Part shown: positions 1 through 64,000 of the stretch, one piece after another | Layout: each line of letters begins with the position of its first letter | Position numbering within the stretch: the first letter of the stretch is position 1 | Virus record (IMG/VR): IMGVR_UViG_3300036770_006954 | Span: 96,001-160,000 of that record | DNA from: a virus | DNA: 64,000 nt | Reading direction: 5' to 3' (one strand) | Notes under the pieces: model-generated | The model's database searches: none | What the model saw: the letters and a program-made list of their open reading frames with translations, nothing else | What the model was told of the DNA's origin: nothing | Program-made: the position numbers and the translations under genes

Positions 1-108
1 ATCAATCGATTCAAATCAGTCAACTCAATCTTATGTCATGAGTTTAGTCAGAAAGATGTGGTTAGAAATCCATTGATAACAAAAATCTTAGAAAAGTACG
101 ACGAATGA
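1..108 (+). CDS. phoH: PhoH-family ATPase, C-terminal fragment
   Basis: Frame 1 reads ...HEFSQKDVVRNPLITKILEKYDE*, matching the PhoH C-terminal DVVRHPLV motif. Confidence 0.7.
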   Translation: MNRFKSVNSILCHEFSQKDVVRNPLITKILEKYDE

Positions 109-704
109 GAATTGCAATAGAAATTAATGGTGTTTTAAGAGATACTGTAAAGAAAATCGAACAAGTTTATGAAAAGTTTTATGTTGAGAATATTCTCAAT
201 GAAAAAAGAGATTTTAAATACGAGATTCTTTCACCAATAACTTCATTGAGATTGCAAGACCATCTAAAGTTTAAAGACGATGATGAACTTTATGATTTTC
301 TTTATACAGAACACTGTATGGAAATTTTTGGACATGCACCGTCAACTGAATATAGTAGCTTTATAGATTTAAATGATTTTTATGTAGATATGAGAGACAA
401 TCACGATATCCTACTTATTTCGGATGAAATCGGTAAATCAAAACCGGCTACATTATTTTTCCTTTCAAAGTTCGGTTGTCAGATAGAAAAAATTGTTTTT
501 TATAATCAGTTTACATTGCAAACAGTTTGGAATGAATTTGACCTTTTACTTACAGCAAATCCCGACTTATTATTAAATCATCCTACAGATAAAAAAATTA
601 TTAAGTATAATACAAGTTATAACGATAATATAACGGACTTTACGAATATTGATAACATTAAACAACTTAAAAATTTAATAGAAAATGATACCAATTTGGA
701 ATGA
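105..704 (+). CDS. HAD-fold 5'(3')-deoxyribonucleotidase-like protein, degenerate motif I
   Basis: N-terminal RIAIEINGVLRD resembles IxxDxDGVLxD but has E/N in place of D/D. Confidence 0.5.
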   Translation: MRIAIEINGVLRDTVKKIEQVYEKFYVENILNEKRDFKYEILSPITSLRLQDHLKFKDDDELYDFLYTEHCMEIFGHAPSTEYSSFIDLNDFYVDMRDNHDILLISDEIGKSKPATLFFLSKFGCQIEKIVFYNQFTLQTVWNEFDLLLTANPDLLLNHPTDKKIIKYNTSYNDNITDFTNIDNIKQLKNLIENDTNLE

Positions 705-963
705 AAATTACTACATCGATTTGGAAAGAATTGAAGAATTTATTGAACTAACTAATGTTATCAATGACGAACTTAGTGGAAGTACCAACGAACATAAAAT
801 CAATGTTGTCAAATTCGAAATGGTAAAGATGATGTTAGAAGTTATTATGTCCGAACAAGTCGATGGTGATGAAAAACTCGGAATAATGAATTCAGAGTTA
901 TCTGTACCTTTTAGATTAGCATTTAATTCATTATTAAATAAAAAAATTATTAACAAATATTAA
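685..963 (+). CDS. hypothetical protein
   Basis: 92 aa ORF tightly packed in the operon. Confidence 0.6.
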   Translation: MIPIWNENYYIDLERIEEFIELTNVINDELSGSTNEHKINVVKFEMVKMMLEVIMSEQVDGDEKLGIMNSELSVPFRLAFNSLLNKKIINKY

Positions 964-964
964 A

Positions 965-2020
965 ATGGACCAACCTCAAATAGACAAAGTCAAACTTTCA
1001 ATTAGTAATCTTAGAGAAAAAAAATCAAAACTATATTTTTTCATCCACGATACTAAAGGTAACGCCAAAGCCTCAATCAAATACATTTATGATTTGGCAC
1101 TCACACTAAAACGAAGTGGATTTAATTCGATTATCCTACATGAAAAATCTGATTACACAGGAGTTGCATCATGGTTAGGAGAAGAGTATATGACTGAAAT
1201 TCCACATCAAGTTATCGATGGTCAGAATGTAGAAATTGCACCTGAAGACTTCTTGATTGTTCCCGAAATTTTTGGGTTTATGATGGACCAAGTTAAAAAC
1301 TTACCTTGTGGTAAAATTGTCTTAACACAGTCTTACGCATATATGTTGGAGACTCTTCAACCTGGTCAGACTTGGAATCAATATGGTTTCTTTAAAACCA
1401 TTACTACTTCAGAGGCACAAAAGGATTATATCAGCAAGGTGATGAGAGGTCAATCATACGATATTATCGAACCTTTCATTTCTGACGACTTTAAAAAAAG
1501 AAATTTACCACCACTTCCTATCATTGGTGTTCATTCCAGAGAACAAGAAGACACAATTAACCTTATCAAAACATTTTACCTAAGATTTCCTCAATACAGA
1601 TGGTTTACCTTCCGTGATTTAAGAGGTCTTTCTCAAGAAGAATTTGCCAACGCAATTTCAGAGTGTTTTGTATCGGTTTGGATTGACAGACAAAGTGGTT
1701 ACGGTACTTTCCCATTAGAGTCAATGAAAGTTGGTGTTCCTGTAATTGGAATTACACCTAATTTGGTCCCTGAATGGATGAATGAAAACAACGGAATTTG
1801 GATTAAAGATGAAATTCTTCTTCCAGACATTATCGCAGATTGGACTCAAAATTGGTTAGAGGATAATATCTCAGAAGAAATGTACTCAAACATTCAAGAA
1901 ACTGTTAACAAACTTCCAACAAAAGAACAATTTGAAAATAAAACCATAGAATTATTCACAGAATATCTTGAATTAAGAGCACAATCTATGGAAGAACAAA
2001 TCTCAAAATTTAGCGAATAA
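965..2020 (+). CDS. GT-B (GT4-like) glycosyltransferase
   Basis: SGYGTFPLESMKVGVPVIG resembles EGFGLPPLEAMACGxPVI. Confidence 0.7.
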   Translation: MDQPQIDKVKLSISNLREKKSKLYFFIHDTKGNAKASIKYIYDLALTLKRSGFNSIILHEKSDYTGVASWLGEEYMTEIPHQVIDGQNVEIAPEDFLIVPEIFGFMMDQVKNLPCGKIVLTQSYAYMLETLQPGQTWNQYGFFKTITTSEAQKDYISKVMRGQSYDIIEPFISDDFKKRNLPPLPIIGVHSREQEDTINLIKTFYLRFPQYRWFTFRDLRGLSQEEFANAISECFVSVWIDRQSGYGTFPLESMKVGVPVIGITPNLVPEWMNENNGIWIKDEILLPDIIADWTQNWLEDNISEEMYSNIQETVNKLPTKEQFENKTIELFTEYLELRAQSMEEQISKFSE

Positions 2021-2022
2021 TT

Positions 2023-2829
2023 ATGAACACTCCTTTAGACATTACAATTGTATTACCAATTAAATCTGCGGTATCCCGTGATTTCGAAGATTACTTCGAA
2101 AAGGCTATCACATCAATCAAAAACCAAAAGGTATCTGTAAAAGAACTTTTGATTGTAGCAACTACTGAAGAAAAGTTAAACAATCATATTGATGGATTCG
2201 ATTTTGGGGATATCAATATGAGAAAAATTGTTTGGGACAAAGAAGCTAACTTTGCATCTCAAATTAATTTCGGTATTGAAAACGCAACCACAAAATGGGT
2301 TTCATTTTTCGAGTTTGATGATGAATATTCAACAATTTGGTTCGACAATGTTCGTAAGTACATGGAATATTATCCAATGGTACAAGCGTTCCTTCCAGTG
2401 GTTGTTGATACGGATGAAAAAGGTACATTTGCTGGTTTTACAAATGAAGCGGTATTCGCAGCAAACTTTGCACAAGAAGTTGGTTTCCTTACTAATGATA
2501 TTCTTCAAGACTATCAGAATTTCCAAACCTCTGGTATGGTAATTCGTAAAGATGTTACAGAAGACTTTGGAGGTTTCAAATCGTCAATCAAATTGACTTT
2601 TGTGTATGAATTTTTGTTAAGACTTACATACAACTCAGCATCAATTATGACAATCCCAAAACTTGGTTATAAGCACACCAACATGAGAGAAGGTTCTCTT
2701 TTTTGGAACTACAAGTTTGGTCAAGAAAAAATGTTGGATGAAGAAGTAAAGTTTTGGGTTCAGTCCGCAAAAAAGGAATATTTCTTTAAAGAAGATAGAA
2801 CAATAAATTTCCAAGCAACTAATGATTAA
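2023..2829 (+). CDS. GT2-family glycosyltransferase
   Basis: ITIVLP start, NFGIENATTKWVSFFEFDD (DxD-like region). Confidence 0.75.
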   Translation: MNTPLDITIVLPIKSAVSRDFEDYFEKAITSIKNQKVSVKELLIVATTEEKLNNHIDGFDFGDINMRKIVWDKEANFASQINFGIENATTKWVSFFEFDDEYSTIWFDNVRKYMEYYPMVQAFLPVVVDTDEKGTFAGFTNEAVFAANFAQEVGFLTNDILQDYQNFQTSGMVIRKDVTEDFGGFKSSIKLTFVYEFLLRLTYNSASIMTIPKLGYKHTNMREGSLFWNYKFGQEKMLDEEVKFWVQSAKKEYFFKEDRTINFQATND

Positions 2830-3575
2830 TGTTAGAAACATTAACGGCAAATACCGAAGATGTTTCATCAAAAAAGAGGGGTAGAAAGGCAACTACCACC
2901 AATTATTTTGATGTCCGAGAGGAGGAGGCTGTAAAGGCCTTCCTCTTGGCAGAAACTTATGAGGAAAGAAATAAGATTTATAATGAATTCTTGAGAGACC
3001 CTTTGGATAAGATGATTTCATCGATTATTCGAAGGTATAAATTATATCGTAAGGATATGGATTTCAGGGAAATCCATGTAGATACTCATTCATTTTTAAT
3101 AACGAAGGTTGATAAGTTTCAACCCGCAAAAAATAAAAAGGCGTATTCCTATTTCGGTACAATTTGTAAAAATTATTTGATGGGTCAAATCATCAAAGAC
3201 CAAAAAGATATGAATAGAAAAGTCTCATATGAAGACATCTCACTTTCATTGGAACAAAGACCTGATATGATTTATACTATTGATTCGGACCAACTTGATA
3301 TGGAGGTCGTAATCAAAAAATATTTGAGTGATTTGAAAGAATTCATTAATTCTGAATCTTTATCTGACAACGAAGTTAAATTGGGATATGCCTTAATAGA
3401 CCTATTCGAAAACTACGAAAGTATTTTTTCAAGTACGGACAATAACAAATTCAATAAAAACATCATTCTTTTATCTCTTAGAGAGATGACAAATCTATCA
3501 ACAAAAGAGATAAGAAATTCGATGAAAAAGTTCAAAAAATTGTATACAGTCCTACAAACTAAGATGAAATATTAA
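2829..3575 (+). CDS. phage late sigma factor, gp55-like
   Basis: NYFD near the N-terminus and KFQPAKNKKAYSYFGTICKNYL, a sigma region-2-like motif seen in T4-like gp55. Confidence 0.65.
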   Translation: MLETLTANTEDVSSKKRGRKATTTNYFDVREEEAVKAFLLAETYEERNKIYNEFLRDPLDKMISSIIRRYKLYRKDMDFREIHVDTHSFLITKVDKFQPAKNKKAYSYFGTICKNYLMGQIIKDQKDMNRKVSYEDISLSLEQRPDMIYTIDSDQLDMEVVIKKYLSDLKEFINSESLSDNEVKLGYALIDLFENYESIFSSTDNNKFNKNIILLSLREMTNLSTKEIRNSMKKFKKLYTVLQTKMKY

Positions 3576-3621
3576 CTTTTCGTTTTTTTGTGTGATATTA
3601 TACTTAATACTATTTATAAGT

Positions 3622-3987
3622 ATGCCAAGACCGCAACGAAAAGAAATTAAATTTTCCAAGGACTCAATTTTGTCTTTGATGCAAGAAATCTACAATGAAC
3701 TTGTAGAACAAAGAAACACTGCCATTAGGATTCAAAATAAAATGATATCTATGATGAAGGATGCCGAGGATATGAAAGAAATCGGTCCTGTGTTAGAAAA
3801 ACAACAAAAAATTATTAATGATTGTGTTGAGAAAAAAATTAGTTTATCTCGACTACAAAGTTCGATTTGGGAAAAAACTACCAATCAAGAGGAATCGTTT
3901 ACACTTTCAGATATGGATGATGATTTGTTTGAAAAACTTTTGGAAAAAGATTCTGATGTTTCGGACGAACCAACATATCGAATGTAA
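3622..3987 (+). CDS. hypothetical coiled-coil late protein
   Basis: ATG at 3622 just after the TATTTAT motif. Confidence 0.6.
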   Translation: MPRPQRKEIKFSKDSILSLMQEIYNELVEQRNTAIRIQNKMISMMKDAEDMKEIGPVLEKQQKIINDCVEKKISLSRLQSSIWEKTTNQEESFTLSDMDDDLFEKLLEKDSDVSDEPTYRM

Positions 3988-3992
3988 TATCT

Positions 3993-6149
3993 ATGCCAAT
4001 ATTTAATAATCAATCTATAGACATCTCAAGTGGGTTCGAAAGTATCTCATCAAGAATTTCTGCTCTACAAGCATACAATGAAGCACGACAAGGTCAGATT
4101 GAAAGTGATAAAACTCGTGGTGACAGTTTAGCCCGTTCACTAGAAATATTAGCGGGACAAAAGTCATCTGTTGAAGCAAATCAGTCAAGAAACAAAAGAA
4201 ATCAAGAATCAAGTTTTGATAAACTAATTTCATTAATCAATCAAAGCACTTCGGGTTCGACGTTTTCAAGCACCAATAGTCTCATTAGACAAGAACTTTT
4301 GGGATTAGTCTTTAAAATGAAGGATGAAATAAGAAAGATTATTTCAGAAGAAGCTTTCAGAGTTTTGAACTGTGCTCAACAACAAACCTATCAGGGCTAC
4401 CCAACATCACAACTCCAAAATATATCGTCATTTTCACTTCTCCCTCAACAGGATGGAATTTATGTTAAGGTTAGTGAGGTTGATTTCAACAGCTCTTTAA
4501 AAATAAAACCACAAACTCAAATAGGAAAGTTATACTATGAAACCACAGGTATAACTTCTCTATCGGTGTACAACAACTATGCGGGGAGACAACCATTCCC
4601 AATGAATTTTGAGTTAAATGAAAGAATTCAACAACAAAATTCAACCTTCCGCGATGAGTTTTCAGTACCATATAATGGAAGAAGTAGACAAGGAATTTTT
4701 GATATTGAGTACACCACACAAAACGGGGTGGGAGCATCTGGCGATTATTTCCGTGTATTTCTCTTAGATAGGGAACCTAGTCCACCACCAACTACGGGTG
4801 GCACTATAAGTCAATTGATATCATCAGCAAATACTGTTGTTGATGCTTTGGGGGATTACTATCAATCAATAGAAATCTATAACTCAAAAGTTTTTTTGGG
4901 TAACCTTTTGAATTTAGTATCAGGTACTCTTTCACAGTCATTATCAATTCAACAAATTGAAAATCAAAACAGATTTGTTACAATTCTTAATCGAATTATT
5001 GGGAGATGTGAACCTGGTCAAAGTGAAATAGATGTGTCGGGTGTTGCCAAACTTTCTGAATTAGATATTGATGATGATGAATTTTTTACATTTACAGAAG
5101 TCGAGTTAAATGACATCAACACCGCCTCAGTCAATCAAAAACAAGGAGTAATTGAATTCATAGATTGTGATACAGTTAAACTTCCTGTAAATAATAGTGT
5201 TTTATTACAAGAAGCACAAAATCTTGCAGATAATATAGACAATCTTTCAGTTGAACAACAAGTTGCCGAAATTGATAGAATATTGGACTCAATCACACAG
5301 GAATTCAATCAAACGGGATTCGGGGGGGTATCATTTGATGTCACAAACCCATTCAATCAAAGTTTGTTCAAAAAAATAATATTAGCACTTTTATCCTCAC
5401 TTTTTACCCCGAAAGTGTTGTTACCAATTTTTATATTCAAAGAATATCTTAATAACCAAGTTGTTGGTTTTGCTAATACCCTTATCACCTCAGCGAATAC
5501 AATAATCACTTCAGCAAATACCCTAATTAATTCGGCAAATACAATCAATAATTTAATTGCATCACAAGTTAATAATGGTGTAGATTTTGTCCGACAATAC
5601 AAAAAATTTGTTTTCAATGTTGTCGGTAGGATTATGAATAGATTTTTGGAGCTTCTTTTCAATATGTTAAAGAAAAATCTTTTAAGACTTCTTAGAGAAA
5701 TTTTGAGAGATATTGCTCGTACAAGTAAAGATGCAAGACTTAAAGCAATTAATGCGATATTGGACTATGCCCAACCTTTGATACAAGGGTTTCTCAATTA
5801 CAGAGAATGTAAGTCTTTGATTCAACAGATTCAAAGGCTTCTCTCACTTCTTAGAGGAACACCACGAACTCCACCATCAGGTATTGGATTGTCCCTTTTG
5901 GCGTTATCAGATTTTTTACCAGGTATAAGTCCTGAAAGAGGTGTCTTAAACACCATCGAATACATGGAGGCTTATGGTTTGAAAGTGGGACCATTACCTG
6001 ATGGTTCACCAAACAGAATAATAAGATTTACAACGGCAATACAAAAGGGGGGATATGACGAATTTATTCAAAATGGTAAAGTAAGTGGGGGTGCGTTTGT
6101 ACCACCACTAACGGGAGGGATAGTTAAAATATTTGCTAAAGGATTTTGA
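3993..6149 (+). CDS. large putative virion/baseplate-region protein
   Basis: 718 aa ORF in late operon upstream of the gp5-like gene; short ANT(L/I)I(T/N)S heptad repeat. Confidence 0.5.
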   Translation: MPIFNNQSIDISSGFESISSRISALQAYNEARQGQIESDKTRGDSLARSLEILAGQKSSVEANQSRNKRNQESSFDKLISLINQSTSGSTFSSTNSLIRQELLGLVFKMKDEIRKIISEEAFRVLNCAQQQTYQGYPTSQLQNISSFSLLPQQDGIYVKVSEVDFNSSLKIKPQTQIGKLYYETTGITSLSVYNNYAGRQPFPMNFELNERIQQQNSTFRDEFSVPYNGRSRQGIFDIEYTTQNGVGASGDYFRVFLLDREPSPPPTTGGTISQLISSANTVVDALGDYYQSIEIYNSKVFLGNLLNLVSGTLSQSLSIQQIENQNRFVTILNRIIGRCEPGQSEIDVSGVAKLSELDIDDDEFFTFTEVELNDINTASVNQKQGVIEFIDCDTVKLPVNNSVLLQEAQNLADNIDNLSVEQQVAEIDRILDSITQEFNQTGFGGVSFDVTNPFNQSLFKKIILALLSSLFTPKVLLPIFIFKEYLNNQVVGFANTLITSANTIITSANTLINSANTINNLIASQVNNGVDFVRQYKKFVFNVVGRIMNRFLELLFNMLKKNLLRLLREILRDIARTSKDARLKAINAILDYAQPLIQGFLNYRECKSLIQQIQRLLSLLRGTPRTPPSGIGLSLLALSDFLPGISPERGVLNTIEYMEAYGLKVGPLPDGSPNRIIRFTTAIQKGGYDEFIQNGKVSGGAFVPPLTGGIVKIFAKGF

Positions 6150-6150
6150 T

Positions 6151-6360
6151 ATGACACAAGAAGAATTTAAAATTTTAGTAGAGGTTGCAAAAGACTCAAA
6201 AAATGTTCCCAACTCAAAATTGGAACAATCAATGGACCAATTAGCCAACGAATTTGAAGTAACAAAAAACAATATTCTAGGTTTAAGTTTTTACTTAGAC
6301 AAGATTGAAGAATTGTATAACACATTGTTAAAGGAATACCAACAAAGAAATGGCGAGTAG
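6151..6360 (+). CDS. hypothetical protein
   Basis: Short coiled-coil ORF coupled to its neighbours. Confidence 0.55.
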   Translation: MTQEEFKILVEVAKDSKNVPNSKLEQSMDQLANEFEVTKNNILGLSFYLDKIEELYNTLLKEYQQRNGE

Positions 6361-7849
6361 AATTTGGTTTTATGCCGTTGTTATCGATAATCAAGACCCT
6401 CTAAACTTGGGTCGTATTAGGGCAAATTTGCTCACAGATGACAATACTGCGATAGGAAAAAGTTATGAAGGATTCGGTCCGAAAGATTATTGGACTGCAA
6501 AAGACCCCTTTGTTTTCAATTCTCTTTTACCACTTTATGTATGGACTGTACCTAAAGTAGACGAACTTATTCAAGTTTACTACCACGAGCCGGAGACCTC
6601 TCAGTTTTTAAATGCGTACTACATTCAAGGACCTTTTAATAGAATCCAAAATATTGTACAAGAAAACTTCAACGAATCCCAAAAATATACAGATATTACT
6701 GGGGTACAAATTATTGGGGCAGAAAATTTAAGAAATCCTGATGGAACTTACAAAAATCCTGACCCTGATGGTGTTTTTCCTGACCCAGGTGATGTTGCGG
6801 TATTAGGTAGGGGTAGTACTGATATCATTTTTAAAGAACACACTACCCTTATTAGAGCTGGAAAATATTCAGGTGAACTCGTAGCTAATAGAGACCCCAA
6901 AGGAAATAAGAACAGGGCGTTTATTCAACTTAGTAAATTCCAAAACAAAACAACAATTGGTGATACTGTAAGACAAGCCGACATAGGGATACAAAACCTT
7001 CAGGTAAATTTCCTTATAGAATACGATATTAATAATCCTGAAAATTCATTTAACCTATTCAACGGTACTGTACGACTATACAAACTCTTACCTAACACTG
7101 CAACAACCTCACAAAATCTTAAAGTAGATTCCGATATAGAACAGTATAAGTTTATCAAAGCATCTCAGAGTTTCAGTTTCTTGAGTTTGGACAATTCTAT
7201 TGCTTTCATTAATCAATTTATTAGTGATTGTAATAGTAAACTTAAAACTCAAACAGGAGTTGTGTTATTCAACGTGTTGGATGAGAAATTTCCGATGTAT
7301 TTCAGACCATCAAATAATTTCTATAACCAAATGAAAACCACATCTCAAAATGTGGTTAAACAAAATCTGACAACGGTATTTTCGAAAGTTAAACTTATAC
7401 CTACCGATAAAATTGGGGGTTATGGACTTATATTCCAACAAGGAAGAGTTGGTGACCCAATTAAAATCACTCCTAAGAGTTTCAGAAAAATCGAGACAAA
7501 CGCACTACCTGAAACCTATAATGCATTTGGGGCACAACACGTCTATCTTCTCTCACAACTTTCTCAAATACCTGGTAAAAGTAAAATCAATTTTGATAAT
7601 AGTCTATATGGAATTGACGAACAAAAGTTTTCGTTAGAAATTGAACCAAATACCTCAAGTATGGTAAGGGGTGAAGAATTACTTCAACTCCTCAATGTAA
7701 TTGTTAGGTTTTTAGTTTCTCACACCCACGGATTCCCAGGAGAACCCCCCATTTCAGTAACAGAGGATGGTTCTAGTGTTGATAATCTCATCAAAGAACT
7801 CAATGACGCATATAATAAAGTTTTGAATCAATATATTCGTTTGAATTGA
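6350..7849 (+). CDS. baseplate hub/spike protein, gp5/VgrG-like
   Basis: N-terminal OB-fold motif VVIDNQDPLNLGRIRA...VPKVDE and C-terminal HTH(G) metal-binding spike motif. Confidence 0.7.
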   Translation: MASRIWFYAVVIDNQDPLNLGRIRANLLTDDNTAIGKSYEGFGPKDYWTAKDPFVFNSLLPLYVWTVPKVDELIQVYYHEPETSQFLNAYYIQGPFNRIQNIVQENFNESQKYTDITGVQIIGAENLRNPDGTYKNPDPDGVFPDPGDVAVLGRGSTDIIFKEHTTLIRAGKYSGELVANRDPKGNKNRAFIQLSKFQNKTTIGDTVRQADIGIQNLQVNFLIEYDINNPENSFNLFNGTVRLYKLLPNTATTSQNLKVDSDIEQYKFIKASQSFSFLSLDNSIAFINQFISDCNSKLKTQTGVVLFNVLDEKFPMYFRPSNNFYNQMKTTSQNVVKQNLTTVFSKVKLIPTDKIGGYGLIFQQGRVGDPIKITPKSFRKIETNALPETYNAFGAQHVYLLSQLSQIPGKSKINFDNSLYGIDEQKFSLEIEPNTSSMVRGEELLQLLNVIVRFLVSHTHGFPGEPPISVTEDGSSVDNLIKELNDAYNKVLNQYIRLN

Positions 7850-7870
7850 TATTTATAAAGAAAAAGTATA

Positions 7871-9385
7871 ATGTCAATTTATCGGTCGTATTTTAATAGA
7901 AACAATACTTTATTATCAAACCTTTACACCAACACCGCGAGAAATCCCGTGGTACAACTCAATTTTGGTAGTAGTGACCTTGTAGTCCCCAATTTTGGAT
8001 TCACCCGTTTTATATTTGATTTGGACTTAGAGGGTCTTGAAGAAATGATTGCCGATAAAGTTATTTCCACAGGTTGTACCACAGGAATGACACATACCCT
8101 TATGATGACAAATACATCATCGTTCGACGATGAACTCCTTAACACTAATATGAGTGACGGGAGAAAAAGAGCCACATCATTTGATTTAATACTTTTTAGG
8201 ATACCGAAATTTTCAGGGGACACAGGTTCACCACAAATATGGGACGAAGGTGTTGGGTACGATTATAATAATTTTGGAACTACCCAAAATGGACTTGCGG
8301 GAATGCAATCATCATTAGAACAACTAAACAATAAAAGTTTTTCTTTAAGACCATCTAACTGGTACCAAACAACCACCGTAACAAATTGGTCCGAACCAGG
8401 AATCTATAATAATAAAAACTCCCTAACAAGTCTTACAGGACTTAACTACTCATCAATTACAATAGTTGACGAACAAAGATTCGAATTGGGTAACGAAGAT
8501 ATCCAATTTGATATGACCGATGAGATAAACGGAATTTTAGACGGTTCAATCACAGGAGTAACAGGATGGGGTATTGCCTACAAACCCGATATTGAAAACA
8601 TTACAGGTTTAACAGAATCATACTCTGTTGGATTCTTCGGAAAATACACACAAACATTTTATCAACCATACCTTCTCACCAATTACGATGACTTGGTTAA
8701 AGACGACAGAAACCTTTTCCTAAAAAACCAAACAAACAAACTATACTTATATGTCTACCAAAATGGTGACTTTGCCAATTTAGACAATTTACCTGGTGTA
8801 AATATAGAAAACCAAAACGGGGACATTGTACAGGGGGGTAGTGGACTTACTACTTGTCAGGTAACAAAGGGTGTATATGAGGTAACCGTTCCGAATATAT
8901 TTGTGAATCAACCAACCCCGTGTCTATTTTACGATGTTTGGACAGGTCTTACAATCAATGGACAATCGTTACCTAATGTGACAAATCAGTTTGTTCTTCA
9001 AGCCTACAGTGCGGGAATTCAAATAGGTAGTAACTCACAAGAACCAAGTAAATATGGATTCAGTTTCTACGGTATTTTACAAAATGAAAAAATTCTCAAC
9101 ACCGAAATTCGAAAGATTGGGGTCGTGGCTAAGAAACAATGGACTTCTCAACATCAACTGGAGAACATTGACATCTACTATAGAGTTTATGTTAGAGAGG
9201 GGACAACTGAGGTTCAAGTACAGAATTGGACTCCTGTAAACCGTACTCCAAACGAATATTATTTCATATTTGATATGAGAGATAAGATACCGAATGAATA
9301 TTTTGTTGACATCCGTGTTAACACTAGTGGTGAAAAAGATATTTATAAGGACACGATTCAATTCCAAATTGTTAACAAGAAATGA
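7871..9385 (+). CDS. putative virion structural protein
   Basis: 504 aa, beta-rich, WDEGVGYDY motif, TATTTAT upstream. Confidence 0.5.
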   Translation: MSIYRSYFNRNNTLLSNLYTNTARNPVVQLNFGSSDLVVPNFGFTRFIFDLDLEGLEEMIADKVISTGCTTGMTHTLMMTNTSSFDDELLNTNMSDGRKRATSFDLILFRIPKFSGDTGSPQIWDEGVGYDYNNFGTTQNGLAGMQSSLEQLNNKSFSLRPSNWYQTTTVTNWSEPGIYNNKNSLTSLTGLNYSSITIVDEQRFELGNEDIQFDMTDEINGILDGSITGVTGWGIAYKPDIENITGLTESYSVGFFGKYTQTFYQPYLLTNYDDLVKDDRNLFLKNQTNKLYLYVYQNGDFANLDNLPGVNIENQNGDIVQGGSGLTTCQVTKGVYEVTVPNIFVNQPTPCLFYDVWTGLTINGQSLPNVTNQFVLQAYSAGIQIGSNSQEPSKYGFSFYGILQNEKILNTEIRKIGVVAKKQWTSQHQLENIDIYYRVYVREGTTEVQVQNWTPVNRTPNEYYFIFDMRDKIPNEYFVDIRVNTSGEKDIYKDTIQFQIVNKK

Positions 9386-9864
9386 AAAAAATTATCAGAC
9401 TAACCGAAACAGATATTAAAAACTTGGTTCTAAGAGCTTTAAAAGAAGCGGAACATGAACATAACCGTTACATGTTTTTCAGCAACTTAGAGCAACTAAA
9501 AAGACAAGCTGAGAGGTTATTAGAACTTGATTCGGATGTAATACACTCAATTTTGGAGAATGGTCACGATTGGGCAGATGACCATATTACCGTTGCAAAA
9601 GAAAACCTTGACCAAGTGTTTGATTTCTTAATGGGTGAAACTCAAGGGATGGATGATGATGAAATGATAATGGTGGATGATGTCACTGTCTTGGAAGGTA
9701 AAAAAAAGACAGGAACAAAATTATGTGCTAGGGGTAAAGCGGCGGCTAAGGCTAAATATGATGTATACCCCTCTGCATATGCCAATGGTTACGCGGTACA
9801 AGTTTGTAAAGGAAAAAAACCAGGTCTTGACGGAAAAAAAAGATGTTCGGGGACCTATTGTTAA
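9382..9864 (+). CDS. putative internal head protein with MKKIIRLTE leader and Cys-containing basic C-domain
   Basis: Leader shared with 29705 and 30638; LCARGKAAAKAKYDVYPSAYANG. Confidence 0.5.
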   Translation: MKKIIRLTETDIKNLVLRALKEAEHEHNRYMFFSNLEQLKRQAERLLELDSDVIHSILENGHDWADDHITVAKENLDQVFDFLMGETQGMDDDEMIMVDDVTVLEGKKKTGTKLCARGKAAAKAKYDVYPSAYANGYAVQVCKGKKPGLDGKKRCSGTYC

Positions 9865-9900
9865 TTTGAAAAGTTTGATTTACCTTTGTCGTCAAAGATA

Positions 9901-10308
9901 ATGGTAATGAAAAATCTAAACCACACATTTCGTCGTTTCATTCAAAAACTGGCTTTGAAATTATTTCGGTATTTAAACACCGAACAGGAAAGGTCAATTT
10001 ATGAACGGGACTGCATTGCAGTTTGTAAAAAATTTATTTACGAACCTGATTCAATAATGTTACTAACTCCGATTACAAGTAAAAGATACATTAGAAGTGA
10101 AAACAGTCAAATTTTTATTATTTTAGAATCCCATCGTGTAAAAATTATTAACCATGTGTATGCATATGATGTACTGATGAATGACAGGTCATGGAATCAA
10201 TTAATCAAATTGTTTGACAATGAAGTTGAAAAACGGAGGGAGGATTTTGAAAAACAAATCACAAAAAATATCAAAACTTCACTACAAAAAATTATTTCAG
10301 AAAAATGA
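9901..10308 (+). CDS. hypothetical protein
   Basis: ORF preceded by TACCTTTG (9881-9888). Confidence 0.55.
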   Translation: MVMKNLNHTFRRFIQKLALKLFRYLNTEQERSIYERDCIAVCKKFIYEPDSIMLLTPITSKRYIRSENSQIFIILESHRVKIINHVYAYDVLMNDRSWNQLIKLFDNEVEKRREDFEKQITKNIKTSLQKIISEK

Positions 10309-10664
10309 AACACCCATTCTATACTCTCTACTATACAGGACTTGCCGTCTTGATTTCCCTGTTACTTTTTGGTGGATTATTTATTTCCAATCTCTCAAAT
10401 ATTGTTGACCTTATACCAAAAGAGAATAAACCTAAGGTTCAATCAAATGTGGTAATAAATCCTATGGTGTTAGAAACAACAACACCTAAATCATTTGTTG
10501 AGTTGAATAGTCCCAAAGTAGAAAAAAAAAGGAAAACTGAAACTGAAAAACCAAAATTAGACACTGAGGATACTAATAGTATTCACAATAACATGAATAA
10601 TGAAACACCTAATACTGTAAACAACTTAGATACTACGCAAAAGAGAGGAGATACTACCCTATAG
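10305..10664 (+). CDS. membrane-anchored hypothetical protein
   Basis: N-terminal hydrophobic helix with a low-complexity tail. Confidence 0.55.
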   Translation: MKHPFYTLYYTGLAVLISLLLFGGLFISNLSNIVDLIPKENKPKVQSNVVINPMVLETTTPKSFVELNSPKVEKKRKTETEKPKLDTEDTNSIHNNMNNETPNTVNNLDTTQKRGDTTL

Positions 10665-11277
10665 ATTCCTTGAGTACTTTTTGAATTAAATCTCTCAATC
10701 CCTCATTCTTTTTCTTTGATTTGTAAGAGGTCATAGTTGGTTTATTACCCTTACCAACTTTGGGCTCCTTTTTTTCTGCTCGTCTTTTTTGCGCACAAGC
10801 GGCTTTTTTTTCAGAGTCTGACATTTTAGCCGCAACTCCTGCCGCTCGGCATTTCGGGTAACCTTTTGATTCACCTTCAGGTCGACCACAAGGTGGATGC
10901 CCACCACCTTCTTTTTTTCTACATATATTAACCCATGGACCTTTGGGTTGTTTACTCCCTTTAGGTTTTTTTTTGGTACCAAACCAAACCGCCAAATCTT
11001 CCTTTAAAATGTCCTCTTTAAAAATTTTCTTTCTCATATTTTCAACTTTCTTAACATTTGTTTTAGTTTGTTTTTCATCTTTGGCAATTTGTTGTTTTGT
11101 TTTTTTTATCTCACCATCATATGAATCAAATGCAGTTTCATTATTAACATAACCTGAAACTTTTTCAGTATAAGGTCTGAGCTGTTCATCCTTCCAAACT
11201 CGTGGGGTAATATTTAATTTTCCTTTAAAAACACCATCACTTGATGATGTGGTACTCTCGTTGATTTTTCTTTTCAT
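10654..11277 (-). CDS. basic Cys-containing late protein
   Basis: EDLAVWFG...WVNIC...PCGR...YPKCR; late motif upstream. Confidence 0.55.
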   Translation of the reverse strand: MKRKINESTTSSSDGVFKGKLNITPRVWKDEQLRPYTEKVSGYVNNETAFDSYDGEIKKTKQQIAKDEKQTKTNVKKVENMRKKIFKEDILKEDLAVWFGTKKKPKGSKQPKGPWVNICRKKEGGGHPPCGRPEGESKGYPKCRAAGVAAKMSDSEKKAACAQKRRAEKKEPKVGKGNKPTMTSYKSKKKNEGLRDLIQKVLKESIG

Positions 11278-11309
11278 AACCCTATATTTTAATAAATATT
11301 TAGTTTTTT

Positions 11310-11552
11310 ATGCAAGATTTGAATTCAACTTCTTTATTTGACAGAATAACCATCCAAAGTTCAAATGATTTCGATAATTTGATAGACACCTTGAATGCTG
11401 AGCAGGCTGATTATATTACTAAGATAGCATTAGAAAAAGCGTTTAATTCGGGTATCTTTAGCTTAAGCGAAAGTGAAATTCTATCCAAATCGCTAAGAAT
11501 TTTAAATGTTACCAAAAATTTACACAGGGAAAATAATATTGACAAAAAATAA
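11310..11552 (+). CDS. hypothetical protein
   Basis: 80 aa ORF ending at a terminator. Confidence 0.55.
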   Translation: MQDLNSTSLFDRITIQSSNDFDNLIDTLNAEQADYITKIALEKAFNSGIFSLSESEILSKSLRILNVTKNLHRENNIDKK

Positions 11553-11581
11553 AAAAGGGGACCGAAGTCCCCTTTCTTTTT
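11552..11581. terminator. bidirectional intrinsic terminator
   Basis: AAAAAAGGGGAC-CGAA-GTCCCCTTTCTTTT between convergent genes. Confidence 0.85.
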
Positions 11582-11594
11582 GTAGTTTGAGATA

Positions 11595-13388
11595 TTATCT
11601 CAATTCTCTCAAGTCGAATGTTCTAACACCATCAACTGTGATACGACCGTAGAAACGGTTGTTTACAACCTTCTTAGCGTATCTGGTCATGATACCCTTG
11701 ATAGGTGTAAAGTTGAATGGGTTGTACATTGTTGGAGTGAGTTGTAAAGGTACATATGGAGCGTAGATGTAACCTGTGTCAAGTAACGATGTACCTTTGT
11801 GACCCAACAACACTTGGTTTGCTGGGAAGTAAGGGTCACGGTAAACTTGATATCTACCTGCCAATGTTCCAACTCTCTCAATACCCATGTTGTATTGGTC
11901 TTGCTCAGGAGCTGCGTTTGATACGTGGAAGTACTCCAAGTCATCAAAGATTGCAGAAACCTCAGAAGATACAACAATCCAGTTAGCACCACCTCTTAAG
12001 GTAGACTTGTGGATTTGTGCTGAAATTTGGTTAATTGCAGTGATAAGAGTTTGGTTCCAGTCCTTCTGAGTGTAAGGAGTAGTACCTTGAGAGAATCTCT
12101 TCCATCCGTTGTAGTCCCAACGAAGGTTCCAAGATGCTGCTTTTCTCAAATCTCTTAAGATTTCACGGTCGATTTCCGCAGCTACTTGTTCTGACAATAA
12201 AGCTGTCAATTCAGCTTCAGCGTCGATATTGTGGAACGCAGCTACGTCCTGAGCCATTTCAGGTGACCATTGAGCTCTAAGTTTTCTTTCAGTAACCGAT
12301 ACAGTCACAGACTGAAGGTCGAAAGAAACTTCACCAATTTTATCTTCGAATTCAAGATTCTTGTAGATTCTGTAAGTTGCTGTAAACGCAGAATCATTTG
12401 CAGTTGTTGAAGAGAATGTTGAACCAGTGTATCCGTCAAGTGATGAATCACCACAAGAGATACAAACAGGAACTTGAAGGTCTACTTCGAGGTAAATTTT
12501 ACCTTCAGCGTCACAAACATTGTAGTAAGTACCACCATCAGTCAAACTGTTAGGGAATACCAATGAAGTGTCCTGACCGTATTCCACAATACCCTTACCG
12601 TATCTCTGAGTAACAACTCTAAATAGGTAATTGTTATTTACATTCGCAGAAGTTGTTGGGTTACCAGCAACACCACGGATTTGTAGGTCAGTCAAGAATT
12701 CTTCAGTGTCCATAGGTTGACCGTTTGGTCCAATCAATTGACCAGCTCCAGCTGAAGCAAATCCAGACATCATGATGTAAACTTTTCTGTAATTATCAGT
12801 GTCATATCCTGTAACAATCAAAGAATCTCCTTGCCATGCTACTGTTCTTGTACCAGCTGTGATAGCCGAGAATGAACCTTTTGAGTAGTCGTAAAGTCCT
12901 GGTGGGTCCAAAGCAGGTTCGTTACCTTCGTAGAATCTATCGTAAAGGTCTTTAGTGTTGTTGTAGTCATAACCACTGTTTGGAGTCTGACCAGCAGCCG
13001 CGTTAGGTGCGCCGAAAGGTGCCCAGTGCTCGTTAGCGTTAGCTCCAGTGTAAGACTGAATGTTTGGTACGAAGTAGAACAACTTACCGATAGGAAGGTT
13101 CATCGCTTGTACCGAAACGATGTCGTTAGCCAAAAGTTTAGAGAATACTCTTCTTACGATTGGGAAAACAACAGTTTCAAATGAACCTGTATCTGCAGTT
13201 GATGATGCTTCGTTGATGAGATAAGACGCTTGGTTTTCATACAACTGAGCGATGTTCTCTTTAAGGTGTCCGTTAAGTCCATCGAGGAAACCTAACTTGT
13301 CCCATTTGTTGATTGTATCTTCTTTGATAACCTTAAGGTGCTTAAGACCGATGTTACCAACAAGACCACTTTCTAATAATGCTCCCAT
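11595..13388 (-). CDS. major capsid protein, T4 gp23-like
   Basis: FPIVRRVF, RKLRAQWSPEMAQD, DAEAELTALLSEQVAAEIDREI, YAPYVPL, GIMTRYAK. Confidence 0.97.
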   Translation of the reverse strand: MGALLESGLVGNIGLKHLKVIKEDTINKWDKLGFLDGLNGHLKENIAQLYENQASYLINEASSTADTGSFETVVFPIVRRVFSKLLANDIVSVQAMNLPIGKLFYFVPNIQSYTGANANEHWAPFGAPNAAAGQTPNSGYDYNNTKDLYDRFYEGNEPALDPPGLYDYSKGSFSAITAGTRTVAWQGDSLIVTGYDTDNYRKVYIMMSGFASAGAGQLIGPNGQPMDTEEFLTDLQIRGVAGNPTTSANVNNNYLFRVVTQRYGKGIVEYGQDTSLVFPNSLTDGGTYYNVCDAEGKIYLEVDLQVPVCISCGDSSLDGYTGSTFSSTTANDSAFTATYRIYKNLEFEDKIGEVSFDLQSVTVSVTERKLRAQWSPEMAQDVAAFHNIDAEAELTALLSEQVAAEIDREILRDLRKAASWNLRWDYNGWKRFSQGTTPYTQKDWNQTLITAINQISAQIHKSTLRGGANWIVVSSEVSAIFDDLEYFHVSNAAPEQDQYNMGIERVGTLAGRYQVYRDPYFPANQVLLGHKGTSLLDTGYIYAPYVPLQLTPTMYNPFNFTPIKGIMTRYAKKVVNNRFYGRITVDGVRTFDLRELR

Positions 13389-13418
13389 TTTAAATTTTTG
13401 TTTTTAGGAATTTTTATT

Positions 13419-15020
13419 TTAGAGTTTATTCATTAAATCCTTAATTCTTAAGTATTGAGGATTTTCATATGTTTTAGACTCAATCAAGGTTGCTGCTGAA
13501 CCAGAAGTTTTTGTTGTGTTCAACTGTCTTTCAACACTTTCTGAAATATTTTTCATGTCTGTGTTTGAAAGTTCATCCTTGACAGTTTTATAGAGTTGCT
13601 TTGATTCTTTAAGAGATTCTACAGAATCAAATCTTCTCAAGATATTTATTTTTTCTTTTTTGGTAGTGGAATGTTCAGTAAATAATCTTGTTGCGTATGC
13701 CAAGTTTGAGTTAAAAACTGCAACTTCGTTGAGTTTCTCTCTAAAGACATTAAGAGCTTTTCTGTACTCTTCATTCTTCTCTCTTAACATGTTTAATTCC
13801 GCTTCAACAGCCTCTACTTTAACACCATTATCACCATAAACATAATTTCTGTTGTTTGTGATACCTTTTCTTAACCCTCTACCTTCTTTTGACCCCATAC
13901 CATAAGTTCTAGCAGCCTCTTTGGTTTCTTCCTTGGTTTCATAGTCTTTCTTGCCAGGATGTGTCTTAGATTTGTCACCTTTGTTACCACCGAATTTTCC
14001 TTCGTAGTCTTTGTAGTGACCATCTTTACCTTCACCAGCTTTCTTCTCAACACCACCTACTTTCTTGCGTCTGTATTCGTGTTTGTCAGAACCCCAGTTC
14101 TTATCCTTACCTTCTTCCATTTCACCCTCTTTGAACTCAAATTTTGCTTTACCAGTACCCATAGCTTTAGGTCCAGCCTTTTTGTGGTCATCAAATCCTT
14201 TTTTAGGTAAAGTACTATCGTACTTAAATTTAGGATGACCCATACCTACGCCTTTTGGTTTTACAGTCATTTTAGCTTCTGAAAGGTCATAATCTTCAGT
14301 ATGAAGTTTATCGTCCTTCATATCCAATTCCAAATCACGAATATGTGCCGCGTCATCTTTTTCAGCTCCACGGTAATGGTCATATTCTTCATCGTCCTCT
14401 TCAGAAAGGTCCATCTCTTCCTCGTCCATTTCTATCTCATACATGACTTCGTCTTCTTCTTCCATAGTTTCAGATGACGAATAAAGAGCATCTAAAACAG
14501 CGTCCAAGTCAGGGTCGTCTTCAACATCAAGTTCGTCGAATTCCATTTCTTGTTCGTCCATTTCCATTTCTTCCATCATTTCATCTTCCTCATCCATTTC
14601 AGATTCGTCGAGTTTTACAATGTATTCTACATCTTCATTCTCGTCAGTGATGTGAACTTCATTTTCGTCTTTTACAACTACGATTCCATCTTCAGGTCCC
14701 ATAGCCTTGAAAGCCTTAATAACTTCCTCATCTGACATATCTGTCATATCGATAGTTTCTTCATCCGAATCAAAATCCATATCGAATTCATCTTCAGAAT
14801 CTTCCATATTATCAACATCGCTATCCATGTCAAAATCCATGTCTAGCTCAGTATCAACTTCAACCTCATCTTCTTGTTCTGAGAGAGATTCCTTTACTAA
14901 CTGACTGATTTCTTCCTTCATTGTAGAAGCAAGTATTCCTTTTGCGTTTTCGGCAATGACTTCTTCAACATTTTTCATTTGAATAAGTGCCTCTTCAACT
15001 AAATTTTTAGTTTCTTGCAT
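13419..15020 (-). CDS. prohead core/scaffold protein
   Basis: Very acidic with a C-terminal coiled coil; located between protease and capsid. Confidence 0.75.
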   Translation of the reverse strand: MQETKNLVEEALIQMKNVEEVIAENAKGILASTMKEEISQLVKESLSEQEDEVEVDTELDMDFDMDSDVDNMEDSEDEFDMDFDSDEETIDMTDMSDEEVIKAFKAMGPEDGIVVVKDENEVHITDENEDVEYIVKLDESEMDEEDEMMEEMEMDEQEMEFDELDVEDDPDLDAVLDALYSSSETMEEEDEVMYEIEMDEEEMDLSEEDDEEYDHYRGAEKDDAAHIRDLELDMKDDKLHTEDYDLSEAKMTVKPKGVGMGHPKFKYDSTLPKKGFDDHKKAGPKAMGTGKAKFEFKEGEMEEGKDKNWGSDKHEYRRKKVGGVEKKAGEGKDGHYKDYEGKFGGNKGDKSKTHPGKKDYETKEETKEAARTYGMGSKEGRGLRKGITNNRNYVYGDNGVKVEAVEAELNMLREKNEEYRKALNVFREKLNEVAVFNSNLAYATRLFTEHSTTKKEKINILRRFDSVESLKESKQLYKTVKDELSNTDMKNISESVERQLNTTKTSGSAATLIESKTYENPQYLRIKDLMNKL

Positions 15021-15068
15021 AAAAATTGTTTTTAATTTACCTTATAAATAGTTCTCAAAACAAAAAAA

Positions 15069-15139
15069 TCCGTCTGAAACCCCCCTCTTTAAGAAAAAGG
15101 TTTTAGACGGACAAAAAAAAAGGTGGATAAACCACCTTT
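15069..15139. terminator. tandem hairpins / terminators
   Basis: TCCGTCTGAAACC...GGTTTTAGACGGA and A-run-GGTGG-ATAAA-CCACCTTT. Confidence 0.6.
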
Positions 15140-15143
15140 CAAA

Positions 15144-15353
15144 TTATTCGATTACTTCGTCGATTTTACTTTCAACAACAGAAACGATACGCCATTCGTG
15201 TTGGAACCCCGTATATTTCTTTGTGACTTTAGCTTCGACATCAGTTACAGAAAAACCGTTTACAAGTTTCTCTTCTCGGATTTTTTTGATTCGACCTGAG
15301 TTTTCGTCGGGTAAATCATAAACCACTTTAGCAATGAAAAATTTCTCATCCAT
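15144..15353 (-). CDS. DUF4494-like small protein
   Basis: FIAKVVY...KKIREEKLVNGFSVTDVEAKV...ESKIDEVI. Confidence 0.6.
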   Translation of the reverse strand: MDEKFFIAKVVYDLPDENSGRIKKIREEKLVNGFSVTDVEAKVTKKYTGFQHEWRIVSVVESKIDEVIE

Positions 15354-15372
15354 AATTATTAAATCATTTTAG

Positions 15373-16089
15373 TTAACGATTTAAATAATCGGTTAATTTT
15401 TTCATTAAATCAACTGACTTACCCATTCCAGAGTCAGAAATTTTCTGTTTTTTTTCTTCCTCGAGGTTTTCCTCGTACATTGACCTCTCTTCGGGGGAGT
15501 TAAATAGGTAAGCACCAGGAGTTGACGGTGAAGATACCAAGTCGAAACAGATAAGTTCAAAATCGTCCTGTACTTCATTTTGTTCTCCCTTTTTAGCCAA
15601 AGACCCAACACCACGCGATGAAACACCCATTGTTACACCTTGTCTCATGAGGTTTGCTGCGATATCTCCCTTGGTTGATACAATACCACTCTCATGGAAT
15701 CCTGGTGATGTAAGGAGTTTTAATTTACCCATAAGGATATGACCATCCCACCATATGTCTGTAATAAGGTGTGATACTCTATCCAAATCAATCAATGATG
15801 ATTCAGGGTGATTTAACTCAGAGGTTGATAAACCTTTTTTAATTGCGGTTTTATATCTGTCAGCCTCTCTTTTTAAAATTCTCTCAGGGTATACTCTTCC
15901 ATTTCTATTTGGGACACCAAATTTTTGAAGAACAGCATAGAACTCAAATGGGTTACGATAATCCATTTGTTTTTGTTCTTTCAAAAATGACTCATTGAGT
16001 GGGTCAGAGGGTGAAATGTAACCAGCGTCCATTTCAATCAATATACCCTTACCCGTTTCTCTTGGCCCAAGAATGTGCAAATCTTTCAT
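15373..16089 (-). CDS. prohead protease, T4 gp21-like
   Basis: NRNGRVYP, ELNHP, VSH, GVSSRGVGS, FDLVSSPSTPGA. Confidence 0.93.
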   Translation of the reverse strand: MKDLHILGPRETGKGILIEMDAGYISPSDPLNESFLKEQKQMDYRNPFEFYAVLQKFGVPNRNGRVYPERILKREADRYKTAIKKGLSTSELNHPESSLIDLDRVSHLITDIWWDGHILMGKLKLLTSPGFHESGIVSTKGDIAANLMRQGVTMGVSSRGVGSLAKKGEQNEVQDDFELICFDLVSSPSTPGAYLFNSPEERSMYEENLEEEKKQKISDSGMGKSVDLMKKLTDYLNR

Positions 16090-16115
16090 TATATTCTTTT
16101 AAAATAAATATAATG

Positions 16116-16568
16116 TTAGTTCATAGTTTTAATTTTTATCTTTTCTTTACTGGAAGTAAATGTGAAGTAATCATTTTTGATTACACAATCTTTGTAAATT
16201 TCTCTGATAATTTTTTTTATTGCGTCTTTCAGTACCGAACCTTTGAAATCTATTTCAGTTTTAGTGAATAGATTTATCTCAAGATTCATAAAAGACTTTT
16301 TACCTACTTGAATACCACTTGTTCTTAGGTCTAAGTCGACGATAAATTTTTCAGCGAAAAGTTCACGATTAATACTTTCATAAACACTGTGTTTTACATT
16401 TCTTGAAAGACCACCTACAACACGGTCCCAATTCTCCATTTCCTTTTTTGGAGTAACCCATGTTTGTATGTTTATGTAAAGTGATTTTAGTTGTTTTGAA
16501 TCTACTGTTCCGTATTGAGTTTTAATTGATTCATATTGGTTAATTTTAACCGTTTTTCCTTTTTTCAT
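16116..16568 (-). CDS. hypothetical protein
   Basis: 150 aa ORF in head module. Confidence 0.6.
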   Translation of the reverse strand: MKKGKTVKINQYESIKTQYGTVDSKQLKSLYINIQTWVTPKKEMENWDRVVGGLSRNVKHSVYESINRELFAEKFIVDLDLRTSGIQVGKKSFMNLEINLFTKTEIDFKGSVLKDAIKKIIREIYKDCVIKNDYFTFTSSKEKIKIKTMN

Positions 16569-16645
16569 TCATATTCAGATTGGAATCTGTTTATTTTTTA
16601 ATAATCATAAGAAACTTTTACCCCAAATCCAAATATTTCTATTAT

Positions 16646-16831
16646 ATGTTAATAGTACAAGTAGACAAAAACATTGAGAAAGCACTCAAAATGCTTAAGT
16701 CTAAAGTTATTAAAACCAAACAGAGTCAAAAACTTAATTCCTTAAAAGAATACCAAAAAAAATCTGTTAAAAGAAGAACAGAAAAAACAAAAGCTTCTTA
16801 TGTTCAAAAGTTTAAGAATCAAGAAGAATAG
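16646..16831 (+). CDS. rpsU: ribosomal protein bS21
   Basis: MLIVQVDKNIEKALKMLKSKV...KEYQKKSVKRR matches the bS21 pattern. Confidence 0.8.
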   Translation: MLIVQVDKNIEKALKMLKSKVIKTKQSQKLNSLKEYQKKSVKRRTEKTKASYVQKFKNQEE

Positions 16832-17519
16832 ACTCTTCTAATTTCTTTAACTTTACATAATTAACTTGGTCGAATTTTTCAGTTTCAATCTTTTCAATGG
16901 TTTCATTAATTTTAGATTGAATATCTGACTCTTCTTGTTTGGAGAGCAAAACCTTCAGTTTGTTAATTGTCGACTCCTTAAGAGTTGAGTACTCACTTTC
17001 CAAATCTTCATTCTTAGACGCTAAGATATGAAATACCTCTTTCTTGGTCACCTCATCCAAACTCTCTATGTATTTTCCAATAGTTTGATTGGCAATCGTA
17101 ACCATCGACTTCAAAGGAATTTTAGGGCTTTCATTTAAACCTTTTGCAGTAGACATAAGATTACTAATTAATCTTTTTTTTGACGACAACCTTTTGTGAA
17201 TATTCACATTTTCAAAATACACCAAATTATCAATATCTTGGTAAATATTTGAAGATTTTTCCCCATTTTTTGGTAATGAAGCATTCTCTAACAAATGTCT
17301 AATTACATTTACAGATTCTTCTAAAAATTCTTTGGCGTCGTTTTCAGATAATCCTTGTGGTGTATTAAGGTCATCATAAATGGAATAAACCTTTGAAAAA
17401 GATTTATTTTTCAAAACATTATGTTTGAATTCTTTTAATGTTTGCTTGAAAGTAGAAGAGTCTTTGTAGGACTCTACCAAGTTTTTTTCGATAATCGATT
17501 TAATTTGTCCGAAGGTCAT
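16812..17519 (-). CDS. hypothetical head-module protein
   Basis: 235 aa ORF, late motif upstream. Confidence 0.6.
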   Translation of the reverse strand: MTFGQIKSIIEKNLVESYKDSSTFKQTLKEFKHNVLKNKSFSKVYSIYDDLNTPQGLSENDAKEFLEESVNVIRHLLENASLPKNGEKSSNIYQDIDNLVYFENVNIHKRLSSKKRLISNLMSTAKGLNESPKIPLKSMVTIANQTIGKYIESLDEVTKKEVFHILASKNEDLESEYSTLKESTINKLKVLLSKQEESDIQSKINETIEKIETEKFDQVNYVKLKKLEESILLDS

Positions 17520-17546
17520 GAGGTTGTATTTATTCTCTAATAAATA

Positions 17547-19424
17547 TTAGGAATTTAACAACTTATCTAACTCTTCTTCTATTTTACCTAAACTTTGTTG
17601 TGCAATACCCAAATTAAGAAACTGACTACCATATAAATCGGTCTCAATTAAAAGATTCATGTCTTTATTTTGAGTAGATTCGGGAGTAATTTCCGCCTCT
17701 TCAGGTGCGGTTCCTTCTTCAGGGGTTTCACCACCTAATTCAGCACCAAGGTCACCACCCAAGTCACCACCAATCTCAGGACCCGCATCAAAACTACCAC
17801 CACCACCAAATGCTGCCGCCGCTGGTTCAGAAGTTTCTCCTGGAGGTGCTTGTGGAGCCCCTTCACCAGGTTTGTTTCCGTACAACTTATCAAGTTGGTC
17901 GAACAATCCTGTCTTAGAAATTACTGTTGGAGTATTCTTCAACTCCTCACCAATAGCTCTTTCCATTCTCTGTTGTAGAAGGTCAGTTCTGATTTCATCA
18001 TCTGACCAATTAAAAATGTGTTTCTTGGCCCAAGTAGATGACGCTGGTTGAATACCATTACCTGGGTCTGAAACTAAATCACGATACAATAGAACTTTTT
18101 CTTTCCAAATATCAACCTTGAGTAGGTCGGCTTGCGTTGATGGGTTAGTAAGACCTAAGGTAAAATTAGAAATCTCCTCTTCAAACCCAAGTAGAAATAA
18201 GTGAATGATTGCAATCTTGTTAAGTTCTTGCAACATCGACTTTTGAATTCTATTAATGGTTCTTGCAAATCGGATATCCATCAGAGCCAAAGTTTTACCA
18301 TCACCAACAACTTCCTCAAAACCTAAAAACGCCTTAGGAATTCTAAGAGCAGTAACAAGTTTTTTCTGAATGTATTCGATGTCTGCAATTTCCGAAAGAT
18401 TTTGAGCACCAGGTAAAGTTTCGATTGGCGATGGTTGTGCTGGGTCCCTTACAGGAATGAAGAAGTCTTGGTCTACAGCCATTTGGTTGAATCTCATGTC
18501 TACATTACCTGTCTTTGAATCTACAATTTGTTCTCTCTTGAACTTGTTGGCAACACGCTGTACATAAGCCTCAACATCATCATCGTTCATGTTTCCAACA
18601 TAAACTTTAAAGATTCTTCTCTCAGGCGCTCGTGAAGTACGATAAATCAACATAGCATCTTCAGATAACAAAAGTTGTTTCCAAATACGACGAGACTTTT
18701 CTAACATAGAAGTACCGTAAGGTAGTTTTCTATCGTCACCTAATAATCTAAAGTGAGCAATTTCCCATGTTTGGAACTCCATATTTTGAGTTTTCCAAGT
18801 GAATCTTAATCCCTTGTCTTCAGTATTATTTTGTGGAACACCAACCGAAGCATTTCTTGTAGAAAGACCTTGCTCAAATCGTTCAATTTCGATGTTCGGA
18901 AGTTGTTGACAACCAATAACCCCCTTTTCAGGGTCCAATCTCATATAAACGAAATTATCACCGTATTTACAAGTGTTTCTTGTCCACATCGGTAAATTGG
19001 TGTTAATATCCAAAGCATTGTTGAATAAATCGGCTAATACTGATTTAATCCTTTTTGATTCAGAATAAATTTGAAGAATTTGACCGTCCTCGTTTGGTGT
19101 GGTGGATTCTTCGGCATAGATATCCAAAGCTGCTGAGATTTCTGGAGTATACTCCATAGATTCATAATCGTAATACGAAGCCAGTCTGTTTGGTTCGTAG
19201 TAGATTGCTTGGGTGTATAAATTGTTTTCAACTTTAGCAAACTGATTCGCTAAATAAAAAGATTGTTTGGCTTGGAGTTTCTCTCTTTCGTATTCTGTCT
19301 TGTCAGTTGTCCTGAGGAGTTCTCTTTTGTCTAACTTATAGACAGGAAAATCTTGGTTCATTAAGGCATCGGGCCCCAAAGCCCTTGTCAGTCTTTGCCA
19401 AACCGTTAGATTTCTATTTTCCAT
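17547..19424 (-). CDS. portal protein, T4 gp20-like
   Basis: EDAMLIYRTSRAPERRIFKVYVG, IETLPG, ALRIPKAFL. Confidence 0.95.
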   Translation of the reverse strand: MENRNLTVWQRLTRALGPDALMNQDFPVYKLDKRELLRTTDKTEYEREKLQAKQSFYLANQFAKVENNLYTQAIYYEPNRLASYYDYESMEYTPEISAALDIYAEESTTPNEDGQILQIYSESKRIKSVLADLFNNALDINTNLPMWTRNTCKYGDNFVYMRLDPEKGVIGCQQLPNIEIERFEQGLSTRNASVGVPQNNTEDKGLRFTWKTQNMEFQTWEIAHFRLLGDDRKLPYGTSMLEKSRRIWKQLLLSEDAMLIYRTSRAPERRIFKVYVGNMNDDDVEAYVQRVANKFKREQIVDSKTGNVDMRFNQMAVDQDFFIPVRDPAQPSPIETLPGAQNLSEIADIEYIQKKLVTALRIPKAFLGFEEVVGDGKTLALMDIRFARTINRIQKSMLQELNKIAIIHLFLLGFEEEISNFTLGLTNPSTQADLLKVDIWKEKVLLYRDLVSDPGNGIQPASSTWAKKHIFNWSDDEIRTDLLQQRMERAIGEELKNTPTVISKTGLFDQLDKLYGNKPGEGAPQAPPGETSEPAAAAFGGGGSFDAGPEIGGDLGGDLGAELGGETPEEGTAPEEAEITPESTQNKDMNLLIETDLYGSQFLNLGIAQQSLGKIEEELDKLLNS

Positions 19425-19466
19425 ACTTGTCTAAAGTTAATCTTTCTTAGATTATTATAAATACTT

Positions 19467-21227
19467 TTACCTCCCAAATAACCACCCATACTTTTGATAA
19501 TCAGTTCTACTTGCAGTATAATCTTTGGAATGAATCATACCGGGGTCTTTAAACTGAGGTAACGATGGATTAAAATATTCAGATTTTTCTTTGTTTTCAG
19601 TAACTATGGTTGACCAAGAATCTAACATTGCCTTAGTATGGTTTACAACTTTAACCAATGAAGGAAAGGCTGCCTCTGCAACATAAGTTGCCATTGCAAT
19701 AGACATAATACAATCGTCATGATGGCCTTTTTGGTGGTCGGGTCTTCCATTGATGTAAACAAAAGTTCCCATTTCATTTACTAATCTACTCGAACGAATC
19801 TTAAATTCATGTCTAATTGATTCTTCAAAAGAAGCGATAATTTGAACTCTTTTGTTGTTAAAATTGATTCCTGGTATTTTTTCTTTAACCCTAGGGTCAT
19901 ATTTCCATTTATTTGCCATGTCGATTCCATCATAGAAAAAATTTTCATATCCTATTTCTTGTAACTTTCGTGCAGTTGCAACACCCATTCCACCTGTCAA
20001 ATCAATAACACAAAGGGCACTATACATAATACCCCACTTATAAGCGATTTCGGCTAATGTATCGGGTGGTATTTTACCAACAAATTCTAATACCTGTTCT
20101 TTTTCATCAAAATCAATAATTTCAATACAAGAAAAATCCTCAGAATCCCCTCGAGAAACATCAATACCCATTACATATTTGTGACCATTTATAGGTTCTT
20201 TCCAAATCCATAATTGACCACCAACTAATTTGGCACTCGGTTCTCTAACATCATTTTTTTGAATATCCTGTAAAAGTTGTGAATCGAATACATTATCACC
20301 CGAACCTAAGAAATTACACTCCAATTCTTGAGCAACCTTTCTCCTATCATATTTGAGTTTTTTAACCATACTCTCAAACCAAGAAGAACAAGGTTTGTAA
20401 CCATCTTCAATATATTTGTGAAGAGTTTCCAAACTTCTTTCCCTTCTATTTTCTGCGGATAAATCAATGACAACATCAGAAGGATATTCATGTTTGTTAA
20501 GTAGGTAATGGACTAAATCGTTAGTCTTAACCATATACAAATCTTTGGTGTATCGGGGGTCACGATACCAATACATTTCAGTGATTTTGAAATCATTCAT
20601 ACCACGAAGTGCTTGGTCATAGATTTCGTAGTAAATTGGGTCAAAACCGTTAGGTGTTGAAATCACTACGACTTTACCTCCGGTAGAAAGAGATGCCATA
20701 CAAGCAGCCCAGAAATCACTGTCGGCTTCAATAAACGCCGCCTCATCAAAAATAAGTGTGGTGGGGGTGTATCCACGAAGTGCGTCTCGTGAAGTTGCAA
20801 CCGCTTTTACCTCGCACCCATTTGTTAGTTTGAAGTGGCGTGCAGAATTTTTTTCAGGTGCAAACCCAATACCAACCCAACTTGGCCATTGTTCAGTAAA
20901 CCCACGAATTTTATTTGCAAATTCTACTGATGTATCTAACTTATTGGCAATGATTAGAATTTTTTCAGGTTTTTCTTTTCGAGCAAAGGCTAGTCTTTTA
21001 CTAGCCCATGCTGCGGTTACTGTAGAGACACCCGCCTGACGATACTTTAATGCAATGTTTTCATTGTATTCCTCATAGTCCTCCACCAATTGAACTTGGT
21101 CTTGGAATAACTCTAAGGGTACATATCGGGATACTGTGTTATCGTAAGTCTGTAAATAAGTTTTTAGAGCGTAAGGAGTGCTCTTCATGCACTTCTTATA
21201 CTCAATAATAACTTGTTCTTTTGTCAT
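19467..21227 (-). CDS. terminase large subunit, T4 gp17-like
   Basis: KYRQAGVST Walker A, LIFDEAAFI Walker B, ISTPNG, QELECNF, GIDVSRG, HDDC. Confidence 0.95.
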   Translation of the reverse strand: MTKEQVIIEYKKCMKSTPYALKTYLQTYDNTVSRYVPLELFQDQVQLVEDYEEYNENIALKYRQAGVSTVTAAWASKRLAFARKEKPEKILIIANKLDTSVEFANKIRGFTEQWPSWVGIGFAPEKNSARHFKLTNGCEVKAVATSRDALRGYTPTTLIFDEAAFIEADSDFWAACMASLSTGGKVVVISTPNGFDPIYYEIYDQALRGMNDFKITEMYWYRDPRYTKDLYMVKTNDLVHYLLNKHEYPSDVVIDLSAENRRERSLETLHKYIEDGYKPCSSWFESMVKKLKYDRRKVAQELECNFLGSGDNVFDSQLLQDIQKNDVREPSAKLVGGQLWIWKEPINGHKYVMGIDVSRGDSEDFSCIEIIDFDEKEQVLEFVGKIPPDTLAEIAYKWGIMYSALCVIDLTGGMGVATARKLQEIGYENFFYDGIDMANKWKYDPRVKEKIPGINFNNKRVQIIASFEESIRHEFKIRSSRLVNEMGTFVYINGRPDHQKGHHDDCIMSIAMATYVAEAAFPSLVKVVNHTKAMLDSWSTIVTENKEKSEYFNPSLPQFKDPGMIHSKDYTASRTDYQKYGWLFGR

Positions 21228-21233
21228 AATTCC

Positions 21234-22523
21234 TTAGTCAGGACGGGAAATACCCAAACCTGCTAAGAAATCTAAACCATCATCCTCGGAATCTTCATCC
21301 GTGTCAAAACTTTCGTATTCCTCCTTGTTTTGTTTTGCAATTGTAATCAACTCACGAAAAGAGTCGGTAGCTTTTGCAATTCTTTTGGTATCTTCAGAAA
21401 TGGCGTTTCCAACAATTTCCAAGAACTCCTCAGCAGGGAGTTTATAAAGTTCCATTTGGAACCAATTAATCAAACCTTTATTTTGTTCATCATATACCTC
21501 ATCAGGTAATGCAAAACGAATTTTTTCCACAATTTGTGGTCCAATTCTAAGAGACCATGCCTCCATAGGTAGGGTATCGGTTTGGCCCATAACTTTTTCA
21601 CGGGTAGTGGGGTCTTCAGGTAAACCATAACGACCTTTAGCTTCTTCCAATCCTTTGATTATTTCGTGACACACAATGGGAAATAACATCCCATAGGCTT
21701 TAATTACGGTGTCGGGAGAACTGTCACCATCCTCATCTTCAAAACCATCATCACCAGCATCTTCAAGTTCGACTTTTCCGGCAACTCCTTGACCTGTAGC
21801 ACTCATCATGTCAATCATTTGTTCCATGGTGAAGTACATGAAATCATTCAAAGACATAATTTCCAGATATGCAGGATAAAGTCTTGGGTCAATTTCATCA
21901 AGTTTTTCCCTAACCTCAGGTTTTTGGAAAAGATAGTGTCCCTTTTTCGCCGAACCTTGGATAATTGCGTTAATGATATTTCTTTTATGTTTTTCTAATT
22001 CTAAGACTTCTTCAGGAGTTACTTCATCAATGTCAAAGCCTGAATCAATCATAATCTTTTGTGCATCCTCTTCGTTTTCTTCTTCTAACTCGTCGGCTTC
22101 ATATCTGAAGTTACTGACATCGATTGGTTCACGATTTAAATTTGCCTCAACGATGAACCAATCTGAAGGTACTTGAGTATCCTCTAAACAAGCTTCGATT
22201 GCCAAGTTCTCTAAAGCATCTCTGTGTCTTGATTCAATTTGCATAATTTGAGGAACTTTCTGATACATTTCAGCAATCAACATTCTTCCTAACATTTGAG
22301 AACTAATTGATTCTCTGCCAGTAACTTCTCGAACTTTGTCTACAACTTGTTTGAATCGGTTAGTAACCAATCTTTGTACATCTTCAGGACCTTTACCCAT
22401 TGCAGGGTTTTTTGCATAAGGACTTTCAGGGTCTCTTAATTTTCTTTCGAGACTTGGGTCCATACGTTCGGGGTAATCCCCGTAATCAATTTGTTCCTGA
22501 ATTTTTCTATTTTTTGCCATCAC
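21234..22523 (-). CDS. hypothetical acidic protein
   Basis: 429 aa ORF in late operon. Confidence 0.6.
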   Translation of the reverse strand: MMAKNRKIQEQIDYGDYPERMDPSLERKLRDPESPYAKNPAMGKGPEDVQRLVTNRFKQVVDKVREVTGRESISSQMLGRMLIAEMYQKVPQIMQIESRHRDALENLAIEACLEDTQVPSDWFIVEANLNREPIDVSNFRYEADELEEENEEDAQKIMIDSGFDIDEVTPEEVLELEKHKRNIINAIIQGSAKKGHYLFQKPEVREKLDEIDPRLYPAYLEIMSLNDFMYFTMEQMIDMMSATGQGVAGKVELEDAGDDGFEDEDGDSSPDTVIKAYGMLFPIVCHEIIKGLEEAKGRYGLPEDPTTREKVMGQTDTLPMEAWSLRIGPQIVEKIRFALPDEVYDEQNKGLINWFQMELYKLPAEEFLEIVGNAISEDTKRIAKATDSFRELITIAKQNKEEYESFDTDEDSEDDGLDFLAGLGISRPD

Positions 22524-23382
22524 GAAGAATACTTTGGATTAGTTGTAATACATCTTTTTTAGCATCTTCCATTTCTTTTTTAGACGCCTTTGGTTTTGGA
22601 TTCGGTCCTTCAAATGGTTTTTTTCCTGGGTGAGCAGGACGAATTGATGGACGAGTACCGGGTTTTGTAGTAGGTTTAACAGGTGCGGTCTCAGTTTCCG
22701 ACTCACCCATTGATTGTAACATACCCAAATCTCCAATAGGACGACTCATACGGATACTCTTACCCTTCTTTGATTTTGGTTTGTAAACCGAGCGACGAAT
22801 GACACCTTGTTCGGCAATCATATCTAATATTTCTGCTTTGGACATTTTTGGTTCTAAATAATTTTCAACCAAAGATACAATTTCTTCCTCAATAAAAAAA
22901 TCCATCGGAGATTTTCCTTCCTTCAAACTTTTTTTGACTTGTCTAACACATCTTTCAAACTTGGCGTTTTTCTTAGGTCCTAACTGTGAGTGGCATATTG
23001 CCCAAGGATTGTTTTCATCTTTTTCTTCCTCTGACATATCCTCTTTTTTATCAATTTCAGTATCCCCTAAATCACTCATACCGTCAGGAGCTTGAACTTG
23101 GTGTGGAGCTTGAGTGGTTGCACCACCTTGAGCACTACCCATGTAGTCCATATCATCCTCAGTCATCTCAGTTTCAATACGAACATTTATACCTCTTGAT
23201 GTCAAATCTTTGAGTTTTCCTGGGTCTTGAGTTGCCTTTTCTGCGGAAATCATAACTGCACCTTGTTCTAAAATAGTGAGTTTCTCGAGAAGTACATCCA
23301 TTTGATTCTCGTTTAATTTAACAACGGTTGTTGGTGATAATCCCATTTCAACCAATTTTACAATTTTTTCCTTAGTTTTCAT
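22507..23382 (-). CDS. hypothetical protein
   Basis: Probable ATG MKTKEK at 23382; NPWAICHSQLG motif. Confidence 0.55.
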   Translation of the reverse strand: MKTKEKIVKLVEMGLSPTTVVKLNENQMDVLLEKLTILEQGAVMISAEKATQDPGKLKDLTSRGINVRIETEMTEDDMDYMGSAQGGATTQAPHQVQAPDGMSDLGDTEIDKKEDMSEEEKDENNPWAICHSQLGPKKNAKFERCVRQVKKSLKEGKSPMDFFIEEEIVSLVENYLEPKMSKAEILDMIAEQGVIRRSVYKPKSKKGKSIRMSRPIGDLGMLQSMGESETETAPVKPTTKPGTRPSIRPAHPGKKPFEGPNPKPKASKKEMEDAKKDVLQLIQSILRDGKK

Positions 23383-23767
23383 AAACAACTTCTTTTTCAA
23401 ACTCAAGAATTAAGTCTTTTTCGTAAAGTTTATTTTTTACCGATTCTTCCTCTTCACCAAATTTAAATACCAATCGATTGTTTTCATCATACTCTTCAAT
23501 TTCCCATCCTAAAGCAATAACACCGTCCATGGCATCGGACATATTAAAATAATCTGAGTTTTGAATGAGTTCTAATTTAACATCTGAGTTTCTAAGAACT
23601 CCGACTTTGTCGATATGTTCTAAATTAGGTGGTGTGGGGTATCCACTTGAAGGAGATGCCTCCCATGAATCACCCCACACATCTAAATTTTCTGAAAATA
23701 TAAATTCGTAGAGATTGTTTCCCTTATAATCAGGACCAAGTCCATTGATATAAGTTAGATATCTCAT
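23372..23767 (-). CDS. hypothetical protein
   Basis: 131 aa ORF, translationally coupled. Confidence 0.6.
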   Translation of the reverse strand: MRYLTYINGLGPDYKGNNLYEFIFSENLDVWGDSWEASPSSGYPTPPNLEHIDKVGVLRNSDVKLELIQNSDYFNMSDAMDGVIALGWEIEEYDENNRLVFKFGEEEESVKNKLYEKDLILEFEKEVVYEN

Positions 23768-24930
23768 AAAACTATTCCTTCTACAGAAATTCTAATTTGT
23801 TTATTTTTATTTTCAAATACCAAATTTTTCTTGTTAGTTCTACCAACAAATTCAAAATCAGAATTTTCTTCTAAAAACTTTTTTCCCGCCAATTCCTGTT
23901 CAATGGTTTCAGATAGAGTTTCAATTTTTGAAATAAACGAATTAACTTTTTTCTTGTTTTCGATTTTTCTTTCTTCGAATAACTTTTTTGAAAGTTGTAC
24001 CTCTGAGTCAGTAACCTCAAAATACTTACTTAGGACTTTGTCGATTTTACTTTCTCTTACCGAGTTGAAGTCGTAATCTTCAGAACCCATACCTTCCATT
24101 GGTTCTTCCATAGAAACCTCATCTTCGATACCTAAATCCATTTCAGGTTCTCCACCCATATCAGAATCCATTTCAACATCTGACTCTACATCTTCAAACT
24201 TAGACATAATATCTTCCATATCTTCTGGTTCCAACTTAGTTAAATCGAGTGCGGAAAGAACCATGTTTATAACATATTTGATATCTTCAGAAGACATCCC
24301 TTCTTGGTCTTCAAGAGCTCTCATCTTTTGAGTTAACTTACCTGTAAGTTTTTGAATTACTTTGAAAGAAACTTTTTCTTCCATATCTTCACCACCTGTC
24401 ATCGGTTCTTCAGCCGGAACATCTAAATCAAGTTCTGCGTCCACCCCTAAATCAAGCTCATCCTCACCACCCATACTATCCATAGGTAATTCGGGTGCTG
24501 GAAGTGCAGCTGGTTCTGCGGGAACTGCAGGTGCTACAGCCTCAGGTGCTGGTGGAGTTGGTGTTTTTAAAACAAATTTCTTTTGTTCACCAAATAATTT
24601 AACTTCTTCAGTTTCTCCGTTTAACTCGTTTGTTTCTTTCACAATTAAGTTTAACTTCTTTAGAGCTTGTGAATATGAAGAATAATATTTTCTATTTTTC
24701 ATTGGCTCAATATAATCCAAGGTTGACTCATTCAATCCTTTTTTGATAATATACCCTTGTTTTTCTTTGACAATGTGGTAGTTCATACCGTCAGCCAAAT
24801 TAATTGAATAATCACTTGAACTTTCAGTAATACCGTTTGAGGGCATTCTGTAAGTGGCGATTTCCATAATTCTTTTCAATTTTTCGGTACCTTCTAATTT
24901 TTCACTACCGATTGGTTTAAGTTTTGCCAT
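23764..24930 (-). CDS. acidic putative prohead core protein
   Basis: 388 aa, D/E/P-rich, several (I/L)xE sites. Confidence 0.5.
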   Translation of the reverse strand: MAKLKPIGSEKLEGTEKLKRIMEIATYRMPSNGITESSSDYSINLADGMNYHIVKEKQGYIIKKGLNESTLDYIEPMKNRKYYSSYSQALKKLNLIVKETNELNGETEEVKLFGEQKKFVLKTPTPPAPEAVAPAVPAEPAALPAPELPMDSMGGEDELDLGVDAELDLDVPAEEPMTGGEDMEEKVSFKVIQKLTGKLTQKMRALEDQEGMSSEDIKYVINMVLSALDLTKLEPEDMEDIMSKFEDVESDVEMDSDMGGEPEMDLGIEDEVSMEEPMEGMGSEDYDFNSVRESKIDKVLSKYFEVTDSEVQLSKKLFEERKIENKKKVNSFISKIETLSETIEQELAGKKFLEENSDFEFVGRTNKKNLVFENKNKQIRISVEGIVL

Positions 24931-24951
24931 GGTTTTTCTTTATTTAATTTT

Positions 24952-25830
24952 TTAATTGTTAAGTCCGTGCATTCCACCCAACTGAACTGCACTCATATCG
25001 ATAACAGTCCCTTGTCTTCCACCATCGGGATTTTCAGGGACCCAATCCACTGGGTGAGGATAAGGTGGGGTTGTGATTACTCCATCACAGTCAACGCACG
25101 CATTGGCTTCGTATTGCTCATTTACTTCAAACACACCAAAAGGTGTTGGTGTTGGAGTTGGTGTTGCAGTGCCAGTCGCAGTTTGAGTCGGTGTTGCTGT
25201 ATTTGACGCCGTAATACTTGGTGTGGGTGTATTAGTGTTGGTTGGTGTATTAGTTGGTGTATTTGATGGTGTTTGAGTAGGTGTATTAGTTGGAGTTTCC
25301 GTAGGTGTAACCGTTGCTGTTGCCGTAATACTCGGAGTAGGAGTATTTGATGCGGTTATACTTGGGGTAGGGGAATTGGTGGGTGTTTGAGTTTGTGTTT
25401 GAGTTGGGGTTACAGTGTTAGTTGGAGTTTGAGTTACTGTCGGTGTTGGTGTATTTGTTGACGTTTGTGTTTGAGTTGGCGTGTTACTTGGTGTTTGGGT
25501 TTGAGTTTGTGTTGGGGTAGGTGTATTTGTTGAAGTTTGGGTTTGTGTTGGAGTGTTACTTGGAGTATTTGTTGGTGTTGAGGTTGGAGACTCAGTTGGT
25601 GTTGGTGTTAAATCTCCCAAACATTCAATACAAGTTTCCCAAGGCCCGTTGAATACTGTGACTACTTGAGCTAAGGGAGTTTCATCAAAATTTACTAAGG
25701 TCCAACAACCAATGTTTGTTGACCCCGCTAATAATTCGTAAATTTTACCTGAAACTATTTTAGCTTCGGTGGCAAAAAATCTTGAAGGTTGACCCGTACA
25801 AGAAGTTCCAATAAAATAATTCAACGCCAT
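24952..25830 (-). CDS. Pro/Thr-rich (mucin-like) late protein
   Basis: About 155 aa of TPT/TQT repeats between small Cys-containing domains. Confidence 0.7.
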
Positions 25831-25896
25831 GGACTTTTTTTTCTATAAATATTGTCGGTTAATAATAACTTTAATAAATAAATATCTAAATTGGTA

Positions 25897-26649
25897 TTAA
25901 TCTACCAATTTCACCTCAACTGATAATTCTTTGTCTGTTTGCCGACTGACAGTTGAATAAAGTTTTTCCAACAATCCCGACCTACGGAGGTATTTGAATA
26001 CCAAGTTTTCATAAGAATATTCCCCCTCTTTTTCGAGTCCTGACTTACGATAATCTTTTAATTTCTTTTTTAGTTTTTCAACTTTTTCTTCGTTGGCTTT
26101 AAGTCCTTCTTTTTTGATATTGGTGATAAGGTTTTGGATTTTGTCCTTCCAACTGTCAATTTTGGTTGTTAGGACCCCTCTTTCTAGTTGTGGTTTTTCT
26201 TTTGATGGTTTAGAAATCCACTCATCATTCAGTACGGAATATACTCCTGATGCAAAGTGAATCTCTTCAGAATCTTGTGGGTATAGTTCCACTTCGTAAC
26301 CGTATATTTTAATATCGTGTTTGTCATTAAAAATTTGTTTTTTAAGACCAAACAAATCTCTATAGAGTTGAGCTTGTTTTCCGAATTGATTGTAATCAAT
26401 GATAAGGTGGAGGTCAAAGTCGGAATATTCTGACCAGTTATAGTTTGATAGACTACCTGTCAGTACCACATCTTCAACTTCTAAGTCATCCACTAATGTA
26501 TCCCCGAAAGCTTCGGAGATTTTCATAAGTGCGTCTCTGACTTTTGGTTTCATCACCGCTTCAGATGCGTCGTCATAGTTTTCCCATACCTTTGGGTTAA
26601 GGGTGTCTCTAACTGCGAAACTCTGAAGTATAGTTGATAGTTGTGCCAT
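25897..26649 (-). CDS. Pol-beta superfamily nucleotidyltransferase
   Basis: LTGSLSNYNWSEYSDFDLH plus downstream VELY. Confidence 0.75.
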   Translation of the reverse strand: MAQLSTILQSFAVRDTLNPKVWENYDDASEAVMKPKVRDALMKISEAFGDTLVDDLEVEDVVLTGSLSNYNWSEYSDFDLHLIIDYNQFGKQAQLYRDLFGLKKQIFNDKHDIKIYGYEVELYPQDSEEIHFASGVYSVLNDEWISKPSKEKPQLERGVLTTKIDSWKDKIQNLITNIKKEGLKANEEKVEKLKKKLKDYRKSGLEKEGEYSYENLVFKYLRRSGLLEKLYSTVSRQTDKELSVEVKLVD

Positions 26650-26669
26650 CTGAGATAAATACCTCCTTA

Positions 26670-26912
26670 TTAGAGTTTGGTGTATTTGAATTTTTTGGCA
26701 ATATCACTTGAGAAGTATTTTCCTTGAGATTCTGCCATTCTGAATTTCGTGTAGGTTGCGTGTGGAACTTCTTCGTATTGGTATTTGGTTCCATTTTTAA
26801 ATTCTACCACCATTTCTTTTGACTCGGTATCATAGGTACTTTTGATGATTGTTGTTGAATCAATCTCATTGATGATTTTTGTTCCGTCTATAGTTTCTTT
26901 TTTTACTCCCAT
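26670..26912 (-). CDS. KTSC domain protein
   Basis: STTI...YD...VEFKNGTKYQYEEVP...AESQGKYF. Confidence 0.85.
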   Translation of the reverse strand: MGVKKETIDGTKIINEIDSTTIIKSTYDTESKEMVVEFKNGTKYQYEEVPHATYTKFRMAESQGKYFSSDIAKKFKYTKL

Positions 26913-27014
26913 TGTAAAGATGTTTTATAGTTTAATTTATTAGTGTATTGTCAATTGATAAATACAAAAAAACCCCCAACTTACGCTGAGGGTGAAAAAC
27001 AAGGTCATTAATTA

Positions 27015-27440
27015 TTAGGAAAGTTTCTTTATTTCATCTCTAAGTTCTATTGCTTTTTCAAAGTCTTGTTGGTCGACTGCTTTCATTAGTTGGAAGTTGA
27101 GGTCATCAATTTTGACTTTGTTGTCTTCCAAGTTTTTAATCTTGTCACGAAGTTCAACCGCTTTTTCAAACTCTTGGAGGTCCACCGCTTTTTTAAGTTC
27201 TTTTTTGAGACGCTCCAAGTTTGTAGATTCTTCGGTTTGTGGGGTACTACCTTGGGTTGACCTGAAGATTGTGGTGAATTGAATCATTCCATCTTCAGAG
27301 GTAAAGGTTTCTTTTGACCAATCCCCCAATTCATCTTTACCGGTTTCTTTTTGGGTTTTACCTTTATAGACAAATGGGTCTTGGTTTAACAAGGAGTTAA
27401 AAAGGTTGTCAAATTCGTCAAGTAATCTTCTTCTAAACAT
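27015..27440 (-). CDS. tandem UVR (UvrB/UvrC) motif protein, putative Clp adaptor
   Basis: Two copies of LKKAVxxQ(E/D)FEKA(V/I)ELRD(K/E)IK; probable start MFRRRLL. Confidence 0.75.
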   Translation of the reverse strand: MFRRRLLDEFDNLFNSLLNQDPFVYKGKTQKETGKDELGDWSKETFTSEDGMIQFTTIFRSTQGSTPQTEESTNLERLKKELKKAVDLQEFEKAVELRDKIKNLEDNKVKIDDLNFQLMKAVDQQDFEKAIELRDEIKKLS

Positions 27441-27478
27441 TTTTTTAATTTTTAATTTGTTTATTTGACCCTGATAAG

Positions 27479-27580
27479 ACAAGTCCTGTACCAAATCAAA
27501 ATAACTGACAAAATGTCCGAAATAGTTGTATTTGTAAATAATTTCCTGACACGATGTCAAATATCAAGAAAATTCTGACA
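27479..27580. promoter_or_regulatory. putative sigma54-like promoter (minus strand) and TGACA-N3-TGTCA operators
   Basis: TGGTAC-N5-TTGT at 27479-27493(-); palindromes at 27506-27518 and 27547-27559; half site at 27575-27580. Confidence 0.5.
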
Positions 27581-27637
27581 AGGGTTTGGAATTGTCCTTT
27601 TTTTGATTAACCTTTGTACAAATCAATTTTAATAATC

Positions 27638-29638
27638 ATGAACGACACATTAGGAGACGACGATAAGACACTTTCGAGAAAGAAACCTACCTCCGACTCG
27701 GGAACCCCCGTATTGGATAACTTCTCTCGGGACTTGAACAAATTGGCGGAACAAGGAAAACTCGACCCAGTAATTGGTCGTGAGAAAGAAATTGTTCGCA
27801 TTGCTCAAATCTTGTCTCGTAGAAAGAAAAACAACCCTATTATCTTGGGGGAGCCAGGTTCTGGTAAAACCGCATTGGTTGAAGGATTGGCATCTCTGAT
27901 TGTGAATGGGGAATGTCCTAAAAACCTTCTTGACAAGCGTATTGTCAATTTGGACCTTACCGCAGTGGTGGCAGGGACAAAATACCGTGGTCAGTTTGAG
28001 GAGCGTCTAAAGGTTATCCTTGAAGAACTCTCCAATAATCCCAACATTATTGTCTTCATTGATGAAATTCACACATTGATTGGTTCAGGTAACTCATCAG
28101 GTAGTTTGGATGGTTCAAACATCTTCAAACCCGCACTTGCTCGTGGAGAAATCCAATGCATCGGTGCAACCACCTTGGACGAGTATCGTAAGTCATTTGA
28201 GAAGGATGGAGCTTTGGAGCGTCGATTCCAAAAGGTAATCGTGGACCCCTCAACGGTTCAAGAGACAATCCAAATCCTCACCAACATCAAAGACCGCTAC
28301 GAGGCTTTCCACAAAGTGGCATACTCTCAAGAGATTATCGAACTCTGTGTACAACTCGCAGACCGATACATCACCGACCGTGAGTTCCCTGACAAAGCAT
28401 TTGACATCTTGGATGAAGTTGGTGCCCGTAGTCAAACCGAGCAAAAGATTCCTGAAGTAATTGAGGACCTCAAGCAAAAGGCTGCGGAAATCAAACAACA
28501 AAAGATGGATGTTGTTAAGAAGCAGAACTACGAAGAAGCTGCATCCCTTCGGGACAAGGAGCGTAAAATCCTTGCCAAACTTGAAGAGGAAAAGCGCAAA
28601 TTCGCAGAAGAATCTGCAACTACCCGTATCCCCATCTCCGTGGAGCAAGTCTACGATGTGGTTTCCAACATGACCAAAATCCCTGTGAGCAAAATGTCCA
28701 TTGACGACACCAACTCACTTATCAATATGGACAAAGTCCTTATGGAGAAGGTAATTGGTCAAGACGAAGCCGTTTCCAAGATTGTTAAATCAATCCGTCG
28801 TAACCGAATCGGAATTAAAGACCCCAACCGTCCCATCGGTTCATTCATCTTCTTGGGTTCAACAGGTGTGGGTAAGACCCACTTGGCAAAACAGATTGCA
28901 AAGGAGATGTTCGGGTCAGAAGATGCGTTAATCCGCGTCGACATGAGCGAATATCAAGAGAAACATACTTTGTCTCGTTTGGTAGGAGCACCTCCGGGAT
29001 ATGTCGGTTACGAAGAAGGTGGACAACTCACCGAACAGGTAAAAAACAAACCTTATTCTGTTATCCTGTTTGATGAAGTGGAGAAAGCCCACAAGGACAT
29101 CTTCTCAATCCTCCTTCAGATTCTTGATGATGGTCACGCAACCGATTCCCTCGGTCGAAAAATCAATTTCAAGAACACCCTTATCATCATGACCACCAAC
29201 CTCGGAGTTAAGAAACTTCAAGACTTCGGAGCTGGAATCGGGTTCTCCTCAAACAAGTACTCAAACGAGGAAGCCAAGAAACAAATCTTGATGAAGGAAA
29301 TGAAGAACTTTTTCTCTCCCGAATTCCTCAACCGTATCGATGACACCATCGTGTTCCAAACACTCACGAAGGACAACATCGAGAAGATTGTAGGATTGGA
29401 ACTTCAGAAACTCTCGAAGCGACTCGGTGAGATGAAGTACAAAGTGGTGATGGACCCCACCGTTACAGAGTACATTGCAAAAGTCGGTTTTGATGATGTA
29501 TACGGAGCTCGTCCTGTAAAACGAGCCATCCAAGACAAAATCGAAGATTACCTCTCGGAGCTTATCCTAATAGGTAAACTTAAAGAAAACCGAAAATACA
29601 CCTTAAAGGTAGTAAATGAAGAGGTGAAAATCTCTTAA
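27638..29638 (+). CDS. clpC: ClpC-like AAA+ ATPase lacking the N-terminal domain
   Basis: GEPGSGKT, FIDEIH, ALERRFQ, UVR M-domain, GSTGVGKT, GYVG, FDEVEKAH, GARP. Confidence 0.92.
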   Translation: MNDTLGDDDKTLSRKKPTSDSGTPVLDNFSRDLNKLAEQGKLDPVIGREKEIVRIAQILSRRKKNNPIILGEPGSGKTALVEGLASLIVNGECPKNLLDKRIVNLDLTAVVAGTKYRGQFEERLKVILEELSNNPNIIVFIDEIHTLIGSGNSSGSLDGSNIFKPALARGEIQCIGATTLDEYRKSFEKDGALERRFQKVIVDPSTVQETIQILTNIKDRYEAFHKVAYSQEIIELCVQLADRYITDREFPDKAFDILDEVGARSQTEQKIPEVIEDLKQKAAEIKQQKMDVVKKQNYEEAASLRDKERKILAKLEEEKRKFAEESATTRIPISVEQVYDVVSNMTKIPVSKMSIDDTNSLINMDKVLMEKVIGQDEAVSKIVKSIRRNRIGIKDPNRPIGSFIFLGSTGVGKTHLAKQIAKEMFGSEDALIRVDMSEYQEKHTLSRLVGAPPGYVGYEEGGQLTEQVKNKPYSVILFDEVEKAHKDIFSILLQILDDGHATDSLGRKINFKNTLIIMTTNLGVKKLQDFGAGIGFSSNKYSNEEAKKQILMKEMKNFFSPEFLNRIDDTIVFQTLTKDNIEKIVGLELQKLSKRLGEMKYKVVMDPTVTEYIAKVGFDDVYGARPVKRAIQDKIEDYLSELILIGKLKENRKYTLKVVNEEVKIS

Positions 29639-29643
29639 CATAG

Positions 29644-29671
29644 AAGGGGGGACGAAAGTTCCCCCTTTTTT
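29644..29671 (+). terminator. intrinsic terminator
   Basis: AAGGGGGGAC-GAAA-GTTCCCCCTT followed by a T run. Confidence 0.85.
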
Positions 29672-29704
29672 ATTTTCAAAAGTATTTATTACAAAAATAC
29701 TTTA

Positions 29705-30043
29705 ATGAAAAAAATCGTTAAATTAACTGAAAGTGACCTCACAAGAATCATCGAAAGAGTCATTTCAGAACAAGAAAAAATTGAACTACCTGCAAAGGAG
29801 TTAAAGTCGGTCATTGAACCTGCCAAAGTTGCTCAAATTAAATCTCAAGCAGATGTATTGGCTCAAGACACAGAGTTAATCAAAAATACATTGGATTTAA
29901 TTAGAAGAATTGACCCTGAATCATATCAAATGATTACCAAAGGACAAACCCCTAATAAAAGAACTGTATTGGGTGACGCAATTATCGGTGGAACTTTGTT
30001 GTCATTGATTTACACCGTAATGGCGGAATTGAAAGGTCAATAA
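29705..30043 (+). CDS. putative internal head protein (MKKIVKLTESDL leader)
   Basis: Shared leader, late motif, hydrophobic C-terminus. Confidence 0.55.
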   Translation: MKKIVKLTESDLTRIIERVISEQEKIELPAKELKSVIEPAKVAQIKSQADVLAQDTELIKNTLDLIRRIDPESYQMITKGQTPNKRTVLGDAIIGGTLLSLIYTVMAELKGQ

Positions 30044-30044
30044 G

Positions 30045-30617
30045 ATGAAAATTTTAATCTCGGAATCACAATATAAAGTTCTTGTTGAACAAGAAAGCGA
30101 AGATGTGTGTGTACAAGACGAACTTGACACACTAAACGATTTCTTGGGTGGAATTGTCACGGTTGAACCCGAAGACATCGGTGGAGAACTCAGTCACGAA
30201 GATTTGCTTTCCACAGTTACCGACCCCAAAGCAAAAAACATGTTGACCAAGGTTTTAAACAACCTTTCACAAATGAACATGGAACAACTCAGAGACCAAC
30301 TCAAAAAAGTTATGTCCATGAAAAATCTCAAAGAACAAGAAACTCCTTATATGGATAGAACAACCGAAATTGGTGGAGTTCAAGTTCCAACAGCGGTAGT
30401 TCATGGGTCACTAGGTTTATTGGCAATTGCAATTCTTACCAAAATGATTAAAGGTCTCTCGGGTATGGGTACTGGTGGTAGAAGAGGTGGAAGACGAGGT
30501 CGTCTTGCATCAAGAGCTACAGGATGTCAAGGAGGAGCCGCAAGAGCAAAACTCGTCAGAATGAGAAGAAGAAGAGAAAACTGGAGAAGTTTCCTCAGAA
30601 AAATCGGATTAAGATAA
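30045..30617 (+). CDS. putative internal head protein with hydrophobic and Arg-rich tail
   Basis: MKILISESQY...LVEQ leader, internal LKEQ. Confidence 0.55.
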   Translation: MKILISESQYKVLVEQESEDVCVQDELDTLNDFLGGIVTVEPEDIGGELSHEDLLSTVTDPKAKNMLTKVLNNLSQMNMEQLRDQLKKVMSMKNLKEQETPYMDRTTEIGGVQVPTAVVHGSLGLLAIAILTKMIKGLSGMGTGGRRGGRRGRLASRATGCQGGAARAKLVRMRRRRENWRSFLRKIGLR

Positions 30618-30637
30618 AAAAATAAAAAAAAACAAAA

Positions 30638-31132
30638 ATGAAAAAAGTTATTAGACTTACAGAATCAGATTTGACAAGAATTATTCAAAGAGTTATTGAA
30701 GAACAAGAAATGACTCAAGCAAATAAGAAATCACCTCAACAATGTGAGATGATTAAAAAGAGAGCCCTCAGAAATAAAAACAGAGGTCAAAGATTAATCA
30801 AAATGTTCCCAAAACCATTACAAGGAATAATGAGTAAATCTTTTGACTCTGGCATCAAAAATGGTGTTGAATCATTCTTTACATCAATCCCCACAGAAGT
30901 CAGAAGTGAGGTCAAACAAAAATTTAATAAATCAAAAAAACCGAAGACTGACGCTGAACTCGATGTTATAATTGCAAATGCAGAGTCAGGACAACAAGAT
31001 ATGCAAGAACAAACCGCAAGTTGGAAGGACTGGGTTTGGCTTATGGTTCTTTTGGCAATCATTATTTTTCTAATTTGGAACGGCACCCGCAATTACGGTG
31101 AATACTGCGGTCAGTCAATTTGGTGGAATTAA
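30638..31132 (+). CDS. putative internal head protein with C-terminal TM helix
   Basis: MKKVIRLTESDL leader; WVWLMVLLAIIIFLIW. Confidence 0.55.
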   Translation: MKKVIRLTESDLTRIIQRVIEEQEMTQANKKSPQQCEMIKKRALRNKNRGQRLIKMFPKPLQGIMSKSFDSGIKNGVESFFTSIPTEVRSEVKQKFNKSKKPKTDAELDVIIANAESGQQDMQEQTASWKDWVWLMVLLAIIIFLIWNGTRNYGEYCGQSIWWN

Positions 31133-31211
31133 AAAATTTATCATCACACACTTAAACCCTCCCTCAAAAAAAGGGGGGGTTTTCTTTTGGGTGAAATGGT
31201 ATTTATAACAT

Positions 31212-31901
31212 ATGAGGGACATTATACTCAAGGTATTAAAAGAAGAAGTTAGTAAAGGGAAAGTAACTTGCGACAACTGTGGATGGTCTTGGAAACTATC
31301 AGAGGGGGGTCATGACCCTTACATTTGTCATCAGTGTAACCATAACAACGAACCCAAAAATTTAAAAGAATCTTACCGACACCCCAACCCGGAAAGTTTT
31401 AAAAAATACTTCAAATTGGTGAAAACATATTGGGATAAAGTAGGTCTCACTAGAGATTCAGAGGAAAAGGCAAAAAAATACATTTTGGATTCTACACTAT
31501 CATTCCCGTTTGTTTTGGCATATCTTGGTGGCCGTGAAAAATTTTTGGAAACAATTTCAGATAAAATTATAGGTAAAATTTTTGAGTGTGAGTATTGTAT
31601 TGGATATAACTTCAAGTATTATGTCAATGAGATTTCATTGGACGAAAACATGCATTATAGGGAAATTAATGTGAATGCGGTTATTGACACGACTTCTTTA
31701 TCAGGAAGGACTTATAGCTACGAAGATGGATTTACAGATGTAGACTACAAAAAATTATCGGAATTGGAGGGCTCAGAATTTTATTCTGATGTACTTCAAG
31801 AAATTAAAGCGGAAATGAGTGATGATTTAGAAAAAAAGATTGACGCACCATTTGAACTTTACATTGAAGTTGAAACCTTAAAGTTCGAGACTTTCGATTA
31901 G
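31212..31901 (+). CDS. zinc-ribbon-containing late protein
   Basis: CDNCGWSW...YICHQC; late motif upstream. Confidence 0.55.
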   Translation: MRDIILKVLKEEVSKGKVTCDNCGWSWKLSEGGHDPYICHQCNHNNEPKNLKESYRHPNPESFKKYFKLVKTYWDKVGLTRDSEEKAKKYILDSTLSFPFVLAYLGGREKFLETISDKIIGKIFECEYCIGYNFKYYVNEISLDENMHYREINVNAVIDTTSLSGRTYSYEDGFTDVDYKKLSELEGSEFYSDVLQEIKAEMSDDLEKKIDAPFELYIEVETLKFETFD

Positions 31902-32725
31902 AAAACCCACCGATTAGTTTGAGGTTTCAAATCTTTTTGATGTTTACGATAACCCAATTTTTCAATCATCTTCCTACCCATTTCAATACCATTGAAAACA
32001 TCTTCTATTACAACATATTCGTTAGGTGAGTGGTAGTCGTAGTACCCGATAGAGAAATTAATACAGGAGATGTCAAATTTACCCCGTATAGCCCATACAT
32101 CTGTGTAAGGGTGAACCATATATTCCAAGTCTTCACCAATACCCTCAGTTAATATGTTGTTACAAACATCAAAAAACTCAGACTCACGGTCAAACAATTG
32201 TTGACCCCAACAGTACTCAGTCACCATCCAATTTTCAGGGGCATCAAACTGAATACCATAACCAACATTTTCAAAAAACTCGGCACTCGCCTCTTTTGAG
32301 CCATGACAACCCGTTTCCTCGGAAACAAAAAACGCTGCCTTTAGATTGGGTAATTCCTCCAACAACTCCAAACAAGCAAAAACACCAGCTTTGTCATCAC
32401 CACCAATTCCTGTGGGTTGTCCATGGTCGTTATATGCTTTGAGTGAAGGTCGTTGTTCTCCTTGAGCATTAACCAAAAATTCCTCACGAATATTAATTGG
32501 TCCCAATCCATGCACGGTGTCGGTATGGGAAATCACACAAGGGAAATATTCAATATTTTCATCGGTCTGTTTTGTCGCGTAAACATTGAGGTGTTCATCA
32601 ACAAAATAAGGGATTTGTTTTTCTTTGAGCCACTCACAAATAAACTCGACCATCATACCCTCTCGGTATGTTGCGGTTGGAACGGATAAGACTTTCTTTA
32701 AGAATTCAATTTTACTGTGAGTCAT
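31898..32725 (-). CDS. M20/M28-family zinc peptidase
   Basis: SHTDTVH, GGDDKAG, SEETG, QFD, YHSPNE. Confidence 0.85.
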   Translation of the reverse strand: MTHSKIEFLKKVLSVPTATYREGMMVEFICEWLKEKQIPYFVDEHLNVYATKQTDENIEYFPCVISHTDTVHGLGPINIREEFLVNAQGEQRPSLKAYNDHGQPTGIGGDDKAGVFACLELLEELPNLKAAFFVSEETGCHGSKEASAEFFENVGYGIQFDAPENWMVTEYCWGQQLFDRESEFFDVCNNILTEGIGEDLEYMVHPYTDVWAIRGKFDISCINFSIGYYDYHSPNEYVVIEDVFNGIEMGRKMIEKLGYRKHQKDLKPQTNRWVF

Positions 32726-33860
32726 GAGATAATATTTTACGCAAAGATAGTAAAATATTCTTTGATTCCAAAGTCAGCTCATAATTGTGGTACCAGTTGT
32801 AAAAATTCTGAGGGGATATTTTTAGTTCATCACTACCCCATCTACGAATCGGTAAATCAGAATATCTACCGTCTGTTACCTTATTAACAAAAAGAATGAG
32901 TTTATTAGAACCCGCGTCATAGTGACTTATCGCGAATCTGATATTCTTCTGTGGCACATTGATGGGTTTACCCGTTCCGAATTGTTTTAATATTTTTGTT
33001 AAAATTTCTGTTCTCTCAGGTGAAACTTCCTCATTTACTTCCTCAAGCAAGTCCGTAATCATTTGGTTAGTTTCCGAAACATACCTCGGATTTTTCTTAA
33101 ATTCATTAACATCAATGTTCCATCTTTCTTCTTCCCAACCCCCAATTTTTTTTCCTCGAGTCAATCCATTCATTGCTGAATAGATACTTACCGAATCTGA
33201 TTGTCCTTCTTCTATATTGGGATAAATTTTCATCAAATAGTATAAATTTCCTGCAGGTATAGATACATTGAAATAATTACTATATTTCTCATCGGTTTCT
33301 ATATTCACACCATAAGGTCCTAATACCTCACTCAATTGATTTGATATCAGTTCCCCCATTTTTTCGGTGAACTCCTCATTTTGATATTCATAAATGACAT
33401 CTAAAATTAGATTAATTTCTCTGGAATACGATTTTAAGATTGTTTCGTTGATAGTCCGAGTATTACTGTTTGCTGTAAAATTTTCGTTGAACTTCCGATA
33501 CAATTTCAAAATCATCTGATATTCCTCTCCGTTTCTATCGAAATAATCCCCAAGGAAAAAATCATTCTCCGCCATCCTATCATCGATGAAATCAGAACTT
33601 TCATACTCCATTGTACCCCCATCCAAAAACCTAGATATCCACCAAGAATCATACTCCTCTAAATTAAAAAAATCGTCTAACTCATTACCATCCATTTTGA
33701 ATATAAAAATAGATTTTACCCTATTGGAATTTTCTATGATTTTATCTACCATGCTCTGTGAAACAACATCTTGCGCCGATACTCTACCCTTGATGTAGTC
33801 AAAAACTAACTCAGGGAAATCTTTTGTTTGTTCTAAAATTATTCTTCGGGACTTGTCCAT
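32712..33860 (-). CDS. hypothetical late protein
   Basis: 382 aa ORF, late motif upstream. Confidence 0.55.
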   Translation of the reverse strand: MDKSRRIILEQTKDFPELVFDYIKGRVSAQDVVSQSMVDKIIENSNRVKSIFIFKMDGNELDDFFNLEEYDSWWISRFLDGGTMEYESSDFIDDRMAENDFFLGDYFDRNGEEYQMILKLYRKFNENFTANSNTRTINETILKSYSREINLILDVIYEYQNEEFTEKMGELISNQLSEVLGPYGVNIETDEKYSNYFNVSIPAGNLYYLMKIYPNIEEGQSDSVSIYSAMNGLTRGKKIGGWEEERWNIDVNEFKKNPRYVSETNQMITDLLEEVNEEVSPERTEILTKILKQFGTGKPINVPQKNIRFAISHYDAGSNKLILFVNKVTDGRYSDLPIRRWGSDELKISPQNFYNWYHNYELTLESKNILLSLRKILSHDSQ

Positions 33861-33901
33861 ATCAATATAAATACTTATATTTGTAGTGTTCTTTGAAATA
33901 T

Positions 33902-34309
33902 GGGGGTGACCGGTATTGATTGGCAGAGTTAGTCATACGGGGCATGCGGTGAGATGTTTCCTATCACCTAAATCTATGGATGCAAAAATCAAACGGCGAA
34001 ACTTTCGCAAAACTCGAGGCTGTGGGTCTTCTCGCAGCTGAGGAAGTTACTGTAGCCTAAGGCTATATTAACAATGGGTCGATGGACATATAACCTTGAA
34101 ACAGAAGTCCCTACGGTGTGGTTTCTACCTTAAAAGGAATGGAGGTCATGTTTGGTGTTCTACCGATTTGAGTGAACACCCCACAGTTGTTGGTGACGAT
34201 GGTAAAATAGAAACCAAATAGTTCGGAGGGTGTGAAAAACCCTGACCTAAGCATGTAGTCCTTTATGGGTAAACTGAGCAAGACGCGGGTTCGATTCCCG
34301 CCACCTCCA
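33902..34309 (+). ncRNA. ssrA: tmRNA; predicted tag (A)GETFAKLEAVGLLAAEEVTVA
   Basis: GGGGGTG/CACCTCC-A acceptor with G3:U, T-arm GCGGGTTCGATTCCCGC, tag ORF 33995-34060. Confidence 0.93.
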
Positions 34310-34328
34310 CTAATTTTGTTGGTTCGAA

Positions 34329-34389
34329 AACCCCCCACTGTCACTATAGGAAATGAAAGATACTCGTGGTCAGTGGGGGTTTTCTTTTT
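34329..34389 (+). terminator. long hairpin terminator after tmRNA
   Basis: CCCCACTG...CAGTGGGG followed by T-rich run. Confidence 0.6.
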
Positions 34390-34448
34390 ATCACTTGACG
34401 GATAATTATTATGGATTATAATTCACTAATAAAATTATAAGATTCAAA

Positions 34449-34634
34449 ATGAAACACATCATCGCATCTGTTTTCGCTTTGGCTGTCTTGGCTTCTTGTG
34501 CTAACGAGACCGTTGAAACTACTGTTGAAGAAACTGTAGACACAACTGTTGTAGTAGAAGAGGAAGTTGTAACTGAAGAAGTTACAACTGAAGAAGTTGT
34601 AGAAGTAGAAGGAGAAGAAGCATCGGCAGAGTAA
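34449..34634 (+). CDS. small lipoprotein with acidic E/V/T tail
   Basis: Signal peptide with LASC lipobox. Confidence 0.75.
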   Translation: MKHIIASVFALAVLASCANETVETTVEETVDTTVVVEEEVVTEEVTTEEVVEVEGEEASAE

Positions 34635-34707
34635 TTTATTTAATACTCCCGATTTAAAGGGTCCTTGGACCCTTTTTTTATTGAATAAAATTTCATATAT
34701 TTGAACT

Positions 34708-35103
34708 ATGGGAACACATTGTGATATTTGCAGTTTTAAATGTTGGGGACAAGAAGGCTACGATGGTAGTTGTTGTCAAGTCGAAGACCGAGATTATATT
34801 ATTGGTCCACACGATGATGTAGAACCCTTCTTGGAACGTTTGTCCGAAAGATTTGGTAGAAAGGTAGAGTTCAATGAAATATTTTACACTTATGAAGAAG
34901 GTTCTGTACTTTTTCCTGAAAAAAAAAGTTGGCAAAATCCCAATTCATATCCTGCTTTGAAAATTGATTTAGAAAAAAAACGTAAACCTTGCGTTTTTTA
35001 CAACACAACGTTGAAGTCATGTTCTGTTTATTCTATAAGACCAAACACTTGTAAAGATTACCATTGTGACCATCTTTATCGGGAGTTATTGATGAGGCAA
35101 TGA
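34708..35103 (+). CDS. YkgJ-like (CxxCxxCC) Fe-S/zinc protein
   Basis: CDICSFKC...SCC, PCVFY, CSVYSIRPNTCKDY. Confidence 0.75.
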   Translation: MGTHCDICSFKCWGQEGYDGSCCQVEDRDYIIGPHDDVEPFLERLSERFGRKVEFNEIFYTYEEGSVLFPEKKSWQNPNSYPALKIDLEKKRKPCVFYNTTLKSCSVYSIRPNTCKDYHCDHLYRELLMRQ

Positions 35104-35660
35104 ATCATGAATTTAATTTTCTTACTGATTATTGGGAAGGTACACTGCAATATGGTGAGTTTATCGGTCATAGTTGGCTCGCTATAGGAGGCCCCGAACA
35201 TCCTGTGATAAAAAAAATAATAAGTGAAATTAAACAAATACCAAATATTGACCATTTTGATGTTTATATTTTGGGTGGTATTTTAGAAGGTTGGATTACG
35301 TGGGACTTGGATGTAGTTGTTACGGGTGAATTGAAACCCAACTATCTAAAGAGAATACTTAGGGATATTGCTGCAATAGGATTCGACAATAAATTTTATA
35401 TTGATGCTGTATTCAAAGAAAAACTTTGGAGAATAGATTTAATGACACTAGAGAATCCAATGTATGATGAGGGTTGGGTTTGGGAATATTCAAATTTTAT
35501 AAAAAAACAAGAAAAATTAATTCAAAAATTTAAATATTATCCCCAAGACGGACTATTCAAAAGATATTACTACTTACCCTTTCCTAAACATTTTGAAAAG
35601 TTAAAACAAGGATATAGGTATAAAAAACCCGTTCAAATAGTTGTCAAAAAGGAATTATGA
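35100..35660 (+). CDS. minimal nucleotidyltransferase-like protein
   Basis: VYILGGILEGWITWDLDVVV (hG[GS]...DxD). Confidence 0.5.
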   Translation: MNHEFNFLTDYWEGTLQYGEFIGHSWLAIGGPEHPVIKKIISEIKQIPNIDHFDVYILGGILEGWITWDLDVVVTGELKPNYLKRILRDIAAIGFDNKFYIDAVFKEKLWRIDLMTLENPMYDEGWVWEYSNFIKKQEKLIQKFKYYPQDGLFKRYYYLPFPKHFEKLKQGYRYKKPVQIVVKKEL

Positions 35661-35680
35661 CTTATATTTATACCAACATT

Positions 35681-35767
35681 GGAGGTTTGGCAGAGCGGTC
35701 GAATGCACCTGACTTGAAATCAGACGTACCTGTGAAGGTACCCGGGGTTCGAATCCCTGAGCCTCCG
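35681..35767 (+). tRNA. tRNA-Ser(TGA)
   Basis: Cloverleaf, loop CTTGAAA, long variable arm. Confidence 0.93.
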
Positions 35768-35823
35768 CTGAAAAAAATATTTGAAACTATGAAAATTGTT
35801 TCTTATATTTGTATCAACAAAAT

Positions 35824-35896
35824 GCCTCCGTAGCATAATGGATAATGCATCGCACTTCTAATGCGACGACTACTGGTTCGAGTCCAGTCGGAGGTA
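35824..35896 (+). tRNA. tRNA-Arg(TCT)
   Basis: Cloverleaf, loop CTTCTAA. Confidence 0.93.
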
Positions 35897-35904
35897 CAAA
35901 ATTT

Positions 35905-36081
35905 ATGAAACCAAGTCGAGAAGACATCAAAAGAAATCGATATAATGGTATAGCCCCTGAGGGGTATACCCTTGTACGAAACGAGGTTCTTGAAGAGTTA
36001 AAAAACTTCGATACTTGGAAGTCATGGAAAAATGAAGAAATTTCCCTCTACGACATAGATAAAAGGGATATTTCCGAGTAA
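35905..36081 (+). CDS. small hypothetical protein
   Basis: ATG ORF MKPSREDIKR between tRNAs. Confidence 0.45.
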   Translation: MKPSREDIKRNRYNGIAPEGYTLVRNEVLEELKNFDTWKSWKNEEISLYDIDKRDISE

Positions 36082-36111
36082 AGTTCTTTGTCTTAACATA
36101 TTTAAAATAAA

Positions 36112-36184
36112 GCCACAATAGCTCAGTTGGTAGAGCTGCTGATTTGTAATCAGCAGGTCGGGGGTTCGAGTCCCTCTTGTGGCT
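36112..36184 (+). tRNA. tRNA-Thr(TGT)
   Basis: Cloverleaf, loop TTTGTAA. Confidence 0.95.
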
Positions 36185-36336
36185 CAAATACCCCCTTTCT
36201 AATGAATACCGAAATTATTAATCCAACCGATGTACTCTTCCAATCAGGTCAAGTAATTGACAAAGGTCTATGTGAAGTGTATAATTGTGAATGGGATAAT
36301 ATCCATGGTGATATTGTCTTGTTTGTGTAAACAAAA

Positions 36337-36409
36337 GCAGAAGTAGCTCAGTTGGTAGAGCTATAGCCTTCCAAGCTATAGGTCGCGAGTTCGAATCTCG
36401 TCTTCTGCT
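36337..36409 (+). tRNA. tRNA-Gly(TCC)
   Basis: Cloverleaf, loop CTTCCAA. Confidence 0.95.
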
Positions 36410-36619
36410 CAAGGTAGACCTTCAAAAGGGCCCTTCCGTATTTATACGGCTAGTTGGGCCCGGGTCTATTCTTAAATAACAGTACCTCGGAGGCTTCCCG
36501 TGAGAACAGCTCTCTTATCCTGAGGTCTTATAGTGATACAAGTGAATAGCCTAAGGCATAAGCTATAATCACACCCCCATCCTCTCTTCGGAGGACGCTT
36601 CAAAGATGATGGGGTTTTA

Positions 36620-36695
36620 GTCGAAGTAGCTCAGTGGTAGAGCAGCTTTCTTAATTGAAGGTGTGACGCGATAGGTTCGATTCCTGCCTTCGGCT
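36620..36695 (+). tRNA. atypical tRNA-like RNA (8-nt loop CTTAATTG)
   Basis: GTCGAAG/CTTCGGC acceptor, normal D arm, weak T stem. Confidence 0.6.
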
Positions 36696-36725
36696 CTTAA
36701 TTACTCTAAAGACTATTTATAAGAC

Positions 36726-37364
36726 ATGGATGGTCGTTTACTTAAAGAAATCACACAGATAAAGAAACAAATTTCTTTACTCGAGGATTATGTTCGTGTT
36801 GGAGAAACTAGTTTTTCTTTTATTACCACAGACAATGATGACACCAAAACCGATAAGATTAATAGAGCTCTTTTGCAAGACATCAACACCGCAGCCAAAA
36901 ATGCCGGTGTGAAAGCCGTAATTACAACAGCAGTATCGGGTCATTCAGACAAAACTATTTCAGGAAGAAGAAGTAGACACCCCGACAGTAATGCGGTTGA
37001 TATTTCAATCATCAGTGGTGAAAAAGCTCAAGGGGCTAGTAGCAATAATTCTGGTAATCCAAAGTTTAAAGAACTCGGAGACAAATTGGTAGATGAACTG
37101 GTAAAGTTGGGATATGTGTGGAACCCAAATGACGAAAGTGCAAATCAAAAAGCAATTTTTTGGCAAACAGATACAGGTGGCAACCATTATAATCATATTC
37201 ATGTCTCTAATATTACCGATGCGGCAAGTGAGGAATCAGAAACTGACAGTACTGATTCTACAGATGCTGGTGTAAAAGATGGACAGTTTCAACAGGAAAA
37301 ACCGTCTTTTGATATCTCACAAGCTTTGAAGTCTTTCGAGAAGTTTAAAGATATTTTTAAATAA
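36726..37364 (+). CDS. M15-like zinc peptidase (peptidoglycan hydrolase candidate)
   Basis: SRH...AVDI...HYNHIHVS; late motif upstream. Confidence 0.65.
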   Translation: MDGRLLKEITQIKKQISLLEDYVRVGETSFSFITTDNDDTKTDKINRALLQDINTAAKNAGVKAVITTAVSGHSDKTISGRRSRHPDSNAVDISIISGEKAQGASSNNSGNPKFKELGDKLVDELVKLGYVWNPNDESANQKAIFWQTDTGGNHYNHIHVSNITDAASEESETDSTDSTDAGVKDGQFQQEKPSFDISQALKSFEKFKDIFK

Positions 37365-37368
37365 TTTG

Positions 37369-37454
37369 TGGAAGGTGAGGGATTCGAACCCTCGCGGCTG
37401 TTACACCCTAACGGTTTAGCAAACCGTCCTCTTCGGCCACTTGAGTAACCTTCC
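37369..37454 (-). tRNA. tRNA-Ser(GCT)
   Basis: Cloverleaf, loop TTGCTAA, long variable arm. Confidence 0.93.
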
Positions 37455-37619
37455 TTACATTAAATCGGGATTGTCATCATCACCATCAGATAATGTATTT
37501 AAAATGCTTGGTAGAAATAATGCCATCAATGACCACCAAGGATTACTGAAATGATAAATAATATATCCTATAAGGGCTATGTATGCAAGTCCTAAAATAA
37601 GAATGGCGAAGTGTTTCAT
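37455..37619 (-). CDS. small membrane protein
   Basis: MKHFAILILG..., two hydrophobic segments. Confidence 0.5.
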   Translation of the reverse strand: MKHFAILILGLAYIALIGYIIYHFSNPWWSLMALFLPSILNTLSDGDDDNPDLM

Positions 37620-37906
37620 TTTTCCCAATTCGAAAATTTTAATCCCCACATAAGACAAATCATAGCCATTTCTTTTGCCGCCCAAGTTTTATTATATCGG
37701 AACCTTTTTTGGATTTCCTGAATTCCCCAGTTTTTCCACTCTTCATTTTGTTCGACAGTCATAGTCCATTGAGTGAACCAATCGTCTTTTCTATCTTTGA
37801 TATCTTGGAAAGTGACCTTATGACCGGCAATCTCAAACATTTTGTTGATTGAGTCTTCAATAAATAAGTCTTTTTTTTCCGACTTAGTTAATCTTTTATT
37901 TGTCAT
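37616..37906 (-). CDS. hypothetical protein
   Basis: 96 aa ORF, coupled. Confidence 0.6.
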   Translation of the reverse strand: MTNKRLTKSEKKDLFIEDSINKMFEIAGHKVTFQDIKDRKDDWFTQWTMTVEQNEEWKNWGIQEIQKRFRYNKTWAAKEMAMICLMWGLKFSNWEK

Positions 37907-38493
37907 TGCAAAAATTTTACAATTTTATCTTTAATACCCGATTGTTTGATACCTTCCCAAGACTTTGGTGTTAAAACAAAGTTTGTAAGACCTGGTTTGG
38001 CATCTGAGCCATCACGAGCTGAAAACTGTGCAGATAAAAACTCAACGGACATATTCAAATCATCAACCGCAACCCAATGAGTTACCTCGGGATGAGATTC
38101 CAACCAGTGTTGAATTTCCATACTTCTCTCAAGCTCTAATTCCGCTCTGAACCGTAACTGTGACCACTCAGAAGGAAATAAATCTTTGAACATTCCTGTT
38201 GTATCAATTGGTCGTTTGATAACTCCTTGAGATAAGTAGTAATCACCCAACTCTTCAAGGGTTGCGTGGAACCTCCAATCTGAACTCACAACATATTCCG
38301 CGCCCGTTTGTTCAAGAATCTTATTGAAAATTTTTATGGCTTTTCGGTCAAAGTTATCAAAACGAACATGAACGGGTAAGTCATTTGCGGATGTACCCAT
38401 AATTCTTCCTTCTTTTATCTGTTTTTTTCTACGGGAACCCCAGTTCTCTGACAAGCAGATAACACCATCATTGTCTAAGAATATTACTTTCAT
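37903..38493 (-). CDS. HAD-domain protein (Swiss-Army-Knife RNA-repair-like HAD)
   Basis: IFLDNDGV, VVSSDWR, RSMEIQHWL, WVAVDD. Confidence 0.75.
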   Translation of the reverse strand: MKVIFLDNDGVICLSENWGSRRKKQIKEGRIMGTSANDLPVHVRFDNFDRKAIKIFNKILEQTGAEYVVSSDWRFHATLEELGDYYLSQGVIKRPIDTTGMFKDLFPSEWSQLRFRAELELERSMEIQHWLESHPEVTHWVAVDDLNMSVEFLSAQFSARDGSDAKPGLTNFVLTPKSWEGIKQSGIKDKIVKFLQ

Positions 38494-38643
38494 CGGTGTA
38501 TTTCTTTATAATGATTTTCGTAGTAATTTAAAGTCATCAGATGTCCTGATTTGTCATAAACCGCCTCTTGAAAAGTTTCGTAATGGTTAACATGGACGTT
38601 TGATACAACAACCCAATGTAATTGGTCCGACAGGTTTGGTTTT

Positions 38644-38796
38644 TTATTGTACATAGTACAACAAAGATACACAAAAAATTAGAACTAAACTAATAAAAGC
38701 AATTTTATATGCCCCTTGAATTTTGTGTTGTGACCTACCTTGCCAATCCTCTTCGTTCCAAGAGTCTTTCCAATTCCCACTATATTTGTTTGCCAT
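38644..38796 (-). CDS. small membrane protein
   Basis: MANKYSGNW...WQGRS followed by a TM helix. Confidence 0.45.
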   Translation of the reverse strand: MANKYSGNWKDSWNEEDWQGRSQHKIQGAYKIAFISLVLIFCVSLLYYVQ

Positions 38797-38824
38797 ATTG
38801 GTATTTTTTACTTTGTTAAACTTG

Positions 38825-38896
38825 TAGCCCGACGGGGAATCGAACCCCGCTCTCATCCGTGAAAGGGATGTGTCCTGACCGATAGACGACCGGGCC
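38825..38896 (-). tRNA. tRNA-Glu(TTC)
   Basis: Cloverleaf, loop CTTTCAC. Confidence 0.95.
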
Positions 38897-38904
38897 AAAT
38901 TGGG

Positions 38905-38978
38905 TGGACCATGAGGGATTTGAACCCCCGACCCCCTGCGTGCAAAGCAGGTGCTCTAGCCAGCTGAGCTAATAGCCC
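38905..38978 (-). tRNA. tRNA-Ala(TGC)
   Basis: Cloverleaf, loop TTTGCAC, G3:U70. Confidence 0.95.
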
Positions 38979-39021
38979 TATTTGTTATTACAAATATACA
39001 ATAAAAAACTAAAAGACCAAA

Positions 39022-39804
39022 TTAGTTTTTGATTTTTTTATTGAATGTAAAAAGTGGATTTTCACAAAATCGCTGGTCTGTGACATATGCGTTTTCCAAT
39101 CCCATCATCAAATGCACATCTTGGGGATAAGAAATGACAGGATATAATTCTCGTAACATCGCATGAAGAGATAAATGTTCTAACCAAAAATAATTTGTAA
39201 AAACTTTGATATATTTTTTTGGTACTACATTCAATACGTTACCATTAACACGGTTGTAAGTGTTCCAAAACCAAAATTCACTTCCAAGAGATTCCATAAA
39301 AGAATCCCTTTCATCCGTGAAAAATCTATAATCAGTTTCTGCCCAAAGATAATTCATTTTGTTTTCATCTATGTCTAAAGTAGCTAAGCTTTTTTTGAAA
39401 TGAGCATCAGCCCTTACAAAAACATAAATGTCATAGTCAGGTAATGGTTCTTTTAAATTCAGTAATCTTCCACCACTTCTGAAGTTTCCTGGTCCCCACT
39501 TCTCGGGAATTTTGTAATTAAAATATTTTGTAAGTGTTTTTAAATCTTGGGTTGAAATTTCAGAATATTCAATTGGAATTGATTTATAGTAATCTACAAA
39601 CTCAGTATAATACTTGTGTTTATTTGTTATTAAAACGGTATCTACTTTATATCCTAAAGTTTTCAAAGGTCTTACAATCATTTTTTCGTGATTGTCCTTA
39701 TTATCTCTCATATCTACCGAATAAGTGTAGGCACCATCATAATTCAAGACATTTTCTGAATATCCATTTCCAATGTAGATTAATAAACAAGTTTTGTTGA
39801 ACAT
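39022..39804 (-). CDS. hypothetical protein, possibly glycosyltransferase-like
   Basis: 260 aa ORF; YDIYVFVRAD motif. Confidence 0.45.
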   Translation of the reverse strand: MFNKTCLLIYIGNGYSENVLNYDGAYTYSVDMRDNKDNHEKMIVRPLKTLGYKVDTVLITNKHKYYTEFVDYYKSIPIEYSEISTQDLKTLTKYFNYKIPEKWGPGNFRSGGRLLNLKEPLPDYDIYVFVRADAHFKKSLATLDIDENKMNYLWAETDYRFFTDERDSFMESLGSEFWFWNTYNRVNGNVLNVVPKKYIKVFTNYFWLEHLSLHAMLRELYPVISYPQDVHLMMGLENAYVTDQRFCENPLFTFNKKIKN

Positions 39805-39840
39805 ACTTGCAGTAAAATAGGTATTTTTGCGGTAAAGTAA

Positions 39841-40806
39841 TTATAATTCCACATTATAAACCTGCACATTAGGACCCATATCCTCTTCGCCGATGGGAAA
39901 CTCTACTTCTTCCTGAAATTCCTCCCTGTTAAGTCGAACTGCTCGTGCAATTGGAGGTTCTTCAAAAGATTGTAACTTTTCACGGTCTTTATAAAGGGAA
40001 TGAGAAGTTAACCACGCATTTTCATTAAGTTGCCGGTTTGTGAAAGAATCTTTTTCAAACAAGATATTTCTAACTACATCCATAATTGAGTTAGGTAATT
40101 CAGACAACATGGAATCAACTCTGTCGTCAACCATATTCCAAAAACTCAACTCAGTTTCTTTTTCTTGGTTGTTTCTATAATAAACCGCAACTTTTTTTCC
40201 ACTAATCTTATTGATACAATATACAAGTTTTCCATCCTGTGTGTAATTGAAGAAATGACCATGGTAGGTTTCAGAGGCTGTACACCATTTGGTACCATAT
40301 CCGTATTTTTGAGAAGCCTCGGCGGTGAATGGTCGGATAATTAACCATTCATTATCCTCATAATCTTTTAAAACCTGTTTTTGTAGTTTTTTTGAAATGT
40401 TCTTGAGTTTAATTAAACTCATTAATGAGTGGATTTCCGAAATGTCCTTAATTTGTGTGACATCAACATTAGGTAATTGATTGTTTTCGGCGGCTTCCAC
40501 GAAGTTTACCATTGACCTAACCAATTCAGAATCTAAAGAGCCTAAAAACTGATAAATTAAAGGGGTTTGCTCGTCTGAAATATTGTCCAAAACCACATGA
40601 TAGAGTTCACGCAATTCGGTACGAATCTCATATAGATGACCCTTTTTTACATTTCTTTGATTGTAATTTTGGGTAAAAAGTTTCACCATCATCGGTGTAT
40701 ACTTGTTGGTTTTACTTGGGTCAAGCATCATAATAATATCCAACAAATTCATTTTCATGAAATCGGGAGCTTTTTCTACAATATCCTTTCGTTTTGCCAT
40801 AATCAA
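39841..40806 (-). CDS. hypothetical protein (YGxGTKWCTA motif)
   Basis: 321 aa ORF. Confidence 0.6.
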   Translation of the reverse strand: MIMAKRKDIVEKAPDFMKMNLLDIIMMLDPSKTNKYTPMMVKLFTQNYNQRNVKKGHLYEIRTELRELYHVVLDNISDEQTPLIYQFLGSLDSELVRSMVNFVEAAENNQLPNVDVTQIKDISEIHSLMSLIKLKNISKKLQKQVLKDYEDNEWLIIRPFTAEASQKYGYGTKWCTASETYHGHFFNYTQDGKLVYCINKISGKKVAVYYRNNQEKETELSFWNMVDDRVDSMLSELPNSIMDVVRNILFEKDSFTNRQLNENAWLTSHSLYKDREKLQSFEEPPIARAVRLNREEFQEEVEFPIGEEDMGPNVQVYNVEL

Positions 40807-40874
40807 TTAATTTATGTAAAGATAAGAAAGGAACAACTTACAATCAAAGAGTATTTATAATAAGTTATCAAAAA

Positions 40875-42866
40875 ATGCCCACAGCTCGTCCTTTCGCTTT
40901 AAACACTGGTAATACTATATCAGGCGCCGAACAGCTCGGTGATTTGGCTATTGGGTATGCTTCTTATGATTATACCACAAATCCTGGTGGTGTTAGATGG
41001 TGGGGTGGACCCGATGAAGACCCTGGGTATATTATTTGTTATCCTGTTTATTCTCAAAACCGCCCATCACCCGATGGTCCAATAGGAAGTGTTGGATTCA
41101 AGAGGTCAAAACAAAAAACGGAAGAATCGTTCATCCAAATATCTGAGAATATGTCCAATTTTACCGAGACATTTACCTCAGGTGTTGAAGCCAAACAATG
41201 GTTGGTTGATAACGGATATTGGACATCTTATATTGGTTCCTCGGCTTATACTCCTACGTGTTTTACAATAGATGGTGGTGTGGGTATTGGAGAAAATGCT
41301 TGGGATATAGAATACTCACCAACGTCACAAGAAATCTATCTGAACAATTTTTCCACTATTGGTGCATATGTCATCGATTCCAATACTTTACAATATAAAG
41401 GAACATTACCTGTGACGGGTACATCTGGAAACGGTCAGTTTGCTATCGACTTAAGTGATAACAAATTGTTTACTGGTCAAGTCAATGGGAATTACATTGT
41501 CAAATATGATTTGTCAGGATTACCCGTAAGTGGAAGAACAATAGATGCTGCAGCACAGCCTTATTCACCAACCAATAACTTTTTCCAAATTGCTTACAAC
41601 CCTGTACATGATAAGTTATACGTGGCAAATAATGATTCTAGAAAACTTTACATTCTCACGGGCTCTAACTTGTCAACTATTGCTGAGATTGACCCACCAA
41701 CACCCCTTACGGGTGATGATGCCTTTAATAATGTGGGTGTGAATACAAACAATGGTAATGTAATCACAACATTCGAGGGAGTTTTTATTGATGGTCAATT
41801 TTACAATTATTTTATTATAGACGGTGACACAAATGAAATCACTTACACTGGATATACAGGTTCTGGTCTCCAATGGGATAATTTAACCAAGGTTATATTT
41901 TCACCTGTAAATAATAAGTTTTACCTCATTCAATTTACGATAAGTGCCTTTACGGGTAAAGTTATACAAGTTATTGATGCCAATACTGGTGAATTTATTA
42001 AAACAATCAACCTATCTACCGCCAACTCAAACAATCAACAAACTGCAATCATTTACGATTCATTGAGAAATTACATATGGACACCTGACAGGCTTCTTAA
42101 ACAGTGGGTTGTTATTGACTGTAACACTGATGAAATTGTTCTTACATTCGAAGAAACTTTGGGTTGTGCTGGTTCATACTATGGTGGATTATTTGCAACT
42201 TACGATACTCTTAATGATAGAATGGTTGTTACTGCGGGAAGTTCATTTCAAAAAAAATATTTTGAGTTGTCCGAGATTATACCCTATCCTTATGTAACAC
42301 CAACGCCAACACCTACTCAAGAATTAACTTCCACACCTACACCTACACCATCCCAAACGGTAACTCAAACTCCAACACCCACACTTTCAATAACACCAAC
42401 AAACACACCCACACCGAGCACTAGTCCAGAACCTGTAACAGGATATTCCTTCAACTTAGTTGCCCTTCCATATAATTTTCCATCGTCAGAAAATTCAATT
42501 ATGAATGGAGAGCCTAGCGCTACTGAAGGAAGCACCGAAATTAATGTTTTAGCAAGTGGAGGGAGAGGATTTTACTTCAACAGTATAGATTCGGGAAGTG
42601 TGGACAGAACAGATTATTATTCTGCATTTACGGGTCAAAGTATAACAATAACATTTAACCAAGCAGGAAATGTTGCAATTTATTCGGGAGATACTAATTC
42701 ATTCAAGTATTGGGAACAAGCACCGACTGGTAACGGATTTGTGTTTGGTGAGGGTATTGGAGTACCACCTTCAAACACTCCAAGTGGAACTGCGGTGCTA
42801 ATACAATCGTCACCAACAAATTATACTATTGGGTTACCAGTATTTGTGAGTTTGGTTATAAATTGA
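40875..42866 (+). CDS. beta-propeller (YVTN/YncE-like) protein with PT linker, putative virion surface protein
   Basis: Repeats such as IAYNPVHDKLYVAN and VIFSPVNNKFY; TPTP linker; late motif upstream. Confidence 0.65.
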   Translation: MPTARPFALNTGNTISGAEQLGDLAIGYASYDYTTNPGGVRWWGGPDEDPGYIICYPVYSQNRPSPDGPIGSVGFKRSKQKTEESFIQISENMSNFTETFTSGVEAKQWLVDNGYWTSYIGSSAYTPTCFTIDGGVGIGENAWDIEYSPTSQEIYLNNFSTIGAYVIDSNTLQYKGTLPVTGTSGNGQFAIDLSDNKLFTGQVNGNYIVKYDLSGLPVSGRTIDAAAQPYSPTNNFFQIAYNPVHDKLYVANNDSRKLYILTGSNLSTIAEIDPPTPLTGDDAFNNVGVNTNNGNVITTFEGVFIDGQFYNYFIIDGDTNEITYTGYTGSGLQWDNLTKVIFSPVNNKFYLIQFTISAFTGKVIQVIDANTGEFIKTINLSTANSNNQQTAIIYDSLRNYIWTPDRLLKQWVVIDCNTDEIVLTFEETLGCAGSYYGGLFATYDTLNDRMVVTAGSSFQKKYFELSEIIPYPYVTPTPTPTQELTSTPTPTPSQTVTQTPTPTLSITPTNTPTPSTSPEPVTGYSFNLVALPYNFPSSENSIMNGEPSATEGSTEINVLASGGRGFYFNSIDSGSVDRTDYYSAFTGQSITITFNQAGNVAIYSGDTNSFKYWEQAPTGNGFVFGEGIGVPPSNTPSGTAVLIQSSPTNYTIGLPVFVSLVIN

Positions 42867-42939
42867 GGTCTTGGTCAGATTCGAACTGACGAATAACGCT
42901 TTTGCAGAGCGCCCCCTTGAGCCACTTGGGTACAAGACC
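42866..42939 (-). tRNA. tRNA-Cys(GCA)
   Basis: Cloverleaf, loop CTGCAAA. Confidence 0.93.
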
Positions 42940-42942
42940 TTT

Positions 42943-43020
42943 TGGGGTGATTAATGGGTTTCGAACCCACGACCTTCTGAACCACAATCAGACACTCTAA
43001 CCAACTGAGCTATAATCACC
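42943..43020 (-). tRNA. tRNA-His(GTG), with encoded G-1 and CCA
   Basis: Cloverleaf, loop TTGTGGT. Confidence 0.95.
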
Positions 43021-43036
43021 GTATATTTACAAATAT

Positions 43037-43621
43037 ATGTATATTTCAGACAAATACCAAATCCAATGGTGGGTACCACCCAGAACTGCAAGTCGGATGA
43101 CTAGAAAATTTTTAGAAAAATTAAACTTTAGAGGAGAATGGGGTCATCACACAGTTTATGGTGATTCAACATTCGATGTTTACCTTAACATAAGGAATCC
43201 CTACTCAATTGTTGTGTCACTATTTTTTTTGTCTCGTCAAGCTGAAGGATTAACATTCGAACAATTCGTCAAAAAGTCCAAAGCAGATTACTTGGGGTTC
43301 CATAACACTCACTTGTTAGATTATGTTCAAGCTTTGAAAGATAGAAAATTAAAATTAGTTAAATTAATAAGAGTAGAAAACCTTATCGATGATATGTTAT
43401 CAATTGATTTCATTCAAAATAATCAAGAATTATTGATGGATGAAATTGAAGAACTTAACAAAGGTGTTGGTCCTTGGAGAAGAGGGTATAATCCTGAAGT
43501 GTTAAAACCATACTCAGAGTTCTACACACAAGAACTTGCGGATATTGTATATCAAAATAGAAAAAAGTATTTTGAGTTTGGTGGATACGACAGAGATTCT
43601 TGGAAAACTCTGATAAACTAA
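43037..43621 (+). CDS. sulfotransferase-family protein
   Basis: PRTAS (5'-PSB-like), IRNPYSIVVSLF, IRVENL. Confidence 0.6.
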   Translation: MYISDKYQIQWWVPPRTASRMTRKFLEKLNFRGEWGHHTVYGDSTFDVYLNIRNPYSIVVSLFFLSRQAEGLTFEQFVKKSKADYLGFHNTHLLDYVQALKDRKLKLVKLIRVENLIDDMLSIDFIQNNQELLMDEIEELNKGVGPWRRGYNPEVLKPYSEFYTQELADIVYQNRKKYFEFGGYDRDSWKTLIN

Positions 43622-43628
43622 AAAAAAG

Positions 43629-43732
43629 GTGTCGGGGTAGGAATCCCACCTACAAGCGAGAACAACCATAGAAGGTCTTAATGTTCTCCATCCAAAAAAT
43701 GGATGTGCCTTTGTCAATTCAGCCACCCGACA
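43629..43732 (-). tRNA. atypical tRNA-like RNA (loop ATTTTTT, giant variable arm)
   Basis: TGTCGGG/CCCGACA, CATCC/GGATG, GTAGG-TGGGATT-CCTAC. Confidence 0.65.
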
Positions 43733-43743
43733 TAATAAGTTTG

Positions 43744-43815
43744 CTCCTCGGGGGAATTACGATATCCCGACCTAACGATTAACAGTCGTTCGCTCTACCT
43801 CTGAGCTACCGAGGA
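43744..43815 (-). tRNA. tRNA-Asn(GTT), non-canonical T-loop
   Basis: Cloverleaf, loop CTGTTAA, T-loop ATCGTAA. Confidence 0.88.
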
Positions 43816-43840
43816 ATGCTTGGCATGCAAGATTAAAATG

Positions 43841-43923
43841 TTGGAAGGGACGGATTCGAACCGCCGTACCCGTACAGGAGCAGTTTTACAGACTGCCGGT
43901 TTTAACCACTCACCCACCTTCCA
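43841..43923 (-). tRNA. tRNA-Tyr(GTA)
   Basis: Cloverleaf, loop CTGTAAA. Confidence 0.93.
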
Positions 43924-43933
43924 TTGTCATCTG

Positions 43934-44005
43934 CGGTCTATCACGGATTCGAACCGAGGCTACCTCATAGACAGTGAGGCGTGTTTACCACTACACTAAT
44001 AGACC
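43934..44005 (-). tRNA. tRNA-Asp(GTC)
   Basis: Cloverleaf, loop CTGTCTA. Confidence 0.9.
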
Positions 44006-44095
44006 AAAATAATTAATGATGAGAAATAGTTTCAAAGAAAGCTATTACCATCTTTTTCAAAAACAACTTAATTTTTTTCATACCAATAAGTATTG

Positions 44096-44201
44096 AAGTC
44101 AAGACAGGAATCGAACCTATTTTACCGCGTACATAGCCTAACACTAAAAGTTCGTTTGACTACCTCTTTAACCTACGATTACGAGCCACTCGCTCTTGAC
44201 T
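44096..44201 (-). ncRNA. tRNA-like RNA, AGTCA family
   Basis: AGTCAAG/CTTGACT acceptor, ATAGG-TTCGATT-CCTGT T arm, non-tRNA core. Confidence 0.65.
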
Positions 44202-44207
44202 AAATTA

Positions 44208-44272
44208 CCCGTCTTTCCAGGCTGTCAACAACTTATGTGTTAGCCTCACACATCAATCACTAGGTTGTCAGC
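44208..44272 (-). ncRNA. structured RNA ending TGACAG-CCTG-GAAAGA-CGGG
   Basis: P1 stem, ACAG, terminal hairpin; second copy at 44553. Confidence 0.55.
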
Positions 44273-44276
44273 TTTG

Positions 44277-44361
44277 TAGTCAGGACAGGATTCGAACCTG
44301 TAACTTTCGTAGATACCTTTCTGGCTCTCCCTACTGCGTATTCCTTTTTCGCCACCTGACT
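44277..44361 (-). ncRNA. tRNA-like RNA, AGTCA family, no anticodon loop
   Basis: AGTCAGG/CCTGACT, D arm, ACAGG-TTCGAAT-CCTGT. Confidence 0.7.
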
Positions 44362-44407
44362 AAAGTTAGTTTTCGGGACATTGGACAAAACTAACAAACC
44401 CTAAAAG

Positions 44408-44547
44408 TAATCGGGGTGGGAATTGAACCCACTCTAAAGGACGGTCCCTTTCTCAGTCACACAAGGTAATTACTCCTTGCTACACCTACCGTGTAATGCT
44501 TTGTGGCCACTCCACATTACCAAATGTCAACCATAGACATCCCGATT
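44408..44547 (-). ncRNA. expanded tRNA-like RNA (140 nt)
   Basis: AATCGGG/CCCGATT, GTGGG-TTCAATT-CCCAC, at least four internal hairpins. Confidence 0.65.
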
Positions 44548-44552
44548 ATGTT

Positions 44553-44642
44553 GCCTGTCTCTCCAAGCTGTCATACCTCCCTTGTATTCTGTTCTGGCAT
44601 ATAGCCGTTCCTAACGGTAAAGCGGTATCAAAAACCAGTATG
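44553..44642 (-). ncRNA. structured RNA ending TGACAG-CTTG-GAGAGA-CAGG
   Basis: CATAC/GTATG P1, ACAG, terminal hairpin. Confidence 0.55.
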
Positions 44643-44732
44643 TAGTCAGGACAGGACTCGAACCTGTACGAATGTTCCTTTCCCCGCAGACATAAAGTAC
44701 AACGGTGCGCCTACCAATTACGCCACCTGACT
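44643..44732 (-). ncRNA. tRNA-like RNA, AGTCA family
   Basis: AGTCAGG/CCTGACT, D arm, ACAGG-TTCGAGT-CCTGT, oversized anticodon-position loop. Confidence 0.7.
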
Positions 44733-44741
44733 ATAATAAAA

Positions 44742-44941
44742 TGGAAACCCCCCCTCTACGCTCACCGTAGTTGTGAATTTTACTGGACATAGTTTACTGT
44801 CCACCTGTTGCGAGTCGACTGCAGAGCAGGGTCCATCACAGAGTACCTTGGGGCATGTACAACTTCTTTATGGTTGCGACCCATTTGAAGCCAAGGTTCC
44901 TTTCAACGGTGCTAATCCGTCTTCTGTAAGGAGTTTTTCCA
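44742..44941 (-). ncRNA. unassigned ~200 nt multi-stem RNA
   Basis: TGGAAA/TTTCCA closing stem plus several internal helices. Confidence 0.6.
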
Positions 44942-44946
44942 TTTTG

Positions 44947-45044
44947 TGGTGTGAGCGGGATTCGAACCACGCGGCACAGTCTTTTTCACGGACTTGCTCT
45001 ACCATGGGAGTATCATATGAGTACTCCACCTGAGCTATCACACC
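44947..45044 (-). tRNA. tRNA-Phe(GAA)-like with hairpin inserted in D-loop
   Basis: GGTGTGA/TCACACC acceptor; GGAGTA...TACTCC inside the D loop. Confidence 0.7.
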
Positions 45045-45050
45045 TTATTG

Positions 45051-45131
45051 TACAGAGGGTGGGACTCGAACCCACACATCTTACGATACCGGTTCCTAAG
45101 ACCGGCGCGGCTACCGTTACGCCACCTCTGC
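45051..45131 (-). tRNA. tRNA-Leu(TAG)
   Basis: Cloverleaf, loop CTTAGGA. Confidence 0.93.
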
Positions 45132-45138
45132 ATTGAGT

Positions 45139-45282
45139 TAGTAGTAGTTGACTTTATCAGGAATCCCGCCTAACCCCATTTAAGAAGTCCAGCTTCACAC
45201 ACCATTAGAGAGAGGGTTAATTCTTAGTGTGTACCCTTGCGATATGCTCTCCCATACCGTCAACCCACGCATTGTACTACCA
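45139..45282 (-). ncRNA. unassigned ~140 nt structured RNA with possible pseudoknot
   Basis: GTAGTA/TACTAC, GTTGAC/GTCAAC, TACACACTA/TGGTGTGTG, TAACCC/GGGTTA. Confidence 0.55.
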
Positions 45283-45354
45283 ACCGTTTGTTTTTTCCAC
45301 CATTTCAAAGACCTTTTGTCTTAACAACACCACAAATATATGGTAATATTTTTA

Positions 45355-45858
45355 TCAAACCAAATCTTTATGAAAAACTTTTTCTGAATTTTGTTCTACC
45401 CAAGACAAACTAATAGAAACATGTTTGGAAGATTCTTTCTTCGATGATTCAATTTTGGTTTTCACTATTTCCAAAACCTTATCAGTTGTACATTTCCAAA
45501 TACCATTACAACTAAGTCCATCGTCTTTATCAAACAAGGCAAAAAAGAATGCATCGTTTCTTTTAACCCTGTGAAGATTATCTTCATGGATTCTATCAAG
45601 TTGAAAACTACCACCTTCTTTACAAGAAAGGTACTCGTATTTTTCTTTCCCATCTTTAGAATATGCGTCAGCACCATGTTTTGTTTTATGACATTCATGA
45701 CCAAGAATTTCGGAAACCATCCATTCTTTAATGAATCCTGGTGTTAACAGGTCTTGTTCAAACCCATTTTCCTTTTTGTATAGGTTTAGAGTCCCTACCA
45801 ATAGAAGGAGGGGATTTTCTTGTTGTGTTACCAAGTCGAGCAATTCATTTTGCGTCAT
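45355..45858 (-). CDS. PD-(D/E)xK-like nuclease candidate
   Basis: HGADAYSKDGKEKYEYLS. Confidence 0.45.
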   Translation of the reverse strand: MTQNELLDLVTQQENPLLLLVGTLNLYKKENGFEQDLLTPGFIKEWMVSEILGHECHKTKHGADAYSKDGKEKYEYLSCKEGGSFQLDRIHEDNLHRVKRNDAFFFALFDKDDGLSCNGIWKCTTDKVLEIVKTKIESSKKESSKHVSISLSWVEQNSEKVFHKDLV

Positions 45859-45873
45859 AGGGTTGTATGTTAG

Positions 45874-45946
<73 letters not shown>

Positions 45947-45992
45947 GTTATGTTGGTAAATTATAGAAAACCGAATCTATAATGTCAAATTG

Positions 45993-46065
45993 TACACCCT
46001 GAAGGACTCGAACCTCCGACATCTTGCATGTAAGGCAAGCGCTCTACCATCTGAGCTAAGAGTGT
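45993..46065 (-). tRNA. tRNA-Val(TAC)
   Basis: Cloverleaf, loop CTTACAT. Confidence 0.93.
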
Positions 46066-46069
46066 ATTT

Positions 46070-46130
46070 GCAGGATATCGCTTAACCTGCGGTGAGTGTA
46101 CCTTTCACCTTGTTCCCTTGCGGTACTACG
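46070..46130 (-). ncRNA. small RNA containing an LSU-rRNA-like motif
   Basis: AGTACCGCAAGGGAACAAGGTGAAAGGTAC followed by a GCAGG/CCTGC hairpin. Confidence 0.5.
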
Positions 46131-46139
46131 ATTTTTTTG

Positions 46140-46245
46140 AAGTCAGTACAGGTACTGCCCCTGTTGCTTGGTCTTTTGCTTAACAGAGTATTATCAATGA
46201 CACTCTGTGAACCTCACCCACGAGTTACTTTTACTCTAACTGACT
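46140..46245 (-). ncRNA. tRNA-like RNA, AGTCA family, T-loop GGCAGTA
   Basis: AGTCAGT/ACTGACT acceptor, ACAGG/CCTGT T stem. Confidence 0.6.
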
Positions 46246-46248
46246 TTG

Positions 46249-46321
46249 TGACCCCACCGAGATTTGAACTCGGAACTCCCATGTTAAAAGCATGGTACTC
46301 TAGCCGTTGAGTTATGAGGTC
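46249..46321 (-). tRNA. tRNA-Lys(TTT)
   Basis: Cloverleaf, loop CTTTTAA. Confidence 0.93.
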
Positions 46322-46328
46322 TTTTTAT

Positions 46329-46604
46329 TAACAAAGAATAACCAGGATTCTGTTTTTAATCTGTCATTAGTCTATTGGCCCCACCTTACCCGACCAGCTC
46401 ACCGTCATGGGTTGTTTTGGGTTGAATCCTCGGTGGTTCAACCGATATAAGGTTGTGGACTTATAACTGACCATTATAAGTTTGTTACCTTATATCTCCC
46501 ACCTTAAGCTGCGATTTCCTGAGTTTCCTCTATGTTCAACATTTCACACTGTTCAGTGACAATGAACACCTGATTTTATTGAACAAAGCGACAGAACTTT
46601 GTTA
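46329..46604 (-). ncRNA. rnpB: RNase P RNA, reduced (~276 nt)
   Basis: GAGGAAACTCAGGA (CR-I), TAGACTAATGAC (CR-IV), AACAGAATCCTGGTTA (CR-V); P1 AACAAAG/CTTTGTT; P2 TCTGTCG/TGACAGA; P3 present. Confidence 0.85.
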
Positions 46605-46605
46605 A

Positions 46606-47016
46606 CTATTCCAAATCCAACATCTGGCGATGCGTGATGTTTTTATTAACCTTGATTTCCTTTTTTCGATTCATCAGTTTTCTAACGGTCCACCAATCTT
46701 TCGATAGAAAAACCACATAACCTACAAGTTTTCCCGAGGCATATGGCATTCGATACTCATCCAGGACAGTAATTTGATAAGGAAAAAGATAACCCGATAT
46801 TTTTTCTTCAATCATGATTTTATAGAAAACTACTTTATCGGGACCCATCCGTTTGAAATAAACATCAGGTTTTTCGTGTTTATTGAAATATTCAGTGATA
46901 AGACCGTCTTTGATTATCAACTTGGAATCCCCATCTAAAAAAGAGTAGAATTCAGCAAATCCATGTACAGTAAGAACGATAATAACAAATAAAAGAGTAA
47001 TAAGAATTATTGTCAT
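46606..47016 (-). CDS. membrane-anchored hypothetical protein
   Basis: N-terminal TM helix. Confidence 0.55.
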   Translation of the reverse strand: MTIILITLLFVIIVLTVHGFAEFYSFLDGDSKLIIKDGLITEYFNKHEKPDVYFKRMGPDKVVFYKIMIEEKISGYLFPYQITVLDEYRMPYASGKLVGYVVFLSKDWWTVRKLMNRKKEIKVNKNITHRQMLDLE

Positions 47017-47115
47017 AGTTGAAAAATTTAAGAGTTGTTTTCGTTGTTTTCAGGTTTAGGGTTTGGTTCGTCGGATTTAGGTGGAACATTCCACATCTCA
47101 TCCCAAAAGGTGTAT

Positions 47116-47706
47116 TCACTCATTGTTGTCAGGTTTAGAAAATGTTTCTTCGGCTTTACCACCAAATTTACTGTTATTATACAAATCATCAAAATCTTTG
47201 AATCCCTTTGAACGGGCATAATCGTCGTTTTTCTTCATTTGAAATGCTCTGATAGTTTCAGGGTCTCTCATCTGGTCGGGTGTTTCAAACCCAAGGGATT
47301 TGGTACACTCTTTTTCACACCATTCATGCGAACCGATTTGAATATGGATTGGTAAATCGGTCTCGAGTGAGTCCATGAAGTCCTCGAACTGATTTGCAGC
47401 AATAAACGGCATCGTGTAAATACCCTCATCAACAGCATATCCCGATTCATCTTGACTGTCAAAGATTTCAACTCTCCCCATTCGGTATCTTTCACCCATC
47501 AAAGAGAATACTCCGTAACCAACAGTTGAATAATGAAACCTACCAGGTTCACTGACTCCGTGAAGGTCAATACAACTAGGATTTCGTTCAATCCAAGTTG
47601 CGAGATGGTTGGCAATATCTGTATCGTTTAGTTCAATATTATCCTTTTCAGCATTGTGACGGATGTTAGTTAAAAACCAAGCCAATTTTTTTCTATCTAC
47701 TTTCAT
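47116..47706 (-). CDS. hypothetical protein
   Basis: 196 aa ORF. Confidence 0.6.
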   Translation of the reverse strand: MKVDRKKLAWFLTNIRHNAEKDNIELNDTDIANHLATWIERNPSCIDLHGVSEPGRFHYSTVGYGVFSLMGERYRMGRVEIFDSQDESGYAVDEGIYTMPFIAANQFEDFMDSLETDLPIHIQIGSHEWCEKECTKSLGFETPDQMRDPETIRAFQMKKNDDYARSKGFKDFDDLYNNSKFGGKAEETFSKPDNNE

Positions 47707-47784
47707 TTCAAGTCAATATTTCGTTATTTGAAGCTCAAATGTAATCATTTGTGAGCCGTATCGTTTATGTAAATGAGCCAATTG

Positions 47785-47856
47785 TAGCGTCGGGTGGATT
47801 TGAACCACCGACCGTCTCCGTATGAAAGAGAAGCTCTACCCCTGAGCTACGACGCC
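47785..47856 (-). tRNA. tRNA-Met(CAT), elongator
   Basis: GGCGTCG acceptor, loop TTCATAC, no initiator features. Confidence 0.88.
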
Positions 47857-47859
47857 AAC

Positions 47860-48348
47860 TTAACTAAACTCTGTGGAAGTAGAAACCCGAAGTCCATTAA
47901 TGTACCCCTCGTGTTTTCGATTCGAAATAAAAGGATTACGGTCAGGATATTCTTTAAAGTAAGTCTCAATATCCCATCCATCCTCTTGACCCCATTCAAG
48001 AGACATTTGGATAAATTCATCAACATTCATTTCTCTTCCGTACTCGTCAACGACTCGACCACTTCGGATAAACTCAAAAAGTTCCTCCTTGGTTTTATAG
48101 TATTTCGAATCATTCCAGTTCCAAAGGAATTTCCATCCACTACTTCGTTTACCTAAGTGAACCTTGGTACCATCCAAGAATTCCTCCCAAGGTGAAACGG
48201 AATCCCACTCACCAACTGAGATAGAACGGAACCCTCGTTCAATTTGAGACGGATTGATTGAATCCATTTCATCAATTCTCATACGGAGCTTTTGCTCTCG
48301 TTTAATCATTTCATGTCCTTTCGGAACTCGATAAAAATTGGTTCCCAT
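47860..48348 (-). CDS. hypothetical phage protein
   Basis: MGTNFY...HLGKRSSGWKF...VDEYG. Confidence 0.65.
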   Translation of the reverse strand: MGTNFYRVPKGHEMIKREQKLRMRIDEMDSINPSQIERGFRSISVGEWDSVSPWEEFLDGTKVHLGKRSSGWKFLWNWNDSKYYKTKEELFEFIRSGRVVDEYGREMNVDEFIQMSLEWGQEDGWDIETYFKEYPDRNPFISNRKHEGYINGLRVSTSTEFS

Positions 48349-48359
48349 AATTGAATAAA

Positions 48360-48986
48360 TTAAGATACAGACGAACCATCCTTACGATAGATTTCCATCG
48401 TTGATGATTTACCTCGGTTATCTAAATGTTCAGAAACTTCAAGAAGTTGGTCTTTGAAGAAAATTCTTGCAATGTAATCCCAATCACCATCAGGAGTATC
48501 TACAGAACCACTTTGGTATGAAAAATCTTTTGAGGTTGGTGTTTCATCACTCTCGAATTCCATTTCATAGATACCACCTTTGTTTTCATCGAAACTAATA
48601 AGAATGTTATCAACACCATCCATATCTTCAGGAATTGCCAAGTAGGATTGATAAGGGTACTTCTCGTCAATTACAGTATCATCACCAACATTCTCATAAA
48701 TGTCACCCACTTCTTTATCGGTAAATGACAGAACTACATTACCTGACTCATCTTCAACCTCAAAAGTAGTTGAACCATTATCCATTGGAGCTGACATGTG
48801 AAATAAATCGGGATTGTAAAAGTCTTCCAAGATTCCTTCATCTTCCAATTCCCAACGAGTTTCAGACAAGTCTTCATATTCATTTTCGTACATGAGTTCT
48901 TGAATTCGCTCGACTTGTTCGTCCGAGATTGAATGGGCAACGGCTTCCATTTCCCAACCGTACACTTTTAATTTGTATTTTGCCAT
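48360..48986 (-). CDS. acidic hypothetical protein
   Basis: 208 aa ORF. Confidence 0.6.
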   Translation of the reverse strand: MAKYKLKVYGWEMEAVAHSISDEQVERIQELMYENEYEDLSETRWELEDEGILEDFYNPDLFHMSAPMDNGSTTFEVEDESGNVVLSFTDKEVGDIYENVGDDTVIDEKYPYQSYLAIPEDMDGVDNILISFDENKGGIYEMEFESDETPTSKDFSYQSGSVDTPDGDWDYIARIFFKDQLLEVSEHLDNRGKSSTMEIYRKDGSSVS

Positions 48987-48989
48987 TTT

Positions 48990-49181
48990 TTAGAGAATTT
49001 GAGGGTTGTTATTTTGATTAGTTGCGTTGTGAACAAAATAAGCGGTGAAAAAAATGTTGATACATAAAGATACCCAATCGTAGGTGGAAAGGGTTTCCAT
49101 ATTCGATAAAATCACCATCTTAGCCCCGAGCCAAAAGGTAAAAAGGTACGCCAATACCTGATAAATCATTTTTTGTGTCAT
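48990..49181 (-). CDS. small two-TM protein
   Basis: Two hydrophobic segments; TATCTTTG promoter upstream. Confidence 0.55.
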   Translation of the reverse strand: MTQKMIYQVLAYLFTFWLGAKMVILSNMETLSTYDWVSLCINIFFTAYFVHNATNQNNNPQIL

Positions 49182-49242
49182 AGTTCAAACTTTTAAGTTT
49201 ATCACAAAGATACAACAAAAAATTTAAACCACCAAATGTTAG

Positions 49243-49313
49243 CACGCCCACTAGGACTCGAACCTAGAACAACGGTTTTGGAGACCGTCATGTTACCATT
49301 ACACTATGGACGC
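49243..49313 (-). tRNA. tRNA-Trp(CCA)
   Basis: Cloverleaf, loop CTCCAAA. Confidence 0.95.
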
Positions 49314-49319
49314 ATTTTG

Positions 49320-49391
49320 TAGTTCCTGAAGGATTTGAACCCTCACCATTTCATCCGTAGTGAAAGATGCTATCCATTACACCAAAGAACC
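49320..49391 (-). tRNA. tRNA-Arg(ACG)
   Basis: Cloverleaf, loop CTACGGA. Confidence 0.93.
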
Positions 49392-49395
49392 ATTG

Positions 49396-49466
49396 TTACC
49401 CCGGATAGATTCGAACTACCATTAAATGAGTCAAAGTCATTTGTCCTGCCCTTAGACGACGGGGTA
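49396..49466 (-). tRNA. tRNA-Gln(TTG)
   Basis: Cloverleaf, loop CTTTGAC. Confidence 0.93.
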
Positions 49467-49471
49467 ATAAG

Positions 49472-49546
49472 TTGGAAAGATAGGACTCGAACCTATGACC
49501 TTCTCGGTATCAGCGAGACGCTCTAAACCAACTGAGCTACATTCCA
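49472..49546 (-). tRNA. tRNA-Ile(GAT)
   Basis: Cloverleaf, loop CTGATAC. Confidence 0.92.
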
Positions 49547-49553
49547 ATTAAAG

Positions 49554-49628
49554 TGGAGAGGATGGGAATCGAACCCATATCTCTGAATTTTCAGTCCAGT
49601 GCGTACTGACCAACTGCGCTACCTCTCC
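49554..49628 (-). tRNA. tRNA-Phe(GAA)
   Basis: Cloverleaf, loop CTGAAAA. Confidence 0.92.
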
Positions 49629-49660
49629 ATGGCTACCAATATGTCAAAGAACTTAGTAAG

Positions 49661-49696
49661 AAAACAAAAGACCCGAACCTTTTTGGGGTTCGGGCC
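49661..49696 (-). terminator. intrinsic terminator/attenuator upstream of tRNA operon
   Basis: GGCCCGAACC-loop-GGTTCGGGTC followed by TTTTGTTTT. Confidence 0.8.
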
Positions 49697-49724
49697 TCTG
49701 TATAGTTTCTTACAAGTACTACAT

Positions 49725-49817
49725 TCAAACTCCCAAACCCGCACAACTACGCTGGTACCATTTTACACAAATGATATCAAACATATTGTTAACGAGATTA
49801 TGAAATAGAGTTTTCAT
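49725..49817 (-). CDS. putative leader peptide MKTLFHNLVNNMFDIICVKWYQRSCAGLGV
   Basis: 30-codon ORF between a TATCTTTG promoter (49836-49843) and the terminator; A-rich upstream context. Confidence 0.65.
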   Translation of the reverse strand: MKTLFHNLVNNMFDIICVKWYQRSCAGLGV

Positions 49818-49853
49818 GTTTTTATAATTATACCACAAAGATACAAAAGATTT

Positions 49854-50576
49854 TTAATCTATCAAATTCTTTTTATAAATAACCGATAAATATTCACCAA
49901 ATGGTGGTTCTAATTCTATAGTTGGTTCAGTATCAAACAATTCGATAATAACTTTTTGCACCTCATCAGTGTAAATATGATTATAATAATCGTGTAAAAC
50001 AATTACACATTCTTTTTCCATAAATGGTCTTATTGCATATAAGTCTTGTATAATTTGTTCGGGTGTGTGTCCACCATCTAAAAATAAAAAATCGAAGCTA
50101 TTGTTAGAATGGTTATGAACAACCTCCATAACATCATCAGGACTCCAACCTATTTGTGGATTGACAACATCTTTCAAACGAAAATATTCTATAAGATAAT
50201 TTACGGATTTGAAACCATCTGATTGATAGTTAGTTGATTTGTCTTCATAATCTTGGGTATAAACATCTTGTCTCTCCTCAACATAGGCATCCATCGTAAC
50301 TAATTTTCCACCAGTTTGTTTGAAACCAATACCGAGTGCCACAGTACTTACACCAAAAGCGGTCGCTAATTCAAAACCACTCTTCAGATTATATTTAATT
50401 ATTAAATTTTTTAAAAACTCGAACTCGTCATATCGAATTGACAATGGGAAATTATGATTTCCCATTCTGATACAATAATTTTCAATAATATTTTCTTGAA
50501 AAGGTTTTCTATATCCATTTATTTTATATTCAACAGGTCCCCATTTCAATTTAGGGATTTCAAAAAATTCACTCAT
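49854..50576 (-). CDS. class I SAM methyltransferase (Methyltransf_24-like)
   Basis: FELATAFGVST, LVTMD, FDFLFLDGGH, IVLHD. Confidence 0.8.
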   Translation of the reverse strand: MSEFFEIPKLKWGPVEYKINGYRKPFQENIIENYCIRMGNHNFPLSIRYDEFEFLKNLIIKYNLKSGFELATAFGVSTVALGIGFKQTGGKLVTMDAYVEERQDVYTQDYEDKSTNYQSDGFKSVNYLIEYFRLKDVVNPQIGWSPDDVMEVVHNHSNNSFDFLFLDGGHTPEQIIQDLYAIRPFMEKECVIVLHDYYNHIYTDEVQKVIIELFDTEPTIELEPPFGEYLSVIYKKNLID

Positions 50577-50579
50577 AAA

Positions 50580-50849
50580 TTAAAATATAGATGCGGCATC
50601 GTCAGATTCAAGTAAAACTTTGATTCCCAAATATTTTTCACAAACCTCATAAAAGTCTTCAACTTTTGTTTTTGTCAAATCTTGAGGATTTTCGATTGTT
50701 AGGTAAAAACCTGATTTAGTTTCAAAAATAGAATTTTTTTCGTTGTATTCAAAATAAGCCATTCTTCTGTAACCACGATATTTGGCTTCAGGTAGAAACT
50801 TATCAACCATTGTTTGAAATGGTGGATTTAGAAATGAACCCCTTGTCAT
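50580..50849 (-). CDS. hypothetical protein
   Basis: ATG ORF MTRGSF just after tRNA. Confidence 0.45.
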   Translation of the reverse strand: MTRGSFLNPPFQTMVDKFLPEAKYRGYRRMAYFEYNEKNSIFETKSGFYLTIENPQDLTKTKVEDFYEVCEKYLGIKVLLESDDAASIF

Positions 50850-50851
50850 AG

Positions 50852-50924
50852 TTGTGTGAATGGGATTCGAACCCATGACCTGAATGGTATAAGCATTCTG
50901 CTCTCACCACTGAGCTACCACACA
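50852..50924 (-). tRNA. tRNA-Ile(TAT)
   Basis: GAATG-CTTATAC-CATTC anticodon arm in a full cloverleaf. Confidence 0.88.
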
Positions 50925-50930
50925 AATTTG

Positions 50931-51015
50931 TACCGATGGCCGGACTCGAACCGGCACGGACCCTTCGGTCCAAGGGATTTTAAGTCCCTCGTGGCTACCT
51001 TTACACCACATCGGC
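50931..51015 (-). tRNA. tRNA-Leu(TAA)
   Basis: Cloverleaf, loop CTTAAAA, long variable arm. Confidence 0.95.
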
Positions 51016-51045
51016 AAATAACACTACAAATATAAGAATAAATTT

Positions 51046-51750
51046 TTAGAATTCCAACTCCAAAATGGTATCAGATGCCCAACCATCAATATTTTCAATG
51101 TAAAAGATGTTTACCGACTTTTCTTCCAAATCAAATTCAACACTTCCTTGAGAGCCCTCATTGATTTCCCATCCTCCAGGTAAATTCCTGTCAATAAATG
51201 TTTCAACTATCTGAGGCATATCGAATGTTTCACTAAGTCCAATTAAAGTGTCTGTAACATACCCAGAGTCACCACTACCTTCGAATGCAGTTTTAAGAAA
51301 TCTAACCTCACTCTCACCTACGACCCGAACTAAAGATTCATAAATTTCATCAGGCATTTCTAAGATAAAGACTTGTTCTTCACTCTCAGTCCAATAGTTT
51401 AATTCCGCAATTGCGGAAATTTTTCGCTCTTTTAAGTTCATTATGATAGACAACTGATAATTTGATGCTTCATTTAAACCAACTGTGTCTAATATTTTGT
51501 TAAAACTTAGTTCAACCTCAGGTTCAATTTTTTCTTCATAAAACTTGAAAAGAAAGTCCCTAATTTTTGTTGGTATGTTCAAATCAACACTACCATAATT
51601 CATATCAACACCGAAATCATCTTCAGAAACATTCAAACCATCCCAAGGATTGTCATCAAAGTTAAATTCCCATCTCAGGTACTTTCTTCCCGTAGATTTT
51701 GCATACTTCCACAGAAAATCTAACATCCTTTGTTCTTCAGGTGTCCACAT
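51046..51750 (-). CDS. DUF6878-like domain protein
   Basis: FEGSGDSG...GWEINEGSQG. Confidence 0.55.
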   Translation of the reverse strand: MWTPEEQRMLDFLWKYAKSTGRKYLRWEFNFDDNPWDGLNVSEDDFGVDMNYGSVDLNIPTKIRDFLFKFYEEKIEPEVELSFNKILDTVGLNEASNYQLSIIMNLKERKISAIAELNYWTESEEQVFILEMPDEIYESLVRVVGESEVRFLKTAFEGSGDSGYVTDTLIGLSETFDMPQIVETFIDRNLPGGWEINEGSQGSVEFDLEEKSVNIFYIENIDGWASDTILELEF

Positions 51751-51762
51751 AAATTATAAATA

Positions 51763-52116
51763 TCAGTCTGCTGACTCAATTTTTAATGTCCGAGTCATCC
51801 AAACTGGTTTTGGATTCTTTTGTAATCCAATAATCCATTCTTTTGCTGTTGGGATATAGTTGTTACAATCTTCTTTTACATGTTGTTCCCCAACATAACG
51901 AGTGTAAACTGTACGCCCATCTGAGTTTACAAAAGAAACTCCAAATACTTTTTCCATTTCAAAAATACCTTCACTATGATGACGGAATATTCTGTGTAAA
52001 GAATCTCCGAACCAACTTTTGGTTTCATCCATCCACTGATGTAGATGATGATAATCCTCAGGTTTCCCCCCAAATTTCCTTGCGGAGGATTTTGAATGTT
52101 CGAATGGGTGAGCCAT
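51763..52116 (-). CDS. DUF6915-like protein
   Basis: HPFEHSKSSARKFGGKPEDY...RHHSEGIFE...EQHVKED. Confidence 0.7.
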   Translation of the reverse strand: MAHPFEHSKSSARKFGGKPEDYHHLHQWMDETKSWFGDSLHRIFRHHSEGIFEMEKVFGVSFVNSDGRTVYTRYVGEQHVKEDCNNYIPTAKEWIIGLQKNPKPVWMTRTLKIESAD

Positions 52117-52295
52117 TAAGATAGTTGTTTCACAGTGTATTTGTTTCCACTTAAAGAATTGGATTCAAACAATTTAGCAATTTTATTCGCTTGTTCGAAT
52201 GTTTCAAATTCCATTGGGATACCCTCACTATCATTTACCAAAATTGTCATTTTTTGGTTCAGAAACAAAGTTTCTTTTAAAATAATATAAGACAT
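52116..52295 (-). CDS. small hypothetical protein (59 aa, not in ORF track)
   Basis: MSYIILKE...KQLS*, stop overlaps the next ATG. Confidence 0.55.
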   Translation of the reverse strand: MSYIILKETLFLNQKMTILVNDSEGIPMEFETFEQANKIAKLFESNSLSGNKYTVKQLS

Positions 52296-52408
52296 AAGTT
52301 TAAATACTTGTTACGGTATTACAATAAATCATAATCTCAACTTTCAAATCTTGACTGAAAGCAAAAAATAATTCGTTTAAAAATTTTTTCATAGTTTCAA
52401 AAATTTTG

Positions 52409-52481
52409 TAGGGATGACAGGGCTCGAACCTGCGACCCCCTGGTCCCAAACCAGGTACGCTACCATCTGCGCCACATCCCT
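52409..52481 (-). tRNA. tRNA-Pro(TGG)
   Basis: Cloverleaf, loop TTTGGGA. Confidence 0.93.
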
Positions 52482-52508
52482 AATTAACCAATAAGATAAG
52501 AAGAAAAA

Positions 52509-52709
52509 CTAAAGAGACAACTTTTTCTGTGCCTTTCTTTCGGCAACTTTCTGTTTGTGAAGGCGCTCATACGCTTTGAAAGCTGCGTCGGCACGATTCA
52601 TTTTCGGGTCTTTCATTATCATTGAAGAAGTCTCCATTCTCCATTCTTCAAAAAACCCTTTTCGGTGAGCATCAAAACCATAAGATTCGTATATGTCTTC
52701 TGTTGTCAT
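52509..52709 (-). CDS. hypothetical protein
   Basis: 66 aa ORF. Confidence 0.5.
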   Translation of the reverse strand: MTTEDIYESYGFDAHRKGFFEEWRMETSSMIMKDPKMNRADAAFKAYERLHKQKVAERKAQKKLSL

Positions 52710-52895
52710 TTCAATTGCCCTGTGTATATTAAATATAACAAAAATGTAAAAATTTATACATCAAATTACGGATATTTATAGTGATATGTACAGTTTTTGG
52801 GGCACATACTCAAGTCAACTATTTAATGAACTCGTTCGTTTTCAGAACATGTTCAAACGATGTGTGCTTCGGGACCTGAAACAAAATTAATTTAC

Positions 52896-52921
52896 AAAAG
52901 GGGTCTATGAGCCCCTTTTTT
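52896..52921 (+). terminator. intrinsic terminator
   Basis: AAAAGGGG...CCCCTTTTTT. Confidence 0.7.
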
Positions 52922-52950
52922 ATTGTGTTGATGTTTAATATATTTGTCAC

Positions 52951-53439
52951 ATGCAAAAAGTACTTGTTTTGAACTTTGACTATTCACCTTTGAATATTAC
53001 TTCACTTCAGAGGGGATTTACTTTGGTTGTGAATGGAAAGGCTGAAATCATTAAATCGGCAGAAAACCCTATAACCACTTTTACACAAACCTATGTACGC
53101 CCTTTAATTATCCGCCTTCTAAAATACATCAACCACCGAAGTTCAGGAATCAGAGTTAATCGTCATAGAATTTTCAAAAGGGATGGAAACGAGTGCGTTT
53201 ATTGTTTTTCAAAAAAAGATTTAACAATCGACCATGTCGTCCCTCGTTCAAGAGGTGGAAAAAACACTTGGAACAATTTAGTTACCTGTTGTTCGAAGTG
53301 TAACTTGAAAAAAGGGAATCGTACACCTGAGGAAGCTCGCATGCCGCTTAAGAAAAAACCTTATGAACCAAATTTTGTTGATGAGGTTACAACACTCAAT
53401 GATGCTTGGGATAGTTTCAAACAAAGCTTTTTTTCTTAA
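52951..53439 (+). CDS. HNH endonuclease (McrA-like)
   Basis: RDGNECVYC, LTIDHVVPRSRGG, WNNLVTCCSKCNLKKG. Confidence 0.92.
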   Translation: MQKVLVLNFDYSPLNITSLQRGFTLVVNGKAEIIKSAENPITTFTQTYVRPLIIRLLKYINHRSSGIRVNRHRIFKRDGNECVYCFSKKDLTIDHVVPRSRGGKNTWNNLVTCCSKCNLKKGNRTPEEARMPLKKKPYEPNFVDEVTTLNDAWDSFKQSFFS

Positions 53440-53471
53440 TCTTTTTTAATACTTTTTTAAAAAAACTTATA

Positions 53472-53729
53472 ATGGAAAATCAAAATACATTAAGTGAACA
53501 AGATTATATCAACGCTTCATTACTTTTTTCAAAAGCGTTGTCCCTAATTTTCGAAGATTACCAAGGAATTGTTGTTGACGTAAAAACCACCGATATTAAA
53601 TTACCCAATAGTCCTGGAAAAGTAGTTATCTATAAATTAGAAGAAAAAATTCACATTCAACACATCGAAGAAAATATCGAGGAAGGTACAATTGTAAATC
53701 TTTCTCATAAAGAAGAAAATCAACAATAA
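53472..53729 (+). CDS. hypothetical protein
   Basis: 85 aa ORF. Confidence 0.55.
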   Translation: MENQNTLSEQDYINASLLFSKALSLIFEDYQGIVVDVKTTDIKLPNSPGKVVIYKLEEKIHIQHIEENIEEGTIVNLSHKEENQQ

Positions 53730-53731
53730 AA

Positions 53732-55405
53732 ATGACAGTTTTAGGATTTTCAGTCGGACACGATAAGGGTGCAGTAATAGTTCAAGACAATAGAGTTGCT
53801 ATTGGAATTTCACAAGAAAGACTTAGTAGATTAAAACATGATGGTGCTTTCACTGAGGGTGCAATTCCTGTTGAATCTATTATGTATTGTTTGACAGAGT
53901 TGGACATTACAATCGATGAAATAGATTTAATAGTTTACAGTACAACTGAATTGTTGGATAACACATATGAACAATTTAATAAAATTTTCAAAATACCTAA
54001 AAACAAACTAAAGTTTATCCCACACCATTTAGCACATGCTTATTCGAGTTTTTTCACCTCAGGATTTGATGAAGCTGCCGTGATTGTTGCAGATGCTTCA
54101 GGTAGCATTGCAAATGACAGAACAAAGTTGAAAGAATGGTATCCTGAATTGACAACAGAAGGATTAGAAGACGGTGAAGATTGGACTGAAGGAATTTCTA
54201 TTTATCATTTAAATCGTAAAGACTATAAAGAAGTATACAAAAAATGGATTAAGTATCCCGTCCCTTTAGGAACTGGTGAGGATGTTTCTGTCGGCACTAT
54301 GTATTCTGAGGGTTGTCACCGATTAATTTATTCTCCTGATACTAACTCTTGGCCGGCAGGAAAATTGATGGGATTGGCTTCTTATGCAGACCCTGAGATT
54401 GTTGAAAAAGCTGGAAAATTTATTCAATATGAGAACAATGAATTGTATATTCCAAACAACCCTATTTATCCTCGCGTAACTTGGAAATCTGACTTTTTCT
54501 CTAAAGCTTGTGTTGCGGGTATCTACCAAAGAGAACAAGAACGAGTTTCTCTTTATTTGGCAGACATGGCCAAAAATCTAACAAATTCCAAAAATGTATG
54601 CACCGCTGGTGGGTCTTTCTTGAATTGCAATTCTAACGAATTGATACTTAAGTCAGATTTATTCGAAAATTGTTATTTTGTTCCACCAGCTGATGATAGT
54701 GGAATACCATTAGGATGTGCTTGGTGGGGTTTCCAACAAGTTACCGAAATCACTTATACACCCACAATGTGGCCATATTTTGGTAAAACTTATTCTGATG
54801 TAGAAATTTTAGATGCAACTTCAAGGTTTGATAATATTGATGTCCAATATTACAATAATTTCGATGAAATTTTAGAAATAATAGGTGAGTGGCTCACTCA
54901 AAATAGAGTTGTTGGTTGGTTTCAGAACGGTTCTGAAATAGGTCCAAGAGCTCTTGGAAACCGTTCAATTTTAGCGTCACCAATAAATCGATGGATGAAG
55001 GACCATATTAATCACGATATTAAAAAGAGAGAGTGGTACCGTCCCTTTGCACCTGCAGTTATCTTTGACAAACAAAAGGAAATTTTCGACACAGATTATT
55101 TTTCACCATTTATGTTAGTTACTGCAATCGTTAATGAAAATTGGAGAGAAAAAATTCCCGCTGTAGTTCATGTTGATAATTCTGCTCGTTACCAATCGGT
55201 TACACCTGTGAGCAATCCGAGGTTTTTTGGATTAATCAACAAATTTTATGAAAAAACAGGAGTTCCTGTGTTATTAAACACAAGTTTCAATGGTCCTCAC
55301 GAACCGATTGTTGAAACACCATACGATGCAATTAAAACATTTCTCTCTCAACATTTAGATTTCTTAGTTGTTGGGAATTATATCATTACAAATCAAAACA
55401 GATAG
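53732..55405 (+). CDS. NodU/CmcH-family O-carbamoyltransferase
   Basis: QERLSRLKH, HHLAHA, GKLMGLASY, EIGPRALGNRSILA, RPFAP, LNTSFN. Confidence 0.93.
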   Translation: MTVLGFSVGHDKGAVIVQDNRVAIGISQERLSRLKHDGAFTEGAIPVESIMYCLTELDITIDEIDLIVYSTTELLDNTYEQFNKIFKIPKNKLKFIPHHLAHAYSSFFTSGFDEAAVIVADASGSIANDRTKLKEWYPELTTEGLEDGEDWTEGISIYHLNRKDYKEVYKKWIKYPVPLGTGEDVSVGTMYSEGCHRLIYSPDTNSWPAGKLMGLASYADPEIVEKAGKFIQYENNELYIPNNPIYPRVTWKSDFFSKACVAGIYQREQERVSLYLADMAKNLTNSKNVCTAGGSFLNCNSNELILKSDLFENCYFVPPADDSGIPLGCAWWGFQQVTEITYTPTMWPYFGKTYSDVEILDATSRFDNIDVQYYNNFDEILEIIGEWLTQNRVVGWFQNGSEIGPRALGNRSILASPINRWMKDHINHDIKKREWYRPFAPAVIFDKQKEIFDTDYFSPFMLVTAIVNENWREKIPAVVHVDNSARYQSVTPVSNPRFFGLINKFYEKTGVPVLLNTSFNGPHEPIVETPYDAIKTFLSQHLDFLVVGNYIITNQNR

Positions 55406-55407
55406 TA

Positions 55408-57012
55408 ATGTCATCCATCTTTGGTTTTTATGCTGGTTCACACAGTGCATCTTCCGTATTAATTGATGATGGTGAAATAAAATTTGCAATTGAAGAAGAA
55501 AGAGTCACAAGAGTAAAATCGGGTTTAAAATACGAAACGTATCCCGTTTTATCTCACTCTCTAATTCAAAGTAAAAGTGGTATTAATGCTAACAACGCTG
55601 ATTTTGTCGTTGTTGCAGACCCTTACCATCAAGATTTTATGAACAAACTGAATGGGGGTAGATTCGAGTCAATATCTCATCATTTGGCACATAACTGCTC
55701 AGCCTATTTTTTAAGTGGGATGGAGGGAAAAGTTCTTTCCATTTCCTTAGATGGCGGTGGAGATACTTGCTATGGTAAAGTATACTTGTGTGAAGACGGA
55801 GAAATGAGTTTGGTAAAAAAAATTCCAATATCAACACAAGGTTCTATCGCATCAGTTTGGGCGTTTACAACTAATGCAATACGTGGTTATGATTATAATG
55901 GTGATTCAATATGGAAAATGTTGAAGGATGAGGGAAAATTAATGGGAATGGCACCTGACGGTAAATTTCGCCAAAGTTATTATAACATTCTTAAATCAAT
56001 TATTAATTACGATAATGAAAATTTTTATCCAGTAAATTCAGGTGGTAGAACACGTTTTGTAATTGACTTGATTAGACCATCCAGTGAATTCGAAATCGAA
56101 GAAAATTTATTGGATTTTGCATATTGTCTTCAATTGGTTACAGAAGAAGTAGTTTTGAAATTTATTGAGGAACTCCACCAAAATTTTCCAACAGTCAACA
56201 AATTGTGCTTTTCGGGAGGCTTGTTTGCTAACGTTAAGTTGAATCAAAAAATAAATGAATTACCATGGGTCGAAGAAATTTTCATCTCACCAGCAATGGG
56301 TGATGAAGGTTTAGCTATGGGTTGTGCATTACACAAAGCAAATCAACTCGGTGAAGTAAAAAAACCATTAAAAATTAACAATGTAAGATTTGGTGTTACC
56401 TATTCAGATGAGGAAGTTTTGGAAATTTCTCACCACTATAAAGTTTTTCGCTATAAGTATGATGAATCAAAAATAGCTGACGATTTGAACAATGGAAAAA
56501 TAATTGGTTGGTTTCAAGATGGAATGGAATTTGGTCCAAGGGCACTTGGTTCAAGAAGTATTTTAGTACGTCCAACTGATTATTCAACCCATTCTGAGTT
56601 GAATAAAAGACTTGGTCGATATGATACTATGCCATTTGCGCCAATGGTTTTAGAGGAAGAATTTGAAGAGGTATTTACCTGTTCTAAATCAAAATATGCA
56701 GCACAATTTATGACTATTTGTTACTCAACCAAACCTGAATGGATTGATAAGATTCCTGCGGTAATTCAAAAGTCAGATAAAACAGCACGTCCACAAGTCA
56801 TCAATCAAGAAAATAATCCGATGGTTTGGTCCTTGATGAAAAACTATCAAAAATTATCGGGAATACCAGTGTTATTGAATACCTCGTTTAATATTCACAA
56901 TGAACCCATTATCGAAAAGCCATCTCATGCATTTCAACATCTTGTAGATAATGTTGTAGATAAATTAGTAATTGGAAATTATGTTTACGAAAATAGGAGA
57001 CGTAAAAATTGA
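55408..57012 (+). CDS. NodU/CmcH-family O-carbamoyltransferase (second copy)
   Basis: EEERVTR, HHLAH, DGGGD, EGKLMG, EFGPRALGSRS, LNTSFN. Confidence 0.93.
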   Translation: MSSIFGFYAGSHSASSVLIDDGEIKFAIEEERVTRVKSGLKYETYPVLSHSLIQSKSGINANNADFVVVADPYHQDFMNKLNGGRFESISHHLAHNCSAYFLSGMEGKVLSISLDGGGDTCYGKVYLCEDGEMSLVKKIPISTQGSIASVWAFTTNAIRGYDYNGDSIWKMLKDEGKLMGMAPDGKFRQSYYNILKSIINYDNENFYPVNSGGRTRFVIDLIRPSSEFEIEENLLDFAYCLQLVTEEVVLKFIEELHQNFPTVNKLCFSGGLFANVKLNQKINELPWVEEIFISPAMGDEGLAMGCALHKANQLGEVKKPLKINNVRFGVTYSDEEVLEISHHYKVFRYKYDESKIADDLNNGKIIGWFQDGMEFGPRALGSRSILVRPTDYSTHSELNKRLGRYDTMPFAPMVLEEEFEEVFTCSKSKYAAQFMTICYSTKPEWIDKIPAVIQKSDKTARPQVINQENNPMVWSLMKNYQKLSGIPVLLNTSFNIHNEPIIEKPSHAFQHLVDNVVDKLVIGNYVYENRRRKN

Positions 57013-57631
57013 GTTGGATTTCAATAAAGGAGTTTTTATGTCGGTCAAAGGACCGCAACTTCTTTACTATTGTGTAATACAAGAATATACAAAAAACAAT
57101 GACCGGCCGAAACTGATTGAGGGACATCAGTTAAATACTATACCAGTTCCTGGACAAGAAGGGTTTAATAGATTGAAAATTGATATAGAATTCTACATGG
57201 ATTTTGAAATCATATTATATTCTTTTGACTATGATAATGGAATTATACCGATTTATAGTCACCGTTACAATGACAGAGATAGATATGTTCAGTTCAATTT
57301 AGTAACCGAAAATTTCGAAGAAGCGGAAATGTGGGAAAAAAGTGTTTTAAAATATTCCGACTTACATGGATGTCAACCAATTATTGTGTCTCAATTTGAT
57401 GAAATCAATCATAGGCACAAAAATTATTTTTTAACCCACCATCCACAAACATACAAAACATATAACATTGGGAGATTTCCCAAACAAAGCCGAGATTTTA
57501 AAACTTATGACTTTAGGGGTCATGGAAATCTTTATTTTGGTAATTGGAAAAAATTTTGGTCTTACCAACACCCAAGAAGTTGGTCAAATTTAAACTCTCA
57601 AGAGATAGTTGATGATATCCTTGGACTTTAA
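56981..57631 (+). CDS. hypothetical protein
   Basis: ORF coupled to the carbamoyltransferase. Confidence 0.55.
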   Translation: MFTKIGDVKIELDFNKGVFMSVKGPQLLYYCVIQEYTKNNDRPKLIEGHQLNTIPVPGQEGFNRLKIDIEFYMDFEIILYSFDYDNGIIPIYSHRYNDRDRYVQFNLVTENFEEAEMWEKSVLKYSDLHGCQPIIVSQFDEINHRHKNYFLTHHPQTYKTYNIGRFPKQSRDFKTYDFRGHGNLYFGNWKKFWSYQHPRSWSNLNSQEIVDDILGL

Positions 57632-57657
57632 TATATTTGATAAAACAATTATCAAAT

Positions 57658-58044
57658 ATGAATTTTAAAAAATACTTTCAATTTTCGGAAACCATTAATG
57701 GAACCAATTACTTTTTACGACAACTTTTAAGCTCTGTCGTTGCTTTTCTTGGAGGTTTTCTCATAGGTTTCGGATTAATCAACGAACAAATAGGATTGTT
57801 TTCATTAGGTTTACCATTAATTACTGCAGCTATTTGGTTTTCTTTAGCGACGATGTATAAACGGATTTTGTCTTTTGAGCCCGAAAATGCTGGTATACTT
57901 ACAAGTGTATTTTTTTCACTTCAGATTCTGAACACATTTTTTCCTGATGGAAATCCTGTTGGAATAATTTTAACCCTTGGTTTGGCCATTGTAGGTTTAT
58001 ACCTTATCTTTGCTAACTCAAATACTTTAAATCACAACGGATGA
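57658..58044 (+). CDS. DUF805-like membrane protein
   Basis: KKYFQFSETI, four TM segments, LATMYKR. Confidence 0.6.
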   Translation: MNFKKYFQFSETINGTNYFLRQLLSSVVAFLGGFLIGFGLINEQIGLFSLGLPLITAAIWFSLATMYKRILSFEPENAGILTSVFFSLQILNTFFPDGNPVGIILTLGLAIVGLYLIFANSNTLNHNG

Positions 58045-58718
58045 ACATTTCACAAGAATTCAAAAAGTATGCAATGAGTGATTACAATGTGTCTTCACTC
58101 ACCATGTATAACTTCGAGAAACAAATTGAAAACTCACTAACTCCATATATTTTAGAGGAGCGTGAACTTCGAGCAACTCAAATAGACATTTTCTCTCGAT
58201 TGATGAGAGACCGACTTCTTTGGGTTGCAGGACCTGTCAATGACCATATGTCAACAATTGTTCAAGCACAACTAATGTTCTTGGATTCTGCCGATAAAAC
58301 CGACATTACCATGCATATCGATTCTCCAGGTGGTAGTGTAAAGTCAGGTCTTTCAATTGTCGATGTGATGGATTACATCTCGTGTGATATTCGTACTGTT
58401 AACACAGGTTTAGCAGCTTCAATGGGTTCTGTATTATTAGGTGCAGGTACAAAGGGTAAACGTAGCTCACTTCGATTCTCACGCACTATGTTGCACCAAT
58501 CTTCGGGAGGTGCTGGCGGTAATATCCAAGATGCGGAAATTACATTCAAAGAATGGAAGAAAATCAACGATACTTTGTTTATCCTATTGGGGGATTACTG
58601 TGGAAAAGACCCTGAACAGGTCAAACAAGACGCACAACGCGATTTGTGGCTCGATTCACAGGAAGCCTTAGAATATGGTATTATCGACGAAATCGTAACA
58701 AAAAAAGGGGGTCAATGA
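58041..58718 (+). CDS. clpP: ClpP protease subunit
   Basis: DIFSRLMRDR, IDSPGGSV, AASMGSVLL, MLHQ, RDLWL. Confidence 0.95.
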   Translation: MNISQEFKKYAMSDYNVSSLTMYNFEKQIENSLTPYILEERELRATQIDIFSRLMRDRLLWVAGPVNDHMSTIVQAQLMFLDSADKTDITMHIDSPGGSVKSGLSIVDVMDYISCDIRTVNTGLAASMGSVLLGAGTKGKRSSLRFSRTMLHQSSGGAGGNIQDAEITFKEWKKINDTLFILLGDYCGKDPEQVKQDAQRDLWLDSQEALEYGIIDEIVTKKGGQ

Positions 58719-58794
58719 CCCCCTTTCTTAGATAATAAACACACCCCTTTCTTTTAACGTGTTTATATCAACACGAGTTTCCTCGGAAGATGCT

Positions 58795-59970
58795 TTAACG
58801 ATTTAATCTGAAATCGAATTGATATTCAACTTCACCTGTTGGTGTCGTTTTTTGTATTACAACAGGTCGGTTTACATCACGACCTGATTTTGGTAAAGTT
58901 GGGAATTTAGGGTCTCCTGTGAATTTTTCACGAAGAGCTAGAATAGCTTTTTCAACATTCTTACCTCCAATACCCATTGTACCAAATTTGTGGTCTTGTC
59001 TTAGACAAGCATTAACTTCTTTTTTCATACCCTCTAAAGTACCGAAGTCATATTCAACACCTTTTCTCCAAGCGTCGTAGTATGCCATAATAATTTTTCC
59101 ACAATATTTTTCGTTATATCTTTGTTGAACCCCTTTTTGTTGCGCTTTAACTATTTTAAGGAGTTGTCTTCTATCAACTCTACTTGGGTCAAGATATATT
59201 ACAATATTTTTGGAAAGACCCGCACTTTTTGGAATCATAATTCTTCCACTCCACCAAGTTTGTCTTTCTTGCTCGGTCATTTCATTTTCATACTTCCAAG
59301 GACCTCTTCCTTCTTCAGATTTTTCAATTCCGAATGAATTTAAATAAGAATCAATGATTTCAGTTTCTTTCGAAGTAGTTGCACCTGGTTGCATTGTTGC
59401 TGCTTTGGGTCTATAAAGTTTGGTTGTCCCTACTTGAATGATATCAAGAACTGTTTGGTCTCCTTGATTTGCGGGTACTTCATATCCAGCAGGTAGATTG
59501 TCATAAGTAAAATATCCATAACCACCTTGCTTAATATCTTTTGTAAGGGTTGCAATTAGATTATTTAATCTATCTTCTTTAACATTCAATCCTTTACACG
59601 ACCATTTGTCAGCACTTCTTACACCTGTTTTTCCTCCTTGAGTAACTGTTACTAAGAAAGTTCCATCTCCAAAGAAATATACCTCATCACCCCTATCCCA
59701 AATGATTCTATCACCTGACATTTTTTGTTCTGTTGGACGGTATAACAATGCGTTTTTACCATCTTTGGTTGCTGGTTTGGCTTGTCTGATTGCTTCATTG
59801 GTACATTTTTGTTGTGCCAATGCTAAAAACTGTTTTGGGTCGGTAATATCTTCAATTTGTTCCGAGACTAATGATTTGTCAAAAAGATGACCCATTAGAA
59901 CATCTCTATACTTGTTATGATTTTCAAGTATTGAGGTTCTTTCTTCTGTAGTAATTTTAATTGGTTTCAT
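58795..59970 (-). CDS. hypothetical late protein
   Basis: 391 aa, late motif, LVSEQ leader. Confidence 0.6.
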   Translation of the reverse strand: MKPIKITTEERTSILENHNKYRDVLMGHLFDKSLVSEQIEDITDPKQFLALAQQKCTNEAIRQAKPATKDGKNALLYRPTEQKMSGDRIIWDRGDEVYFFGDGTFLVTVTQGGKTGVRSADKWSCKGLNVKEDRLNNLIATLTKDIKQGGYGYFTYDNLPAGYEVPANQGDQTVLDIIQVGTTKLYRPKAATMQPGATTSKETEIIDSYLNSFGIEKSEEGRGPWKYENEMTEQERQTWWSGRIMIPKSAGLSKNIVIYLDPSRVDRRQLLKIVKAQQKGVQQRYNEKYCGKIIMAYYDAWRKGVEYDFGTLEGMKKEVNACLRQDHKFGTMGIGGKNVEKAILALREKFTGDPKFPTLPKSGRDVNRPVVIQKTTPTGEVEYQFDFRLNR

Positions 59971-59990
59971 ATCTTATATGATAAATACAC

Positions 59991-62486
59991 TTATGATAGG
60001 TCTAAAATCTCAGAACCCCTTGATGTTTTAGGAAATTTACGATAGAAATCTTCAGCTTCCTTTTTTTGTTTCTGAATTTGGATATTTGTCTCTAAAGTTC
60101 TTTTTATTAAATCACAAATTCTATTAACATCTGAGTCGTTAAACCCATTCTGCCATCCATAACTACCCAATTCGTTGTAAAGTTGTCTGTCAAAGTTTCC
60201 TGTATTGGGTAAATTTAAACATTGTTGAATTTGTTTGATAGACTCTGAGTTACAACCTAATTGATTGAAACCTGTGCATGGGGTAAATTGATTTGTAAGA
60301 TTATCCCGAACTTTTTGAGGGTCACTTGTGGGTTTTTTTTCTTCTAATTTTTTTCTAAGTAACCATAATTCATATTGAACTTTCGCCTTTTCAGCTAAAT
60401 CTACAGAGGTGTTTTTAACATTTTCTGCAAATTTATTAAGTTCTTCTAATGCCTTTCTGAAAGTTTCGCTGTCTTTTACACTTTGAACTTCTTTTTTAAG
60501 TTCTTCAACTTTTTTGTCTAATTCCTCTCCAGCAGAATTTTCTTCTTTTTGTTTAGGTGGGATGATAAGCTGTTCTATTATTTTATTTTTTCTAATAGAC
60601 TCTGTAACAGGAGGTGTGAAATAATTTTTGAGATATTCACGAACTCTTGGGTCAGCTATTGGACTTGATGTTGTATTTGTCATACTTGAGTCTGTGAAAT
60701 GTACAGCTTCCCAAACCCCTTTTGGATTAACTAATTGTACATCTTTATTAGACTCTCTTCCCTTTTCAAATGCTATTGCAAGTGTGTCATTGTCCTGCAT
60801 ATAAACACGGTCTTGTAAAAACTGTAAATCACCTGATAGGGATAATTTTAAATCTTCAGGTATAACAAATTCGTCTTTTTCAATTTTTTTAACATCTTTT
60901 TCAATTTTTTCAATATCCTCTTCAGGTATATTAGCACTTTTGGCCGCGCTTTTCCATAACCATTCAGCCCAAACGTCGGGGCCACCCCATAGAGATGGGC
61001 TTTGAGTAAATAAAACACCTAACATCACATTCAAGGGGGCTCTGGCCATGCTATTCCAATAAGGAACTGCAAATGATACTCCTTGAGTATTACCTAAAAA
61101 GTCGACCAAAAATGCATCTAATGCCTTAAGAATACCAAAAGGGTCTCTTTGACGTGTTTCATTATATTTTTGCGTATCAAATGGGGTGGAAAATCCAAAT
61201 TTTTCTGAATATTTGTTGACAAGGTCTTTAAATCCAGTCGTATACGCAACAGCTGAGGCTGCCGATAATATAGCATTAGCTATTATGGCCCCCATACCCG
61301 ATTTCAGAAGTAAAACAAAAAGATACTGTGCAGCTCTTTTTGGGTCTTTAATACCTTGCATTTGGATAGCTTTCCTATAAATTTCCGATTTCGTAGCCCA
61401 CTGACCTGTAACCAAAAAAGCCTTCAAATTGTCACCTAATCTTATTTTTGCTAAATTAGATATTTTGTTCGGTAATATTTTATTTAACCATTCACTACCT
61501 TCGCCAGAAAAATCTATAAATTTAAAATCCTCGGGTATACTTTCAAAAGCAGCTTTAAAACCTGGGTCGCTATCCCTTAATTGTCTAAAAATTTTAAAAA
61601 TATCTTGGTCACCAGATTTAATCAAATTGTTTAACTCGTCAGGCAAACTTAATTTTCTAAATTCAGCTTTACCAATCTCATCACCTTTCATATAAATTTG
61701 ATTCAACTTACGAGATATTGCTAAGGCATAGGCTTCTTGAAGTTGTTGTCTTTGTTCATTTCCCTCAGATAAAATCAATTTTTCAACAAATTCCTCAGAC
61801 AAATCCTCAATGTCTTTTATAAGACTTTTTGTTTCAGTGTACATCGCCCCAAAAACATCTCTCACAAAACTTTTACCACCTTTTGAATTTACTGCATTAG
61901 CTAAAGATTTAATTTGTGATTTACTCAATATTTCTTTACGTGAAGGTCGATATTCTCTTGTTAAATAATTTCTTACAGCGTCTTGAAATTCTATGTCTAA
62001 TTTATCAATTTCGCTAATTTCCAAAAATTCGTCAATATTTTCTTGTAACTTTCTGTCAGGGTTATTATTCAAAATATATTCGAAAATATTCCTAAAATCC
62101 TGTAAGTTTGATAATCCGAGTTTTCTACTTATAACATCTGTTACAAAATTGTTTACGTCAGGAATGTTTTGACTTATCAATGATTTTACAGCGGCGGTTA
62201 ATTGAGCATCATTTAATGAACTAAAAGTTCGTCTTAAAGAACTTACATTATCTGGTCTATTTTGAAACTGTTTCAAATCATCCAAAACTTTTTCTAAATT
62301 TGCCGTAGGCAAATCTCTAACAACATTTCTAAGTTTTTTTCCAATGTCATCAATCCAGCTTATTGGAATTCCAGAAGCTTCACTTAATAAAAATTTTTTG
62401 ACAGACGAACGATTACCAAACCATTCATTATAAATTTTTATTTTGGCAATTTCTTTGATTAAATTTTTATTTTCTTGGCTTTTCAT
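59991..62486 (-). CDS. large late protein with hydrophobic segments and PG-binding-like C-terminus
   Basis: LGCNSESIKQIQQCLNLPNTGNF; late motif upstream. Confidence 0.55.
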   Translation of the reverse strand: MKSQENKNLIKEIAKIKIYNEWFGNRSSVKKFLLSEASGIPISWIDDIGKKLRNVVRDLPTANLEKVLDDLKQFQNRPDNVSSLRRTFSSLNDAQLTAAVKSLISQNIPDVNNFVTDVISRKLGLSNLQDFRNIFEYILNNNPDRKLQENIDEFLEISEIDKLDIEFQDAVRNYLTREYRPSRKEILSKSQIKSLANAVNSKGGKSFVRDVFGAMYTETKSLIKDIEDLSEEFVEKLILSEGNEQRQQLQEAYALAISRKLNQIYMKGDEIGKAEFRKLSLPDELNNLIKSGDQDIFKIFRQLRDSDPGFKAAFESIPEDFKFIDFSGEGSEWLNKILPNKISNLAKIRLGDNLKAFLVTGQWATKSEIYRKAIQMQGIKDPKRAAQYLFVLLLKSGMGAIIANAILSAASAVAYTTGFKDLVNKYSEKFGFSTPFDTQKYNETRQRDPFGILKALDAFLVDFLGNTQGVSFAVPYWNSMARAPLNVMLGVLFTQSPSLWGGPDVWAEWLWKSAAKSANIPEEDIEKIEKDVKKIEKDEFVIPEDLKLSLSGDLQFLQDRVYMQDNDTLAIAFEKGRESNKDVQLVNPKGVWEAVHFTDSSMTNTTSSPIADPRVREYLKNYFTPPVTESIRKNKIIEQLIIPPKQKEENSAGEELDKKVEELKKEVQSVKDSETFRKALEELNKFAENVKNTSVDLAEKAKVQYELWLLRKKLEEKKPTSDPQKVRDNLTNQFTPCTGFNQLGCNSESIKQIQQCLNLPNTGNFDRQLYNELGSYGWQNGFNDSDVNRICDLIKRTLETNIQIQKQKKEAEDFYRKFPKTSRGSEILDLS

Positions 62487-62526
62487 GATGCTTGAATATT
62501 TTATAAATACCTTTTTTTTTCAATTG

Positions 62527-63924
62527 TTATTGTTTTTTTCCTCTAAGTGCTTTAGCTTTTTTTTGCATTGTAGCCTGAATCTCAGGTCTGAAAGATATTC
62601 GACTTTCAATATTTTCCTTAAAACGTTTGGATTCGACATCAAATTCTTCAAAACTATCGGTCTTACCCATGTTAATCAAGGATTTTGCATATGCTTCATT
62701 ATCAATTAACTCCAAGTTATGTTGTTTGATTTCATCATCAGTCATTTGACTTTCAATATCCTTCATAAAAGACATCATTCTTTGTTTTTCTTGTTCACTA
62801 AATGAATCTGGACCAAAAAATGATACACCTAAAACTAATAATATTGCAGAACTTAGTTGAACTCCCGCACCTTTCCACCATTTTTGGTCTATAAGTGCAA
62901 TTTTCTTCAAAATTGATTTATCTGTAAGTCCTTGAGTTAATAATTTATTCAAACCTTCTTCCATGATTTTTTTAAACTCGGTAGGGTCAGTTTTCATAAC
63001 TTGTGAAAAAAGATACTTTTCATTTTCATTTAAAACATCCTTATAGAATTTAGTAACATCATCGGCATTTTTTAATTCAGCTTTTGAAGCTTTTTCGGCG
63101 ATAGATTCTGCAACTTCTTTATTAGTTCCTTTAATAACTCTCATAAATGGGAAAAAGTCCGTTAGGGGTAAAAGTGAGAATACAATTGCCAATCCCATAG
63201 AAGTTGTTATATCCTCTCCTTGTTGAATTTCATAGACTGAAAAAGGAATATTAACGGCTAATTCACCCAATACTTGAGCTAATATCCTCATAGCTAATGG
63301 TGCACCCAATCCCAAAGTAAATTTTTCAATTATGATAGAAATTGCTATCGAACCTACAATTTGAAATACCACACCCCATTTATCCATAAATTTTTCTCCC
63401 CAAGATTTAAAATCTTCGGGATTGGGTGTTTTGTAAAATTCTCCATTAGCATTGACGTACCCTTTAAAGTATAAACCTTTCGAATCATCGTAAGTCAATA
63501 TTCCACCGAAGGTATCACCATCTATTTTAAACTTTCTAACAGTTCCTGGTACAAGAATTTTTTTCAAATCTTCTTCAGTCAGGTTGTATTTTTTGGAAAT
63601 CTCAGAACCATTTTTAAACCACATCCAAGAAACAAAAGGTGTGTATTTTACAATTGAACTTTCGCTTTCTAGAGGAATGTATATGTAATCAACTCCACCC
63701 TGAGGGTCACCAAATGCTGGTGTTAGAAATGCTTTGTACCCTTCAATTGGGTAAACCTTGAATTGTTCAAAGTCTTGAGCTCCTTTAGATATTGGAGTTT
63801 TTTCAGTTGATTTTAAATCAAGCGCACCAGTAAGAGGTACTGTCTGTTCAGACAAAGTTTTTTTCGGGTCATAAAACATCTTGACCCTTATTTCATTTAA
63901 TATGTCCAATTGAACTTGATTCAC
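62527..63924 (-). CDS. hypothetical late protein with TM segments
   Basis: MFYDPKKTLSEQ leader; several hydrophobic helices. Confidence 0.55.
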   Translation of the reverse strand: MNQVQLDILNEIRVKMFYDPKKTLSEQTVPLTGALDLKSTEKTPISKGAQDFEQFKVYPIEGYKAFLTPAFGDPQGGVDYIYIPLESESSIVKYTPFVSWMWFKNGSEISKKYNLTEEDLKKILVPGTVRKFKIDGDTFGGILTYDDSKGLYFKGYVNANGEFYKTPNPEDFKSWGEKFMDKWGVVFQIVGSIAISIIIEKFTLGLGAPLAMRILAQVLGELAVNIPFSVYEIQQGEDITTSMGLAIVFSLLPLTDFFPFMRVIKGTNKEVAESIAEKASKAELKNADDVTKFYKDVLNENEKYLFSQVMKTDPTEFKKIMEEGLNKLLTQGLTDKSILKKIALIDQKWWKGAGVQLSSAILLVLGVSFFGPDSFSEQEKQRMMSFMKDIESQMTDDEIKQHNLELIDNEAYAKSLINMGKTDSFEEFDVESKRFKENIESRISFRPEIQATMQKKAKALRGKKQ

Positions 63925-64000
63925 GTTAGTGGATTTGCTTTACCTCTTGAAGCGCCTGACTCCCATTTATATTTTGGGTCACCCATGTAAGTTTTACCCA
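63921..64000 (-). CDS. C-terminal fragment of upstream gene
   Basis: ...GKTYMGDPKYKWESGASRGKANPLT*. Confidence 0.5.
   Translation of the reverse strand, partial: GKTYMGDPKYKWESGASRGKANPLT

Follow-up and report, generated by a model that had tools for sequence, protein, structure and literature searches.

The minus strand of the window, by which we mean the whole 64,000-nt stretch of virus DNA analyzed here, carries at 46138-46070 a 69-nt element that belongs to a family of small structured RNAs (roughly 55-95 nt) encoded by uncultured tailed phages within their tRNA arrays. Members of the family share a fold with a pseudoknot, keep one hairpin loop self-complementary through covarying changes, and are in most cases placed directly after a tRNA gene. 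Our best guess, from sequence comparison, is that the element is a stable RNA that would be cut out by tRNA processing and would form homodimers; we think it moderately probable that the family as a whole consists of pseudoknotted, enzyme-released, stable and dimeric stand-alone RNAs.

A first-pass annotation of this DNA had pointed to a 30-mer resembling helices 23-24 of 23S rRNA, located between a tRNA-like RNA and tRNA-Val. This 30-mer, AGUACCGCAAGGGAACAAGGUGAAAGGUAC, is found on the minus strand at 46127-46098, within the segment 46070-46130, and is contained entirely in the element. The described surroundings are also borne out: the element is housed in a 182-nt gap between tRNA-Lys (46248-46321) and tRNA-Val, with its 3′ end 4 nt from tRNA-Val, and the gap is part of an island of 27 tRNA genes and a tmRNA identified with ARAGORN and Rfam (Table 1). 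The upstream neighbor (46140-46247) folds like a cloverleaf but goes uncalled as a tRNA by both ARAGORN and the Rfam tRNA model. It occupies the place held by a true tRNA in most other family members; the element trails it as it trails true tRNAs elsewhere, which suggests that this tRNA-shaped RNA is processed like a tRNA. It also has a long central hairpin; in and beside the loop of its center, at 46180-46196, related contigs depart from the sequence of the window. The portal and capsid proteins of the 171.6-kb virus record identify it as a distant T4-like tailed phage, and a covariance model of the family (R1) finds the window copy to be the only one in the record. Contigs covering the region derive, at contig level only, from DNA runs and from two lake-water runs guessed to be RNA.

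Table 1. Features of the element and of its immediate neighbors in the window.
Feature	Position	Strand	Remarks
tRNA-shaped RNA, upstream of the element, 108 nt	46140..46247	-	MFE fold cloverleaf-like, 8-bp closing stem, z = -2.9
A7 run, 5′ end of the element	46132..46138	-	7 A in 49/62 members, 5-8 in the rest
Pseudoknot 5′ strand AUCGU	46128..46132	-	pairs with GCGAU in the P3 loop
P1, 23S-like hairpin AGUA-CC-GCAA-GG-GAA-C	46112..46127	-	matches 23S L23 letters; fits AGUA/GAA consensus
P2 hairpin GGUGA / loop AAGGUACAC / UCACC	46091..46109	-	92% of cells paired
P3 hairpin GCAGG / loop UUAAGCGAUAU / CCUGC	46070..46090	-	100% of cells paired
AAAU spacer, element to tRNA-Val	46066..46069	-	putative RNase P cleavage here, setting the element 3′ end
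tRNA-Val(tac), downstream neighbor of the element	45992..46065	-	ARAGORN; Rfam tRNA 67.7 bits

The family was collected from IMG/VR by pattern scans with several sub-motifs and then with model R1. The scan with the 23S-like motif returned 13 phage contigs with a near-identical element of ~70 nt, always between two tRNA genes. In IMG/VR there were 86 matches at E<0.01 in 85 sources, which align as 64 distinct rows and comprise 62 different complete elements, 52-94 nt long, and the window copy scores 83.4 bits (E 1e-17) against the model. From 5′ to 3′ the architecture consists of the A-run, UCG(U/C), a variable P1, AAR, P2, P3 and an AU-rich spacer of 4-8 nt that leads to a tRNA. A second A7UCG site in the window, at 33666, was discarded; it lies antisense to an ORF, and the frequency of such sites is at chance level.

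The start of the element falls 0-3 nt after a same-strand tRNA in 48 of the 62 distinct members (46 of them at 0 nt), its end falls 4-8 nt before the next tRNA in 39, and the identities of the flanking tRNAs differ widely. Between the tRNAs of these arrays the ordinary spacer is A-rich and has a median length of 5 nt, and A-rich trailers are general, with A at position +1 in 75% of 753 tRNAs. Thus, following a tRNA and set off from the next by an ordinary-looking spacer, the element sits in the array like one more unit. This placement suggests that it would be released by the enzymes that process the tRNAs: the element would be co-transcribed with the tRNAs of the array, freed at its 5′ end by RNase Z or a similar enzyme acting after the upstream tRNA, and freed at its 3′ end by RNase P acting at the downstream tRNA. 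In the same arrays AAAAA follows 126 of the 753 phage tRNAs (63 loci), about twice the number that carry the element, and other small RNAs led by an A-run may follow tRNAs there.

[quoted passage not shown] This is the main rival to our reading, and we regard it as unlikely, if still credible. It is favored by the register of the A-run, which starts with the very next base after the tRNA in 46 of the 62 members; on the other hand, some members have no adjacent called tRNA, one type has a U-run after the element in place of a tRNA, and the 3′ spacer resembles an ordinary array spacer, as expected of an independent unit. The features of the fold that bear on this alternative are taken up below.

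The family appears to be uncatalogued in the resources that we searched, namely Rfam 15, GenBank phages and the genomes of 185,579 prokaryote species. Rfam 15 gave no match on the element, either in the window and 12 diverse loci at the gathering threshold or for the window copy and two divergent members at E≤10; the same searches matched only tRNA, tmRNA, group I intron and freshwater-1 RNA, all at other places. The freshwater-1 matches (RF02979) score just above the gathering score at 9512-9573(-) of locus L040 and 6127-6189(-) of locus L074, within the same phage tRNA arrays, and represent a different small RNA elsewhere in those arrays rather than the element. The group I intron (86.5 bits) is located at 6866-7092(-) of L020, a related phage contig that carries the element. 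In the window a phage tmRNA (33902-34312(+), 84.6 bits) adjoins the tRNA island, and the related loci L016, L038 and L066 also have a tmRNA near their arrays. Among 50,697 GenBank phage records an 851-nt query returned tRNA matches only and the 75-nt element nothing relevant, and a search of the full-text literature with the core sequence returned only unrelated papers. The family may be among the 8,495 unnamed candidate RNAs from IMG/VR in an earlier survey (PMC10690425). The prokaryote genomes gave three pattern matches. Those in Calothrix and Sphingobacterium are due to chance, with no helices and no tRNAs. The third is a true member, located inside an 8-tRNA array on a 20.6-kb contig (CAUYTX010000233.1) that is binned as a gammaproteobacterium and is probably a wrongly binned phage contig.

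Confinement to phage contigs, with the single true match among 185,579 genomes on a phage-like tRNA-array contig, would also be expected of an anti-defense decoy or antitoxin-like RNA. A pseudoknotted dimer of this kind could titrate a host nuclease or toxin, much as phage-borne pseudo-ToxI acts against type III toxins, with the tRNA array supplying expression and processing. Phage tRNA islands have been linked to counter-defense against RNA-targeting systems, and type III antitoxins are themselves small pseudoknotted RNAs. We nevertheless consider such a role improbable: the element is not a tandem repeat, it matches no antitoxin RNA family, no toxin gene is linked to it, and nothing ties it to any particular defense system.

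RNAalifold applied to a plain MAFFT alignment recovered P3 only, and the detection of P1 and P2 required a structure-aware alignment. Over the whole structure 90.9% of cells are paired, compared with 79.9% in shuffled alignments and 24-45% when the pairing partners are slid; double changes occur at 12 of 18 pairs, and the covariation score is 0.325 versus 0.150 (reached in 0 of 500 shuffles). In P3 the outer two pairs covary (GC/AU, and UA/CG in 32 and 31 sequences), while the three loop-proximal pairs (AGG/CCU) are invariant in 64 distinct sequences. The P3 loop is near-invariant across the family (UUAAGCGAURU) and positions A3-A5 of the A-run are invariant in our alignment (A1), measures that are inflated for these parts of the molecule by family-building searches that needed the P3 loop or the 5′ segment. 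We propose that the A-run packs as a triplex on the three invariant pairs of P3, which would give the RNA a compact core.

The pseudoknot joins the segment after the A-run to GCGAU in the P3 loop, located at 46081-46077(-). Its consensus, AUCGY/RCGAU, is paired in 99.4% of cells; 48 sequences have U.G and 14 have C-G. Matched replacement of both strands is seen as ACCUU/AAGGU in the second copy of locus L019 and in L232, where the variant fills a slot between tRNA-Leu and tRNA-Arg that is occupied in L019 by the standard copy; ACCUC/GGGGU is found in the long second copy of L042, and L280 has a G.U wobble. The pseudoknot is thus supported through few independent events, its letters being near-invariant and the covariation coming from four variant loci. 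An 11-nt tetraloop receptor in the P3 loop was considered and dropped, as the pseudoknot variants lose the UAAG letters.

Self-cleavage in cis finds some encouragement in this structure, as near-invariant unpaired nucleotides (the A-run, UUAA and RU) around a pseudoknotted core are typical of small ribozymes. There is also a precedent in the HDV-like theta ribozymes, small structured RNAs with pseudoknotted cores that immediately follow phage tRNA genes on the 3′ side (PMC10879173). However, theta ribozymes cleave before G1, fold into a nested double pseudoknot and open J4/2 with a catalytic C, whereas the phage element starts with A7 and has a different order of helices; neither G1, a 7-bp P1, the nested double pseudoknot nor the catalytic C was found in it. 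Threading an HDV-like fold by eye failed, and neither HDV-type nor other ribozyme families matched at E≤10. The palindromic loop described next, moreover, has no obvious role in cleavage in cis.

The P2 stem shows double compensatory changes at all four modelled pairs, and its loop holds a self-complementary sequence, which in the window is GUAC, only 4 nt long, at 46101-46098(-). Palindromes of at least 4 nt are present in 26 of 34 distinct loops (10.1 +/- 2.5 after shuffling) and palindromes of at least 6 nt in 13 (1.8 +/- 1.3 after shuffling), and neither count was reached in any of 2000 shuffles. They include UGGCCA, UAGCUA, UGCGCA, UAAUUA, UGAUCA, UGUACA, GUGCAC, UGAUAUCA and UGCUAGCA, together with forms that contain G.U pairs, GGGUGCCC and UGCUGGCA. 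Among the longer loops UGAUAUCA alternates with UGCUAGCA, the near-identical minimal members are told apart solely by GGCC, AGCU or GCGC, and in contigs with two copies (L019 and L042) the copies differ in both palindrome and pseudoknot. GGAAC, which is not self-complementary, takes the palindrome site in four close relatives, and in three types of P2 loop a palindrome is lacking altogether. Neighboring bases within a chain cannot pair with one another, yet self-complementarity is kept through the changes; this points to pairing between two molecules, that is, to a symmetric loop-loop contact in a putative homodimer. In the subfamily of the window copy an alternative partner for the loop sequence GGUAC could be GUACC in the same chain, at the base of P1. 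We set this second pseudoknot aside because it has no support from covariation: the GGAAC variants and the members with AGCU or GGCC loops keep GUACC. In the dimeric arrangement that we prefer, the P2-loop palindromes of two copies would pair with each other, and the molecule released from the array would be a stable, dimeric, stand-alone RNA.

Loop words such as GGCC, GCGC, AGCT, GTAC, GATC, GATATC and GCTAGC are typical of DNA recognition sites. The element could accordingly be read as having no function as RNA, being instead a DNA-level site with palindromes for a DNA-binding protein, restriction-modification or recombination, or else a decayed tRNA or spacer, given that it is tRNA-sized and stands in a tRNA slot. 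The stems that flank the palindromes nevertheless covary as RNA helices, with G.U pairs among them, the pseudoknot is maintained by double changes, and the element is conserved across very different phage contigs while the neighboring tRNAs vary. As for descent from a tRNA, the element has no acceptor stem, its 5′ A7 and 3′ AAAU cannot pair, and it goes uncalled by ARAGORN and by the Rfam model for tRNA (RF00005). A locus with no RNA function is, in our judgment, barely credible.

The argument from palindromes to dimers has been validated in other RNAs. In OLE and GOLLD the loop palindromes switch between GGCC, GAUC and AGCU and stay self-complementary, and cryo-EM has confirmed the symmetric kissing loops to which this covariation pointed (PMC12286853). 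GOLLD, ROOL and OLE are phage- or bacteria-borne RNAs of 500-800+ nt that self-associate by loop-loop pairs into a dimer, an octamer or a 14-mer (PMC12286853). The P2-loop palindrome of the phage element likewise covaries and stays self-complementary, and just as the element is encoded in phage tRNA arrays, the genes for GOLLD and ROOL often lie near tRNA islands of phages. By contrast, the element is far shorter and has a single candidate contact, and its self-association is predicted from sequence. Neither the window nor the 12 related loci searched gave a match to the Rfam models for GOLLD, ROOL or OLE.

A further parallel is HIV-1. Its dimerization initiation site is a 9-nt hairpin loop in which a central palindrome flanked by purines forms a kissing homodimer. 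Phage loops such as AAU-GCGC-AA share this layout, although molecule and biology are unrelated and the phage palindrome is often 4-6 nt. In phage T4 the tRNA cluster encodes two small stable RNAs of ~120-140 nt, species 1 and 2 (rnaC and rnaD), which are co-transcribed with the phage tRNAs and released by tRNA-processing enzymes. By description the phage element resembles them, and the capsid protein of its phage is distantly T4-like; the T4 RNAs are longer, and we know of no dimer loop or pseudoknot in them. Phage tRNA islands hold several puzzling structured RNAs (GOLLD, ROOL, T4 species 1 and 2), to which the element adds a very small, very widespread and tractable example. A minimal natural form of 55 nt exists (for instance L040 11543-11597(-)), so that dimerization, folding and possible cleavage would be accessible with synthetic RNA. 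Should the dimer prove real, self-assembly through RNA-RNA contacts would extend beyond the giant RNAs of phage tRNA islands.

We turn now to the likeness to 23S rRNA. The letters concerned comprise P1 together with the 5′ strand and the start of the loop of P2. The LSU domain I segment given in the first-pass annotation is correct, as two true LSU rRNA pieces, fragments in viral contigs retrieved with that reader's motif, carry AGUACCGUGAGGGAAAGGUGAAAGGCAC (L008, matching RF02541 at 111.9 bits) and AGUACCGUGAGGGAAAGGCGAAAAGAACC (L015). The helix 23 hairpin letters, AGUACC-GNRA-GGGAA, are present in the window, and the pattern GTACCGNNAGGGAA-N0-4-GGYGAAA occurs once in it and in none of 100 shuffles. 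Local alignment of the window copy to the 23S of L008 gave 25 identical positions of 28 with one 2-nt gap, at a score of 34; among 2000 dinucleotide shuffles, 2 scored as high. With L015, which is E. coli-like, the score was 24 and did not rise above shuffled sequence (82 of 300). A real likeness thus exists, but it is modest and depends on the 23S chosen. The LSU covariance model had no match at E≤10 over 45900-46700, large models being insensitive to pieces of 30 nt.

The module to which these letters belong is a standard one. [quoted passage not shown] The strand letters AGUA-CC...GG-GAA are present in the window, and GUA-CC/GG-GAA is kept in 14 distinct members. P1 of the window copy reads as a sarcin-ricin-type motif with a GNRA tetraloop cap. 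The phage element and the 23S site near L23 both have AGUA-CC-GNRA-GG-GAA, and so share the 2-bp stem, the GNRA cap and the flanking AGUA/GAA. The Rfam LSU consensus shows these letters as a CC/GG hairpin of 2 bp that is capped by GUGA, while AGUA and GAA stay unpaired. As AGUA/GAA is the sarcin-ricin consensus and 23S has such a site near L23, the likeness appears to be the reuse of a standard module, sarcin-ricin plus GNRA cap, the same building block as in L23. The structures part beyond the hairpin: in the Rfam consensus the GG of AAAGG pairs long-range and a CCCC/GGGG hairpin follows, whereas GGUGA of the phage element pairs locally with UCACC in a covarying helix, so that neither the long-range GG nor helix 24 of 23S is matched by the element.

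Within the family the match is limited to the variable P1 arm, and most members do not have the module. P1 is the least conserved part of the molecule, and is replaced, lengthened or absent in most members; it may be a plain GNRA hairpin (GAUG-GAAA-CAUC), another hairpin or a long insert (L017 and L108 types), and there is none in the 55-nt forms. The 23S score reaches at least 34 in only 8 of the 62 distinct members, among them the sibling L003, which scores 44 with a GUGA cap. Where the hairpin is kept as GUACC-N4-GGGAA (14 distinct members) its cap can be GCAA, GAGA, GUGA, GAAA, GUUA, AAAA, AAGU or UAAU. Nothing in 23S helices 23-24 corresponds to the conserved features of the family, namely the A-run, the pseudoknot, the P3 loop and the palindromic P2 loop. 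P1 is a free, swappable arm, which in this phage takes the form of a sarcin-ricin plus GNRA hairpin.

The first-pass annotation had offered three readings of the 23S-like hairpin: mimicry of rRNA for the binding of ribosomal proteins, decoying of enzymes that target rRNA, and a shared tertiary module. The last is the one that we retain. True mimicry of helix 23, whether it served to bind a ribosomal protein or assembly factor or to decoy an rRNA-targeting enzyme, could account for the above-chance likeness to some bacterial 23S, and sarcin-ricin motifs are common protein-binding platforms. The 23S-like P1 is dispensable, however, the likeness being missing at the level of the window copy in most relatives, an outcome that the first-pass annotation had itself named as refuting its reading, with a cap that varies freely in the 14 variants of the hairpin type and a P1 that is absent or unrelated in most members; pairing past the hairpin is unlike 23S, and neither the Rfam LSU model nor alignment to E. 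coli-type 23S gave a signal above background. We therefore regard mimicry as very improbable. The case is a caution that striking likeness to a ribosomal helix can come from reuse of a building block rather than from mimicry.

A swappable arm on a symmetric dimer also admits a bolder proposal, which we hold to be quite unlikely: that the family is a new functional class of RNA that works in dimeric form at phage tRNA arrays, acting either as a module that sets tRNA 3′ ends, through self-cleavage or by guiding an RNase, or as a compact pseudoknotted display whose exchangeable arm, here the sarcin-ricin/GNRA hairpin, captures a host factor or a defense nuclease during infection.

Several other features of the window merit mention. 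Directly upstream of tRNA-Lys, the segment 46327-46606(-) matches archaeal RNase P RNA weakly but at full length, scoring 23.2 bits where the gathering score is 84 (E 1.4e-4 when 801 nt were searched). It contains GAGGAAACUC and ACAGAA..GGUUA motifs and is possibly a phage-borne RNase P-like RNA. The tRNA that ARAGORN calls at 36620-36696(+) has an anticodon of four bases (taat) and no assigned amino acid; it scores 35.3 bits as an Rfam tRNA and could be a frameshift-suppressor-like or otherwise odd tRNA. The segment 44947-45044(-) matches the Rfam tRNA model at 41.4 bits over 98 nt with no call by ARAGORN, and may be a long-armed or intron-bearing tRNA-like gene. Elsewhere in the window, an ATP-dependent protease homolog (phrog_4871, E 1e-237) and a Nol-like carbamoyltransferase (phrog_1601, E 2e-104) are encoded at 27614-29638(+) and 53732-55405(+), respectively.

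Follow-up and report, generated by a model that had tools for sequence, protein, structure and literature searches.

The minus strand of a 64,000-nt stretch of phage DNA (hereafter the window, positions 96,001 to 160,000 of IMG/VR record IMGVR_UViG_3300036770_006954) carries a 280-nt RNA gene, running from 46606 to 46327, that on the evidence of its sequence is a miniaturized RNase P RNA, descended from bacterial type A, in the genome of a T4-like phage. Only two ribozymes are universal, and RNase P RNA, which trims newly made tRNAs, is one of them. The first-pass annotation had seen at this locus an RNase P RNA of the phage with the hallmarks of the catalytic domain (C-domain) and an apparently missing specificity domain, and both the alignment to the full Rfam model and the covariation across a newly assembled family bear this out. 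The ends of the gene are set by the pairing of P1, which moves the boundaries slightly outward from the 46329-46604 (about 276 nt, same strand) originally given. The source is a real phage, since the window encodes a T4-type Gp23 major capsid protein (9e-74), a Gp20 portal (1e-76) and a T4-type large terminase. We consider it probable that the RNA is a catalytic-domain-only ribozyme that acts in trans and works with the RnpA protein of the host on the pre-tRNAs of the phage.

Anatomy of the phage RNA

The Rfam search that had been suggested as a check returned a match to the bacterial class A model, RF00010, which aligns to the RNA from end to end (model positions 1-367, window 46323-46606) with 34.5 bits and an E-value of 4e-9 in a permissive scan of 701 nt, and which is both its best and its sole significant Rfam match. 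This score lies below the RF00010 gathering threshold of 100 bits, so Rfam-based annotation overlooks the gene, and RNase P is absent from gathering-level Rfam scans of the window and of the whole 171.6-kb record. Against R1, the family covariance model described below, the same RNA scores 156.7 bits (E-value 8e-39, model positions 1-172), and the z-score of its minimum free energy is −4.4. It is a genuine RNase P RNA homolog, far above chance.

The RF00010 alignment places P1-P3, CR-I, the P4 5' strand, P5, P7, J5/15 and P15-P17, followed by J18/2, P2', CR-V and P1', while the model positions for P8-P14, which include CR-II and CR-III, and for P18 are deleted. CR-II and CR-III had not been found on first reading either, and the specificity domain (S-domain), whose T-loop modules in these two regions read the tRNA elbow, is indeed not present in canonical or intact form. 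The catalytic domain, by contrast, is intact, as the window RNA retains P1-P7 and P15-P17, the P4 and P6 pseudoknots, CR-I, CR-IV, CR-V, the bulged U and the GGU of L15. Its elements are as follows.

46327-46606, minus strand: whole mini RNase P RNA gene, from the RF00010 match and the P1 pairing (R1 core 156.7 bits)
46597-46606, minus strand: P1 5' strand GUUAACAAAG, pairing over 10 bp with CUUUGUUAAU at 46327-46336
46590-46596, minus strand: P2 5' strand UUCUGUC, pairing with GACAGA at 46360-46365 (window pairing read by eye)
46531-46587, minus strand: P3, expanded and two-tiered, about 57 nt, folding alone at −16.1 kcal/mol
46517-46530, minus strand: CR-I, consisting of J3/4 GAGGAAA and the P4 5' strand AAC(U)CAGGA with its bulged U (from the RF00010 consensus alignment)
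46513-46516, minus strand: P5 5' strand AAUC, pairing with GAUU at 46425-46428 (covariation)
46507-46511, minus strand: P6 5' strand CAGCU, forming a pseudoknot with L17 AGCUG at 46395-46399 (covariation, unfitted)
46499-46503, minus strand: P7 5' strand GGUGG, pairing with CCACC at 46432-46436 (covariation)
46444-46496, minus strand: hairpin of the S-domain stub, with 10 bp, a 6x6 internal loop, 7 bp and a 7-nt loop
46437-46443, minus strand: 7-nt 3' strand GGUUGAA of the stub internal loop, opposite GA at 46497-46498
46380-46424, minus strand: J5/15 CAA, P15 CCC/GGG, P16 ACCC/GGGU, P17 GAC/GUC and the L15 3' strand AAGGU
46366-46379, minus strand: J15/2, the equivalent of J18/2 (..AAUAGACUAAU), aligned to the RF00010 consensus uAGAugAAUG
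46340-46359, minus strand: CR-V, consisting of J2/4 (..ACAGAA) and the P4 3' strand UCCUGGUU

P4 pairs as AAC(U)CAGGA/UCCUGGUU, with both strands as quoted in the first-pass annotation, and the L15 3' strand AAGGU contains the GGU motif. P18 is missing outright, with a single nucleotide at the place of 23 RF00010 model positions. The expanded P3 is an insertion specific to the window phage, because at this position the closest relatives (loci L238, L242, L235, L182 and L189) carry a tetraloop on a stem of 3 bp; the insertion is not repeated elsewhere in the phage genome.

A family of phage loci and its covariation

When IMG/VR was scanned for exact occurrences of the two P4 strand motifs, 193 loci emerged, among which both motifs occurred 133-219 nt apart at 15 distinct loci. 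R1 is a model of the core, 172 positions bounded by and including the two strands of P4, with P1-P3 handled by script; it separates true members (90-163 bits) from chance single-motif loci (at most 28 bits). Because the initial members had been picked by their P4 sequence, IMG/VR was rescanned with six P4 positions set to N, and the additional loci from this relaxed scan were all confirmed by R1 at 44-157 bits. The R1 family comprises 58 loci across IMG/VR, a published 484-kb phage genome and one MAG contig. The published genome (GenBank LR756508, an uncultured huge phage) carries a member of 64 bits that was not picked by motif; its P4 reads AGC(U)CUAGA/UCUAGGCU, and here too a tRNA lies shortly downstream. 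Members are about 185-290 nt long where measured in full, with cores of 146-234 nt.

BLAST searches with the RNA and the 12 kb around it against 50,697 phage records gave no match, the family being too divergent for sequence search. Among cultured phages, Microcystis phage Mel-JY01 and Flavobacterium phage immuto are the closest in their capsid protein; R1 detected no member in either, and no cultured carrier has therefore been identified here. A prokaryote scan for the two motifs, covering one genome for each of 185,579 species and confined to the P4 sequence of the window RNA with a gap of 115-145 nt, produced one match. It lies in an archaeal MAG, on a contig of 3.1 kb that carries six same-strand tRNAs and is most simply explained as a mis-binned phage fragment.

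In a first, model-guided alignment of 18 members, 94.2% of the cells pair, compared with 26-44% when the 3' partners are slid, and 22 pairs change on both sides. The enlarged alignment of 56 distinct sequences gives 92.0% against 26-43%, with 422 cells changed on both sides and a covariation score of 0.54 versus 0.16 for shuffles (0 of 500 shuffles reach 0.54). The freed P4 positions provide a separate measure. All three pairs are standard in each of the 52 distinct cores, in 15 pair combinations, where chance would give about 5% per sequence. P4 is 100% paired across the family, with three covarying pairs.

The remaining helices behave in the same manner. P5 is 98-100% paired and all four of its pairs change on both sides; P7 is 91-92% paired, with such changes in 4-5 pairs; P15 (97-100%), P16 (84-90%) and P17 (97-100%) likewise change on both sides. 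P6, a pseudoknot that was left out of the covariance model and is hence unfitted, is 89% paired in the 18-member alignment (A4) and 77% on A5, and shows compensatory changes such as GGAACU/AGUUCC and CCGCUU/AAGCGG. Outside the core, P1 (10-17 bp) and P2 (6-8 bp) are built from unrelated yet complementary sequences in most members; both covary fully, P2 for instance as CCCUACG/UGUAGGG and GAGUAUAG/UUAUACUC. While the helices vary in this way, the unpaired core is conserved (GAGGAAA, the bulged U, CAA, GGU, AGA..AAUG and ACAGAA); J5/15 is CAA in 54 of 59 rows and the L15 GGU is found in essentially all.

The sub-threshold Rfam score, 34.5 against 100 bits, could be taken to mean that the RNA is a decaying, non-functional relic of a captured host rnpB that suffered an internal deletion. 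We regard this as extremely improbable and effectively refuted by the covariation, with compensatory changes in every helix across 56 distinct sequences. The unpaired core nucleotides are strictly conserved, as is the position within tRNA arrays, which also speaks against decay.

Some members depart from the common plan. The P4 bulge, otherwise an invariant U, is an A at L126:1974-2127 on the plus strand (GAGGAAACACAGG; 120.6 bits). Two tandem copies of the core lie 4 nt apart on the minus strand of L217 (3218-3377 and 3382-3523; 89 and 44.5 bits), of which the second may be a diverged duplicate. An extra hairpin occurs in J2/4, between the P2 3' strand and ACAGAA, at L127:11060-11100 (plus strand) and L170:~655-690 (minus strand), and another lies between the P7 and P5 3' strands in L073 and L176.

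At the position of the S-domain, the window RNA has a 5-bp P7, an asymmetric internal loop and one variable hairpin. The first-pass annotation had described two plain hairpins here. The first of these (GATATAAGGT/ACCTTATATC, 46444-46496) is real and sits where every member has its variable hairpin, whose size runs from 3 bp with GAAA (L018) to more than 100 nt (L166). The second (GGTTGAA/TTCAACC) is spurious. RNAfold predicts it for the window sequence alone, and it was rejected because it is unconserved, close relatives having ATAATTA or GTTATTA at that place, and because it competes with covarying P7 and P5; its supposed 3' arm consists of the P7 3' strand, the P5 3' strand and J5/15.

What is conserved instead is the internal loop. 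Its 5' side is GA in 46 of 56 sequences and its 3' side is exactly 7 nt long in 51 of 56; within these 51 strands, position 7 is A in 50 and position 3 is U in 34. The resulting U-N-N-N-A spacing would fit a T-loop-like motif, and the 2 x 7-nt loop beside P7 may be a one-T-loop remnant that still touches tRNA. A kink-turn reading of the same loop was rejected, because in most members the long strand has no G-A dinucleotide. None of the aligned family members has a P18.

Genomic setting and proposed mode of action

The nearest capsid proteins, at 41-45% identity, are those of LR756508, Microcystis phage Mel-JY01 and the Flavobacterium "immuto" phages; Bacteroidota or Cyanobacteria are our best guesses for the host. 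The window contains 27 tRNAs and a tmRNA at Rfam gathering thresholds, and 12 tRNAs lie on the strand of the mini RNase P RNA within 3 kb of its gene. The features adjoining it, together with other phage genes observed in the window, are listed here.

46248-46321, minus strand: tRNA-Lys(UUU), 5 nt downstream of the P1 3' end (ARAGORN and Rfam)
46606-47016, minus strand: upstream ORF of 136 aa with no family match, the last base of its TAG stop being also the first base of P1
53732-57012 and 27614-29638, plus strand: carbamoyltransferase genes and ClpB-like chaperone gene, respectively

The 136-aa ORF is not a conserved neighbor, as in L182, L238 and L242 the RNA follows a homolog of the next ORF upstream, and a PHROGs search gave no match for the flanking ORFs. 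The carbamoyltransferase genes are two adjacent, phage-encoded genes of the NodU/CmcH type (phrog_1601, 1.8e-104 and 1.8e-81), and the ClpB-like protein, also phage-encoded, is a double AAA+ chaperone.

Association with tRNAs extends across the family. In the 53 members with a tRNA within 3 kb, all of these tRNAs, a median of six, are on the strand of the RNA. At 24 of the 58 loci a same-strand tRNA begins 14-24 nt past the P4 3' strand, a gap made up of the P1 3' strand and a spacer of 3-7 nt, and a tRNA ends within 120 nt upstream in 18 of 58. Since the tRNAs share its strand and lie close, the mini RNase P RNA is very probably co-transcribed with them. In members with a tRNA at short range downstream, RNase P cutting would free the 3' end of the RNA. 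A promoter and terminator scan near the gene yielded nothing above the shuffled expectation and no convincing promoter directly upstream. A perfect sigma-70 consensus promoter (TTGACA-17-TATAAT) was observed within the array between tRNA-Val and tRNA-Met, at 45960-45988 on the minus strand.

In the mechanism we propose, the mini RNase P RNA would be transcribed together with the tRNA array, and its 3' end would be freed by RNase P cleavage at the 5' end of the tRNA-Lys 5 nt downstream. The RNA would then assemble with the RnpA protein of the host and act in trans, raising the capacity for 5'-leader removal from phage pre-tRNAs and tmRNA during infection. Substrates would be read through the acceptor stem, the 5' leader (by RnpA) and the 3' end (by L15), and not through the tRNA elbow. 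Because its own 3' end would be cut by RNase P at the adjoining tRNA, maturation would be self-reinforcing.

Host RnpA is proposed as the partner because the phage record encodes none. The absence of rnpA noted on first reading of the window extends to the whole 171.6-kb record, which has no PF00825 match at E<=1; the record is about 57% complete by CheckV, and the remainder of the genome could hold an rnpA-like gene. Recruitment of the host protein is plausible.

Further support for a functional catalytic domain comes from E. coli. Mao et al. 2018 (PMC5839562) report that the E. coli C-domain alone is catalytic and that, whether or not the C5 protein is present, it needs P6-type pairing to cleave efficiently. 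Against the proposed mechanism stands their result that C-domain-only constructs are much less efficient in vitro than the full-size RNA. The same paper describes the P18 loop as docking on P8 in the S-domain, with P18 adding nothing once the S-domain has been removed (PMC5839562). In the phage family P6 is under selection and P18 has been lost along with the S-domain, just as would be expected if the C-domain worked as an enzyme by itself.

The L15 GGU pairs with the 3'-CCA of tRNA in type A enzymes. Only 2 of the 27 window tRNAs encode CCA, so the motif would be usable only after CCA addition; a CCA-adding enzyme (PF01743) was not found in the 171.6-kb record. Like the lack of a convincing promoter directly upstream, this counts against the proposed mechanism. 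Read by eye, nearly all 27 tRNAs have C at position 74, and 16 of them continue CAA.

The C-domain is the RnpA-binding part of RNase P RNA, which raises the alternative that the phage RNA is a sponge or hijacker, itself an inefficient enzyme, that captures the host RNase P protein and so either starves host tRNA maturation or redirects the protein. An RNA that binds RnpA by its C-domain, comes from a record without rnpA and has lost the S-domain needed for efficient tRNA binding would agree with such a role. Conserved core nucleotides overlap the RnpA-binding surface, and sequence conservation alone therefore cannot separate catalysis from protein binding. We nonetheless judge capture of RnpA to be an unlikely purpose, as the bulged U, the L15 GGU, J5/15 CAA and P6 are conserved family-wide without a known protein-binding role, and as the phage itself needs RNase P activity for its 27 tRNAs.

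The tight, conserved spacing described above, with a tRNA 14-24 nt past P4 at 24 of the 58 loci and, for the window RNA, 5 nt beyond P1, could instead reflect a structured 5' leader that cleaves in cis only the next tRNA in the same transcript, much as in engineered, tethered RNase P RNA-tRNA conjugates. This too seems improbable. At 34 of the 58 loci there is no tRNA at that distance, and some of the nearest tRNAs are upstream. Moreover, a P1 of 10-17 bp puts the 3' end of the RNA at the far end of the helix, from where, on geometric grounds, a tether of 3-7 nt probably cannot reach the active site at P4. There is also one ribozyme per array of 6-27 tRNAs, which argues for action in trans.

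Several unusual tRNAs and tRNA-like elements were observed in the window. ARAGORN reads a tRNA with a 4-base anticodon, taat, at 36620-36696 on the plus strand (Rfam 35.3 bits). A 98-nt Rfam tRNA match of 41.4 bits at 44947-45044 (minus strand), possibly with an intron or insert, is uncalled by ARAGORN, as is the tmRNA at 33902-34312 on the plus strand (RF00023, full model, 84.6 bits); L049, another carrier of a mini RNase P RNA, also has a tmRNA. The tRNA-Asn at 43743-43815 (minus strand) has a non-canonical T-loop (GATATCGTAAT region). Four tRNA-like elements of 85-106 nt on the minus strand (44096-44201, 44277-44361, 44643-44732 and 46140-46245), here called AGTCA elements, have in common the acceptor stem AGUCA(G/A) and the T-stem A(C/U)AGG/CCUGU. 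In loci L017, L085 and L127, ARAGORN calls some copies built on this chassis as class II tRNA-Leu.

The first-pass annotation had proposed an enzyme of relaxed specificity that evolved for such neighbors with odd T- and D-loops. An RNase P without an S-domain would not read the elbow, and odd T-loops do occur, in the AGTCA element at 46140-46245 (GGCAGUA) and in the tRNA-Asn. This adaptation is nevertheless unsupported and appears very unlikely to us, because nearly every tRNA in the window has a canonical elbow and because loss of the S-domain is a trait of the entire family. The D-loop GG is present in 27 of 27 window tRNAs and a GTTC(R)A-type T-loop in 26 of 27 (24 by regular expression, the remainder after two misses were read by eye), and the T-loop is canonical in three of the four AGTCA elements. 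The stub is common to all 58 loci, whereas the AGTCA acceptor/T-arm chassis was found in 3 of 19 other member loci checked (L017, three copies; L085, five; L127, one), and most of the 58 loci are without AGTCA-like elements within the stretches examined. The reading we favor remains that of a trans-acting, C-domain-only ribozyme for phage pre-tRNAs.

Relation to other RNase P RNAs and implications

The phage RNA shares with type A RNase P RNA (RF00010, of which E. coli M1 RNA from rnpB is the example) P1-P5, the bulged U in P4, P6, J5/15, P15-P16-P17, the internal L15 with GGU, J18/2, CR-I, CR-IV and CR-V. The P6 pseudoknot, P15-P16-P17 and the internal, GGU-containing L15 are features of type A and not of type B. 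In contrast to the type A RNAs of about 350-400 nt, the window RNA has 280 nt (family about 185-290 nt), P8-P14, CR-II/III and P18 are gone, and the gene is phage-encoded inside a tRNA array rather than cellular. P4 of the window RNA carries three compensatory changes relative to P4 of E. coli M1 RNA.

A second point of comparison is archaeal type T of the Thermoproteaceae (RF02357), reportedly the subject of a 2010 paper by Lai et al. The two are alike in combining a conventional C-domain with loss of most of the S-domain, and type T, whose lack of an S-domain the first-pass annotation had remarked on, was also overlooked by existing covariance models. Type T shows that in nature RNase P can manage with a minimal S-domain (Chan et al. 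2012, PMC3579882; PMC13462272), for which 2026 modeling proposes a single T-loop (PMC13462272), and the 7-nt internal-loop strand of the phage RNA might, by analogy, play a similar part. Type T has a 3-bp P2, a 2-nt linker between P5 and P15 and a shortened P15 (PMC3579882), and it works with Pop5, Rpp30, Rpp29 and L7Ae (PMC3579882, PMC13462272). The phage RNA, in contrast, has a P2 of 6-8 bp, a 3-nt CAA linker, bacterial L15, P16 and P17, a P6, and a presumed partner in bacterial RnpA. It lacks the archaeal type T signatures, and its best match within the clan is bacterial class A. Judged by these signatures, the two lineages are a case of independent, convergent reduction.

The closest artificial counterparts are the Eco CP RPR constructs, which Mao et al. 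2018 (PMC5839562) describe as type A C-domains without the S-domain. Their activity needs P6-type pairing and not P18 (PMC5839562), which matches what the phage RNA has kept and lost, but the constructs are laboratory truncations of reduced efficiency, whereas the phage RNA is natural and selected. P7 and the conserved internal-loop module of the phage RNA may compensate for the lost efficiency.

Large phages are known for tRNA arrays and tmRNA (Al-Shayeb et al. 2020, PMC7162821), and the mini RNase P RNA occupies the same neighborhood and follows the same logic of supplying translation parts. Neither that paper nor the jumbo-phage reviews of 2021 and 2026 speak of RNase P. A wider search, mostly of non-subscription full text and covering 2024 RNase P reviews, the 2020 huge-phage paper, the jumbo-phage reviews and 2026 RNase P papers, found no published phage- or virus-encoded RNase P RNA. 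The balance of the evidence tips toward the fullest version of our reading, namely that this would be the first virus-encoded kind of RNase P ribozyme and, among natural RNase P RNAs of bacterial type, the first to work as a C-domain alone. It would use host RnpA, take charge of 5' maturation for the tRNA array of the phage and receive its own 3' end when RNase P cuts at the adjoining tRNA. It would add a tRNA-processing ribozyme to the translation RNAs already known from phages.

As the entire family escapes Rfam-based annotation, the annotation of phage genomes is incomplete in this respect, and at least one of the genomes concerned is large and already published. The family would also offer experimenters dozens of natural minimal scaffolds, with cores of 146-234 nt. 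If the proposed function is correct, a natural and widespread bacterial-type enzyme without an S-domain would show the minimal RNA for tRNA 5' maturation in vivo and would stand as an independent parallel to archaeal type T. Large phages would then supply a tRNA-processing catalyst besides tRNAs and tmRNA, which would point to tRNA maturation as a bottleneck or a battleground during infection.

Follow-up and report, generated by a model that had tools for sequence, protein, structure and literature searches.

A large freshwater phage carries, in front of its tRNA genes, a short leader ORF and a predicted switchable transcription stop. The codons of the leader are those read by the tRNAs that follow. 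The best reading is a ribosome-mediated (leader-peptide) transcription attenuator matched to its own tRNA array, inferred from sequence comparison alone, and the phage probably makes more of its own tRNAs when decoding slows down. The window analysed is a stretch of 64,000 nucleotides, bases 96001-160000 of the 171.6-kb IMG/VR record IMGVR_UViG_3300036770_006954. CheckV rates this record 57% complete, so it belongs to a jumbo phage. A sequence-only reading had proposed a pan-amino-acid attenuator at this locus, and every element that it listed was confirmed on the minus strand. Its interpretation was partly supported: the attenuator anatomy and the link between leader codons and tRNAs held, whereas the pan-amino-acid sensor was not supported as written.

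Organization of the leader and its tRNA genes

The leader promoter has a TTTG -33 element at 49866-49863, which lies 19 nt upstream of the -7 box and is kept in most relatives. The -7 box TATCTTTG (TAnnTTTG, Bacteroidetes sigma-A type) lies at 49843-49836. In Flavobacterium the sigma-A box occupies -12 to -5 (PMC9723704), which puts the predicted start of transcription near 49831. The leader ORF runs from the ATG at 49817 to the TGA at 49727-49725 and has 30 codons. The AUG is 14 nt from the predicted transcription start; its context beats 67% of long-ORF starts and ranks in the top 1.5% of all ATGs in the genome. The peptide uses 18 of 20 amino acids, and 16 different ones in codons 11-28. 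The probability of 18 types in 30 residues is about 0.014-0.02, whereas the presence of F, I, Q, R and W alone is not significant (P 0.09).

The intrinsic terminator hairpin is at 49699-49667 (regions 3 and 4), with 13 pairs, 7 of them G-C. It is followed by a T tract at 49666-49655, and is the strongest of 11 terminator-like sites in 12 kb. The 3' part of the T tract (49664-49656) pairs with 49713-49706 as an outer stem; the diverged relative L033 (L numbers denote the related loci) has an outer stem of different sequence. The anti-terminator strand (region 2), GGGUUUGGG at 49740-49732 in codons 26-29, pairs with CCCGAACCC at 49694-49686 in the 5' arm of the terminator over 9 bp, with 8 Watson-Crick pairs and 1 G-U. 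Its duplex energy is -17.3 kcal/mol, against -9.0 +/- 2.2 in dinucleotide shuffles (P 0.001).

A boxA-like motif, GTTCTTTGACAT, starts at 49652, within GTTCTTTGACATATTGG (49652-49636) in the 5' leader of the tRNA precursor, and is kept at 96-100% in all relatives. The motif (G/T)(G/T)TCTTTG(A/T) stands 6-27 nt before five stable-RNA units of the window (49636-49652, 33888, 36083, 44040 and 45313). One of these is a phage tmRNA gene at 33888-34312 (+), whose Rfam match (E 2e-16) was cut by the start of the searched interval. It is preceded by a TATATTTG box and then the same GTTCTTTGA motif, which ends 6 nt before the 5' end. The relative L002 also has a tmRNA. Other tRNA clusters of the window likewise have a TATATTTG box 10-19 nt before the mature 5' end, but the Phe cluster has none after the terminator. 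The sequence GTTCTTTG was considered as a sigma-A promoter and rejected, because it lacks the conserved TA and at the tmRNA gene lies downstream of a proper box, although this possibility is not excluded.

The tRNA array Phe(gaa), Ile(gat), Gln(ttg), Arg(acg) and Trp(cca) lies at 49628-49242. The rest of the same-strand island (49241-42865) has 11 more tRNAs (Met, Lys, Val, Met, Leu, Tyr, Asp, Tyr, Asn, His and Cys), whose codons also fill the leader. Read-through may extend to these tRNAs, some of which have their own TATATTTG box. The island also contains a match to the Rfam freshwater-1 RNA (RF02979) at 44778-44840 (-), with 66 bits, just under the gathering score of 72 (E 2e-13). Weak Rfam tRNA matches (38-41 bits) were found at 44947-45044, 44277-44361 and 44643-44732 (-); these are long tRNA-like RNAs, and ARAGORN does not call the first two. 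ARAGORN reads the tRNA-like genes at window 36620-36696 (+), L047 6806-6899 and L049 2944-3023 with anticodons of four or two bases (taat, caag, tg), which may be frameshift-type or disrupted tRNAs. In L049, a related phage, a tRNA with anticodon CTA (amber-reading; labelled Pyl by ARAGORN) lies just upstream of the leader at 5291-5363 (-), which hints at stop-codon suppression or recoding. In L048, a tRNA-like sequence with a Cys-type anticodon loop, which ARAGORN does not call, lies between the terminator and the boxA-like motif at 1545-1645 (-).

Structural and evolutionary analysis of the leader

The 177-nt leader folds at -56.7 kcal/mol (z -5.8 against shuffles), with one large hairpin spanning the whole ORF, its base at the start and stop codons, and an extended terminator hairpin. 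The 5' strand of the large hairpin (region 1, 49813-49792) pairs with region 2 and its flanks. The inner hairpin (49789-49743, codons 10-24) includes the UGG-UAC codons 20-21 at 49760-49755. When the RNA was cut before the 3' arm of the terminator, the best fold changed to the 9-bp helix between regions 2 and 3. On the nascent RNA the 2:3 state is about 8 kcal/mol better than the 1:2 state, whereas on the full RNA the 1:2 hairpin plus terminator is about 18 kcal/mol better; both figures hold for the window and for L033. Folding with a ribosome footprint held unpaired showed that an A site at codon 22 or earlier leaves region 2 free, and that from codon 24 to the stop region 2 is masked. This is the geometry of classical attenuators.

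Homologues of the upstream methyltransferase led to contigs with the same leader, and a metagenome scan with a conserved 20-mer added more, although columns inside that 20-mer are invariant by construction in those rows. This gave 18 distinct variants of the core family, and motif scans of IMG/VR added four more diverged lineages. A scan for the terminator itself found leader families with unrelated peptides: the L052/L053/L070 type, the L058/L056/L073 type, L066, L069 and L062. About 13 leader variants from metagenomes and IMG/VR, some with unrelated peptides, all keep the same layout: an ATG ORF of 25-36 codons ending at or just after the anti-terminator strand, then the terminator, then a tRNA array. 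Five other loci from the terminator scan (L055, L057, L060, L064 and L068) lack such an ORF or lie in another context. The leader is 90-100% identical in relatives whose neighbouring methyltransferase gene is only 66-77% identical, so it evolves as slowly as the tRNAs.

Some relatives lack the module. L002 has none, and L004-L007, L036 and L037 lack both the leader and the array; in some such relatives the methyltransferase gene is followed directly by the next promoter. In the window the module is flanked by two identical 13-mers containing the promoter box (49846-49834 and 49215-49203, the latter in front of the next gene), whereas relatives without the module have a single copy. This is consistent with gain or loss of the module by recombination between promoters. 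A search of INPHARED phages gave only tRNA matches. Searches of IMG/VR with the methyltransferase protein and with three window-specific patterns found nothing, although records near the window may not have been among those searched. A pattern scan of genome contigs also found nothing, and no second copy was found in the phage's own genome or in the L002 record. No match to the RNA or the peptide was found in Rfam, PHROGs or Pfam.

Independent folds of the window and L033 share 26 pairs at identical positions, and five of these carry changes on both sides. On an alignment of relatives, 99.1% of cells in the hairpin over the ORF pair, against 35-49% when partners are slid by 1-3 columns. The five double changes, all from one lineage, were not reached in 500 shuffles. 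This 1:2 hairpin appears in every MFE fold, but by duplex energy alone the 1:2 helix is not better than shuffles (P 0.1-0.5), and at equilibrium the nascent RNA prefers the 2:3 state. One-sided changes in near relatives keep the pairs of the inner hairpin, and the loop codon 18 varies freely. Trp followed by Tyr or Phe sits at codons 20-21 in all seven core lineages, although the helix register differs between clades. The terminator has 96% of cells paired across the relatives. The complement to its 5' arm is present in all eight core-family variants (seven lineages), always at ORF nt 75-88, with energies of -15 to -19.5 kcal/mol; P is 0.001-0.004 in the window and <=0.002 in every other core lineage. 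In L033 a C-to-U change in the arm is matched by a G-to-A change in region 2, which keeps the helix.

Within near relatives nothing shows that the ORF is real. Substitutions fall 11/15/12 over the three codon positions, and the failure to create stops is uninformative (P 0.19). A third-position excess appears only on the branch of L047 and is also uninformative. Across diverged lineages the picture changes. The ATG frame stays open for 25-32 codons in all core lineages and for 26-36 codons in the unrelated leader families, whereas the other two frames carry 1-6 stops. In the core lineages the stop lies from inside region 2 to 10 nt past it. In shuffled upstream sequence, an ATG ORF of at least 25 codons ending in that place appears in only 2-9% of trials. 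The pN/pS is 0.26-0.68 in the ATG frame, against mostly 0.7-1.6 in shifted frames, with one shifted-frame value of 0.28. However, the conserved codons lie in conserved stems, so that codon and structure constraints are confounded within the core family.

Correspondence between leader codons and tRNA arrays

Anticodons were taken from ARAGORN and standard wobble rules were applied. Every tRNA of the array directly behind each of 13 leaders has a cognate codon in that leader (86 of 86, not independent). The sensing part of the leaders is enriched for codons read by their own arrays: 20/20 codons in L049 (P 2e-7), 20/22 in L056 (P 2e-6), 16/21 in L050 (P 2e-5), 16/20 in L047 (P 9e-5), 16/20 in L048 (P 8e-4), and 16/24 in L066 (P 4e-3). 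The choice among synonymous codons follows too. Where Arg(tct), Ile(tat), Leu(taa) and Ser(gct) follow, the leaders use AGA, AUA, UUA and AGU; where Arg(acg) and Ile(gat) follow, as in the window, they use CGU and AUC/AUU. In L062 the codons AAA, AUA AUA, UUA, AGA and AUG stand in the order of the genes Lys, Ile, Leu, Arg and Met. In L069 a run of seven codons encodes only the six amino acids of its six tRNAs. Arrays were also exchanged among eight family representatives. The sum of z scores against each leader's own array was 19-23, and none of 14,833 derangements reached it.

In the window, the leader is not enriched against its five adjacent tRNAs alone (6 of 21 cognate codons, P 0.13). It fits the longer arrays of its relatives L047 and L048 better (z 2.4-2.7). 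The tRNAs that those relatives carry in one array lie further down the same strand in the window, separated by protein-coding genes. When all 16 minus-strand tRNAs from 49628 to 42865 are counted, 20 of 21 codons in positions 2-22 (49814-49754) are cognate (expected share 0.54, P 5e-5). Only 1 of 21 is cognate to the window's other ten tRNAs (expected 0.46, P 5e-5). Codons 23-30, where a ribosome would mask the anti-terminator strand and could not signal, show no such bias (3/8 and 5/8). The limits of the island were chosen after seeing the data, so this figure is less secure than the exchange test. The proposed sensor is not pan-amino-acid, because it avoids codons of tRNAs encoded elsewhere. 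Amino-acid diversity is also not kept in all lineages, ranging from 13 to 19 types, with per-lineage P of 0.02-0.2 in the core family.

Proposed mechanism and relationship to known systems

In the proposed mechanism, transcription starts near 49831 and a ribosome loads on the AUG. If decoding is fast, the ribosome would reach codons 24-31 and cover region 2; the terminator would then form and the transcript would end before tRNA-Phe. If the ribosome lags or stalls within codons 2-22, region 2 would be free to pair with the 5' arm of the terminator before the 3' arm is made, and RNA polymerase would read on into the tRNAs. Without a ribosome, the hairpin over the ORF can hold region 2, which would also favour termination; however, at equilibrium the nascent RNA prefers 2:3 even then, so the behaviour without translation is uncertain and depends on folding kinetics. 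The circuit would be a negative feedback, in which too little of these tRNAs leads to a stall, read-through, and more of these tRNAs. The computation shows the parts, their conservation, the covariation, the alternative pairing, the maintained ORF and the codon-to-anticodon match, whereas it is inferred that the ORF is translated, that stalling controls read-through, and in which direction the response goes. Leader-peptide attenuation is reported for Flavobacterium (PMC9723704). Weak RNA evidence comes from contigs of one metatranscriptome run, which overlap from 49741 across the terminator into tRNA-Phe. The 5' half of the leader has no cover and the neighbouring genes have little or none, but a hole in contig cover proves nothing, and DNA carry-over cannot be excluded. 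There are no tandem runs of one regulatory codon. On balance this reading is held with fairly good, but not high, confidence.

Other explanations are considered unlikely. The unit might be a terminator/anti-terminator switch that does not use the ribosome, in which a protein, a small RNA, a tRNA or a metabolite stabilizes either the hairpin over the ORF or the anti-terminator, and the ORF is incidental. All the structural evidence fits this equally well, as do the absent third-position bias in near relatives and the location of conserved codons in stems. However, the ORF is kept in about eight independent lineages, where chance gives 2-9% each, its stop is always at or just past region 2, and a sensor that ignores the reading frame does not explain why leader codons follow the anticodons of the array. 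No Rfam family, T-box included, matches the leader at E<=1. A chance ORF and chance complement beside an ordinary terminator is very unlikely. Several features of the window are weak when taken singly (P 0.09 and 0.13, above), but conservation, covariation, the shuffle tests and the array-exchange test all speak against it.

About as unlikely as the ribosome-independent switch is a separate small gene, either a stable small RNA or a micropeptide, with the tRNAs transcribed from a start site after the terminator. L033, L045, L050, the L058 type, L066 and L069 have a perfect TAnnTTTG box between the terminator and the boxA-like motif, and there the array may have its own promoter. The outer stem that pairs with the T tract would protect the 3' end of a released RNA, and attenuator-derived small RNAs and peptides that act in trans are known (PMC7968998). 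The leader also persists in L029 and L003, where the tRNAs behind it are fused or lost. In several relatives (L003 3945-4005; L012, L023 and L029 at the same place) the first tRNAs are fused into hybrids, the 5' part of Phe joined to the 3' part of Ile or Trp, that ARAGORN does not call; this is either real recombination between similar T arms or a collapse in assembly. On the other hand, the window lineage has no TAnnTTTG box between the terminator and tRNA-Phe, a conserved complement to the terminator arm has no role in a plain terminator, the peptide sequence evolves almost freely and has no Pfam or PHROG match, and the codon-to-array match points to a functional link with the tRNAs. A type I toxin mRNA, which would encode a conserved hydrophobic membrane peptide, was also rejected: the peptide is polar and mixed, residue 18 varies among V, Q, M, D and E, and near relatives show no third-position bias.

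Why phages carry tRNA genes, and when they use them, is an open question; the current answers are codon-usage compensation, host shut-off and escape from tRNA-cutting defences. A leader whose codons mirror the tRNAs behind it would give these phages a built-in gauge of decoding capacity, and the question becomes directly testable with a 190-nt cassette. It would also be the first attenuator known to control tRNA genes, as full-text literature searches found no report of one on tRNA genes or on phage tRNA arrays. The co-variation between leader codons and array content also offers a purely computational way to find which tRNAs a phage treats as limiting. The sequence-only reading had suggested that a stall from any depleted or cleaved tRNA turns on the phage tRNAs, as a possible counter to anticodon nucleases or starvation; such a role, or one against host shut-off, is plausible but remains inference. 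A broader reading is possible but tentative, and less likely than not. The element might be a homeostatic multi-tRNA sensor, with each phage lineage re-writing the leader's codons whenever its array gains or loses genes. In the window it would gate, or once gated, the whole 7-kb stable-RNA island (49628-42865), and any shortage or cleavage of the matching host tRNAs, for instance by anticodon nucleases or host shut-off, would switch on the phage's replacements. This would be the first known feedback control of virus-encoded tRNAs.

Several known systems share features with this element. The T-box riboswitches also sense tRNA status and control read-through of a terminator in genes of the translation apparatus, but they bind the tRNA directly and need no ORF. 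No Stem I, specifier loop or T-box sequence is present here, the Rfam search over 34-54 kb of the window gave no such match, and the anti-terminator is a plain 9-bp helix. The motif GTTCTTTGACAT resembles boxA (GCTCTTTAACAA) of the rRNA operon leaders and sits at the 5' end of stable-RNA units; in L071 a canonical boxA follows the same type of terminator. This resemblance is one of sequence and position, with NusB/NusE binding only inferred by analogy, and the motif lies after the attenuator and is not part of the switch. The ribosome-stalling leader ORFs ahead of antibiotic-resistance genes (erm, mef/msr and ABC-F type attenuators; e.g. PMC4335068) also have a mixed-sequence leader peptide, where any slowing of the ribosome within a defined stretch frees an anti-terminator. 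However, in those systems the stall is caused by a drug, and there is no correspondence between the leader's codons and the downstream genes. In the pheM-pheST attenuator of E. coli, attenuation by a leader ORF also controls a part of the translation apparatus, in a feedback through decoding of cognate codons; its target is a synthetase, it uses a single amino acid, and it is not known in phages. The leader-peptide attenuators of amino-acid operons (trp, his, pheA, leu, and the multivalent thr and ilvGMEDA leaders; the Yanofsky model) share a promoter-proximal short ORF, three mutually exclusive helices (1:2, 2:3, 3:4), with mixed support here for the 1:2 helix, an intrinsic terminator before the regulated genes, and regulatory codons about 15-20 nt ahead of region 2. 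The ilv and thr leaders already sense two or three amino acids. The element described here is encoded by a phage and would regulate tRNA genes rather than biosynthetic enzymes. Its ORF runs through region 2, and in place of tandem runs of one codon it has one or two codons for each of 5 to about 17 different tRNAs, a set that changes with the array behind. The signal would be tRNA supply itself rather than amino-acid supply.
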